Below, piece by piece: positions 1-64,000 of a DNA stretch of 64,000 nt. The translations under genes and the position numbers were made by a program. Each line of letters begins with the position of its first letter. The first letter of the stretch is position 1. The stretch spans positions 203,298,001 to 203,362,000 of the forward strand of contig OZ024741.1 in NCBI GenBank assembly GCA_964016885.1, in the 5' to 3' direction. The notes under the pieces are model-generated. The model did not search any database. It saw only the letters and a program-made list of their open reading frames with translations, and was not told where the DNA came from. The DNA is from Eledone cirrhosa (taxonomy: Eukaryota).

Positions 1-1301
1 GTGTTTTTGACAGATCTGGGGTGGTTAGAGTTAAAGTTGACATAGTTTAAGTTTTCATTCAACTTGTGAAAAGGATAGTGGAGACATGTGTTGAGATTTA
101 ATGTTATATCTAGGAAATTGACTATTCTATGGTTGTTCTCAATTTCTATTTTAAGGTTAAAGTAATTAAAAAATTTTGTAATTTGTTTACATTTTCTATT
201 TAGTTCAGGGTTATTATTATTAATGAGTAAAAGCATGTCATCCCTATATAAACCTCCGGTAGTACCAGGTATTTTCCTATGTAGCGAATTGATTAAAAAT
301 AAGCCCACAAGGTCAGTTACTTGAGCTGAGTCGGAAGATCCCATAGTTATGTCAAAATTGCTATCTCTATCTGCTCTGGTCCATAATTTGTCATCAAATT
401 CTATCAAAGTTTTCCTAGCCGATAATATAATATGCATTTCTTTGCTAGTTAGGTCCGTATGTTTGAATGCGTAATTTAGTGCCTTATTTAGTAGACTAGG
501 GGTAATAGAAGAATAATAGTTAGCTATATCAAGTTGAATAAACCTATTATTATTGTCATATTTAATTTGCCTAAACCACTCAACAACCTCTCCGGTTCCC
601 TTCCACAAGCTCAGGTTAGATACATAATCCAAGTTCTTAATTTGCAGTATCACCCTGTCAAGAATGTTTTTGCTTAATTTGCCCAGGTCCGATTTTGAAG
701 GTGCGATTAATCTAACTGGCGGGTCAATCTCAAAATTCCTCTTGTGGTCCTTCATATTGATCTTCGGTTTCCTGGGCACAAAAGGTTGTGTTCTGTTCTC
801 AATTTCCAACTCATGCATTATACAAGATGCTTCAACATTCATTTTCACAAGTTCGGTCTTATCTGCTACCTTGTATTTTTTCCTCAGCTCTTTCAGTATG
901 AGGCCATTATACATGTCTTTCTGCACTCCATAGAGGTTGTTGGTCTTGTCAGATTTCACCAAGATCTTCTCAGTTTTCTCTAAGCTCTCAATGTTATCCT
1001 TAATGCCTTTCAGATATTCCTGGCCTTTAAAGTTTCTCTTGAATTTGACCCCTTGTATGATAGAAATTATATCGTTTTCAAAGTCAGATAAAAGTTTGTT
1101 AGGGGGTGGATTTCTTTTAGATTTGAAAACTTTGTTTAAGTCCGAGATATTTTCGTCTGCATTAAATTTATCAAAGTGGAATGCACGCCACCTGATTCTC
1201 CTTATAAAAGAGTCAGATTTATCTATTAGTTGTTTTACAAAGTCTTTGTTTCTAGGTAGAGGTATGTCTTTTAGAGAGGAAGTAATCTTAAAGAATTCCA
1301 T
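1..1301 (-). CDS. Penelope-like element reverse transcriptase ORF (N-terminal ~433 aa; runs off the left edge)
   Basis: ATG at 1301-1299 gives MEFFKITSSLKDIPLPRNKDFVKQLIDKSDSFIRRIRWRAFHF. The same frame holds FDITMGSSDSAQVTDLVGL, GGLYRDDML (257-231) and LNYVNFNSNHPRS near position 1, all PLE RT motifs. It is absent from the ORF track, consistent with no stop inside the window. Confidence 0.9.
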   Translation of the reverse strand, partial: MEFFKITSSLKDIPLPRNKDFVKQLIDKSDSFIRRIRWRAFHFDKFNADENISDLNKVFKSKRNPPPNKLLSDFENDIISIIQGVKFKRNFKGQEYLKGIKDNIESLEKTEKILVKSDKTNNLYGVQKDMYNGLILKELRKKYKVADKTELVKMNVEASCIMHELEIENRTQPFVPRKPKINMKDHKRNFEIDPPVRLIAPSKSDLGKLSKNILDRVILQIKNLDYVSNLSLWKGTGEVVEWFRQIKYDNNNRFIQLDIANYYSSITPSLLNKALNYAFKHTDLTSKEMHIILSARKTLIEFDDKLWTRADRDSNFDITMGSSDSAQVTDLVGLFLINSLHRKIPGTTGGLYRDDMLLLINNNNPELNRKCKQITKFFNYFNLKIEIENNHRIVNFLDITLNLNTCLHYPFHKLNENLNYVNFNSNHPRSVKN

Positions 1302-1909
1302 TTTTCAGTTATAATATAAAGCGCTCAACAGTATTGGAGCAAGATACATGTAAAGTTATATTTAAAATTGTTGGGTTACAACTAGTAAATATTTATAACT
1401 GATATAAAAGCACTCGACAAATACTTGGAGTATATTTACAATATTAAATAAATGGAAAACTATATTTATAAAACCATATTTATTTCATTATATATATTTC
1501 GGGGATATCATATTAACAATATGCTATGCCTTCATCAGACAAAATACAATATAAACAGTTTTATAGATAAATATATTCGACATACCGTAATAAACATCAA
1601 CTTCATTTGAAGAGGTTCACTCTAGCAGTGAAAATACAGAGAGAAAGAAAGAGAGAGAGAAAAGAGGGAAATAAGAAAGAAAGAAAGACGAAACGAAGAA
1701 AAGGAAGAAAAAGAAGAAAAAGAAGAAATGCATGGGACAAAATAGAGAGATGGAAAAATAGATAAAGCGAAGAGCTTCATGTAAAGAGACCGAAAGAGAT
1801 ATATATATATATAGAGAGAGAGGAAATAGAGATAGATACATATATAAATATAGATATAGAAAAATTAGGTAGTGGGAGGTCATTTTGAGTAAGTGTATCA
1901 ATGATGCAT

Positions 1910-1944
<35 letters not shown>

Positions 1945-2320
1945 GCTCAAGTATTAATGTAAGGGAGATATAGAGAGATATAGAGAGATATATATCTATT
2001 TTTCCATCTCTCTATTTTGTCCCATGCATTTCTTCTTTTTCTTCTTTTTCTTCCTTTTCTTCGTTTCGTCTTTCTTTCTTTCTTATTTCCCTCTTTTCTC
2101 TCTCTCTTTCTTTCTCTCTGTATTTTCACTGCTAGAGTGAACCTCTTCAAATGAAGTTGATGTTTATTACGGTATGTCGAATATATTTATCTATAAAACT
2201 GTTTATATTGTATTTTGTCTGATGAAGGCATAGCATATTGTTAATATGATATCCCCGAAATATATATAATGAAATAAATATGGTTTTATAAATATAGTTT
2301 TCCATTTATTTAATATTGTA
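1302..2320. mobile_element. PLE 5' pLTR with HHR plus an inverted pLTR copy (arms ~1437-1760 and ~1992-2320), ending in (TA)n
   Basis: Near-perfect inverted repeat. HHR core on - at 1497-1538 and on + at 2219-2260 (CTGATGA...catatt/aatatg stem II...GAAA). Confidence 0.85.
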
Positions 2321-2339
2321 TATATATATATATATATAT

Positions 2340-2693
2340 TAGAAAGTGAGGTTTTTTTTACAAAATGAAAAATAACCGAGGTGTCCTACACGAGTGGAAG
2401 TATAAAGAAAAAGGGATGAAATCGAAAATGCAACTGAAGTCTTATTTTTTTTAAAAATATATATATTTATTTGGTTCCTTTACCGGTTTCGCAGTTCTTC
2501 TGCTTTTCAAAAGGTGAGTTGAGATGGAGGGTCTGTGGTTTTTCTCACAGATGTGAGAAAAACCACAGACCCTCCATCTCAACTCACCTTTTGAAAAGCA
2601 GAAGAACTGCGAAACCGGTAAAGGAACCAAATAAATATATATATTTTTAAAAAAAATAAGACTTCAGTTGCATTTTCGATTTCATCCCTTTTT

Positions 2694-2698
<5 letters not shown>
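2340..2698. mobile_element. Palindromic HHR element in (TA)n, apex ~2550
   Basis: Perfect inverted arms; cctt-TTGAAAA-gcag/ctgc-GAAACCGGTA-aagg at 2587-2624; related copy at 32721-33025. Confidence 0.8.
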
Positions 2699-2744
<46 letters not shown>

Positions 2745-2827
2745 TAAATGTTTAACCCCGACGTTAGTTTCAGAAGATCCCGTTAAGGGTGAAAGCAGCG
2801 ATTCTTTGCTTAAACTTTAATCTGTTA

Positions 2828-2874
<47 letters not shown>

Positions 2875-2876
<2 letters not shown>

Positions 2877-3223
2877 TAGATTGAGTTAGAAACTCCAAAT
2901 AGTCTTTTACAATTAAATAGCTCAAGGAAGGAAATCTTTCCGAGCCGTGCAATATAATTGAATATATGAGAGGGATGAACACTGATACAAGTATACATGT
3001 GTTCCAATTGCAAATGACCAAGTTAGCTAGGTTGAAAAATACTAATTTAAAACAATATGGTTTGCCTGTCTCGATTTAAAGTAATAAATCAATAAAAATA
3101 ACAAACCTATATTGGGCAACTGCCTTTGATTTAAATTAGTATTTTTTCAACCTAGCTAACTTGGTCATTTGCAATTCGAACACATGTATACTTGTATCGG
3201 TATTCATCCCTTTCATATATTCA

Positions 3224-3228
<5 letters not shown>
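2875..3228. repeat. Imperfect palindromic pLTR-like element between (TA)n tracts
   Basis: 2955-3050 is the inverted match of 3130-3226; related sequence at ~20405-20575. Confidence 0.65.
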
Positions 3229-3307
<79 letters not shown>

Positions 3308-3669
3308 TATATATATATATATATATATATGAATATATATATATATATATATATGAATATATATATATATATGAATATATATATATATGAATATATAGGT
3401 ATATTTGTGTATAAAAATCCATGCTCGACCCCACCATTTTATTCAGGATATCCTGATAATCAATTTCACACACTCCCTTCACATAAGATTAAAATCTTGT
3501 TCCTTTTAATCGTTAAAATCTCAGAATTTATTTTGACAAAATATCAACACTTAATAAACATCCTTCGTCATATATCCCCTATACACAGACTTGAAATAAA
3601 AGATCAAAGATTTAGCAACCGAAAAAGAGATCTTATAAATATATTTCCTATCCTGTACACTAATGATGC

Positions 3670-4040
3670 TTTAAAAGTTAAAGTTAAAGTCTGTCTAGAG
3701 GCTCATGAAACCGAGACTTGTCTGTGTTTCACTGGCGTTAAGCGACTGAAAGCACTAGATTTCTTGGATAGGGCGCCGGTTCATTACAGCGTTAAAGTCT
3801 TTCCTAAATCCAGTGGCTCATCAGACCGAATTTTATCCTTTTTTTCAATGACTGAGAATATACTGGACATGACGACAGTACAACGAAGGTTTAACCCCCA
3901 GTTTCTGGTACTGCTACTGATATTCAGTTTCAAAAGAGATGACTGGAGCAAGGTGAAATCAAGAACATACGCGCCATCCGGACCAGGTATCGAACCCTTG
4001 ACATTGCGATCGTAAGCCTAACGCCCGTATCACTAAGTTA
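3670..4040 (-). mobile_element. Degenerate tRNA-derived SINE
   Basis: Reverse-complement B-box (tcgaaccc ~3990), tRNA-like head to 4040 and (aaagtt)n tail at ~3674. Confidence 0.5.
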
Positions 4041-4837
4041 TCAATGAAATAGATTGTTTACATAATCCATAAGAAGAAATATTCTTCTGTTTCAGCATCC
4101 AGTAGTAAGGTAAGTGTTTGTTGATGATGAATTAAGAAATCCTGAAACACAGGGGTGCTGATGTGGCTGACATGATCACAAATAAAATACACAGTGAGAT
4201 TATACGTATGGTCCTTATACATAGCATGTTATATATAGGTTTACATATACCTTTATTCTGAACCACGCTGTGTTAGTGCTACAGCCAATTCCCTTAACAC
4301 TACATTCAGTATATGATGTATATTTTTGTGTAATAATTTACATTATATATTGTTCGGTATGTTGGAAAGACTAATTGCGGATTAAGTGTGGTAGAGTCTG
4401 AGTGCGTTTTTCAGCCAGACTCACCATGCTCGCTGAAACTATCCTTCACATTTACATATATTGAGAAAAAGGGAGAGAGGTAGTGCATTATATCAAAAGC
4501 AATTTACGTGAGCCCATTACTTATGGCGGAGTCGTTGAGCCGCACTGTCTTGGGCATTTCAACATAACAGAGCCCTTTGCTCTCCATGTCAGAACACGTT
4601 TTCTTCCACAGATATAGAGAGAGTGAGAGAGAGAGAAAGCGAGAGAGAGGGAGAGAGAGAGGGAGAGAGAGAGGGAGAGAGAGAGGGAGAGAGAGAGATA
4701 GAGAGATGAAGAGGGAAGGGAATAAGAGATATAGAGACGGATAGGTAAATAGATAAATATATATATATACATATATATTATTAATGCAGATTAAAGGTTT
4801 AAGCAATAAATTACTGCTTTTACTCTAAGCGAGATCT

Positions 4838-4876
<39 letters not shown>

Positions 4877-4881
4877 TTATA

Positions 4882-4944
<63 letters not shown>

Positions 4945-4949
<5 letters not shown>

Positions 4950-5163
4950 CTTGATCACCTTGACCGACCAGTCTGTCGGGCGTCCATTCGGCACCGCTGG
5001 TCACAGCACGTCGTGCTGTTTTAGCCATAACGCCATCCCACTGGCTGGGCGGGCCGGTACCTCACAATCTCATTTCTACAGCTGAGTAAACTGGAGCAAC
5101 GTGAAATAAAGTGTCTTGCTCAAGGAAACAACACATCACCCGGTCCGAGAATTGAACTCACAA

Positions 5164-5165
<2 letters not shown>
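4945..5165 (-). mobile_element. tRNA-derived SINE (family with gtccttgagcaagacactttatttcacgttgctccag core)
   Basis: Reverse complement of the core at 5090-5125; B-box near 5150. Confidence 0.7.
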
Positions 5166-5224
<59 letters not shown>

Positions 5225-5225
<1 letters not shown>

Positions 5226-7952
5226 GTAAAAAATTGAACAGGAACAAAACAGAGAGGCAGTACGAACAAAGGTTTATTAGTTTCACGCTCTTGAGAGTGG
5301 GGTGGTGGTGGGGAACGACGTTTCGGGCATAAGCCCTTCTTCAGGTGAAAAGTGTGTGGGAAGAGAGTTCCAAGGGTGTGTAGGGGAGTGGTGGAGAGAC
5401 ATATAGAAAAAAGGGGGTGAGAGGAAAGGGTACAAATGAAATTAAATATAAAAGCATAATAAAAATAAAAATAAACATGACGTAAAACAGGTGGTGGAAG
5501 GGTGTGGGGCGTGTAGGGGTGGTGGCGGGTGGAGTGGGGAGAGGGAGGCGGGGTGTCCGAGCGGGGAGGGCTGAAGACGATGTGTGTGTAGGTGTGTGTG
5601 TGTGTGTGTATGTCCAAGTAAGAGTTGGGGGAAGAACGGGGTTGCATGTTCAGGAAGAGGTGTGTGTGGGGTGGGGTGTAGGTCGGTGTGTGTGCGTGTG
5701 TGGATGGGGAGGGGTCAGAGGGGTGGGGGGAGAGGATTCCGGAGGCTGAGTGTGTAAATATGTGGTGGTACGCACGTGTATGTGGTGTTTATGCGTGTTG
5801 TGGATGTAGGTGGCGTGTGGGAAAAAATGTTTTGAGTGTATGTCAGTGGGTGAATCCTTAAGGTAATTCCGTAGACGATGTGGTGGAATGCTGGGTAATA
5901 TCCTTGGGATGTGGTTGATTCTAGGGATCGATGTCCAATATGTGTAATCCGTGGTTGGGTTGGTCGGAAGAGGGGAGATGTGGGGTGCGCGCGCAACGTG
6001 AAGTGGTCAGAGGGTCAAGGCAGGAGGAGGGTTGTGTGTCTGTGTGTGCAGGGAGGTGGTCAGAGATAAGGGCATAGCAGCAGTCGGGGAGAATGGTAAG
6101 TGAAGAAAGTCGGTGTGTCAGTGTGTGCGGAGGTGCGGTGGACAGGGGAGAGGATGGGTAGGTGTGAAAGTTGGAGTGAGGAGGGTGTGTGTGTGTATTA
6201 GTAGAGGTGTTAGTGGGATGTGTGTGTGTGTGTGTGTCAGAAAGGGTGTGGCTGGAGCGGGGAGAGAAGGGTGTGGGGGCCGGTGGAGGGAGTGTAGTGT
6301 ACTGGTGTATGTGTGCGTGTTTGGATGAGTGAATGTGTGATGAAGGGGGTGTTAGTGGGTGTTAGTATACTGGTGGTGGGGAAAGGGTTGAATGCGGATG
6401 TGAGTGGAGGTCAGTGGTGGTAGGGTGTGTAGAGTCGGTGGTGTAAGTGGGTGTGTGTGTTCGTGTGCGTAGGGTTGGAGGGTGTTAGTGATGTTAGTTG
6501 CGGGGTGGTGGGGTGGATGTGTGGGGGTGAGGGTTAGTGGTGGTAGTAGGGTGTGTGTTTAGTGTGAGCGCGTGTATATATGTACCGGTGGGTGTGTGCG
6601 TGTGAAAAGGGGAGGGGGAGAAGAAGGGGGGGGGGGTGTTAGTATGTTAGTTGGGGAAGGGTGGTCGAGTGTGAGGTGGAGGTGTTAGTATTGTTAGTTG
6701 TGGGGTGGGCGGTGAAAGGGAAGGGTGTGTTAGTGGTGTTAGTGGGGATATGTGTGGGGGGAGGGGGACGGTCGAAGCCTAAAGGAATAAGGGTGGGGAG
6801 TTCAGGCCGGGGGGAGTGTGGGTCTGTAAGGTGAAGATGGTTCGTTGTTCGACCCTGAGGAGAGTGGCGGGTGTTCCGTGGCATTGGAGTAGGCCACAGA
6901 GTGTGAGGTGGTGCGCGGAATGTCCAGGGACACCAAAGTGGCGGGCGATGGGGGAACTACCACCGAGACGAATATCTCGGAGGTGTTTGGTAAACCGGTT
7001 CGCCAGGCGACGTCCAGTCTGTCCGACGTAGGTTGCACTGCACTCCGTGCAGCGGAATCCGTAGACTAGGTTGGAGGAGGTGCAGCGGAAGGCATGCCGG
7101 ACAGAGAGAGAGTGGCCGTTGGGACCCTGGAAGGTGGTGGTGTTGGTGATGTGGGGACAGGTGTTGCAACGGGGCCTGGAACAGGGAAGGGAACCGGAGG
7201 GGGGCGTGGGTTGGGAGTAGGGAGCTGTGGACGAGGAGGGTGCGGAGATTGCGTGCGCGTTTGAAGAAGGGGAGTGGTGGGGATGGGAAGATGTGGGAGG
7301 TGGAGGGGTCGGACTGGAGGCGTTGGACTGGAGGCGTCGGAAGAGGCGGAGGATGGTGCGGTGGAGGGGTATGGTGGAGGGGTGGTAGGTGATGGGGAAA
7401 GGGAGACGGTGGGTGGGTGTGCGGTGGCGTGGGGTGAGGGTGGTGGGGCGGTGGACAGCACGGGCGTGGGTGAGAGCGGTGTGGACGAGTGAGGGAGTAA
7501 CCTCTGCGGATGAAATGGATGACTAGGGAAAGGGCCTGGGAATCAAAGTCAGCATCTCGGCTACAGAGGCGGCGGATCCTGAGGAGTTGGGAGTAGGGAA
7601 TAGAGTGTTTAGTGTGTGTTGGGTGGGAAGAGGTGAAGTCGAGGTAGGAGTGGGAGTCGGTCGGTTTGAAGAAGGCGGAGGTGGCGAGGGAGTGATGGGA
7701 GGGGTCGAAGGCGACGGAGATGTCTAAGAAGTGGACGTGGGTGGTGGAGATAGAGGTGGTGAAGTGGAGGGAGGGGTGGATGGAGCAGAAGAAGGAGAGA
7801 ATGGAGTTGAGCTGTTCTCGGGTGAGGGTCGTGGCTCCGATACAGTCGTCGATGTAACGACCGTACAGTTCGGGCGTCGGGCCGGTGTATTGGGCAAAGA
7901 TTTGGGCCTCAACATGGCCAACAAAAAGGTTGGCATAGTTTGGGCCCATTCT
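5225..7952 (-). mobile_element. 5'-truncated, frameshifted Penelope-like element (Neptune-like): RT + Cys linker + GIY-YIG, long CA/C-rich 3' region, terminal HHR
   Basis: MGPNYANLFVG...YGRYIDDC...FLDI...FKPTDSHSYLDFTSSHP; PCSRPRCNTCPHI linker; NLVYGFRCTECSATYVGQTGRRLANRFTKH at ~6960-7075; flanked by (TA)n. Confidence 0.9.
5316..5346 (-). ncRNA. Minimal hammerhead ribozyme core in the PLE 3' pLTR
   Basis: Minus strand reads CTGAAGA-A-GGGC-TTAT-GCCC-GAAACGTC; stem I is weak. Confidence 0.7.
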
Positions 7953-8038
7953 TGTATATATATATATATATATATATATGGTACGGGAACAAAAACAGAG
8001 TACAAACAAAGGTTTATTAGTTTCACGCTCTTGAGAGT

Positions 8039-8085
<47 letters not shown>

Positions 8086-8089
<4 letters not shown>

Positions 8090-9810
8090 TGAAACAAAAT
8101 GAAAACGAAATTTCATTTCTCACTCTTAGTATGGCACTTACTTAAATGTAAGTATGCATGTATACGTACATACATATATGTATACAGACGTACAGTAGCA
8201 TGCACATATATATATATATATACATATATACATACATATGCATACAGGTACACATACATATATGCACGTATCAGTTTAGCGGCGCTTATTATAACGTCGC
8301 TTTGTTCGTTTGTAAACAAACTGAACAGCCTGAATTTATGCCATACGGTGTTAAGGCAACCACGTCACCTTTTTGTTCAACACTGACACAGGAACGATGC
8401 ACTAGTTTCAAGCTTGTTAGCTATCATCAGCACCGTTTACCCATCTGCCAGATAGTTGAACGTTCGAAAGTATATACTTTCCTTATGAAAATTAACGGCT
8501 GAGCAGCCTAATTTGCATATTGAGTGAGTTAAATCGTTCAGGCATACCGAAAACGATAAATTGAAACAAAATGAAAACGAAATTTCATTTCTCACTCTTA
8601 GTATGGCACTTACTTAAATGTAAGTATGCATGTATACGTACATACATATATGTATACAGACGTACAGTAGCATGCACATATATATATATATACATATATA
8701 CATACATATGCATACAGGTACACATACATATATGCACGTATCAGTTTAGCGGCGCTTATTATAATGTCGCTTTGTTCGTTTGTCAACAAACTGAACAGCC
8801 TGAATTTATGCCATACGGTGTTAAGGCAACCACGTCACCTTTTTGTTCAACACTGACACAGGAACGATGTACTAGTTTCAAGCTTGTTAGCTATCATCAG
8901 CACCGTTTACCCATCTGCCAGATAGTTGAACGTTCGAAAGTATATACTTTCCTTATGAAAATTAACGGCTGAGCAGCCTAATTTGCATATTGAGTGAGTT
9001 AAATCGGTCAGGCATACCGAAAACGATAAATTGAAACAAAATGAAAACGAAATTTCATTTCTCACTCTTAGTATGGCACTTACTTAAATGTAAGTATGCA
9101 TGTATACGTACATACATATATGTATACAGACGTACAGTAGCATGCATATATATATATATACATATATACATACATATGCATACAGGACGTTATAATAAGC
9201 GCCGCTAAACTGATACGTGCATATATGTATGTGTACCTGTATGCATATGTATGTATATATGTATATATATATATATATATGTGCATGCTACTGTACGTCT
9301 GTATACATATATGTATGTACGTATACATGCATACTTACATTTAAGTAAGTGCCATACTAAGAGTGAGAAATGAAATTTCGTTTTCATTTTGTTTCAATTT
9401 ATCGTTTTCGGTATGCCTGACCGATTTAACTCACTCAATATGCAAATTAGGCTGCTCAGCCGTTAATTTTCATAAGGAAAGTATATACTTTCGAACGTTC
9501 AACTATCTGGCAGATGGGTAAACGGTGCTGATGATAGCTAACAAGCTTGAAACTAGTACATCGTTCCTGTGTCAGTGTTGAACAAAAAGGTGACGTGGTT
9601 GCCTTAACACCGTATGGCATAAATTCAGGCTGTTCAGTTTGTTTACAAACGAACAAAGCGACGTTATAATAAGCGCCGCTAAACTGATACGTGCATATAT
9701 GTATGTGTACCTGTATGCATATGTATGTATATATGTATATATATATATATATATGCATGCTACTGTACGTCTGTATACATATATGTATGTACGTACACAT
9801 GCATACTTAC
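8086..9810. mobile_element. Retrozyme-like HHR tandem array, subfamily A (472-bp unit); ~2.3 units in - sense joined head-to-head at ~9186 to ~1.3 units in + sense
   Basis: ORF-track repeats at 8099/8571; HHR on + at ~9521-9565; (TA)n on both sides. Confidence 0.88.
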
Positions 9811-9971
9811 ATATATATATATATATATATTAAAACAACACCGATTCTTTGCTTAAACTTTAATCTGTTATTTTAATAAATATTTTATTTGCTCTACGGT
9901 TCTTATATATCTGTTATATATTTATCCTTATCGAGCCCTCTTTGGATTTTAGTCTTCAAATTTATTATTAT

Positions 9972-10041
<70 letters not shown>

Positions 10042-10046
<5 letters not shown>

Positions 10047-10490
10047 TAAGAGGAATTCCAACTTTGTCTGATTTACTCGTTTTATTTACAATCCTTTAAA
10101 ATATATAATGGTATTATAATGAAATAGTATGGTAGAATATTAAATTCTAAGTGTTAATTGAACAAGTACTTTCATGCTTTCGCAATCTTCAGGTTCATAA
10201 TATGTGGTGACAGTCAAGTTTGCAATTTTCAACTGCAATTTTCAACAGTTGAAAATTGCAAACTTGACTGTCACCACATATTATGAACCTGAAGATTGCG
10301 AAAGCATGAAAGTACTTGTTCAATTAACACTTAGAATTTAATATTCTACCATACTATTTCATTATAATACCATTATATATTTTAAAGGATTGTAAATAAA
10401 ACGAGTAAATCAGACAAAGTTGGAATTCCTCTTATTAATATAATCGTCTATACACAATCATACACACCCGTGTATATTTACTTATCTCTC
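10042..10490. mobile_element. Palindromic HHR element (apex ~10240), nested in another inverted pair (9890-9975 / 10530-10625)
   Basis: tgaac-CTGAAGA-t-tgc/gca-t-GAAAGTACTT-gttca at 10284-10322; flipped twin at 51785-52228. Confidence 0.85.
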
Positions 10491-10906
10491 TCTCTCTCTA
10501 TATATATAAAATATATATAATATATATATAGTAATAATAATAAATTTGAAGACTAAAATCCAAAGAGGGCTCGATAAGGATAAATATATAACAGATATAT
10601 AAGAACCGTAAAGCAAATATTTATTATATATATATATATCCAGGGAGTGTAACGTGAAGTAACTGTAGATTCACCCAGGTGACCACCCGATATATATGTT
10701 CACGTCAGTGGCGAGGTGTAGAGCTTGACAGAGTGTAATATAATATTACACCAGCAACAGCAGAGGTCCGACGAGCTTTTGATTCCAGAGTCGGGCCAGA
10801 TCGAACCTTCAGCTGATCAATAATGAAACGCGCGTCACCAATCAATAAACGTATTAAAGGCTTAACAAATCGTTCTTGTATTATTATACTATATATATAT
10901 ATATAT

Positions 10907-11562
10907 GGAATAGAATATGAATGGAATAGAATGAAACGAAATTTCATTTCTCACTCTTAGTACGGCACTTACTTAAATGTAAGTGTGTATGTATGTATAC
11001 GAACATATATATATGTATACAGATGTTCAGTAGTATGTATATATATACATACATGCTCACATATATATATATGCACGTATCGGTTTACCGAACATTTATT
11101 ATAATGCTCGGTTTGTTCGTTTGTAAACAAACAAACAGCCCGAATTACGCCGTACAGTGTTTAGGCAACCACGTCACCTTTTTGTTCAACACTGACACAG
11201 GAATGATGTACTAGTTTCAAGCTTATTAGCTATCGTCAGCATCGTTTACCTTCCTACCAGATGGTTGAACGTCTGAAAGTATATACTTTCTTTATGCATA
11301 TTAACGGCTGAGCAGCCTAATTTGCATATCGAGTGAGTTCAGTCGGCTGGGCGCACCGAAAACGATAAATGGAATAGAATGAAACGAAATTTATATCTCA
11401 CTCTTAGTATGGCACTTACTTAGATGTAAGTATGTATGTATACGTACATACATATATGTATACAGACGTACGTGCATATATATATGTGTGCATGTATGTA
11501 TATATATACATACTACTGTACGTCTGTATACATATATGTATGTACGTATACATACATACTTA
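10907..11562. mobile_element. Retrozyme-like unit, subfamily C, with short inverted arm
   Basis: Homologous to the 466-bp unit; HHR on - at ~11203-11248 (CTGACGA core); inversion near 11470. Confidence 0.8.
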
Positions 11563-11566
11563 CATA

Positions 11567-11681
<115 letters not shown>

Positions 11682-12227
11682 TAAAATAACAGATTAAAGT
11701 TTAAGCAAAGAATCGCTGCTTACACCCTTAACGGGATCTTCTGAAACTAACAAAGTCAATCTGTAAACGCAGAACTGGATATTTCAAAAAACGTTGCAAC
11801 CGGAGGAAGACAGGAAGACGATACTTTGGTTCGTGGAAACGTTCGCTGGCAAAGAACGGGAAAAAACGAATAATACGTCATTAATAGGAGCGGTGAAAAA
11901 CAATTACGCGCAAAGACAAAACCACGTTTATGGTATAAAAGAGGTCGTAGACTAATGTTCTCTTAGGTGGATAGAAACAAATAAATACATACACGTACAT
12001 ACGCAAAACCATCTGGATTGTATAATGATTAAATAATGATTTTGTAAATTTCTATATACACTCCGCAAATTGTTACACCTGAAATCTATAGTAAAACAAC
12101 CACAGGATCTACCAATTGGAATAATTCGTACGTTGTGTAAACCACTACTGTAAGCGGTCTTTGCGTCTTGTTGAACATCAAATTAATTGATTACACTAAC
12201 GAAAATTGAATAATACTATAATTGTAT

Positions 12228-12382
12228 AAATATATATGCATAATTTAATATAGAAATAGCTTCTACAGGACTAGAACTGTTTCATTCGAAGGAAATCATC
12301 ATGGCTTTTTGATTATTTCGTTCGAATGAACTAGTTTTAGTCCTGTAGAAGCAATTTCTATATTAAATTTTGTATATACTCT
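12228..12382. repeat. Imperfect palindrome with degenerate HHR (atgatga-ttc/gaa-tgaaac on -)
   Basis: aatatagaaatagcttctacaggactag matches tagtcctgtagaagcaatttctatatt in inverted orientation. Confidence 0.6.
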
Positions 12383-12453
12383 GCTAATGTATTGAGTATA
12401 TTTACAACAGAGGTATAGAAAATGTTTTCCTACGGCCTAGGTTAATATGTGTG

Positions 12454-12518
<65 letters not shown>

Positions 12519-13056
12519 ATATTTGGGGAGGGTCATATTTGCGTAATATTGCCAGAATTAATAACAGAACACACTCACTGTTTGGTTGGTTTTCGCTTCT
12601 CGCTGTCTTTTATATATATATATCTGCGATCTAACTTACTCGGTCCTCAATGTTGCCATTGACTGACCGGCGGTCAAAAATAATACAGATACAATATAGA
12701 CAAACACATATATATATAGTTTACATAAATCTTTCGTTGCACATCTGCAACATCGTCAGTGGTGTTATATTCATTGTTCCTCCTGTTGTGTTGTATGTCT
12801 ACGCCATTTTTTTGTTCAGTCTGTCTATATATTTATTTATTTATTTGCTTGTTTGTTTATCTTATTTTATTTTGTCTTCTTTGCGCATGCGTTTGCGTGT
12901 GTGTATAGTGTTATGTGTGATGTGTGACTAGTGTGGATAGTGTTGTGTCTGCTGGGTGACTGGTGTGTGTTTATGTGCTTGTGTATGTATTTATTTATCT
13001 TATTTTATTTAATTTAATTTACTTATTTATTTATACTTCTCTTAGGTCATCGCCGC

Positions 13057-13102
<46 letters not shown>

Positions 13103-13989
13103 AAAGACAGAAAGAGAAAGGTATATAGAGTATATAGAGTATAGAGGAAGAATCGTCAGGTGTACTTTTGTTTAAATCAACTGTGAAGATATGAAAGGGG
13201 AAGTTGAACCTAGCAAGATTTGAACTCATAGTTTAGGGGACCAAAACTAAATACCGTTAGGCATATTTAATTGCTTTAGCATTTGCCTCACCATCTTTAA
13301 TATCCATCTTATATATATTTTACTTTGAATAAAGATAATAATGTTACACCAAGTACATTATACGTTAATAGTTCTCGAATTAATTGTGTGTCATTTCTTC
13401 TAGTGAAAGGGGTTTCGGTATAGCCATATTAGAACAAACTGTTTTTATTTAAGTTTCCTCTCTGTGATTCCCAATCCCATATTATTTACCATCAATTTTG
13501 ATGCTGTTTCATGCTACGACTGTTTAATTCTGAAGCCTCTTGGAATGAAAACAATTCCACGAGCAAAGTTAAAAAAGAATAATTTAATGTCAATCATTAG
13601 GGATGGTTAGAGAGTCAATTGACCGTTAGCTATAATATTTACCAGATAATACACAGACAAATCATCAGAAATAAAAACTTCCGGCCGCGTGCGGAAGCCT
13701 CACCCTCAATGGAAAACAATCAAAGATTATAGGAGACACTGATGCATCAATGGAATTAAACCTCTTCAGATGCAGTAGAGCGGGCTGTGTGGTTTGTCTA
13801 TTAGGTTCAAGTCGTAGGTGTCTATGGGCACATCAAAACCTATAGGACGCCACTGGCTCTTTGACGCTTCGTTAAAGATTAAAAACGAAGACGAATTGAC
13901 GACTCTTGGGACCTAAACTGATATAATAAAAATGGGAATGTAATTCAACTTTGCAATATATTCTAGCTTCCTTCGTTTTCACACACACA

Positions 13990-14067
<78 letters not shown>

Positions 14068-14879
14068 CTTACACACGCACACACATGCGCACGGATAGAC
14101 AAATACACAATCACACACACACACATATATATATATATATACACACACACAGGCACAAATATGTAATCGCAATACACGGTCGCACAGAAACACACACATA
14201 CATACATACACACATACACACATATATACATGCACGCATACATACATACATACATACATACTCATAAACATGGTTGTGTGTGAATATATGCTTAAGCTAA
14301 TGTATATGCGTATATTCAATCGGGAGGGATTCGCTATCTATTTTATATCGTGCCTGTATATGTGTTTACGTGTGTGTATGTATAGATGTGTATGCCTGTA
14401 CGTGTGTAAGTGTTTGTTTTGCGTGAGTGTGTATATGTGTGAAAGTATTTTTAAATGGTATAACAGTAATCATCAGTCATTCTAGTTTGTATTATACGAG
14501 TATGGTGTAGATATGTTGTGAGTTGTTATTGTTGTTGGACCTCCGTCGGTTGTCACGATGAGTGTTCCGTTTGTTTCGATCAAGTGAACAGTCTGATCGT
14601 GAAATCAACGTGCAAGAGGTTCGGTAATATACAGGCACATTTACCCTTATCGTATTTCTCAGGGAGGGAGATTCAGTGTGACAGTGTGTGACAAGGCTTT
14701 CCCTTTAAATTACAGATGCAGTTCAGTTTGTATAATAGTATAAGTGGTTAATCATTCCACAGACACGTGCGTCCTTACTGTAATTCTCAAAGAGTTTCAG
14801 TGCGACACACTGTGTGACAAGGCTGACACGTCACTGCGGATCCACCATAGACTCTTTTGGCCTCCACTCGATTTCTGAC

Positions 14880-15330
14880 CGCCTTCCACGCTGTGTTGCT
14901 CTAAACGAAGTCATAAAGCATGGCTTGGATGCTTTCCATCCCAGCTCGAGCCGTTGGGGCTGGACTGAGGGGACGACAAAAGGCCAGACGGCATGACCAT
15001 CTTCACGTTCCGCGGTGGTAAACCCCTCGTCTGGGATGCCACATGCAGCGACACATTTTCAAGCGGCAACTTGGTGCAGTCTGCGACTAACCCTGGCTCC
15101 AAATATCAGTTGCTCTCCGACAGGTTTGTAGTCGAGCCTCTAGCAGTGGAGACGTCCGGTGTCCTTGGCCCTAGGACTACCTCCCTACTCACCACCATAG
15201 GCGTATAGCTGGCTAGCCGCAGGTGTGAGCATCGTGAGCTGGAAATGTTCTTCCAGCGCAACTCCCTCACCATCCTCCGAGGAAACGCCTTCTCTATTCT
15301 GTCTGCCGGGGCCGTGGGACGGCCAGCACG
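14880..15330 (+). mobile_element. CRE-clade LINE 3' fragment (restriction-like endonuclease)
   Basis: ALNEVIK...EP.G...GDDKRPDGMTIFTFRGGKPLVWDATCSDTF...VEPLAVETSGVLG...QRNSLTILRGNA, broken by frameshifts. Confidence 0.8.
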
Positions 15331-15962
15331 TGGGACTCCATTTGCTCATAATAGTGAGAGATGCAGAGGGCGGGATACGGAGGCGATAACAGTGGGAGTT
15401 CTGTTCCTCTGTGTTTGGACTTCGTGTACATGTGTGTGTATGTTCTATCAGTCTATCAGTGTTTCTATCCAGTCATTGATATTGTTACAACACACAATGA
15501 GTAAATACATGCTAAGAGAACGGTGGCACGGTTTCCATCTCCGACTACAACGGACGTGAATAACTGATATAAAATTATCTGAAAAAGCCCTTTATTCTAC
15601 GATACCAAACAGTTTTAAAACCTTCCATCATAATTTCGTGTTAGAAACTTATTTATGTTATGTTCGAAACAGCTTAATTATGAGAAATTTGGTTATAGTA
15701 TTAAATCCCTCCAAATTCATGACTATTCTCGAAATTATATGAAAATCATAATCAGTCTCTTTCATTAAAAATATGATAATGAAAGGGTTAAAGTATTTAT
15801 ATTTATCTAAGCCAAGTATAAAGCAGACATTCTACAAAACATCTTGCTAGTGTTGACTATAAACAAAATATATTAAACGTATTTAGTGTGAATAAATATG
15901 TAGCTGATATATTTTCGCGTCGTCATATTCGCGAAGTTTTGTACAAATATACCGCAAACGTG

Positions 15963-16082
15963 AAGGCGTGTGGCTGAGTGGTTAGATAATTGGATTCGCA
16001 ATGGGGAGGTTGTGAGTTCGATTCCCGGACCGGGTGATGTGTTATGTCCTTGAGCAAGACACTTTATTTCACGTTGCTCCTT
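15963..16082 (+). mobile_element. tRNA-derived SINE head and core
   Basis: A box TGGCTGAGTGG, B box GAGTTCGATTCC, then gtccttgagcaagacactttatttcacgttgctcc. Other copies at ~26880, ~31335, ~40790 (+) and ~44570-44905, ~53280-53575, ~61740-61885 (-). Confidence 0.8.
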
Positions 16083-17704
16083 CTACCTGGAGTTGCGACC
16101 GATAGATAGTATTAGCAATTGGAAAGACCAACGGAAAAGTTGCTTCCTCAGTCGGATTTGACGAAAGTCGATCGTTCAAAAAAAAAAAAAAAATACCGCA
16201 AACCATTGGATTGAGAGATTCATTGGCTAAAATAATCGGCAGCAAAGTAAATATTAAAACAGTTAAACGATAATTAGTTGCCACACTGAAGTTCTCGAAA
16301 CAATATTTCGATATATATATATGAATATATGCGTGTGGGATAAGACGTTACTAGTTAAAGGCTAGTAAAACCAATATTAACTTAGTACTCGATACTTTAT
16401 TTAATACGTGCAAACTTTACATTTGAATGGATTCATTTTGACGGTAGTGTTTACAAACACCCATACATATTCACACAAACATATTATCTTTATATGGAAC
16501 AATCCACCCCAGTATTCGAATGACACTTTTCTATCTGCTCCAAAAAGGATGAAAGACAAAGCTGACTTCGACAGGAATTGAATTCAGAACGTGGATAAAC
16601 GGAACGAATTACGTAAAGCATTCTGTCCGACCTTCTAACGACTCTGCCAATTCGCCGCCTTGAATTTATATACACACTCAAGGTTATGAAATGGAAAAAA
16701 TTAAGGTTTAGAAATTTAAAAAAGTAGCCACAAGGCCAGCAAACTTCATTGTTGGGGTGGGGTAAATTGAATCTACCTCAGTATTTTATTTGTACTTTAT
16801 TTTATTGATCTTGGAAAGATGAAAAGCAAAGTTGTAACGATGAAAAGCAGAGTTCTAACGAAAAACTGCAAAGCATTTGTCCGAAGCCCTACTGATTCTG
16901 ACGATCCACCGCCATTACATTAGTCTATTAATCTTTCCTTACGATATTTCAAATTAAAGACACTGTCTATTGTTTACAAATAACTTTGAAAATAATCAAA
17001 ACTTTTGGAAAGATTTTGTAATATAACTTTCTCATCATTGAGGTGTTGTGGTAACATAGCTATAGAAAGGTTCTTATATAAAATTATGATGAAATGTATT
17101 TAGATAAATATATACACTCTAACTCTATCGTAACTATATTTCTAATAAAAGAGACTTTCCATGAATTTCAAATAATTTTGAAAATAATGAAGGGTTGGGA
17201 AGGATTTCTCATTATTTAGCTGGAGCATAAATTAACAAACGCTCTTACACATAATTAAGATAGAAAGATTTTAGATAAATATAAACATTTAAAAACAGTT
17301 ATGTATCATAGAACGAGAGGCAGTTTAAAGTGGTTTAGTATGGAAGTAGAAGAGTGTAGTGTGATGTGAGTGACAATGAGAAATGAGTAGAAGTCGTCAG
17401 CGTACATGTGGTTATGTCATACTGAATCTTTAATAATGCCACCAACTGGTCGATGTTATCAATGGTTCAACGACTGTTATACCCCCCTTTTCCTGTTTTC
17501 ATTCACTAGTCTTCAAACCTTTACGTTTATTTGAATAGTTATGGTACGGTAGTAATATTTCATTTCATTTCATTTTATGAATGAATGGATGTTTTCCTTT
17601 ACAATTAAATCGTTTTAAATCCTCCACCCAAGAGTTTCAAAATAAAGTTATAACTATTTTAAACGTGTACTTCCAATGGGATCTTCCGTAGTTTTATACA
17701 TAAA

Positions 17705-18120
17705 AGTATGCGTATTTTGTATGTCTAGCGATATACGGTATGTTTACGAATATACATTTTGAAAGACTTCAGCTATGAATTTGGAAACTGATGGCGTAAC
17801 GCCATCTAGCGAATTCCACAAAATAGGCATACTTATTAGAGCGAAACCTTAATTCCATATTCCAGCTGAACTAGCTGGTAGCTCTATATACAAATGAGGC
17901 TAATCAGCCCATATATAGGTGTCAAAACTATATGTTTTCGCTTATATTGAGTTCAAGAAGAGTCAGAAACGACGTCGTTATCAATAAACCACCCTTTGCT
18001 TCTGTTGGTATCCGCTAGATGGCTCTACGTCATCAATTTCCAAATTCATAGCTGATGGCTTTCAAATGTTTATTTGTAAACATACCGTATATATCTAGAT
18101 ATACAAAATACTTATATGTA
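17705..18120. mobile_element. MITE-like element with ~115-bp imperfect terminal inverted repeats
   Basis: cagctatgaatttggaaactgatg...gccatctagcg matches cgctagatggc...catcaatttccaaattcatagctg. Confidence 0.7.
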
Positions 18121-18145
18121 TACAGCTATGTTAAAGCGAACACCT

Positions 18146-18176
<31 letters not shown>

Positions 18177-18563
18177 ATGGGTGTGTGTATGTATGTGCGT
18201 GTGTATGTGTGTGTGTGCCGCGCGCGCGCATGTGTGTGTGTGTTTGTTTAAAAAGCACAGGGGTATATTTAAAGATTAATTTTTTTTTAGTCGGAATAAT
18301 GAATGTTTTCTTTTAAATTGTTATATTAAATAGATTTAGATTTTGTCAAATATCGTAGAATTTGATTTATCACTTTATTTTGAACCACACATTCAGATTT
18401 GTCTTGCTAGTCCAAGCTCAAAGGGTATTTGGGGATTCACAGAGAGGGAGAGGGAGAGAAAGTGGAGAAATGTGAGAGAGATAGGGGGAGGGCTGAGGCA
18501 GAGACAGTGTGAGGGTGAAGAAGGGAGGAAAGGAAAGATCAGTTATCAAATATCATTTGTATA

Positions 18564-19569
18564 TCAACAATCTTCAATTTCTAATGTGAATAAGTTATTG
18601 TCAAGTTGGTCAAGGTCTTCATCATCAAACAAGTTTTCGTCAATTTATACATTTGCAGCTTCCTCTCTGTTCACTGCTGAAAGGGCAGTTACTTCCGACA
18701 TCTTGTTTTCTTCATTTTCTTTCTCAAATAACTTCTTCTCGGGTTCCACAGGAGTCATTATCTTCCATTGCAACAAATAACTCCGTGTTGATATCATTAA
18801 AGGATCCATTATAACTATCTTCACTTTCATCATCAGATATTGCTCGACTGTAACCAAAATCGACAGGTCCTTCATCATCTTGACCACAAATTCCAACTAT
18901 ACGTCCTGATTTAAATTCTCCTTTCTTCTTTTCTTTTTCCTGGCTATAAATAGCAATTTTCTTTTTTTTCCTCCGTTCCTTTCTTTCCGAGAAGGTTTCC
19001 AAAGTAATCTTTGTTCTTATCTAAAGCAAAGCTGATCTCTCTTTATTAATTCTTCCTGAGAAATTTCATCTTTTCTAACATATTTTGGTCTCTTTTCAAC
19101 ATAAATCCTGCTGGTAAACAATTCCCAAACCAACCAAACTTGTTGTTTTCGAGAGCAACTAAAATGTATTTTGAAAATTGTAGTCTTATTACTCACCCCA
19201 TGTATATAACAATTTCTTCCAGCTTCTGCTGGTTGTAATCATTCATTGTCTCTTCTTAGCGTGTATCTTCATAGATATTATTTCAGCTCCTTTTCTCCCG
19301 ATGGCTAAATCATGGCAAAATTTACAGGTACCTCATTTTGTACAGAGGCCTTGATTGAAAAAGACACATAATGCAAACTTGGGGTGAGCACCTTTTAGTG
19401 CAGATCCAGTTCAGACAATTTATTGTCACTGGTTTCCACATTTCACTTGGTGAGTGAAAGCTTTGATAAATTTCTATTGTTTGGCTCCATATTTGTTCTT
19501 CAAACCAAACTTCTTATCTTAAATTATTTTTTCTTTCTTAACGTCGGGTTTCCTGGCTATCAGAGGCAT
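18564..19569 (-). pseudogene. ZC3H15: Processed pseudogene of zinc-finger CCCH protein 15 (ZC3H15/Lerepo4/Tma46 family)
   Basis: KKEKII*DKKFGLKNKYGAKQ*KFIKA; CVFFNQGLCTK*GTCKFCHDL; KDEISQEELI; KITLETF; C-terminal IDENLFDDEDLDQL. Colinear with ZC3H15, intronless, with stops and frameshifts. Confidence 0.88.
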
Positions 19570-19759
19570 TTTTGAAGCTGTAAATATATTTTTTGAGCTA
19601 CTTTATCGAAGGAAAAAAAGAAAAGGGGGCAAACTTGTAAGAGGCTAGACCGCCGGACGGGGGAAGTTTTCCTGATATTATAAAGTTGGCTACAATACAG
19701 TCCTACTTTTGAACTCCACGTATAAGACACAAGATAAGGAAATATGAAATATATATAAG

Positions 19760-19937
19760 TAATAACTGTTTCTACTTTAGGCACAAGGCCAGCAATTACC
19801 CAGTGCATTACTGGTACTTTATTTTATCGACCCCGTAAGGCAAAGTCAACATCGGCGGGATTTGAACTCAGATCGTAAAGGGACGTAACTATGCTGGAAA
19901 GCATGGCGTCCGACCCTCTACCGATACTGCCAATATT
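19760..19937 (-). mobile_element. Octopus-type tRNA SINE (ggattggcagtatc...gagttcaaatcccgccg...ggggtcgataaaataaagtaccagt family)
   Basis: Reverse complement of the copies at 49218-49600 and 57330-57520. Degenerate copies at ~13150, ~16500, ~16730, ~25322, ~26625 and ~56200. Confidence 0.8.
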
Positions 19938-19947
19938 ACCTTCCAGT

Positions 19948-20037
<90 letters not shown>

Positions 20038-20645
20038 TGCTCCTTCGTTGAGCTGATTTTAGCCCCATACAAACGGCTGTTATTTCTAGCAGCACGAGTA
20101 TGAGGCTAGCTCGACACTGGATAACCGCATGGGGTTACCTCGTGCGCTAAACAGTCTTCCTAAATATTTTGAAGTGGAACATACCAATTTTTATAGTGCT
20201 TGCTGAGGAGATCAAAATGCGGTATTTTCTTCCACTTTTTCATTATTCGAAACATATTTGGATTTTAAGGTTTAAACCTGTCTACGGAACAGGTTTGATT
20301 TTGAAATTTAAATTTGTCCAAGCACTACGGCCATTGCCAATATAATTTGCTTTTGTTGATCTTAAGTCATGATAGGCAAACTGTAATATTATTATTAGTA
20401 TATTTCTATCTAGCTAACTTGGTCATTTACAATACAAACATAACTATGAGGATATTTGTGTTTATCAAATATATTGTTTTGTGTTAACCTATATTACACG
20501 GCTCAGGAATAATCTTCCTTCGAGCTATTTCATTGTAAATGATCGCCTGAGATTTGAACTCATTATTATTGATTTTTTATATATATATATATATATATAT
20601 TTACGTAGACAACGTATGAGTATGTAGGTGTTCTTTGATTTCTTT

Positions 20646-20691
<46 letters not shown>

Positions 20692-21126
20692 GGTATATAT
20701 ATACACAGAGGAATTTGTTGGTTAGTTCTTCAACTTCCTCCAAACAAGGACATGATACTAACATACTACTAATTCTGAATAAAATTATTATTGCTTTTGA
20801 AAACAGCTGGTGATATGCATGTAAGTAAATATTCTCTTTATCTGATATTTTGTAACTAACCTTACATAGATCAATAACGGAGTATAGCTACAATGTATTA
20901 TCATCACCTAGAAACGTTCGTAAAGCAGTGAAGTATATCTCTAATGACTTGATTTTTTATTTCATTGTTTTAACTTATATATATATATATTGTTTAGAAA
21001 ACGTAAGAGAAACACAAACATAAGATCGGGAATTGTCCTTATGTTTGTGTTTCTCTTAGTTTTCTATACAATATTTATCAGTAACCACACAACGCTTTTG
21101 TCACTTTTAATTCATATATATATATA

Positions 21127-21742
21127 TAATTAAAACAGTGACATAAACAGGTTAATTTTCGTTGGGTTCTGGATCCCAACTCATTCAGCCTGCCATAAGA
21201 AACATATCAAAGGGACGATATTAGAAAGATCTACCACCTATTTTAATGGGTCGAAATTGTGTCGCCTTTGTAATTCAGAAAAATGGCATATACTCTCACA
21301 GCTAGCTTCAGAAAAACATTGCATTAATACACGGTTGGTTTGCATTGGCCGCTGTCAATGAAAACGATTATTCTGAGTACATGGCTTAGAACTGACTAAC
21401 AGGTCAAGAAATATACTTTGATTTACTGACTATTTTATATATCAAGGAAATTGGATTCTTTGAGTCAGCTGGAAAAAATTATTTTTCTTCTATTTTTCTT
21501 CAACGTTGACTGTGTTCTTGCAAGAGTTATCTCCCTCGATCGCTCATAATTTAAAAACATCCTTTTAAAACTAATTTCTAGATTACCTGTATTTGTTTAA
21601 ACTCTTACGATATATTTCTGAAAGAAAATCACAATCAACCCAAGACGGCCATCTTTATTATCATTTTTCTTATGACAGGCTGAATGAGTTAAGGCACCCA
21701 ACGAAACTTAAGTACCTGTTTATGTCACTGTTGTAATTATAT
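21127..21742. mobile_element. Element with divergent inverted HHR-bearing ends (CUGAAUGA core)
   Basis: + strand 21675-21719: acagg-CTGAATGA-gtt..aac-GAAACTTAAGTA-cctgt. The left arm on - has stem II GTTGGG/CCCAAC. Confidence 0.75.
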
Positions 21743-21810
21743 ATATACTAAACTCGTCCTATGGACTGAGTACTCTTACCCTTGGATTTTTCTACCAAAC
21801 TTTTACAACA

Positions 21811-21867
<57 letters not shown>

Positions 21868-21871
<4 letters not shown>

Positions 21872-23068
21872 TATGTATACGTACATACATATATGTATAC
21901 AGACATACAGTAGTATGTATATATATATACATACATGCACACATATATATATGTACGTATGGATTCACCGAACATTTATTATAATGCTCGGCGTGTTTGT
22001 AAACAAACATCCCGAATTAAGCCGTACAGTGTCTAGCAACCATCGATGCTAATTTGTTCAACACTGACAAAGGAACGCTGTACAAGTTTCAAGCTTATTA
22101 GCTATCGTCAGCAACGTATACCTTCCTGCCAGATGATTGAACGTCTGAAAGTATATACTTTCCTTATGCATATTAACGGCTGAGCAGCCCAATTTGCATA
22201 TCGAGTGAGTTAATCGGCCGGGCGCACCGAAAACGATAAACGGAAAAAATGAAATGAAATTTCATTTCTCACTCTTAATACGGCTGTTACTTAAATATAA
22301 GTATGTATACGTACATACATATATGTATACAGACATACAGTAGTATGCATATATATATATAAATACATGCACACATATATATGTACGTATGGATTCACCG
22401 AACATTTATTATAATGCTCGGTGTGTTTGTAAACAAACATCCCGTATTAAGCCGTAGTGTCTAGCAACCATCGTTGCTCATCGGTGAATCCATACGTGCA
22501 TATATATATGTGTGCATGTTTGTATATATATATACATACTACTGTACGTCTGTATACATATATGTATGTACGTATACATACTTATATTTAAGTAACAGCC
22601 GTACTAAGAGTGAGAAATGAAATTTCATTTCATTTTTCCGTTTATCGTTTTCGGTGCGCCCGGCCGATTAACTCACTCGATATGCAAATTAGGCTGCTCA
22701 GCCGTTAATATGCATAAGGAAAGTATATACTTTCAGACGTTCAATCATCTGGCAAAGGTATACGTTGCTGACGATAGCTAATAAGCTTGAAACTAGTACA
22801 GCGTTCCTTTGTCAGTGTTGAACAAAAAGGCAACGATGGTTGCAAGACACTGTACGGCTTAATTCGGGATGTTTGTTTACAAACACACCGAGCATTATAA
22901 TAAATGTTCGGTGAATCCATACGTACATATATATATATGTGTGCACATATGTATATATATACATACTACTGTACGTCTGTATACATATATATATGTACGT
23001 GAACATACTTATATTTAAGTAACAGCCGTACTAAGTGTGAGAAATGAAATTTCGTTTCATTTTTTCCG
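21868..23068. mobile_element. Retrozyme-like head-to-head array, subfamily B; junction ~22480
   Basis: acgttg-CTGACGA-tagct-aata-agctt-GAAACTAGTA-cagcgt at ~22762-22805; (TA)n flanks. Confidence 0.85.
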
Positions 23069-26000
23069 TATATATATTTATATATATATATATATAAACA
23101 TATGCAGCGTGTTGTCCTTGGTGTCCTTCAGAAAGGTGTTTTATTTCAGGCTGCTCCAGCCGGAAAAAATTACTTGTACCTGTTTATCAAATGGTCAGGC
23201 TTATCCCATTCTGCGCCATCCTGAATATCTCAGAGAATTACGTTGGAGTACATGTGTCTGTGAAATACTAAGCTACTTTTATGTTAACTTCACGAGTTGG
23301 CTCTTCCGTTGATCAAACAACTGGAACACTTGTCTGTATTGAACAATGTCCAACAACAACATATACATGTGTGAGATTGTGTGTATGTGCTTGTGTGCGC
23401 GCGTGTGTGTTTGTATGTGTTTTTTTGTTTGCGGGTGCCTGTGTGCGTGTGAGTATGAGTGCGTGTGTATTGTTCTTTGGTTTCATTCAGTCTGTGTGGC
23501 TGGATGGAGAAAGCTGAGGCATTTCCGAGAGATGTGAAAGAAGGGAAAGATATTTGATTGCTATTCCTATATGATAATGAAGGAATATCCAAATAAATCT
23601 TCGTTACAGCTACTCTATCTTAATGTGTAAATTAACCTTAACTCAGTCTTTTCTTCGATACTAATAGACACATATCGAAACATCGCTGTTAACCTACTCC
23701 TATACTAACCACTACCTTTTATACTGACATTATTTAACAGCTTTGTATCAAATCAATTCATATGTAATTCAATGGTATTTATCTCACTGCTTATCCAACT
23801 CCACTAACTAAAAGTCTTTCTTTCCTCTGCCCGACATATATTGGTATACATATCACACCAACGCCTCTTTCCAATTGAAGCCACCCCAGTCTCTTTCCAA
23901 TTGGAAGCGACATAATTACGGATGTGTATTGTTGAACCCCATTGCTGGTGGAGAAATGCTGTTCTTTAAATTTAGGGTTTCATTTTACTTTGTTACATCA
24001 AAGTTAAATTTAGGTGAGTCAGTTTAAATTACGAAAGAAACCAATACTTTATTTATACAGGCGATTTCCAGAAGCTTGTTTCAAACCAACAGTTTACCAT
24101 TTAATATATCTGCTTTGCTTGCAGACGACAGAGATAAGTGATTTCGCAATTTCGCTTTCATTTCCGTTCTTCTCTCACTTTACGTTTTGATAGCAAGTTC
24201 CATCTTATATTTTGACGACAGTAATTGCTTTAGGACGTCCCCACCATCGGCTTTTAGAAGTATTAGATTTCTCCACTTACTTTGATTTCTTGAAAACATT
24301 CATCATTATTTCTCCATCTTTCCTCAATTGCTGTAACAGACAAACACAGGCAGAATCAAAGAATCGCTATTTTTAGTTCAAGCTTCATGAATGAATAAAA
24401 TAATGTAGTTTTACCTGTTTCTTACTTCGCTCACTCAGTTGCGAGATTCTTTTACTTTTCTTCATTCTGTTAAAAAAGGAAGAAAAAGTATTTAAAGTGA
24501 AAGGATAAAATAGTCACTTGTAACGGAGTTGAATTAGTGTAAAATCGATATATGTTACTTTTGAGATATATAACGTCCAGGCTTTCACACACAAAAAACA
24601 ACAACAACAGAATAGAAAAAATTCTCCCTATTCATGAGAAATTAAACTATTATTTTAAATATTTGAATTAATGGAGAAAGTAGCTGACATTGTGCAAAGA
24701 TGCACGGTTAGAGTGTTCGGCCCATAATTGTAAGGTCATTTGTTCGATTCCAGGGGCCGCGTTGTGTTTTTGAGCATGAAAATATTCAACAACAAATTCT
24801 TTTTCACTTTAAATCTATTTATGCTTCTTTTTCCTTCCGTTGGCCTTACTGTTTTATCTCTGTCTTGTTTTTGTTTCTTAACTGTCATGATTTACTAGCT
24901 CTATACGAATGTTTAAATTGATTATATGAATACATAAAAACACTTTATTTGACATTGCTTCAGTCCTCTTAGCTGGCAAAAGTGAGTTGCACTTGTCATA
25001 CAAAGTCAACTCATTTCATATAACCAACTAAACCCCTTCTAAGTTTCATGAACACCGCAGTTGCCATTTCTCTCTGACCTATTTTGAATGGTTTTATAAG
25101 AAACAAATATTTCACAAAATATATGTCAATACTGTATCACATGAACCAAGTTTCCGGCGAAATAAATTGTCAAACAGTTTCTTCTGATGATTTCCTTGGG
25201 AAATGCTTGAGTGTCTTAACTTCCTGTTTTCCACGCCTATGTGTCTTAACTTCCTGCTTTTCATGCAGATAAGATTTTAACCCCATGATTAAAGTAAGAA
25301 ATCAATACTTTGCCAGTAAAATAGGTGGTGGATTGCCAAAATTGATAGAGTATCTGATAAGATGCCATCACGGTATTTGTTCTGAGTTCAATTCCTGCTA
25401 AGATCAACTTTGTCTTTTATCCTTGCGGAAATGATAAAATAAAATACCAATCAAGTACTGGGGTTGATTTAATCTACTTTGCCCTTTCCCTCAAATTTGT
25501 TGGCATTGTGCCTAAATTATAAATCAATATTTTGCCTGAAAAATGTGAACTACTCAGAAATATATTAAACATTCTGCTATTTCAGTGAAGACGGCCTCAA
25601 GAATATAGAAATGCAAGAGAGGAATTTCCTGTTTATTATCTTTTACGTAATATTTGAGATGTTTAAAGACAGGAGGTGTGTTATTTTGTTGGATCTCAAG
25701 TGTCTTCTTGGCAGGGTTCATTAATACAGGGATGGTATTTTATGTTTTTATTTATTATTTGCTAGGTCTGGAGGAAACGGATGTGCCTGTGATATTTACA
25801 GGCCTTCCCAGACCAATGAATTGAGCTGTTGATGTGCAGATTAAATTGCTGCAGGCCGACTCATGCAGGAAAGACATGTGTTAGTTCTAGAGTAAGGGGC
25901 CGTGGTCTATGACCTTTGCAGCCCCCCGAGATTTGTTGATGTTTCAGTTTAATGTTTCAGTTTATGTTTCAGTTTAAATTGATGCACATCGACTCATGCA

Positions 26001-27609
26001 ACAAAATGTACAGGTGAAAAATTCCAGGTAAATAACGTTGTGGTGAGATATGACTGGGTTTAGTAGCTAAAAAGGTAGCAGAATATTAGGCATTAAATAA
26101 TTCAGGCATTAAACTACTGACATACTGAGGCACAGTCTTAAAGTCAGTCATATTGACCCCGGAACTAATTTTATCGATTTCTTGTTTTCTTTTTGAAATG
26201 TTTTTAATATTATTTATTTGTTTTTGAAACCTTGCGAAGTTGTTAAACCTTATTTATTTTCTTTATAAATTTCCTGAGGATATACGGATTATAGGTAATA
26301 TGTATGGTGTAGTTAATTTTTACCTAATAATTTCCAATTGTTCTGCAAATGTGTGTACCATTGTAACTGTATTGAAACGAACGTAAATAAAGGAATAAAC
26401 GTAATGGCGTAACCTTGATTTTTCCTACTATTGTATTTTATATATATATGTATATATATATATATATATCATGATAAAGTAGTAGAGGTGCCATATTGAC
26501 ATATGTCGTTTCTTAGGGCACTTTTAAACTTGGCGGAGCCCATCCTCTTTCCAGGCATGGATATAGCAGATTTCTTACAGAGAAGGACAGAGAGTGAGAA
26601 AAAGAGATATAGAGGAAGACGCGTCACCAGTACCAGATTGTTTTCCATCGACCTGGAATGGATGAAAGGCTAATTTGACCTCGGTAGGATTTGAACTGAG
26701 ATAGCAGACAGCCGGAACAAATGCGGCAAAGCACTCTATCCAACGTTCTATGCCATGTGTCGTTTGCTTTGTCATTTTTATTTACTTTTTACACACACAC
26801 ATATGTAATTCTACATCAATGGGTGTGGGACTGGAAGTCAGTATTAGCTTCAAATTAATAATTTTATTCGAGGCCTATGAAGGCGCGTGGCTAAGCGTGT
26901 TAGGCTCACGGTAGTAGTGTCATGAGTTCGGTTTCTAGGCCGAGCGCCGCGTCGCAACCTTTATCTCACGTTGCTCCAGTTTTCTCGGCTGGAAAAAAAT
27001 TGAGTTGCTTTTCCTTCGGACAAGATCGATGTCATGAAATGGGGAGACTCTCATGCAACGATGACTGCTGGTCTTCCACAAAAAGACCTTTGTACAGGTT
27101 TTCCAGGTGCAGTCTCGCAGCCAGAGTAATTTTCGCAAGAGTGACTTCTTTCACAATTTTAACTGGGATAAATTTATGGTTGACCCGAAGGCTTGGTTAC
27201 TTATTACATAGGAGTGGTAAATCACTGTAAAAATTTGTGTAATCATTTAGTAAATATATACCATCTAAGGCAAGAAACTATCCCATATGTATATCATTGA
27301 GAATATTTTGTGTTTTAATAGTAAAAATGTTTATTTTATTTTTTGTTTAATATATAGGACCCCCCTCCCCAAATATAAATATTCCAGCAGAAAAATCTGA
27401 TCTAACTTGCGGTTTTCACATTTACTTACAGTCAGAACGATCAAACGAGCAAGGAAAAGAGGCATACGCTCCAGGCTTTCATACAAACACTTTACTCGTA
27501 TATATATATATATAAACGTGTGTGTGTGCGCGCGTATGTGCGTTTGTGTGTGTGTTTGTGTGTGTTTGTGTATGTGTGTATGTGTTTGTATGTGTGTGTG
27601 TATGTGTAT

Positions 27610-27658
<49 letters not shown>

Positions 27659-28877
27659 TGTATGTGCGTGTGTGTACCGTCTACTTCTAAATTTCTAAAC
27701 CCGAAGAAATGAATTTGATTGGAACCTCGCCCTGATAGCTCCGATATCGTTAGTTCGATTCCCATGTTTTCCGGCTTTTAGTTCTTAAAAATAATAGAAA
27801 AAGACCAGCAAGCAGGGGTTTAGTGTGGTTGCGAGAGTGACTTGATAATACTCACCTGATCTTAGGTTCAAACCATGAGTAGATTAACTCTCGATAACAT
27901 TGTTCCTATCGCTTTTACTGTTTGATTTATTTAAGGGTCATTTTTTTGGTTTACGAGCTGGAAATTATTTCTTATTACGTGAATATATATTATGCTTTAA
28001 CCTTTACTTGAAACATAACTATATCTCTAATTAATCTTTCTTTCCGTTTCACAAATATATTAACAATTTCAAAGATGGATAATTAAGGACGATTATCTTT
28101 ACTGTCTCGTATTTCCATCGACAAAAAAGGCACACATCGATTTAAAACGACAAAAAGAATTTCCTGTATAATCAAGGTACTTGGAATTTATGTTTAAATG
28201 AAGTAATTATTTATTTCTTATAAAAACTTATGTAGTTTTACTTATGCATTTTTATTTTAAATGTACTATAACACTGCCCGTTCCATGTAAGTGCCATGCT
28301 GAATCTACTATAGGAAAGCCTTTCAAATGATATTAATATAAAAAATGTATTGAACATCTTGTGCATATATCATTATTCCTACGTAATTGTAGCTGTAACC
28401 CACCTTATTTTTGTTTGCTAAATGTAAATAAACTAAAGATGACATGATAACAGTTCCCCATACGAATTTATTCCCCCCATAACTTTCTTAATAAAGCCTA
28501 TTTTGCAGAGGTACATTTTCGAAGATATAGATTATGATTATCTCAATGAACATATGTTTTTTTAGTTATTGAATTGACACTATCATGTTTAACATTTTCC
28601 AATACAAACATGAAATTAAAGAGTATTATGAAAAATATTCCGAGTTTAAATTTAGTTAGATTACAAATACAGATCAAAAGGTTATAGTAATGGAAACATC
28701 AACGAATGAATGTATGTGATAATAACATCCCTGAAAATAAAAAAAAACTTCATTTAAAATATGTCTTATTAAGAAAGTTATGAAAAAAATTCCGGGTTTA
28801 CTAAATTGTAGTGATGGCCTATAAGTCATGTAAAATACCCAACATATTCAATAATTCTCATGCTATATGGAATATCT

Positions 28878-29420
28878 TCTTCTTCTTCTTCACAAACTTA
28901 TTCGTGGGAGGGTCATAGGGGCATTGTCCTCAAACACGTCTTCGAGCGGGTCCTGTCAGAAGCAACCGTCTCTAATGGATCTGACTGGATCCCCAAGCGA
29001 GCAAGCCGAGTCCAAGGATGCTATTCAACCATCTTGCTTGGAGTCTTGGATCTCCTGCCGGCTGGTTTTGCCGGTAAAATCTGTCCATTGATTCTTCCCT
29101 GTAACATCCGTAGTATCGGAGCTATGATCTCTCAATTCGGAGAATTAGCGGCTCTACCTGGAGTGACTCTCAGCTCTCCGATCTACGCACTTTACCGAGT
29201 AATCTTACTTCATGGTCAGTTCGGAGGAACTCCATTTCAGCCGCTTGCATAAGCGATAGTATTCTTTCGGTCATTATCGAAAATTCATGACCATAGGTAA
29301 GTGTTGGTATGACTACCGAATTGACTTTTACACCTCTTCTTCTGCTACATAATGCAGAAGTTGGTACAGTACTGCACCAGCTCATGCAAATGGGCACTTA
29401 ATTCAGCCTCCTGTCTTATG
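28878..29420 (-). mobile_element. RTE/RTEX-type LINE 3' fragment with (GAA)n tail
   Basis: VIPTLTYGHEFSIMTERILSLMQAAEMEFLR; its 3' end is homologous to 51481-51628 (+). Confidence 0.75.
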
Positions 29421-29854
29421 ATATTCTAAATTGGACGTTTACTAAATTTCGCAAAAAAAATATGCTAACACCCTGAGTAACGTCGACGAGGTAGAGTCGC
29501 CACTGATATATATGTAAGCACCTCTCCTCCCCCTCTCACACACACACACACACCCACATATATATATATATATATGTGTGTGTGAGTGTGTATGCATATA
29601 TATATGTACATATATATATATATATATATTTATGAATTACGTTGCATTACCATTTTTGTTTGTTTACTGTCTCTATTTCTCCATCCATTCTTTGTGTCCC
29701 AATAACTTATTTTAGTTATTGCTCGCACTGACTTTGAGGTTTCTGGTCTTTAATACGAAGAAATACCGATGATAGTCAGAAGATCACTGATGATGGACAG
29801 TCCTGTTTTTTGCTCTATTTTTTATTCATATATATATATATTTATATATATATG

Positions 29855-30015
29855 TAAGCAAAAGGGATATTTTGTTATGTCAATATTTATAAAACAAACT
29901 TTGTATTTTATCTGATGAGAGCGTACCAAAGTTTTGGTACCCTTGAAATATATATAATAGAATACATATGGTTTTATAAATATAGTTTCCATTTATTTAA
30001 TATCATTGTATATAT
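29855..30015 (+). ncRNA. Solo pLTR with HHR, same family as the PLE at 1-2320
   Basis: CTGATGA 29912, gtaccaaa/tttggtac stem II, GAAA 29945; downstream ggttttataaatatagtttccatt is shared. Confidence 0.75.
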
Positions 30016-30017
30016 AT

Positions 30018-30520
30018 TAACCCACTCGATATGCAAATTGGGCTACTCAGCCGTTAATATGCATAAGGTAAGTATATACGTTCACAATCTGGCAGGAAGG
30101 TATACGTTGCTGACGATAGCTAATAAGCTTGAAACTAGTACAGCGTTCCTTTGTCAGTGTTGAATAAACGAGCAACGATGGTTGCTAGACACTACGGCTT
30201 AATACGGGATGTTTGTTTACAAACACACCGAGCATTATAATAAATGTTCGGTGAATCCATACGTACATATATATATGTGCATATATGTATATATATATAC
30301 ATACTACTGTACGTCTGTATACATATAGATATGTGTGCATGTATGTATATATACATACTACTGTACGTCTGTATACATATATATATGTGTGCATGTATGT
30401 ATATATATACATACTACTGTAGGTCTGTATACATATATGTATGTACGTATACATACTTATATTTAAGTAACAGCCGTACTAAGAGTGGGAAATGAAATTT
30501 CGTTTCATTTTTTCCGTTTA
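30018..30520 (+). mobile_element. Retrozyme-like single unit, subfamily B, with internal duplication
   Basis: Octamer ~30031; HHR ~30104-30146. Confidence 0.8.
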
Positions 30521-31868
30521 TATATATATATATATACACACACATATATATATTATGAATGTGTGTGTGCGTGTGTGCATCTGTTTGATTGAGTTCTTCA
30601 AAACGACAGATGACATTCGCGCCATTATTTCTGATATTTCAATACCTGCTGATATACTGCACCCATTTTAAGTCGTTTCAAATTTCTTCAATATATAAAA
30701 AATATTAATATACATGGAATTTCTATACAATTTTACAAGCGATTTTTTTTTATTTCTACCCACGAGCTTAAGAAAAAAATGAGAAAAATCACTTGCTTTC
30801 GCTCTTTTTTTTTTTTCCTATGTAATAAGCAGGTGTAAAGTGGTAGAGATCGCCGTCAGAGGGCGCTGACTAACTGATCATATGACATCTTGCTAGATTT
30901 TAGAAGTAAAGATATATAAATGATGAAACCAGTGAGAGGCGAAACAACAAATAACAACAACAGCAAATGGGAAATTCAGTCCATCTGGCTTTTCTATATG
31001 TTGCAATCTGAGCGTATTAGATGTACATGTGATTTTCTCATTGTTGGGTTTATGTAGATTCAGCTGCATAGATTTGCTGGTGGCAACGTCTAACGATCAG
31101 TCGGAGATATCCTTAGAAAAAAAAAAACTTCCTCCCAAAACACTACGACTCTCTCAAGAGATTTGTAGCTTTTTACATAAAGCGTGATGCAGTAATGCAT
31201 CTTGTGTTTCACTAACGGACAGAGCGTTTCACCCAAAATAAAATGATAATTTAAATAAGGAAGTATTTTGGTAATCAACTACTCTGACCTATAATAAATA
31301 TAACGGAAAAATTGTAGCTTTTACATGAAGCGCGTGAAGCTGCGTTGTTTAGTGGTTACGGAGCTCGGCTCACGAACGTACGATCGTGAGTTCGATATCT
31401 GGTGATGCGTTGTGTTTTTTAAGTAGACACTTTATTTCACGCTGCCCCAATCCACTCAGCTGGAAAGAATGAGTTTTATCTGTAATTCTAAGGAACAACT
31501 TTGTCATACATTGTGTCACCCTAAATATCAATGTTAAATGTTTACCCATTACACGTTACTTAAGTGTTCATTTTACAAGTATACTGTTCAGTTGATAGGG
31601 TCACTCAAAACCGACGTAGGTCTATCGATCTATATATATGTTTTTTGTTTTTGTTTTTGTGGAATCGCCAGTCTGAAGGTCATATCGATAATGGAGTCGG
31701 GTCCATAACTTCTATGGATGACCCTAAGCCAATCCTCTGCGAAACGCGCATAACAGGTAGATACACAATAAAAATCCAAATACTGTAATGTAAACGGAAC
31801 CGCATCGTTTTTATTAATATATATACACTCTGGTAGGTACCTCCACCAGTAATTCACTGAATCACATA

Positions 31869-31944
<76 letters not shown>

Positions 31945-32221
31945 AACATGGGGAGAAGAATACTGCATGGTTGCACATGGATTACATATTATAAAATTAG
32001 TCCCTCATCAGTGATTTGCCAACGATCATTGGTATTTCATCGCATTAAAAATCAGATACCTCAGGTTGGTGCGAGCAATAACTAAAATAACCTATTGGGA
32101 CAAGTGAAACGCGTAAAGCGAGTGAGACAAGTAAACAACAGAAGGAAAGCAAACCGAAGGTTGGGAAAACAGCAAGCAATCATGATAGTTATCCGATCTC
32201 TCTCTCTATATATATATATAA

Positions 32222-32670
32222 TATATTAACAAATGAAAACTATATTTATAAAACCATATTTATTTCATTATACATATTTCAAGGGCCACCAGAGCAAACT
32301 ATGGTGCGCTTTCATCAGATAAAATATAATATAGGTTAGTTTTATAAATAAATATTGACATACCCTTAAAAAAATGCAACAATTCTGGTTGGAATCTCCT
32401 GGAGATTCCAACCAGAATGGTTGCATTTTTTTAAGGGTATGTCAATATTTATTTATAAAACTAACCTATATTATATTTTATCTGATGAAAGCGCACCATA
32501 GTTTGCTCTGGTGGCCCTTGAAATATGTATAATGAAATAAATATGGTTTTATAAATATAGTTTCCATTTGTTAATATATTGTATATTTACTCCAATAATT
32601 TGTTGAGTGCTTTATATCAGTTATAAAAATATTTTGCTTGTTGTATCCCAACAAATTAAATATAACCTCT

Positions 32671-32672
<2 letters not shown>
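32222..32672. mobile_element. Palindromic pLTR/HHR element (family of the PLE at 1-2320), apex ~32400
   Basis: CTGATGA 32482...GAAA 32520 with an antisense copy at ~32277-32318. The right arm continues into sequence homologous to the PLE 5' UTR (1350-1440). Confidence 0.85.
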
Positions 32673-32720
<48 letters not shown>

Positions 32721-32724
<4 letters not shown>

Positions 32725-33023
32725 AAAAAAGATGAAATCGAAAATGCAACTGGAGTCTTTTTTTTTTAAATATATATATTTATTTGGTTCCTTCTGTGGT
32801 TTTTCTCACATGAGATGTGAGAAAAACCACAGACCCTCCATCTCAACTCAACTTTTGAAAAGCAGAAGAACTGCGAAACCGGTAAAGGAACCAAATAAAT
32901 ATATATATTTAAAAAAAAAAAGACTCCAGTTGCATTTTCGATTTCATCTTTTTTCTTTATACTTTCACTCGTGTAGGACACCTCGGTTATTTTTTATTTT
33001 GTTGAAAAAAACCTCACTTTCTA

Positions 33024-33025
<2 letters not shown>
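32721..33025. mobile_element. Second copy of the 2340-2698 palindromic HHR element (flipped; short arm carries a deletion)
   Basis: TTGAAAA-gcag/ctgc-GAAACCGGTA-aagg at 32855-32888; apex ~32812. Confidence 0.8.
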
Positions 33026-33117
<92 letters not shown>

Positions 33118-33251
33118 AGCAAAGTCTGGTGTTATGAAGGTATAACCTGGTGCGTTGGCTGCACAAAAAAATTGCAGAAAGATGCAAGACCGTCTGAATA
33201 CATATACACGCGCACACACACACACATATATATACATCCATATATATATAT

Positions 33252-33322
<71 letters not shown>

Positions 33323-33328
33323 CAATAA

Positions 33329-33374
<46 letters not shown>

Positions 33375-33653
33375 CGGGTGAGTGAGAGAGAGTGAGTGAG
33401 AGAATCTATGTCAGCTGCAAAGTATTAAAGAGACCAGGATTTGTATGTTTCCCTGTGGTAAAGAAGAGCGACTAGATATAGTTTGTTAAAGAGGCCGACT
33501 AGATATGTATGTAGTATATATAGTATATGTAGTTAATGTGTGTGTGCCTGTCTGTTGATATTTCTAACCTGCTTCACATAGAGTAAGGCTGTAATTCAAC
33601 GAAACCATACACTGTTAATAGAGCTTTATCCTGGTATATTGGATGTGTAGTTT

Positions 33654-33822
33654 TACCGTGTATAAGACGCACTTTTTTAACCCCCCCCCCCTCCTCCGAA
33701 TTTGCGTCCTATAGACTGAATATGAATATTAGATACTACAATAAACTCTTTCAAAACTTTTTACCCCTATTAAGGAAGCGACTTATATAACGACACATCT
33801 ACTATTCCAAAATACGCGGTAT
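33654..33822. mobile_element. pogo/Tigger-like MITE relic
   Basis: taccgtgtataagacgcac ... gcgacttatat ... aaatacgcggta termini. Confidence 0.5.
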
Positions 33823-34923
33823 ATAAAATATTCTGATTAGCAGTGTTACTAACACAGCGTTGACTTATGAGACAGTAAGAACGGTTGAAAAAATCGGTTG
33901 AAGTACACCTGGAGACGTAAAAAGTACATAGAGGTCCTGCGATGAATTGAACTGGATCAGTGCTTTAGCTATTAAGGGTTTCTGGCCACTGTTAGGTAGA
34001 ATTTTAGAAGATTTTACAGTACTAGACCTAAGAAAATATTACACACACACACACACACACACATATGAGAAAGATACATTTTATAATTATTGTCTTTTTG
34101 CTTATGTATTTTCTTAGTTACCACTTTCTTTAATCTTGCCCAACTTGATAAACTCCTTGAATTGCTCCCTAATTAAATTGCTTAGATTATTGTATCTATT
34201 ATGCCTAAGTTGTATCTGTTGAAGCAGCCCTTTGAAAATTCCTCGGATATCCCAAATACCGTAATTTTTAATTTTTAACTTTTAATGTATAATTTTCCTC
34301 AATTCGTTTTTATATTTATCCTTAAAGGCTCTCTAAAATTTTAATTCTTCGAAGCGTCTCTCGGAAGAAGTTCCTATTGGAAATATTAAAGGGGCCTTTT
34401 CTGAGAGATTTATGGAAGGCTCTCTGAATTAACCTCTAATTGATTAGTTTCTTTCAACCTAGTTTTCAATTCAGTTTTCTGAATTTTGTAAACGTGATCT
34501 CGGGGGAAGAAGGTTTTTTTCTTTCGGAAAATTTTTTTTTTCTCTAGAAGAAATTTCATAGGAACTTTATATATTTTTTAGGGAAACTTTATATTTTTAT
34601 TTTATTATTTTATTAGCCTCTTAATTTTCTTCTAGTCTAATAGGTTTATTGGAGCCTGTAAGCTTTATGCACTCATTGAGGGATTTTCTAAGGTGCTTCT
34701 ACGGGACCCCAAGTCTTTTAGTTTAATGTTAATGCGTAAATTATATATTTTTGTCTAATTTTTAAACTTCAATCCCTGACCCCGACAACTAATATAAAAG
34801 AGCCCCCCTTAGAATATTGACCCCAACTATACAAGCGGAGTTGCTGATGTATACAACAATTTCAAACTGCTAGCCTTGAGTGATACGTTGATGTAAACAA
34901 TGATCTTGCAATCACATGTTATA

Positions 34924-34970
34924 TGCCTTGATAAGTCCCACCATGGGGTCGGACGAAACGGCTGTCGGCA
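34924..34970 (+). ncRNA. Type I hammerhead ribozyme, U3-A8 core variant
   Basis: tgcc-TTGATAA-gtcc(12 nt)ggac-GAAAC-ggct-GTC-ggca, followed by AATAAA and (TA)n. Confidence 0.8.
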
Positions 34971-37264
34971 ATAAACTTGTTATAATGTCATAATAGTTCC
35001 TTTGTTCTTTTTCACTAATATATATATATATAAATTGAAACAAAATGAAAACGAAATTTCATTTCTCACTCTTAGTATGGCACTTACTTAAATGTAAGTA
35101 TGCATGTATACGTACATACATATATGTATACAGACGTACAGTAGCATGCACATATATATATATATATACATATATACATACATATGCATACAGGTACACA
35201 TACATATATGCACGTATCAGTTTAGCGGCGCTAACGTCGCTTTGTTCGTTTGTAAACAAACTGAACAGCCTGAATTTATGCCATACGGTGTTAAGGCAAC
35301 CACGTCACCTTTTTGTTCAACACTGACACAGGAACGATGTACTAGTTTCAAGCTTGTTAGCTATCATCAGCACCGTTTACCCATCTGCCAGATAGTTGAA
35401 CGTTCGAAAGTATATACTTTCCTTATGAAAATTAACGGCTGAGCAGCCTAATTTGCATATTGAGTGAGTTAAATCGGTCAGGCATACCGAAAACGATAAA
35501 TTGAAACAAAATGAAAACGAAATTTCATTTCTCACTCTTAGTATGGCACTTACTTAAATGTAAGTATGCATGTATACGTACATACATATATGTATACAGA
35601 CGTACAGTAGCATGCACATATATATATATATATATACATATATACATACATATGCATACAGGTACACATACATATATGCACGTATCAGTTTAGCGGCGCT
35701 AACGTCGCTTTGTTCGTTTGTAAACAAACTGAACAGCCTGAATTTATGCCATACGGTGTTAAGGCAACCACGTCATCTTTTTGTTCAACAATGACACAGG
35801 AACGATGTACTAGTTTCAAGCTTGTTAGCTATCATCAGCACCGTTTACCCATCTGCCAGATAGTTGAACGTTCGAAAGTATATACTTTCCTTATGAAAAT
35901 TAACGGCTGAGCAGCCTAATTTGCATATTGAGTGAGTTAAATCGGTCAGGCATACCGAAAACGATAAATTGAAACAAAATGAAAACGAAATTTCATTTCT
36001 CACTCTTAGTATGGCACTTACTTAAATGTAAGTATGCATGTATACGTACATACATATATGTATACAGACGTACAGTAGCATGCACATATATATATATATA
36101 TACATATATACATACATATGCATACAGGTACACATACATATATGCACGTATCAGTTTAGCGGCGCTAACGTCGCTTTGTTCGTTTGTAAACAAACTGAAC
36201 AGCCTGAATTTATGCCATACGGTGTTAAGGCAACCACGTCACCTTTTTGTTCAACACTGACACAGGAACGATGTACTAGTTTCAAGCTTGTTAGCTATCA
36301 TCAGCACCGTTTACCCATCTGCCAGATAGTTGAACGTTCGAAAGTATATACTTTCCTTATGAAAATTAACGGCTGAGCAGCCTAATTTGCATATTGAGTG
36401 AGTTAAATCGGTCAGGCATACCGAAAACGATAAATTGAAACAAAATGAAAACGAAATTTCATTTCTCACTCTTAGTATGGCACTTACTTAAATGTAAGTA
36501 TGCATGTATACGTACATACATATATGTATACAGACGTACAGTAGCATGCACATATATATATATATATACATATATACATACATATGCATACAGGTACACA
36601 TACATATATGCACGTATCAGTTTAGCGGCGCTAACGTCGCTTTGTTCGTTTGTAAACAAACTGAACAGCCTGAATTTATGCCATACGGTGTTAAGGCAAC
36701 CACGTCACCTTTTTGTTCAACACTGACACAGGAACGATGTACTAGTTTCAAGCTTGTTAGCTATCATCAGCACCGTTTACCCATCTGCCAGATAGTTGAA
36801 CGTTCGAAAGTATATACTTTCCTTATGAAAATTAACGGCTGAGCAGCCTAATTTGCATATTGAGTGAGTTAAATCGGTCAGGCATACCGAAAACGATAAA
36901 TTGAAACAAAATGAAAACGAAATTTCATTTCTCACTCTTAGTATGGCACTTAGTATGGCATAAACTCTTAGTATGGCATAAATTCAGGCTGTTCAGTTTG
37001 TTTACAAACGAACAAAGCGACGTTAGCGCCGCTAAACTGATACGTGCATATATGTATGTGTACCTGTATGCATATGTATGTATATATGTATATATATATA
37101 TATATGTGCATGCTACTGTACGTCTGTATACATATATGTATGTACGTATACATGCATACTTACATTTAAGTAAGTGCCATACTAAGAGTGAGAAATGAAA
37201 TTTCGTTTTCATTTTGTTTCAATTTATCGTTTTCGGTATGCCTGACCGATTTAACTCACTCAAT

Positions 37265-37312
37265 ATGCAAATTAGGCTGCTCAGCCGTTAATTTTCATAA
37301 GGAAAGTATATA
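37265..37312 (+). promoter_or_regulatory. Putative snRNA-type promoter module (octamer, PSE-like, TATA) in each unit
   Basis: ATGCAAAT 37265-37272, tcagccgttaattttcata, TATATA 37307-37312. Octamer and TATA are retained in all three subfamilies; function is inferred. Confidence 0.5.
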
Positions 37313-37345
37313 CTTTCGAACGTTCAACTATCTGGCAGATGGGTA

Positions 37346-37390
37346 AACGGTGCTGATGATAGCTAACAAGCTTGAAACTAGTACATCGTT
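37346..37390 (+). ncRNA. Minimal type I hammerhead ribozyme of the 466-bp unit (one per repeat)
   Basis: aacggtg-CTGATGA-t-AGCT-aaca-AGCT-t-GAAAC-TA-GTA^catcgtt: 7-bp stem I, 4-bp stem II, palindromic ACTAGT stem III. Confidence 0.9.
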
Positions 37391-39973
37391 CCTGTGTCAG
37401 TGTTGAACAAAAAGGTGACGTGGTTGCCTTAACACCGTATGGCATAAATTCAGGCTGTTCAGTTTGTTTACAAACGAACAAAGCGACGTTAGCGCCGCTA
37501 AACTGATACGTGCATATATGTATGTGTACCTGTATGCATATGTATGTATATATGTATATATATATATATATGTGCATGCTACTGTACGTCTGTATACATA
37601 TATGTATGTACGTATACATGCATACTTACATTTAAGTAAGTGCCATACTAAGAGTGAGAAATGAAATTTCGTTTTCATTTTGTTTCAATTTATCGTTTTC
37701 GGTATGCCTGACCGATTTAACTCACTCAATATGCAAATTAGGCTGCTCAGCCGTTAATTTTCATAAGGAAAGTATATACTTTCGAACGTTCAACTATCTG
37801 GCAGATGGGTAAACGGTGCTGATGATAGCTAACAAGCTTGAAACTAGTACATCGTTCCTGTGTCAGTGTTGAACAAAAAAAAAAAAAAAAAAAAAAAAGG
37901 TGACGTGGTTGCCTTAACACCGTATGGCATAAATTCAGGCTGTTCAGTTTGTTTACAAACGAACAAAGCGACGTTAGCGCCGCTAAACTGATACGTGCAT
38001 ATATGTATGTGTACCTGTATGCATATGTATGTATATATGTATATATATATATATATGTGCATGCTACTGTACGTCTGTATACATATATGTATGTACGTAT
38101 ACATGCATACTTACATTTAAGTAAGTGCCATACTAAGAGTGAGAAATGAAATTTCGTTTTCATTTTGTTTCAATTTATCGTTTTCGGTATGCCTGACCGA
38201 TTTAACTCACTCAATATGCAAATTAGGCTGCTCAGCCGTTAATTTTCATAAGGAAAGTATATACTTTCGAACGTTCAACTATCTGGCAGATGGGTAAACG
38301 GTGCTGATGATAGCTAACAAGCTTGAAACTAGTACATCGTTCCTGTGTCAGTGTTGAACAAAAAGGTGACGTGGTTGCCTTAACACCGTATGGCATAAAT
38401 TCAGGCTGTTCAGTTTGTTTACAAACGAACAAAGCGACGTTAGCGCCGCTAAACTGATACGTGCATATATGTATGTGTACCTGTATGCATATGTATGTAT
38501 ATATGTATATATATATATATATGTGCATGCTACTGTACGTCTGTATACATATATGTATGTACGTATACATGCATACTTACATTTAAGTAAGTGCCATACT
38601 AAGAGTGAGAAATGAAATTTCGTTTTCATTTTGTTTCAATTTATCGTTTTCGGTATGCCTGACCGATTTAACTCACTCAATATGCAAATTAGGCTGCTCA
38701 GCCGTTAATTTTCATAAGGAAAGTATATACTTTCGAACGTTCAACTATCTGGCAGATGGGTAAACGGTGCTGATGATAGCTAACAAGCTTGAAACTAGTA
38801 CATCGTTCCTGTGTCAGTGTTGAACAAAAAGGTGACGTGGTTGCCTTAACACCGTATGGCATAAATTCAGGCTGTTCAGTTTGTTTACAAACGAACAAAG
38901 CGACGTTAGCGCCGCTAAACTGATACGTGCATATATGTATGTGTACCTGTATGCATATGTATGTATATATGTATATATATATATATATGTGCATGCTACT
39001 GTACGTCTGTATACATATATGTATGTACGTATACATGCATACTTACATTTAAGTAAGTGCCATACTAAGAGTGAGAAATGAAATTTCGTTTTCATTTTGT
39101 TTCAATTTATCGTTTTCGGTATGCCTGACCGATTTAACTCACTCAATATGCAAATTAGGCTGCTCAGCCGTTAATTTTCATAAGGAAAGTATATACTTTC
39201 GAACGTTCAACTATCTGGCAGATGGGTAAACGGTGCTGATGATAGCTAACAAGCTTGAAACTAGTACATCGTTCCTGTGTCAGTGTTGAACAAAAAGGTG
39301 ACGTGGTTGCCTTAACACCGTATGGCATAAATTCAGGCTGTTCAGTTTGTTTACAAACGAACAAAGCGATGTTAGCGCCGCTAAACTGATACGTGCATAT
39401 ATGTATGTGTACCTGTATGCATATGTATGTATATATGTATATATATATATATATGTGCATGCTACTGTACGTCTGTATACATATATGTATGTACGTATAC
39501 ATGCATACTTACATTTAAGTAAGTGCCATACTAAGAGTGAGAAATGAAATTTCGTTTTCATTTTGTTTCAATTTATCGTTTTCGGTATGCCTGACCGATT
39601 TAACTCACTCAATATGCAAATTAGGCTGCTCAGCCGTTAATTTTCATAAGGAAAGTATATACTTTCGAACGTTCAACTATCTGGCAGATGGGTAAACGGT
39701 GCTGATGATAGCTAACAAGCTTGAAACTAGTACATCGTTCCTGTGTCAGTGTTGAACAAAAAGGTGACGTGGTTGCCTTAACACCGTATGGCATAAATTC
39801 AGGCTGTTCAGTTTGTTTACAAACGAACAAAGCGACGTTAGCGCCGCTAAACTGATACGTGCATATATGTATGTGTACCTGTATGCATATGTATGTATAT
39901 ATGTATATATATATATATATGTGCATGCTACTGTACGTCTGTATACATATATGTATGTACGTATACATGCATA

Positions 39974-40008
<35 letters not shown>

Positions 40009-40157
40009 GACGAGCTTCTCCATTTTTCATGTACCAAATTTCACTCTCAAGATGGATCGGTCAACTCAAAGAAGACAATTGCTTAAGACGCCCCCGCCCC
40101 ACAACCAAGCGGTTGTAAAGTGAATTCTGTAACCACACAGTCATGCTATGCCACATA

Positions 40158-40210
<53 letters not shown>

Positions 40211-40230
40211 ACATTTATATGTATGTGAGT

Positions 40231-40279
<49 letters not shown>

Positions 40280-40679
40280 TGTGTGTGTGTGTGTGTGTAC
40301 AATAATTCCTGATGCATTTGTAGAGGGCGCCGTAGTGACATACGTCGATATCATTAAATACAAGCCATGACATATTGCCACAACAGGATGTTTCTTGAAA
40401 ACAACATAATGCGACAACCACCGCCTGATGACGTTCGTCACCCCCATACTAGTAATTGTAGGTCGGTGGTTGTTTTGCTGGAAAGGTTGGGACAGGATTT
40501 AGAAGAACGCCTGTGATTTTTACTTTTCGTTGTGCATTATGGGTCTGGTAGGTGAGGTTGTGTGCAGGTTTATGGATTATGTTTGCTTCAGTTCGTGGAC
40601 AGCTTTGATATGTTCTTGATGTATGTGCGTTCTATGCAACTGACGGCCTCAGTTTCGTGCGCACGCACACACACATGCG

Positions 40680-40739
<60 letters not shown>

Positions 40740-41994
40740 CGCCCACACACACACACACACACATGCCCCCCCCACACACATACGTATGTCTAGTGGTTAG
40801 GATATTCAACTCCAGATCATAAGTTCAAGAGTTGGATTTCAGGTGGCATATTGTGTCCTTGACCAAGACACTCTATTTCACTTTCCATCAGTTCACTCAG
40901 CTGGTAAAAATGACGTACACTAGTAATTCGTCATGTTGACTATCCTTGGGAACTACATTAAGGGCACACGTGTCTGTGGAATGCCCAGTCTCTTGCACGT
41001 TAATTTCACAAGCAAGTTGATCCGGGTATGAGTTGCGAACACCTAAACCCCAACCTGGCCTGTTTATTAATAACAAAATATAATAACAAGCACATTCTGA
41101 CAAATGGAAATGATCTGGTCAGTCTTAGTATAATGAGCACTGTGTACGGCGGAGCACGAACTCAGAAGACGTCATATCAGTTGCATAGGAGGCAATGTAG
41201 CACTATGAAGGGACTACGGTCAGCAGAAGTTATTCTATAGGGAATGGTCAGTAGGTAATGAAACCTGGGCTGCTGCAGGTAACACAGGGGTCAAACTGGC
41301 GTTCAATTATCGATTCACTTATTTGCTTCTAGTTAGCACAAAACACATTTTCTTATTATTGGAACGGATTCGAATTGAGAGACGAAATTAATAACACCAA
41401 AGTTTTAATCCGGCACTTACCGACTCTACCTGCCGGTTAGCTCAGTTTCAAATGGTATTTTAAAAGTTATATTGTAAACATTTCTATATAACATATCAAA
41501 CCGTTGGGTTGTTTTGAAATTCATAGAACATGTAGGAATTCCAAATGGACAAAATAACTGTCATCACAGTCGACTGCTATAAATAATATCGGGTAAAATA
41601 CTTCTATAGAAGGGAAAAAGTGTAATTTTACTATCGATAAATGTGCTTGACATTTTAGTAGATTATTGCCAAAGAAAACCCTACAATACTGAGTTCTAAT
41701 ATAAAGATTATAACATGAGTATCAAATGGTAAATTTCATATATTTTCGGCTTAAAATTTTATTAGATGTTTGCTGTTAGGAAGGGCATCGAGCTGTAAAA
41801 ACAATGATGTTATCTTAGTATAATGTCAATGTATTTAATATTCTTATATGTAGACATAATGCAAATGAGGTGCATTTGAATTGAAGTTCTCGGTGTCTAA
41901 ATGATATATATATAAGTGTGTGTGTGTGTGTGTGTGCGTGTGTGTGTGTGTGTGTGCGTGTGTGTGTGCGTGTGTGCGTGCGTGCGTGTGTGTG

Positions 41995-42034
<40 letters not shown>

Positions 42035-42051
42035 TGTGTGTGTGTGTGTGT

Positions 42052-42425
42052 AACGCCAAAACATCCATTACGGGAAATACAAGCTAGACAAACTAATTTT
42101 AGAAATTTTCGCTCGTATCGTCTCAATTGCAGTTTCTGGAATTAAGAAACAATAAAAAATATGCCAATAAATTAAAATAACTAATATTGGAAGAAATACC
42201 TTCATCAGAGGGAGTCTTTGGAAATAGAAATATATTCAATAGATAGTATACGGCCTTGTTATTCCCGAAACAGCATTGTGCGTTCAAATACACATACGTT
42301 GTTAATTAATTAATATAGTTTCTTAATTCCAGAAACTGCAGTTAGGGATATGATACGAGCGATAATTTCTAATATTAGATTGTCTAGCTTGTATTTCCCG
42401 TAATAGATGGTTTGGCAATAAATAA
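42052..42425. repeat. Imperfect palindromic pLTR-like element with split HHR remnants
   Basis: 42055-42155 is an inverted, diverged match of 42315-42418; CTGATGA on - ~42201 and GAAAC on + ~42267. Confidence 0.6.
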
Positions 42426-42517
42426 ACTATGTTTAAATGCTTCTCTGATTTGATGCTTATCTTTTCATTGACAAATAATATTCTGTTTAATATATGTATA
42501 TATATATATATATATAT

Positions 42518-43104
42518 GTCAGGTCACCAGTTGGTGCTACTGGTAACATGTATCCCAGTACAACCTGTCTCATGGTCGAGTCGTTGGCGACTAAACTGGC
42601 AACCCCACCAAGGTTTCTTGGTGAGGAGGGTGACTTTGGACATCCTGCAGGACTAAAATCAAAACCTTTCAAAGGACAAAGGAGCTCTTAAGAGTCAATG
42701 GCCATCCAAAATCATCGGGAGAGATGACCCCTTAGCCTTTGTCAAGGCAGACTTCTAGGAGAAGGAAAACTCTGATATACCACCTGCAACCCTGATGGTA
42801 TCCAATGATGTTGACTTGTTCTTCTTTTTGGTAAATATCATCTTGGTTAAGAGAGTGGGACTGGCTTTGTGCAGTGTCTTTGCTCACTATAAAAGCTTCA
42901 CGGCACAGGCATTGCTTTATATCTGTAGATCTCTCTGCACTTGTCGTCACATGGTACCATGGGCCCAGCACTATGTGTCAATAATTGTCACAAGTGTAGT
43001 GTTTGTACCAGAGTTTTCAAGTCGCTGGCTGGACTAAAAAGTCACACTCGTTCAGCGTATCGGTAGGGGTTCTCCTACATGGATATAAAGTAGTGGCCGT
43101 ACTC

Positions 43105-43105
<1 letters not shown>
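42518..43105 (+). mobile_element. Non-autonomous ~600-bp element with an RTE-like 3' end, in (TA)n
   Basis: Close copy at 60811-61417; the 3' part encodes the C2H2-like HKCSxCTRVFKSLxGLKSH seen in RTE tails. Confidence 0.7.
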
Positions 43106-43183
<78 letters not shown>

Positions 43184-43189
43184 ATATAA

Positions 43190-44448
43190 GAAATAATGCA
43201 GTTGTTTCAATAATAATCGTTTAGTTTAAGTAATAGTTGAAAAATTCTGGAAGACTACAATTTTCAAATTTTCCCAATGTTTCTTCAGCTTTTAGTACTA
43301 ACATGGCTGTCATTTCAAGCAAAAAACGTGCAAATATCATCCTTCTTCATGAGGAAGGCTATTCCCGGTGTCAAATATTTGCACTATTGGGTGTATCTAA
43401 GACTGGCGTTCAAAAAACACTTGCCCATAATGCTACAACAGGCACATCTAACCCAAACAAGCGGCATGGAAGACCAGGCAAAATAAGTGTTCAAATATAT
43501 CACATGATATGCAAACTTGTAGTGTCAAATCCAACTGCTTTCAGCTCATATATCCAAGCCCAGCTTCTTCAGGACACAAACATATCATCTACCACCATCC
43601 AAAGACGCTGTTTTAAGGACTTTAACTTTCAGGCTTTTAAGCCAGCTGCCAAGCCTCAACTTTCAAATAAACGCATTAAGAACTGTTGTTCTGCAATATT
43701 TATCACTCGACTGAGGCTCAATGGAGTGAGGTAATGTTTAGTGATGTAACATTAATTAGACAATTTGCCCCTTATAATCACCATGTAAGAAGACCACTTG
43801 AACAACGTTATAATTCTCATTATGCCAAACCAACAGTTAAACATTCACAACAATTGATGGTCTTGAGATCAATAAGCATAAAGAGACGAACTGCACTGAC
43901 CATAATTCCAACAGGAAAGACTGTATATACCAACATATTTGGAAATCATACGAGAAAAGGTCCTATTGTGGATGGTTGCAGATATATCAACAAGATGGTG
44001 CTCATTGTTACAGGGCAAAAACTATTAACCAATATTTTTGAGAACCTGGTACTGAAGTGCTGGGACCTTGGCCAGGTCCAAGTACTGACTTAAACCCAAT
44101 TGAAAACTGTTAGAAATTGATGAAAGATAAGGTTGCCAAGCTAAATCCCAGCTCAAATACTGATTTACAACAAAACATTCTTACTGTATGGACACAACAC
44201 ATTACTCCTGAATATTGTGCCTCCTTGGTGAAATCAATGCCTCGCAGAACTGTTGCAGTAATTACTACTAAAGGTCATCAAACAAAGTACTAATGTGGAA
44301 TAGACAATTTGTAACAAAATGCTTTGTGTTGTATATTTGTAATAATATAGTATTTTTATCTAATAATTGTTCAAATTGTACGTTGTTCAGTATCAACCTA
44401 AGCTAATAAGATTATTGGGGTTGTCTCTGAATTATGTACAACACTGTG
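43190..44448 (+). mobile_element. Tc1-family transposon, pseudogenised transposase (~43303-44293)
   Basis: HTH...HGRPGK; WSEVMFSD; PTVKH; QQDGAH; WPGPSTDLNPIEN; frameshifts and stops; only a right TIR-like end is evident. Confidence 0.88.
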
Positions 44449-44491
44449 CTAATTTACATTTTATTAGCACGCATGTTGGAAGTTAGCCTTG

Positions 44492-44569
<78 letters not shown>

Positions 44570-44907
44570 TATTGCTTTGGCCCCATTCGGTCGCGAATGA
44601 CCATGGTTTTGCACCTAGAAAGTTTCCCTCCGAGGCACAAGCCTGAGAAAAGGTTTGTTTTGTAGAAGACCAGCAGTCACCCATGCATACCAGCCTCCTC
44701 CCCTCTCCACGCCACTGATGTTGTCCAAAGGAAAGGCAATGACCCATACAGCTTGGCACCAGTGGCATCGCAACTCATTTCTACAGCTGAGTAAACTGGA
44801 GCAACGTGAAATAAAGTGTCTTCATCACCCGGTCCGAGCGAGAATCGAACTCACAACATCTCAATTGCAAGCTCAATGCTCTAACCACTTAGCTATGCGA
44901 CTTCACA

Positions 44908-44962
<55 letters not shown>

Positions 44963-44970
44963 ACTATATA

Positions 44971-45168
44971 TAATAGGAACCAGTAGGACCCCGACGGCTG
45001 AGCTCAAGCCGTTTCGACGGCTAATTCTGGACTCAGAATTAGCCGTCGAAACGGCTTGAGCTCAGCCGTCGGGGTCCTACTCGTTCCTATTACCCACTCT
45101 ACTACCCTAAGTATTGAGTACTTTGGTGCGTTATGGTCCACCTGGTTCCTTACCACATTTCCTTCGTT
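44971..45168. mobile_element. Hairpin element containing only the 3' half of an HHR; apex ~45031
   Basis: GAAACGGC-ttgagctca-GCCGTC at 45048-45070; twin at 63477-63672; fragment at 53038-53120. Confidence 0.75.
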
Positions 45169-45185
45169 ATATATATATATATATA

Positions 45186-45434
45186 TGGAATAGAATGAAA
45201 CGAAATTTCATGTCTCACTCTTAGTACGGCAGTTACTTAAATGTAAGTTTGCTTGTATGTATACGTACATACATATATGTATACAGACGTACAGTAGTAT
45301 GTATACATATATACATACATGCACACATATAATTATGCACGTATCGGTTTACCAAACATTTATTAAAATGTTCGGTTTTTTTGTAAACAAACAAACAGCC
45401 CGAACCATGCCGTACAGTGTTATATATGTGTGTG

Positions 45435-45481
<47 letters not shown>

Positions 45482-45534
45482 GTAAGTATGTATGTATACG
45501 TACATACATATATGTATACAGACGTACAGTAGCA

Positions 45535-45604
<70 letters not shown>

Positions 45605-46035
45605 CAGGTACACATACATATATGCACGCATCAGTTTAGCGGACGCTTATTATAACGCCGCTTTGTTCGTTTGTCAACAAACTGAACAGCCTGAATTTAT
45701 GCCATACGGTGTTAAGGCAACCACGTCACCTTTTTGTTCAACACTGACACAGGAACGATGTACTAGTTTCAAGCTTTTTAGCTATCATCAGCACCGTTTA
45801 CCCATCTGCCAGATAGTTGAACGTTCGAAAGTATATACTTTCCTTATGAAAATTAACGGCTGAGCAGCCTAATTTGCATATTGAGTGAGTTACATCGGTC
45901 AGGCATACCGAAAACGATAAGTTGAAAAAAAAAATGAAAACGAAATTTCATTTCTCACTCTTAGTATGGCACTTACTTAAATGTAAGTATGTATGTATAC
46001 GTACATACATATATGTATACAGACGTACAGTAGCA

Positions 46036-46099
<64 letters not shown>

Positions 46100-46532
46100 C
46101 AGGTACACATACATATATGCACGCATCAGTTTAACGGACGCTTATTATAACGCCGCTTTGTTCGTTTGTCAACAAACTGAACAGCCTGAATTTATGCCAT
46201 ACGGTGTTAAGGCAACCACGTCACCTTTTTGTTCAACACTGACACAGGAACGATGTACTAGTTTCAAGCTTTTTAGCTATCATCAGCACCGTTTACCCAT
46301 CTGCCAGATAGTTGAACGTTCGAAAGTATATACTTTCCTTATGAAAATTAACGGCTGAGCAGCCTAATTTGCATATTGAGTGAGTTACATCGGTCAGGCA
46401 TACCGAAAACGATAAGTTGAAAAAAAAAAAATGAAAACGAAATTTCATTTCTCACTCTTAGTATGGCACTTACTTAAATGTAAGTATGTATGTATACGTA
46501 CATACATATATGTATACAGACGTACAGTAGCA

Positions 46533-46627
<95 letters not shown>

Positions 46628-46641
46628 ATATCTTTCACTAT

Positions 46642-46689
<48 letters not shown>

Positions 46690-47122
46690 TGCTACTGTAC
46701 GTCTGTATACATATATGTATGTACGTATACATACATACTTACATTTAAGTAAGTGCCATACTAAGAGTGAGAAATGAAATTTCGTTTTCATTTTTTTTTT
46801 TCAACTTATCGTTTTCGGTATGCCTGACCGATGTAACTCACTCAATATGCAAATTAGGCTGCTCAGCCGTTAATTTTCATAAGGAAAGTATATACTTTCG
46901 AACGTTCAACTATCTGGCAGATGGGTAAACGGTGCTGATGATAGCTAAAAAGCTTGAAACTAGTACATCGTTCCTGTGTCAGTGTTGAACAAAAAGGTGA
47001 CGTGGTTGCCTTAACACCGTATGGCATAAATTTCAGGCTGTTCAGTTTGTTGACAAACGAACAAAGCGGCGTTATAATAAGCGTCCGCTAAACTGATGCG
47101 TGCATATATGTATGTGTACCTG

Positions 47123-47174
<52 letters not shown>

Positions 47175-47288
47175 TGCTACTGTACGACTGTATACATATA
47201 TGTATGTACGTATACATACATACTTACATTTAAGTAAGTGCCATACTAAGAGTGAGAAATGAAATTTCGTTTTCATTTTTTTTTTCAA

Positions 47289-47291
<3 letters not shown>
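45186..47291. mobile_element. Retrozyme-like cluster: subfamily C fragment plus subfamily A head-to-head array (45478-47291, junction ~46625-46645)
   Basis: Unit homology; private variants ggacgcttattataacgccgc and aagctttttagc in both arms. Confidence 0.85.
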
Positions 47292-47340
<49 letters not shown>

Positions 47341-47341
<1 letters not shown>

Positions 47342-48925
47342 GTACATACATATATGTATACAGACGTACAGTAGTATGTATATATATATATACATATATG
47401 CACACATATATATATATGTACGTATGGATTCACCAAACGCTTATTATAATGCTCGATGTGGTTGTAAACAAACATCCCGTATTAAGCTGTAGTTTCTAGC
47501 AACCATCGTTGCTCGTTTGTTCAACACTGACAAAGGAACGCTGTACTAGTTTCAAGCTTATTAGCTATCGTCAGCAACGTATACCTTCCTGACAGATGAT
47601 TGAACGTCTGAAAGTATATACTTACTTTATGCATATTAACGGCTGAGTAGCCCAATTTGCATATCGAGTGGGTTAATCGGCCGGGTGCACCGAACACGAT
47701 AAACAGAAAAAATGAAACGAAATTTCATTTCCCACTCTTAGAACGGCTATTACTTAAATATAAGTATGTACACGTACATACATATATGTATACAGACATA
47801 CAGTAGTATGTATATATATATACATACATGCACACATATATATATATGTACGTATGGATTCACCGAACATTTATTATAATGCTCGGTGTGTTTGTAAACA
47901 AACATCCCGTATTAAGTCGTAGTGTCTAGCAACCAAGGTTGCTCGTTTGTTCAACACTGACAAAGGAACGCTGTACTAGTTTCAAGCTTATTAGCTATCG
48001 TCAGCAACGTATACCTTCCTGCCAGATTGTTGAACGTATATACTTACATTATCGATATTAACGGCTGAGTAGCCCAATTTGCATATCGAGTAGGTTAATC
48101 GGCCGGGTACACCGAAAACGATAAACAGAAAAAATGAAACGAAATTTCATTTCCCACTCTTAGTACGGCCGATTAACCCACTCGATATGCAAATTGGGCT
48201 ACTCAGCCGTTAATATGCATAAGGTAAGTATATACGTTCAACAATCTGGCAGGAAGGTATACGTTGCTGACGATAGCTAATAAGCTTGAAACTAGTACAG
48301 CGTTCCTTTGTCAGTGTTGAACAAACGAACAACGATGGTTGCTAGACACTACGGCTTAATACGGGATGTTTGTTTACAAACACACCGAGCATTATAATAA
48401 ATGTTCGGTGAATCCATACATACATATATATATGTGTGCAAGTATGTATATATATATATACATACTACTGTATGTCTGTATACATATATGTATGTACGTG
48501 TACATACTTATATTTAAGTAACAGCCGTACTAAGAGTGAGAAATGAAATTTCGTTTCATTTTTTCTGTTTATCGTTTTCGCTGCACCCGGCCGATTAACC
48601 CACTCGATATGCAAATTGGGCTACTCAGCCGTTAATATGCATAAGGTAAGTATATACGTTCAACAATCTGGCAGGAAGGTATACGTTGCTGACGATAGAT
48701 AATAAGCTTGAAACTAGTATAGCGTTCCTTTGTCAGTGTTGAACAAACGAGCAACGATGGTTGCTAGACACTACGGCTTAATACGGGATGTTTGTTTACA
48801 AACACACCGAGCATTATAATAAATGTTCGGTGAATCCTTACGTACATATATATATGTGTGCATGTATGTATATATATATACACATACTACTGTATGTCTG
48901 TATACATATATGTATGTACGTGTAC
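47341..48925. mobile_element. Retrozyme-like head-to-head array, subfamily B; junction ~48168 (cggc microhomology)
   Basis: Two HHRs on - and two on + (~48261, ~48683). Confidence 0.85.
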
Positions 48926-48949
48926 AAATTTATATATATATATGTGTAT

Positions 48950-49037
<88 letters not shown>

Positions 49038-49217
49038 ATGCATGTATATTAAAAGAGAGCGTGAAGTTTCAATTTAACATATTTTATTTGCACCCACGCG
49101 TAATACGTGTTACGCAAATGACCAGCACAAAACCTTAATAATTTATGACCAGCTTTGGCCCAGGGATCGACTTATATTTCTACACTTTTACAATAATAAT
49201 AATACATTATTATAACT

Positions 49218-49600
49218 GCGGTGGATTGGCAGTATCGGTAGAGGGTCGGACACCATGCTCTCCAGCTTAGTTACGTCCCTTTACGATCTGAGTTCAAATC
49301 CCGCCGAGGTTGACTTTACTTTCATCCTTACGGGGTCGATAAAATAAAGTACCTGTAATGCACTGGGTAATTGCTGGCCTTGTGCCTAAAGTAGAAACAA
49401 TTATTATAACTGCGGTGGATTGGCAGTATCGGAAGAGGGTCGGACACTATGCTTTCCAGCATAGTTACGGTCTTTATGGTCTGAGTTCAAATCCTGTCAA
49501 GGTTAACCTTGCCTTTCATCCTTACGGGGTCGATTAAATAAAGTACCAGTAATACACTTGGTTAATTGCTGGCCTTGTGCCAAAAGTAGAAACAATTATT
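49218..49600 (+). mobile_element. Two tandem octopus-type SINEs
   Basis: gcggtggattggcagtatcgg...gagttcaaatcc...ggggtcgat...ggccttgtgcc..aagtagaaacaattatt occurs twice. Confidence 0.8.
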
Positions 49601-49865
49601 ACTCACTAACTGGCTGTCAACATGAATGAACGTTATTTTTATCTAAAGACATTTTTTCCAATTTCACCCCGCCCGTCCCTTCAATCTATCTTATTTCTCA
49701 TTCTTTCTTCAGATGACAGACTAGCGTCCGAAACGTTAAGACACTCTTCCTGCTATTTCAAGCGTTAACCTAATATATTCCTTCCATATATTGTACCGAT
49801 TGTGTTGTTATTTCTGTTTACCTTTTACACACACACAGGCACACACACACACACACACGCACGCT

Positions 49866-49911
<46 letters not shown>

Positions 49912-50504
49912 ATATATATATAGTTCAAGGAGACAACAAACCGAGGTACAAAAAGTTTTATTAGTTTCACGCTTTATATTGGAAAAGAGGAAAGAAAGTC
50001 CGACGTGTCGGGCTTAAGCCCTTCTTCGGGAGTAATAAAGGGGGTGGAAGAGAGGGAGAAAAAGAAGGCGGTTTCTGTGTGTCTTTGGGATGATAATTAC
50101 CTAATAAGTTAGCTATCTCGATCAGATGTAAATAGCAATAGCACGGTCAATTTAGTAGTAGGAGCGGCAATTTCACCGAAGACAATTCTTTGTGAAAGTT
50201 CTTCAAATAATCCCAATTCTCGAAGGGAGTAAGAGAATGCTTAAAAAATATAAATATATATGTTTTATTTTTGTCTGTGTAGTGTTCATGTTAAAAATTG
50301 GTCACATTCTATGAGCTTGGAAGAAAACACTAACCTATTTGGCAGAAGACTCACTTTGCTGGATTCTTACCCAGAACAATCATCTTAAGTAAGCATATAT
50401 ATATATATGTGTGCGTGTGTGTGTGTGTGTGTGTGTGCGTGTGTGTGTGTGTGTGTGCGTGTGTGCGTGCGTGTGTGCGTGTGTGTGCGTGCGTGCGTGT
50501 GTGC

Positions 50505-50596
<92 letters not shown>

Positions 50597-51645
50597 GCGC
50601 GCGCGCGTGTGTGTGTGTGTGTGTGTGTGCGTGTAGCTATATATATAAAGGAGTGGGAGAATATATAAAGTGTTGATATTTCTTGATCAATTTAGAAATA
50701 ATGTTAATATCCCATCTATTCTGAAAAAAGAAATGATTTCCAGCTGACGATCTGCAAAGAAAAGAATCTGTGTTTTTGAAGTTAGTGTTTCTCTGTGAAT
50801 TCTGCGAATTATCAAACACAAAACATGAAGTGAGACGAAGTCAATTGAAGGCAATCTCACGGGAGTGTAGCACTTGAAGTATTTTAGAAGCCGAACAACT
50901 GGTAATTTTGAGAAAATGGAATGGAGCTAAGCTGGAAGTTATCAATAAAGATATCCTCTATGGAATATGATATTTATTGTTTTCTAGTTCTAGTTTTAGA
51001 CTGAACTGGATTTTTTTAAAAATAATTTTTTGCCAAAATCTAATAAACACAGGCCGACTCATTTCAATTGTAGGTTTCTTCGTAAATAAGTATACAAGTA
51101 TTTATACAATTTTTATTAATATTTAATTACCCCAAAACTGAATTTTTTATACAATAGTTATATTTATGTTCCACATAAAATATACAGTAGGTCTATTCAT
51201 TTCATTTTTTGTTCTTTACTTTAATTTATCCATCACGTAATTTTCTGAAGCTCGCTGCAAATAGTCGACTGGATAAAGTATTTGTCTAATGTTTCAATGC
51301 AATGACCGTGTTCCTTTTTTTCTCCATCAAAGCTTTTCAAAAGTGCCGACGCTACGATTAAAGACAACTAAGCAGCTGCCCAGGGTGCAAATCTCAGAGA
51401 TGTGTATTACTAACCCTTAAAGGATCACAATTTTAAGCAAATTTGTAGAATTAAATTAAATATATAAAAAATGTTATAATTGGGGATCCATCCGGATCAG
51501 TTGGAGACGGTTGCTTCTGAGAGACCCCGCTGGAAGGAATGTTTGAGGACTCTGCCTCCACGACCTTCTCAGGAATTAAGTGGGCGAAGAAGAAGAAGAA
51601 GAAGGAGAAGAAGAAGAAGAAGAAGAAATATTCTCGACTGCGGCA

Positions 51646-52374
<729 letters not shown>

Positions 52375-52398
52375 GGTATATATATATATATAGGTATA

Positions 52399-52450
<52 letters not shown>

Positions 52451-52523
52451 TATATATTTATATATATATATGTATCTGTATATATATATATCTGTGTGTG
52501 TGTGTTTGTGTGTGTGTAGTAGC

Positions 52524-52584
<61 letters not shown>

Positions 52585-53119
52585 ATAATGAATACTAAAA
52601 TCCAGAGAGGACTCGATAAGAAAGTCTTCACGCGTTACCGTTATGTCTTTTTATTTTCCAAAGGCAATATTCCATCGTAATTCTTTTGAAATATTTATTT
52701 CTGAGTCCACGGATTGATATTTCTCAAGTTTCAGAAGACCCCGCTTTAGCAAGAAAAGAGAAGCGATCAGCACAACAGGAATGTTTTTCACTCCTGCTGT
52801 ATTGATCTCATCAGAATCTAACAAATAACAAAAATAACAAATATTTATCATCACATGTCCAAATATTCCAAGTTCGAAAACATAAACATATTTAAAATAC
52901 AGTTGGGAAAACGTTAAAACTTTATGGGAGACTAAATACACAATTAAACATTTATTAGTAATAAAGATATACGTGTAGTAACTAAAGATATTTACACATA
53001 TACTAAAAATATATATATATATATATAGGGAAATGTATGACCCCGACGGCAAAGCTCAAGCCGTTCCGATGGCGTTATGGTCGTTATGGTCCATCTGGTT
53101 CCTTACAACAACTCCTTTG

Positions 53120-53169
<50 letters not shown>

Positions 53170-53581
53170 GTTTGTATATTTGTGTATGTATGTGGGTAAA
53201 TGTTTGTGTATGTGTATATCTTTATATGTGTATGTATTATATATATTTTTTATAGATGTATGTATATATATATGGGGTAAAGACCCCCTTCGGTGACGAA
53301 TGGCCAATCAACTAGTAAGTTTACCTCTGAGGCACAAGTCCGGGCAAGGTTGTTTGTCGAAGACCAACAATCGCCCATGCAAACCAGTCTCCCCTCTCCA
53401 CACCACCAATGCTGTCTAAGGGAAAAACAAAGGCCGATACAGCATGACACCAGTGACGTCACAACTCATTTCTACTGGAGCAACGTGAAATAAAGTCTCA
53501 TGCTCAAGAACACAACTCAAATCTCGGTTCGAGATTATAAGCCCAACGCTCTAACCACTAAGCCATGCACCTTCACCATAT

Positions 53582-53800
53582 AGATGTCAACATGAATGGA
53601 CCTGTTATTTTTCTCTAAAAACATTTTTTTCCAATTCCACCATGCCTGTCCCTTCAATCTTTCTAATATCTTATTCTTTCTTCTGATGAAGGACTAACGT
53701 CCGAAACATTAAGATACTCTTCCTGCTATTTCAAGCGTTAACCTAATATATTCCTTCCATATACTGTACCGATCGTGTTGTTATTTCTGTTTACCTTTTA
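53582..53800 (+). ncRNA. pLTR-like repeat with HHR (second copy 49612-49828)
   Basis: tctt-CTGATGA-a-GGAC-taac-GTCC-GAAAC at 53679-53707. The other copy has GAAACGTT-aaga but a mutated core. Confidence 0.75.
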
Positions 53801-53841
53801 CACACACACACACACACACCACACATATATATGTATATATA

Positions 53842-53929
<88 letters not shown>

Positions 53930-53933
53930 ATTC

Positions 53934-54000
<67 letters not shown>

Positions 54001-54631
54001 GTATGATTCTTTACACAAAAAATAACTGCAACGCACATATACAGTACACATATTCAAACTTACATTCAGTCACACATATACGTCCACTCTCACATACCAC
54101 ACGGATATACGCATGTCACACACTAACTTTGATACTTTACACAACATATCTTTAAAAAACACACACGTATAACCATACACTTACACTCACACATAATATC
54201 GACACTAATACATACAATTCACTTTGCGTTCCATATTCGTTACTTTCTTTATATACATTTTTTTTTTTTCATTAAACTACCTTTTATTTTTGCATTTTCC
54301 TTTGCGATCCTGTCTAATTTTGTACTCCTGAAGAAGGGCTAAAACCGACACGTCGAACTTTCTTTCCCCTATTCCATATAAAACATATATAGTATCCTTG
54401 AACTATATATATATATATAAAGAAAATTTTGCTCTACATGGCTGATCTGCAAATCTGGCTGATCAGGGGAATCTGCTAATATGCAGATCTGACTGATCAG
54501 CCTGTCTGCTAATATGCAAATCAGTCACTGTGTATTTTTGAAAATAGCATATATTTTCACTAGCTCTGACAGTTTGGCAGGTGAACAGTGAGCTGTACTG
54601 ATGAAGGGTGATACGCAGAAACATCAGCTGA

Positions 54632-55007
54632 TACTTAAATGTAAGTATGTATGTATACGTACAAACATATATGTATACAGACGTACAGTAGTATGTATAT
54701 GTATACATACATGCACACATATATATATGTACGTATGGGTTTACCGAACATTTATTATAATGTACGGTTTGTTTGTAAACAAACAGCCCGAATTACGCCG
54801 TACAGTGTTCAGGCTACTATCGTCGCCTTTTTGTCCAACACTGACACAGGAACGATGTACTAGTGAGAATAAGCTTGAAATTAATACATCGTTCCTGTGT
54901 CAGTGTTGAACAAAAAGGCGACGATGGTTGCCTGAACACTGTACGGCGTAATTCGGGCTGTTTGTTTACAAACAAACCGAATATTATAATAAACGTTCGG
55001 TAAACCC

Positions 55008-55045
<38 letters not shown>

Positions 55046-55127
55046 ACATGTATGTATATATATATACATACTACTGTATGTCTGTATACATATATGTATG
55101 TACGTATACATACATACTTACATTTAT
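54632..55127. mobile_element. Retrozyme-like head-to-head pair, subfamily C-like, joined inside the HHR (~54865)
   Basis: ...gatgtactagt-gagaat-aagcttgaaattaatacatcg... Confidence 0.8.
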
Positions 55128-55384
55128 ATATATATATATACTCTCACAAATGTGTCTGATTTACTTTATACTTATCACTATTTCTTCTAAATATTGACTT
55201 TCGCTTGTATTAATATACTTTACGTAATTAAACATTCTCTTAATTATTGATATATTTATTATTAATTTAAGCGTCTACAATTTATGTATTTTTTTTCTTA
55301 ATATATTCTATTTAGGTTGATGTTATAATTGTTATTACTTCAATTAATAAGTAATAAACTTATAAGCTCTAGTTGTATATCTAT

Positions 55385-55700
55385 AACATTATTTTAGTGA
55401 GTAGTATATATGTATCTGTGTGTAATGGTTTAATATCTTTAGTTACTGCACATTATATCTTTATTACTAATGAATTTTTAATTGCGTATTTAGTTTTAAC
55501 GTTTTCCCAACTGTATTTCAAATTTGTTTACGTTTTCGAACGTGGTATATTTGGAAATGTGATGGTAAATATTTATGTTAATTATGTTATTTAATAGATT
55601 CTGATGGGATCAATACAGTAGCAGGGAATATCCATGTTTTGATCGAAACGTCTGTCAATCAATTAATTGATTTCATGTAATTTCATCCTAGATATTTTTG
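55385..55700 (+). ncRNA. pLTR-like repeat with long-stem-II HHR (inverse copy ~52760-53000)
   Basis: gatt-CTGATGG-gatcaa...ttgatc-GAAAC-gtct-GTC-aatc at 55597-55660. The other copy keeps CTGATGA (52808-52814, -). Confidence 0.7.
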
Positions 55701-56429
55701 TACATATATATATAGTTCAAAGAAACGACAAAACAGAGATAGAAAAAGTCGTATTAGTTTCACGCTATATATGGAATAGTGGAAAGAAAGTTCAAAGTAA
55801 AGGAGTTAATCCAGAATGGCAGAACTTAAGTTCAAAACAGGAATTAACAACAAAAAGCGAAATAGAGACAATAGAACGGAGGTTACAGCAATAAATTAAT
55901 ATGAATTAAAAGTGACAAAGGTGCTGTGTGGATACTAATAAAGATTGTTTAGAAAATGTAAGAGAAACACAAACATAAGGACAATTCCTGCTCTTTGGCT
56001 GTCTGTTGTGAGTCGCTTCTTCCTTTCTCCCTCTTTCTCTTCCTTTCTTTCTCTCCCACTCACTTATTCCTTCTCTCTCTCTCTCTCTCACTCACTTATT
56101 CCTTTTTATAAGTTTTGCTGATAATCCTCAGGGAAATATGTATAACAGAGTTTTGAATAAACCTGAATCAACAGAATATGGCCTCCTATCTTGTAATAAT
56201 AATTGTTTCTACTATTGGCACAAGGCCACCAATTACCCAGTGCATTACTGGTACTTTATTTTATCGACCCACGTAAGGATGGAAGGCAAAATTAATCTTG
56301 GCGGGATTTGAACTCAGAATGGAAAGGGCCGTAACTCTATGCGTCTAATAATAATAATAATAATAATAATATATATATCTATATGTGTGTGTGTGTGTGT
56401 GTACGGTATATAAGTGGAAGTTATTTACA

Positions 56430-57030
56430 CCCGGCACCGTTGTTCTGCAGCGGGTCGATACACCCAGCATAGAAAAACTCATCATTCGTAACCAATTGCG
56501 GTGGGCAGGGCATTTAAGGCAAATGGAAGATGAGAGATATCCTATGCGAATTTGATATGGAGAGTTAACTTTTGGTAACCGCCACAGACACAAACCCGAG
56601 AAACCTTTCAGGGTTGTTGTTAAAATCAATCTGAAGAATCTTGGTATGAGTGTCGAGGATTGGGAAGTCTGGTTTATGATGGTTTAGGACTAAAAGGATT
56701 GAGCTTTCAGTGTTTAAAAGAGCACCCATGAAAAGTGATGCAGACTCAGTCTCGGTAGATGTCTATAAAATATGCAGAAAGTTTGTGTTGAGCTTGCTAG
56801 TAATTTAAGAGCTCACTACATGTCCGTTTTGCAACATGTGCTGCAGGACTCAAGCGGCATATGAGAGCTGGTAAGGAGCAAGTTACATTTAAGACAATCC
56901 AAGAGGCTTATGTGTGCTACATCTGTAAAAGTCTATGAGGGAGCGAAGCAGATTTCTAGTCATTAGCGGGCTCATGGCCGTTCAGCACAACGAGGAGAAT
57001 ATGGTCCCTATCTGTATAGAAGTGGCAGTT
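56430..57030 (+). mobile_element. RTE LINE 3' fragment
   Basis: SIEKLIIRNQLRWAGHLRQMEDERYP...YGEL..G.R, followed by degenerate Cys/His motifs. Confidence 0.8.
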
Positions 57031-57031
57031 A

Positions 57032-57089
<58 letters not shown>

Positions 57090-58981
57090 GCTTCATATGA
57101 TATGAAGCATACAATTGTTAATCGCTAGTTCTCAATATTCATACCCCATATCCCAATTTCTAACACTAATTTATACATTTTCCCATTTATTTTTATTATC
57201 TTTAATTGATGATTATGAAGTCTTAATTGTTGATTTTTAAGTTTTAATTTTTAGTTTTAATTCTAATTTTAATTTCCAATGTGAAATATTTATGTATGTA
57301 CCCTAGCATTAAGTAATATATTCACAAGGGCGGTGGATTGGCAGTATCACTAGAGGGTCGGATGCCATGCTTTGCAGTATAGGTTACGCCTCTTTACAGT
57401 CTGAGTTCAAATCCCGCCGAGGTTAACGATGCCTTTCATCCTTACGGGGTCGATAAAATAAAGTACCAGTAATACACTGGGATAATTGCTGGCCTTGTGC
57501 CATTAAATAGAAACAAGTTATATATTCACTTTGCGATCAACGGTCAATACATTGTCCCACCATAAACATGGGTAGTATTGACACATGTATCCTACCACCG
57601 GATTCTGGTGTCTACTAGACGCTGGACGAGCAGTAAGCTATAACGCTTTGGTTGAATTGAACTCTGTGACCGTGTCATTCCCACCGGCTGGGGTAGGAGG
57701 AGATTTAGATGCGGGAGTGGTAGTTAGATGGTCAACTTCCTCCACATTTGCGCCTGTACAAAGCTGTGGAGAGGAACGGACTGTAGCTACAACCTCATTT
57801 TTGTCCGTTCCCTTGTCTCTTATCTTTGGTATAGATTGCCTCAGAAACGTAATCCTATTACATAATGATGATGTCTGTTGTGATCACGTGACTGGTTACA
57901 TGATTGAACAATTACGTAGCCACGATCGTCATTGAAATATGTATCACAGCTTTGTTAATAAAGGACTCTGTTACATCTACAACAAACTTTGCATTTTCTT
58001 CATATATATGTGTATGTGATAATTGTAAATCGAACTTTAATTGTAGTACAACAAGTACTATTCGATTTATTTTATGTAATCACAAAGCACTCAATGGATC
58101 GAAAATTAAAGACAAACATTAAGTCCAGAGTTAAACACCGTAGTTATAAAATGTGACACCAAGAAAACCGACCGAAGGCACCAACTATACATACAGCAAA
58201 ATAACGACAGATACATAAAGGTTTTTCATACCTGGACCATCTCTGATTGATTAAAATCGATATAATCGATAAAATCTCAGATAGGTTTCTGGAACCCCTG
58301 GAAGTTATATAACAAGTTATATAATGCACAAGTAATACAAATTCGTCTTTATTAAAATTTCTTCAACTTTACAGATTCCACAGTATTTTTGTAGCAGTAT
58401 TTTTGTCTGTAGTCATGTAACCTTACTCAAAGAAGGAGATCAACTAGTCGAAATTTTTGCGGTTATTTATGTGAGTGTGTGTGTGTGTTTGAGACAGAGA
58501 GAGAAATAGGTATGTCTTTGAAGTAGATAGGGTTGTAAATATTGAGGTAACAAAATCCGATTGTGAATGAAAGTGGTGAGATTGAATGCAAAGAAGGGAA
58601 GAAGTGGAAGAAAATCAAGGACTAAAGATTATGTTACATTGGTAATATTTATTAGTTTCAGTATATTTCGAATGCACACCCATTAACAAAGAATGAGTTG
58701 GGAACCTCGAAGTATATTGGAGAGGAACTTTTCAGGCCTCTCTGTGGCTCGTATTGGAGTTATGACAGACTGAATTCTGCGCGTGCGCTTAACATGTGCA
58801 CGGGATCAACAGATTTTTGTATTTCTTCTCCCTTACTTCGCACTCTTTCTTTTAAATATCATCATCCGGCGGCCTCAGCCGAAATGGACTCAACAATTGA
58901 TCTCCACGTGGGTCTGTCGTTTATTGCCGTTGCCAAGTCCTGGATTTCAATATCAGAAGCTCTGGCGATGACATCGGGATA

Positions 58982-60735
58982 GGAGAGCTTGTTAAGACTG
59001 ATAAGATACATTACCAGAAGGGTATCTTTCAGGGTGATAGCTTGTCAGTGCTACTCTTCGTTCTCTCACTAAATCCACTATCTTACCTACTCAGGAAACA
59101 AGGTGGACAAAGAAGTGGGTCCAGAAGTATCTCCCATCTTTTCTTTGTTGATGACCTGAGGTTGTATGGACCAAATATCAATGATATCAAGAAACAATTG
59201 GACCTCATTACACAATTTTCAACAGACATCAAAACGAAATTTGGTGAGTCCAAGTGTGCATATTTGGCAGTAAAAAGTGGAAGAGCTGTGCCCTCCTCTA
59301 GAAATCTAGAGATGAACGGCCTGAAAATACAACCTCTACAGTCAGGTGACAACTTCAGATATCTTGGACAGGGTGAGAATGTCAGATATGATGGACCCAT
59401 AAATAAGGAGCGAACCAGAACTGAATACCTCAGAAGAGGAAAGAAAATATGGTCATCAGAACTGTCAGCGTACAACAAATACATTGCCCACAATACTTAT
59501 GCTGTGCCAATTCTAACGCCAACATTTGGCCTGCTGAACTGGTCATTGCAAGAACTAAGTGAGATGGATGTTAGAACTCGCAAACTACTCAGTGTTACTG
59601 GGAACTTTAACATCAATGGTGATGTGGATAGGCTATACTTCTCACGCAAGGAAGGTGGCCGGGGTCTCAAATCCATATTAACATCATATGAAACCCGGAT
59701 AGTAACACTGAAGCAACATCTTCAACAGAGGAAAAAGGTTGGCAACCATCTTGCCCAGGTTTATGACCATGAAGAAAAAAATATCATTATGATAGCACCT
59801 GATCTGGAGGAGAGATATGGAATAAAGCCTGATATAAGTCTCTCACCCAGAGAAATCGGAAGATCCTATTCAATGTTCAAACAAGATGAAAAAATTGACC
59901 AATTTACAGAAAAAGTTGTGCACGGATACTTGAGACGTAAAACACAGACCATAGAGGGGATAAACCACTCAAAAAGCCTGGCATGGAGTTCCGACAAGTT
60001 TATGACATCACACCTTGAGGGAACAAGAACTCCCAACCAAATATCTGCTGCACAAAAGAGGAGGGCCATCAGCTGACAATAAATGCAGGCTATGTAAAAC
60101 AAAGATCGAAGATGTAAGCCACATTGTTGCCAGCTACGAAAGAATGTCATCTCGCTACTACCTCCCCATGAGACACGATGGGATAGCTAGAACCATCTGG
60201 AACGCACTTCGGAAAACAAAATTGAAAACAAACGAGGAAGAGTATATTGAGACAGATGGCACTAAGGAATACTGGTGGAACCTGAAAATAAAAACTGCCA
60301 CTAAATTAAAGCACAACCGGCCTGATATTGTTGTTTGGGACCACACATTGAAAACGTGTTCTGTTGTGGAGATCAGCTGCCCACTTGATGTAAACGTTGT
60401 CAGAAAATTACAGAAGAAGGAGGACATCTACGGACCATTGATGAGGAGTTTACAAATCCAGTATCCAAGATACACCTTTAGCTTCATACCCATCATTATT
60501 GGAGCTACGGGTTATATACCAACCCGCTTGGACCAATGTATAACTGAACTTGGATTTGCGGACAAAGAGCGCAGCTTTAATTCATAGTCTACAAATGGCT
60601 GCGATAGCTGGCACCTTCAAAATTTGCAAAACATTCTTGCGATTCAAGGGATGACAATTTCTTTTCTTTTACAACCTTGCCACCAGGAAGGTGGCCGGTC
60701 AAACAAATATACTCGAAATTAAGAGAAAGAGATAA
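58982..60735 (+). mobile_element. 5'-truncated R4/Dong-clade non-LTR retrotransposon (RT + CCHC + RLE), frameshifted
   Basis: GIFQGDSLSVLLFVLSLNPLS; ISHLFFVDDLRLY; DRLYFSRKEGGRGL; CRLC...HI...RHD; NRPDIVVWD...VEISCP. Confidence 0.92.
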
Positions 60736-60777
60736 CATACATACATACACTCACATAGACACACACATATACATATA

Positions 60778-60810
<33 letters not shown>

Positions 60811-60811
<1 letters not shown>

Positions 60812-61415
60812 GTCAGGTCACCAGTTGGTGCTACTGGTAACATGTATCCCAGTACAACCTGTCTCATGGTCGGGTCGTTGGCGACTAAACTGGCAACCCC
60901 ACCAAGGTTTCTTGGTGAGGAGGGTGACTTTGGACATCCTGCAGGACTAAAAACAAAACCTGTCAAAGGGCAAGGGAGCTCTTAAGAGTCAATAGCCATC
61001 CAAAATCACCGGGAGAGATGACCCCTTAGCCTTTGTCAAGGCAGAATTCTAGGAGAAGGAAAACTCTGATATAACACCTGCAATCCTGATGGTATCCAAT
61101 GATGTTGACCTGTTCTTCTTTTTGGTAAATATCATCTTGGTTAAGAGAGTGGGACTGGCTTTGTGCAGTGCCTTTGCTCACTATAAAAGCTTCACAGCAC
61201 AGGCATTGCTTTATATCTGGAGATCTCTCTGCACTTGTCATCACATGGTACCATGGGCCCTGCACTATGTGTCAATAATGGTCACAAGTGTAGTCTTTGT
61301 ACCAGAGTTTTCAAGTCGCTGGTTGGACTAAAGTCACATTCGTTCAGCGCATCGGTAGGGGTTCTCCTACATGGATATAAAGTAGTGGCCGTACTCGAAA
61401 ACGAGTTGGCAGCCA

Positions 61416-61417
<2 letters not shown>
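60811..61417 (+). mobile_element. Second copy of the 42518 non-autonomous RTE-tailed element
   Basis: Same 5' start (gtcaggtcaccagttgg) and (TA)n flanks. Confidence 0.75.
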
Positions 61418-61475
<58 letters not shown>

Positions 61476-62565
61476 ATACACACATACACACTCATATAAA
61501 TACATAACCTGTTCAATTCCATACCTCATCGTTTACACATCATCTCATTGAATTTTCTTAGTTTACTTGGAAACAAAAATACGGAACTGACCTTCAGTAC
61601 CAAGGGAATTATGTTCCTATTACTCTTTCCATGGCTGATACTATCTGCCGGTCAATATACCTTGAATATTTATTAATATATTTCAAAGAAAGGGGTTGAT
61701 CATCAGATCAGATTAAGAAAACAATGTCTTTCCATTGAGTGTACTATGTTCATGTCATAACTCCTGGGCGAAAGATCTACATGAAATGAAGTATTTTTCT
61801 CAACACACCGCTAAGTGCAAGAATCGAACCCACAGCGTATGATTGTGAATCCAACACCTTAACCACTAGGTCAGGCACTTTCGCTTCGACGATTCCCCAA
61901 CAGGGCATTTCAGACCACACGAACTCTATAACGAATCCCATAACAATAGAATCCAATCTTGATATTGTCTTTTACATTTCCAAACAAAAGACATTTGATA
62001 TGTGACACTAAGACAGATTATTATAACCATAACATGATTATCAATTTCTAACAAGTATTTTATCTCTTTAAGAAACCTGGAGAACTACTTAAAAATGGTG
62101 AAATATTTCTATAAGTATTTGATACGAAATAAAACGAAATAAAACGAGGTTTTTTCTTACAGTATTTTTCGTAAGATTAATATTTTGATCCCCTAAAGAA
62201 TTGATCATTGAAATAGTTCCATTTTCTCATCAGACTTTTCGCCTCTTCACTGATATTGTGATTTTCAAAATGTCTGTTTTCTCATACTCTTTGCAAATAC
62301 CAAAAAACAAAACAAAAATAAAAACCCATAAATCAGCGACAAAATCGCGTGCTTACGCACACATATATACGCGCGCGCACACCACACACACACACACGCA
62401 CACGGACAGGCAAACACAGACACACACATATGTACATATATATATTTACTCACATTTATGTACATAAATATATACACAAGCCTTTCCTTTAGACAACACC
62501 ATAAGTAGTGTATATTAGGGGTGTAAATAAAAACATTACGATATGCCTACATACAATAAATATCC

Positions 62566-62895
62566 GAGAGCCCCGCTATCAAGGGAAAATATTTTTCCGT
62601 TGTGAAGAAAATATTTTTCTTTCTTTTGTTCTGTGAACATGTCACAAATATCTCAGTCGCCACTGAGAATGTCAGATTCAATAATCTCTCAGTGACATTC
62701 ACTCAATCAGTACTGAGATGAAAATAGACAAAAGCTTATATAGATTTTGTGTGAAAAAAATTTGCATGGAATCTTGAAACAGCTGTCTGGCATTCACATC
62801 AACTACTGAGATATTTGTGACATGTTCACCGAGCAAAAAAGAGAAAAATGTTTTCATAACGAAAAAAGATTTTTCTTTGATAGCGAGGATCTCAT
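62566..62895. mobile_element. MITE-like element with ~90-bp imperfect inverted repeats
   Basis: gctatcaa...gtgaacatgtcacaaatatctcagt matches actgagatatttgtgacatgttcac...ttgatagc. Confidence 0.65.
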
Positions 62896-62899
62896 GTTT

Positions 62900-63060
62900 A
62901 TCTATATATATAAAACTGAGTATGTGTGTATGTCCGTACCCACATAACTTCTCCAGTTCGCAACCGATTTTCTTCAAATTTGGAACAAACATGCGTTATG
63001 TTCCCAGAAGTGTTTTGGGCTTATAAAATGTTCAAGCTTTTGTCTAAGGCGGCCCCTAGA
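62900..63060 (+). mobile_element. Possible Helitron-type non-autonomous 5' end
   Basis: TCtatatatataaaa + gtatgt microrepeat + caaccgattttcttcaaatttgg. Confidence 0.45.
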
Positions 63061-63445
63061 TAAATATTGGTTGTTGGTCGCACGAAAACTACACACATAC
63101 ACACATATACATGCATCTAAAGAGAGAGGGATAGAGAGAGAGTGAGATAGGCTGTTATACAGAGAGAGGTACAAGATATTCAGATAGATAGATAGAGAGA
63201 GAATGGCGACGAACACTGGTTTACACACACATATATATAAGTATAATTTTAGCGAGATCGAATTTCGGCTGTGGTCGAAAACAAAGCGAAACGCAATATC
63301 CGAGTTATGCTGGCAAGCGCTCCATGGACCAAACAAAGACCAGAGCAATAAACATAGGTTATAAAGGCCAAACAAACTGAGATGTCGATCAAGAAGCCAT
63401 CAAACACCTAAGCCAAAAAGACGAGGCAAGCCAAACAGGTCAAAC

Positions 63446-63476
<31 letters not shown>

Positions 63477-63478
<2 letters not shown>

Positions 63479-63672
63479 GGAACCAGTAAGACCCCGACGG
63501 CTGAGCTCAAGCCGTTTCGACGGCTAATTCTGGAGTCCAGAATTAGCCGTCGAAACGGCTTGAGCTCAGCCGTCGGGGTCTTACTGGTTCCTATTACCCA
63601 CTCTACTACCCTAAGTATTGAGTACTTTGGTGCGTTATGGTCCACCTGGTTCCTTACCACATTTCCTTCGTT
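63477..63672. mobile_element. Twin of the 44971-45168 hairpin element
   Basis: Same ends; apex ctggagtccag versus ctggactcag. Confidence 0.75.
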
Positions 63673-63728
63673 ATATATATATATATATATTTATATGTAC
63701 ATATATATATATATATATATTTATATAT

Positions 63729-63790
<62 letters not shown>

Positions 63791-64000
63791 ACAGAGACAG
63801 AGAGATCGAGAGAGATCTGCGCGTTCTAGATTGTTCTCCATTCTGTAGAGAAAGAGAAAGAGAGTGGGGGGGATTGGGGAGGAGAGAAAATGATAGCAGC
63901 ATTCGATAACTTTAACTTTTATTTATTTATTCTTTACACACTATTCAACTTTCCTCCTTTCTCAACCTTACGCCTTTTTCTCTCTCTCTTTCTCACAAGA

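What the first reader, a model, noticed from the sequence alone, without database searches (positions are those of the whole stretch)
37265..37359. Internal snRNA-type promoter module just upstream of the ribozyme
Seen: ATGCAAAT, a PSE-like tcagccgttaat..cata segment and TATATA precede CTGATGA (88 bp from the octamer). From there the HHR strand has no T4 run for ~350 nt until the T-rich block at ~37671, despite being AT-rich. Established: U6/H1-type Pol III promoters use octamer + PSE + TATA and terminate at oligo-T; newt satellite 2 uses snRNA-type elements. Inference: each unit is a self-promoting cassette, with read-through supplying the dimers needed for cleavage and circularisation.
Basis: partly seen in the sequence, partly recalled or inferred. 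Interest (0 to 1): 0.72.

Follow-up and report, generated by a model that had tools for sequence, protein, structure and literature searches.

The report
Retrozymes borrow host snRNA promoter parts
Each unit of this self-cutting RNA repeat carries, just before its ribozyme, a block matching the promoter elements of the host's own small nuclear RNA genes, so the repeat likely drives its own transcription, probably by RNA polymerase II rather than III; the layout was reported before for a newt repeat and transcription was not tested here.

Summary
The 466-bp unit is a type I hammerhead repeat (non-LTR retrozyme) in Penelope-like inverted arrays. Its block TATGCAAATTAGG matches the element 76-79 nt upstream of 7 host Pol III genes (U6, U6atac, MRP, tRNA-Sec) at about 1e-6 per position. 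The block is as conserved as the ribozyme and keeps a fixed 42-nt distance to the TATA box (30 of 31 copies). Seven hammerhead families in this genome carry the block, and six share the geometry although their flanks mostly do not align. The Pol III reading is doubtful. The host's Pol III distance is 46-48 nt. The TCAG core sits 26 nt before the TATA box, as in host U1/U2/U4/U5 (25-29), not as in 7SK and RNase P (32-33). T4-T12 runs lie inside every unit, where Pol III would stop before the next ribozyme. The T4-free stretch is what chance gives (P=0.6). Best reading: an internal snRNA-class promoter, likely Pol II, that reads through the array. No RNA data could be examined. This scan noted the same system twice before on other DNA of this genome.

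The parts
37264..37276 (+). Octamer block TATGCAAATTAGG, matching the element at -76 to -79 of host U6, U6atac, MRP and tRNA-Sec genes
   Evidence: 19.8 bits; 15 letters identical to the upstream of tRNA-Sec locus L066
37281..37285 (+). TCAGC, a weak match to the YCAGY core at -55 to -58 of host U1/U2/U4/U5 genes; 16 nt after the octamer start and 26 nt before the TATA box
   Evidence: 4.9 bits; P=0.007 at this spacing from a TATA-like site
37264..37299 (+). Imperfect inverted repeat pairing the octamer block with the 3' half of the PSE-like segment (predicted hairpin in the RNA)
   Evidence: 92% of cells paired, no pair changed on both sides within the family
37306..37312 (+). TATA box GTATATA inside a 16-bp palindrome (37302-37317)
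   Evidence: 10.4 bits, the top score of the host Pol III TATA profile
37337..37338 (+). Predicted transcription start (TATA +30, core +56/57); not observed
   Evidence: inference from host geometry
37346..37390 (+). Type I hammerhead ribozyme; core CTGATGA 37353-37359, GAAA 37374-37377, predicted cleavage between 37383 and 37384
   Evidence: sequence, descriptor scan, pair counts
37672..37699 (+). T-rich block with three T4 runs (T5-T12 in other copies), lying before the next unit's module; also the fixed 3' end (tail) of many arrays
36971..39983 (+). Tandem array of the 466-bp unit, about 6.4 copies, six modules and six ribozymes
35030..36952 (-). Inverted tandem array of the same unit, about 4.1 copies, ending at the T-rich tail in (AT)n
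54440..54630 (+). Truncated copy of hammerhead family B, with octamer and TCAGT blocks before CTGATGA (54598)

Best explanation
The segment is a conserved block of host snRNA-class promoter elements inside each unit of a hammerhead repeat, and it likely acts as an internal promoter, probably for RNA polymerase II, that would start near 37337 and read through the array. Shown: the match to host elements, the fixed spacing, the conservation, the recurrence in other hammerhead families, and the ribozyme fold. Inferred: a POU-type factor binds the octamer block and helps SNAPc and TBP onto the TCAG core and TATA box; Pol II ignores the T runs and meets no host-type 3' box; successive ribozymes cut out 466-nt monomers, which would be circularised as shown for mussel and axolotl retrozymes; a Penelope-like element copies them into (TA)n. 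Because the promoter of unit n+1 lies inside the transcript of unit n, each new insertion would carry its own promoter.
For: (1) The 13-nt block scores 19.8 bits on a profile of 7 host Pol III promoters, about 1e-6 per position; none of 15 other promoters tested has it within -200..-40 (best 7.6 bits). (2) In 1.4 Mb of evenly picked genome stretches, 22 of 51 sites scoring 14 bits or more have a hammerhead-like core 70-110 nt downstream, against 0.4% of all positions; about 10 of the other 29 are decayed, truncated or deleted copies of such families. (3) Six of seven octamer-bearing families have a TATA-like box 40-45 nt after the octamer start, and five have YCA(G/C)Y at exactly +16; the sixth differs by one letter. 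Two of these families (L150, L051) turned up only after the geometry had been set down. Outside the block, A, B and C mostly do not align better than shuffles. (4) In family A the octamer-TATA distance is 42 in 30 of 31 copies while TATA-to-ribozyme varies (octamer to core 77-88). Only 3 of 28 module columns carry shared variants, against 71 of 224 in the other non-ribozyme parts tested, Fisher P=0.026. (5) Core-to-TATA is 26 in A and 24-29 in the others, as in 13 of 14 host U1/U2/U4/U5 promoters (25-29), against 32-33 in 7SK and RNase P, which end in T runs. (6) T runs lie inside every unit and the host 3'-box-like motif CAGA(C/A)T is absent from the A unit. (7) Newt satellite 2 is cited as using an snRNA promoter with Pol II (PMC2220036, passage).
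Against: No transcript, start site or factor binding was seen. The layout fits no host class exactly: the octamer block occurs only in Pol III genes of this host, and the AATTA element found 32-34 nt before the core in 14 of 14 Pol II promoters is weak or missing (P=0.02 in young A, 0.13 in old A, 0.04-0.99 in the others). The TCAG core is weak in A (4.9 bits) and not significant in C and D (P=0.16, 0.12). One octamer-bearing family (L232) does not fit the geometry. The block also forms a predicted RNA hairpin in A, C and D, which could add to its conservation. The families may share ancestry (A and D align), so they are not fully independent. Fifteen of 19 hammerhead clusters lack the block, so it is not needed by all such repeats. 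Polymerase classes of host genes are taken from general knowledge and from their 3' T runs, not tested.
Confidence: 0.55

Rival explanations
1. The module is a compact Pol III type-3 promoter. Most transcripts would end at the T-rich block and rare read-through would supply dimers.
For: The octamer block is found in 7 of 8 host type-3 promoters with the U6 layout or 7SK, and in no Pol II snRNA promoter tested; the TATA box has the top score of the host Pol III profile. Young copies have only T4 runs, which are weak terminators (strength recalled).
Against: Spacing is 42 against 46-48, with no TATA at 46-48 in any of four families. The CCT block at +15..+18 of 6 of 7 host genes is missing in A, B and D. 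The older subfamily spread with a shared T6 inside the unit. The T4-free stretch is chance.
Confidence: 0.18
2. The module is an ordinary octamer-plus-TATA Pol II promoter that needs no SNAPc; the TCAG match is incidental.
For: Octamer and TATA are the strong, invariant parts; the core is weak in A and not significant in C and D; the upstream AATTA element is missing.
Against: The match runs past the octamer into TAGG as in host type-3 genes; a YCA(G/C)Y word sits at +16 in five families and is a full host core in B (P=0.0005), where the octamer-plus-core block is triplicated.
Confidence: 0.14
3. The segment is kept for RNA reasons (a hairpin needed for folding of the circle or for recognition by the reverse transcriptase), and the repeats are transcribed only by read-through from host promoters.
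For: Octamer block and PSE-like segment pair in the predicted fold, and the TATA box lies in a palindrome; the circular monomer folds far better than shuffles (z about -7.9, 60 shuffles); in family C a change in the block is matched in the partner arm.
Against: The octamer arm stays fixed while its partner arm changes; family B keeps the block without that hairpin; pairing does not explain identity with the host's untranscribed upstream element or the fixed distance to a TATA box.
Confidence: 0.13

Closest known systems
Non-LTR retrozymes of animals (Cervera and de la Pena 2020, PMC7229834; parts 3 and 4 of 6 and search passages read)
   Same: Short tandem repeats of low GC with one type I hammerhead per unit, tens of thousands of copies, a highly self-paired predicted circle; a U-U at the base of helix II as in axolotl HHR_Amex2.
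   Different: The unit is 466 bp, above the 170-400 nt given there. The word 'promoter' occurs in that text only for T7 constructs, so no internal promoter is described. Circles and cleavage were shown there and not here.
Newt satellite 2 (Coats, Zhang and Epstein 1994; not held; known only from a citing passage in PMC2220036)
   Same: A hammerhead satellite repeat with an internal snRNA-type promoter, transcribed by Pol II according to the citing passage.
   Different: Here the elements are those of an invertebrate host, packed into about 50 bp with a TATA box, and shared by at least six families. The newt elements and spacing could not be compared.
[quoted passage not shown]
   Same: The 13-nt octamer block and a G-TATA box in the same order and orientation.
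   Different: Spacing 42 against 46-48; no CCT block at +15; the unit lies inside the transcript of the previous unit, and T runs would cut off multimers.
Host U1/U2/U4/U5 promoters
   Same: A YCAGY-like core 25-29 nt before a TATA-like box.
   Different: The core is weak in family A, the AATTA element is weak or missing, an octamer block stands 16 nt before the core, and no 3'-box-like motif follows.
Penelope-like element pseudo-LTRs (PMC8557442 passages; PMC11167929 part 1 of 4; bioRxiv 10.64898/2026.07.22.740005 parts 1-3 of 5)
   Same: Tandem and inverted arrangement, variable 5' ends, a tail at one end only, insertion in (TA)n, a type I hammerhead.
   Different: No coding region is attached, and the partner element was not searched for. 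The Penelope promoter described there overlaps a 5'-UTR intron.
Schistosome hammerhead satellite (Ferbeyre 1998; not held; citing passage)
   Same: A hammerhead repeat with its own internal promoter.
   Different: That promoter is cited as Pol III; the A/B-box detail is recalled, not read. No such boxes were tested for here.

Membership tests
Non-LTR retrozyme | Tandem repeat with a type I hammerhead in each unit | tested here: met
Non-LTR retrozyme | Short unit, low GC, no coding capacity, high copy number | tested here: met
   466 bp, 36% GC; 22 units in 12 of 140 sampled 10-kb stretches, roughly 47,000 per 3 Gb; slightly longer than the published range
Non-LTR retrozyme | Highly self-paired predicted circular monomer | tested here: met
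   67% paired, z about -7.9 against 60 shuffles; part of this comes from the (TA)-rich stretch
Non-LTR retrozyme | Self-cleavage and circular RNA in vivo | not testable with these tools
   needs in vitro transcription and RNA data
Penelope-mobilised element | Inverted/tandem arrays, fixed tailed 3' end, (TA)n targets | tested here: met
Penelope-mobilised element | An autonomous partner sharing the pseudo-LTR | not tested
   no search for a partner was run
Host type-3 Pol III promoter (U6 layout) | Octamer block TATG(C/G)(A/T)AAT(T/G)AG | tested here: met
   19.8 bits
Host type-3 Pol III promoter (U6 layout) | TATA box 46-48 nt after the octamer start | tested here: not met
   42 nt in 30 of 31 copies; no TATA at 46-48
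Host type-3 Pol III promoter (7SK/RNase P layout) | TCAGT core 32-33 nt before the TATA box | tested here: not met
   26 nt in family A
Host Pol II snRNA promoter | YCAGY core 25-29 nt before a TATA-like box | tested here: met
   TCAGC at 26 nt, weak (4.9 bits, P=0.007); full match in family B
Host Pol II snRNA promoter | AATTA element 32-34 nt before the core | tested here: inconclusive
   4.4 bits in young A (P=0.02), 0.3 in old A, against 5.3-11.0 in host genes
Host Pol II snRNA promoter | 3'-box-like motif after the RNA | tested here: not met
   CAGA(C/A)T, read from host U1/U2 3' flanks, is absent from the unit; fits read-through
snRNA-class promoter (any) | SNAPc binding and a start about 30 nt after the TATA box | not testable with these tools
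   needs ChIP and 5' end mapping

The most novel reading that the evidence does not exclude
A whole group of invertebrate retrozymes has built a hybrid promoter that no host gene tested uses: the octamer block of the Pol III snRNA genes joined to the core-TATA spacing of the Pol II snRNA genes, with no 3' box. It taps the constitutive SNAPc machinery and escapes both the oligo(T) and the 3'-box stop, giving the multimers that ribozymes turn into circles. With the newt case this would point to snRNA-promoter capture as a recurrent reason why animal retrozymes are expressed in all tissues.
Probability: 0.3. Interest if true: 0.72.

Novelty: new variant of a known kind. Interest (0 to 1): 0.5.

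Why it matters
Animal retrozymes are reported to be heavily transcribed in all tissues examined (PMC7229834), yet the retrozyme texts read here name no promoter for them apart from the cited newt and schistosome cases. This gives a defined 50-bp candidate, a predicted start site and a spacing rule that separates Pol II from Pol III, all testable with one reporter series. It also outlines three promoter layouts for this host's small RNA genes, which is useful for building guide-RNA cassettes in this animal group.

Tried and rejected
RNA evidence: no RNA holder listed (6 runs, kind not on record). Laying contigs of 4 of the 6 runs cannot show starts; one run (X2, 5650 contigs laid) listed no variant at 10% or more in 37263-37292 or 37306-37317, but it may be the same species and is not counted as independent. 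A DNA search of the genome with the unit returned nothing, because very common words are skipped. Rfam has no hammerhead call at gathering score in the window. The T4-free stretch was rejected as evidence. RNase P (L045) was first put among the Pol II promoters and stayed in the core profile; its 32-nt spacing, missing AATTA and 3' T run later placed it with 7SK. SRP genes (8 loci) show no octamer block and were left out. Dropped before the host counts: U6 copies with the block displaced to -270 (6 of 15 loci), two U6 loci without a proximal block (L014, L015), near-identical array copies, 5 of 6 U6atac loci and 4 of 6 tRNA-Sec hits that lack upstream elements. One search used a misregistered structure string and was redone. 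Two primary papers were not held. Literature searches listed no paper describing this module or mollusc snRNA promoter elements; the library lacks most subscription journals, and no supplements were opened, so repeat libraries or supplements may already hold these families. PMC13652810 and PMC6962438 (passages) added nothing beyond 235 Rfam hammerheads in a squid genome; PMC5460494 and PMC9652321 (passages) gave background only.

Full report
The setting. The window lies in a 3-Gb animal genome rich in A+T and microsatellites. The finding sits in a 466-bp unit repeated about 6.4 times on the + strand (36971-39983) and 4.1 times on the - strand (35030-36952), the two arrays pointing outwards. 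About ten such insertions, 74-100% identical, lie in the window. In 140 evenly picked 10-kb stretches there were 22 units in 12 stretches, roughly 47,000 per genome; the picks favour the large contigs. Arrays have variable 5' ends, and their 3' ends fall at one of two fixed places followed by (TA)n, one about 60 nt beyond the other. This matches the tandem/inverted layout, one-sided tail and (TA)n targets described for Penelope-like elements (PMC8557442, passages).

The ribozyme. The unit holds a type I hammerhead at 37346-37390 with a short palindromic helix III and predicted cleavage after A37383. Among 8 copies, stems II and III are fully paired and stem I has one pair changed on both sides. 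The circular monomer folds much better than shuffles. This is a non-LTR retrozyme by every feature that could be tested (PMC7229834).

The observation. The octamer, PSE-like segment, TATATA and 88-nt distance are as stated. Alone, the motifs are weak: each appears in about 4% of shuffles, and the T4-free stretch in 60%.

Calibration against the host. I fetched the host's U6, U1, U2, U6atac, MRP, RNase P, tRNA-Sec, SRP, U5, U4 and 7SK genes. Seven promoters (three U6 lineages, U6atac, MRP, two tRNA-Sec) share TATG(C/G)(A/T)AAT(T/G)AG at -76 to -79 and a TATA box 46-48 nt later. Fourteen U1/U2/U4/U5 promoters, one per lineage, lack it; they have AATTA at about -89, a YCAGY core at -55 to -58 and, in 13 of 14, a TATA-like box 25-29 nt after the core. 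7SK (one hit, E=1e-7) and RNase P have the TCAGT core 32-33 nt before the TATA box and end in T runs. SRP genes have none of these. The repeat's block scores 19.8 bits on the first profile, about 1e-6 per position, and shares 15 letters with one tRNA-Sec upstream region. Its TATA box has the top score, but lies 42 nt after the octamer start. Its TCAGC lies 26 nt before the TATA box and is a weak match to the core (4.9 bits, P=0.007 at that spacing). The module thus joins the octamer block of one class to the core spacing of another and fits no host class exactly.

Conservation within the family. In 32 distinct copies, 3 of 28 module columns carry variants shared by three or more copies, compared with 5 of 46 in the ribozyme and 71 of 224 in the other parts tested (P=0.026). 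Octamer-to-TATA is 42 in 30 of 31 copies; the exception has lost the TATA box. Downstream of the TATA box an 8-nt deletion marks a whole subfamily.

Recurrence in other families. A descriptor scan gave 143 hammerhead hits in 19 clusters; four clusters carry the block 70-105 nt upstream (34 of 41, 2 of 3, 2 of 2, 2 of 2) and 15 do not, five of these being single hits that may be chance. Searching from the other side, 22 of 51 strong octamer blocks in 1.4 Mb have a hammerhead-like core 70-110 nt downstream, against 0.4% of positions. This added three families. Two of them (L150, L051; both decayed ribozymes) have the TATA-like box at +42/+43 and CCAGC or TCTGT at +16; the third (L232) does not fit. 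Across six families the TATA-like box lies at +40 to +45, and none of the four scored has one at 46-48. Families A, B and C mostly do not align outside the block, while A and D are related, so the block has outlasted its surroundings, though shared ancestry limits independence. The core is a full host match in B (P=0.0005) and not significant in C or D. The AATTA element is weak or missing throughout.

Which polymerase. New insertions contain whole units with the module, so the copied RNA must run from one unit through the next (inference). The T-rich block lies in that path: 24 of 24 copies have T4 or more there, and 15 of 24 have T5-T12, with T6 shared in the older subfamily. Pol III stops at such runs (established knowledge); Pol II does not, and the unit lacks the 3'-box-like motif of host U1/U2 genes. 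Core-to-TATA spacing also sides with Pol II; spacing as a determinant of polymerase choice is known from plants (PMC9652321, passage). Against this, the octamer block is confined to Pol III genes in this host. I put an internal promoter of some kind at about 0.87 and the Pol II snRNA-class form at 0.55.

The RNA-level rival. The block pairs with the 3' half of the PSE-like segment and the TATA box sits in a palindrome; families C and D have similar hairpins with different partner arms. The octamer arm stays constant while the partner arm varies, and family B keeps the block without that hairpin, so pairing looks secondary, but it may contribute.

What was not shown. There is no transcript, start site, cleavage or binding evidence; the run search is told under Tried and rejected. 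No autonomous partner was sought.

Novelty. Retrozymes, their Penelope link (bioRxiv 10.64898/2026.07.22.740005, parts 1-3) and an snRNA-type promoter in one hammerhead satellite are known. Eight searches of the held library listed no description of this module. Two earlier notes of this scan on other DNA of the same genome (e1-8804837, e1-8829583) reach the same reading; I saw them after my tests and do not count them as evidence. What this work adds is the three-class host calibration, the spacing argument for Pol II, the enrichment test and the rejection of the T4 argument. Verdict: a real, conserved, probably functional internal promoter; new variant of a known kind; interest 0.5.

Noticed in passing
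L001-L003, L038, L044, L045, L066, L067, L202, L016-L030, L100-L113 (upstream 120 nt): The host's small RNA genes show three promoter layouts: octamer block at -77 plus TATA (U6, U6atac, MRP, tRNA-Sec); TCAGT 32-33 nt before TATA (7SK, RNase P); AATTA at -89, YCAGY at -56 and a TATA-like box at -30 (U1, U2, U4, U5). Pol II snRNA genes with TATA-like boxes differ from the vertebrate rule.
   Followed up: yes
window 54440-54630; L175:2400-3013; L048:3236-3404: Hammerhead family B (unit about 449 bp) carries up to three tandem copies of the octamer-plus-TCAG block, period about 33 nt.
   Followed up: partly
all loci held: The genome is very rich in type I hammerhead-like motifs: 73 descriptor hits in 1 Mb of sampled DNA, 19 clusters in all; 15 clusters lack the octamer block and their promoters are unexplained.
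   Followed up: partly
L232 minus strand, octamer at 7553 of the reverse complement: A hammerhead family with the octamer block 95 nt upstream but no core at +16 and the TATA-like box near +62; it does not fit the shared geometry.
   Followed up: no
window 37875-37898: One unit of the array has A24 where the others have A5, just after the long stem I extension; slippage or a copied oligo(A) tail.
   Followed up: no
L007, L008, L010-L013: Six of 11 fetched copies of the U6 tandem array have about 190 bp inserted at the TATA box, moving the octamer block to -270.
   Followed up: no
L042 upstream of 1500: A U6atac-like copy without its own promoter abuts a family B element on the opposite strand.
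   Followed up: no
window 58901-60587 (+): Broken reverse transcriptase frames (RVT_1 E=5e-8, zf-RVT weak), LINE-like, not linked to the arrays.
   Followed up: partly
window 43237-43734 (+): Fragment of a Tc1/mariner-type transposase (PAX, HTH_Tnp_Tc3_2).
   Followed up: partly
window 44830-44902 (-): tRNA-like match at 36 bits, possibly a SINE head.
   Followed up: no
window 4001-8000: G-rich stretch with GC skew up to 0.64 and no Pfam match in its longest frame; unexplained.
   Followed up: no
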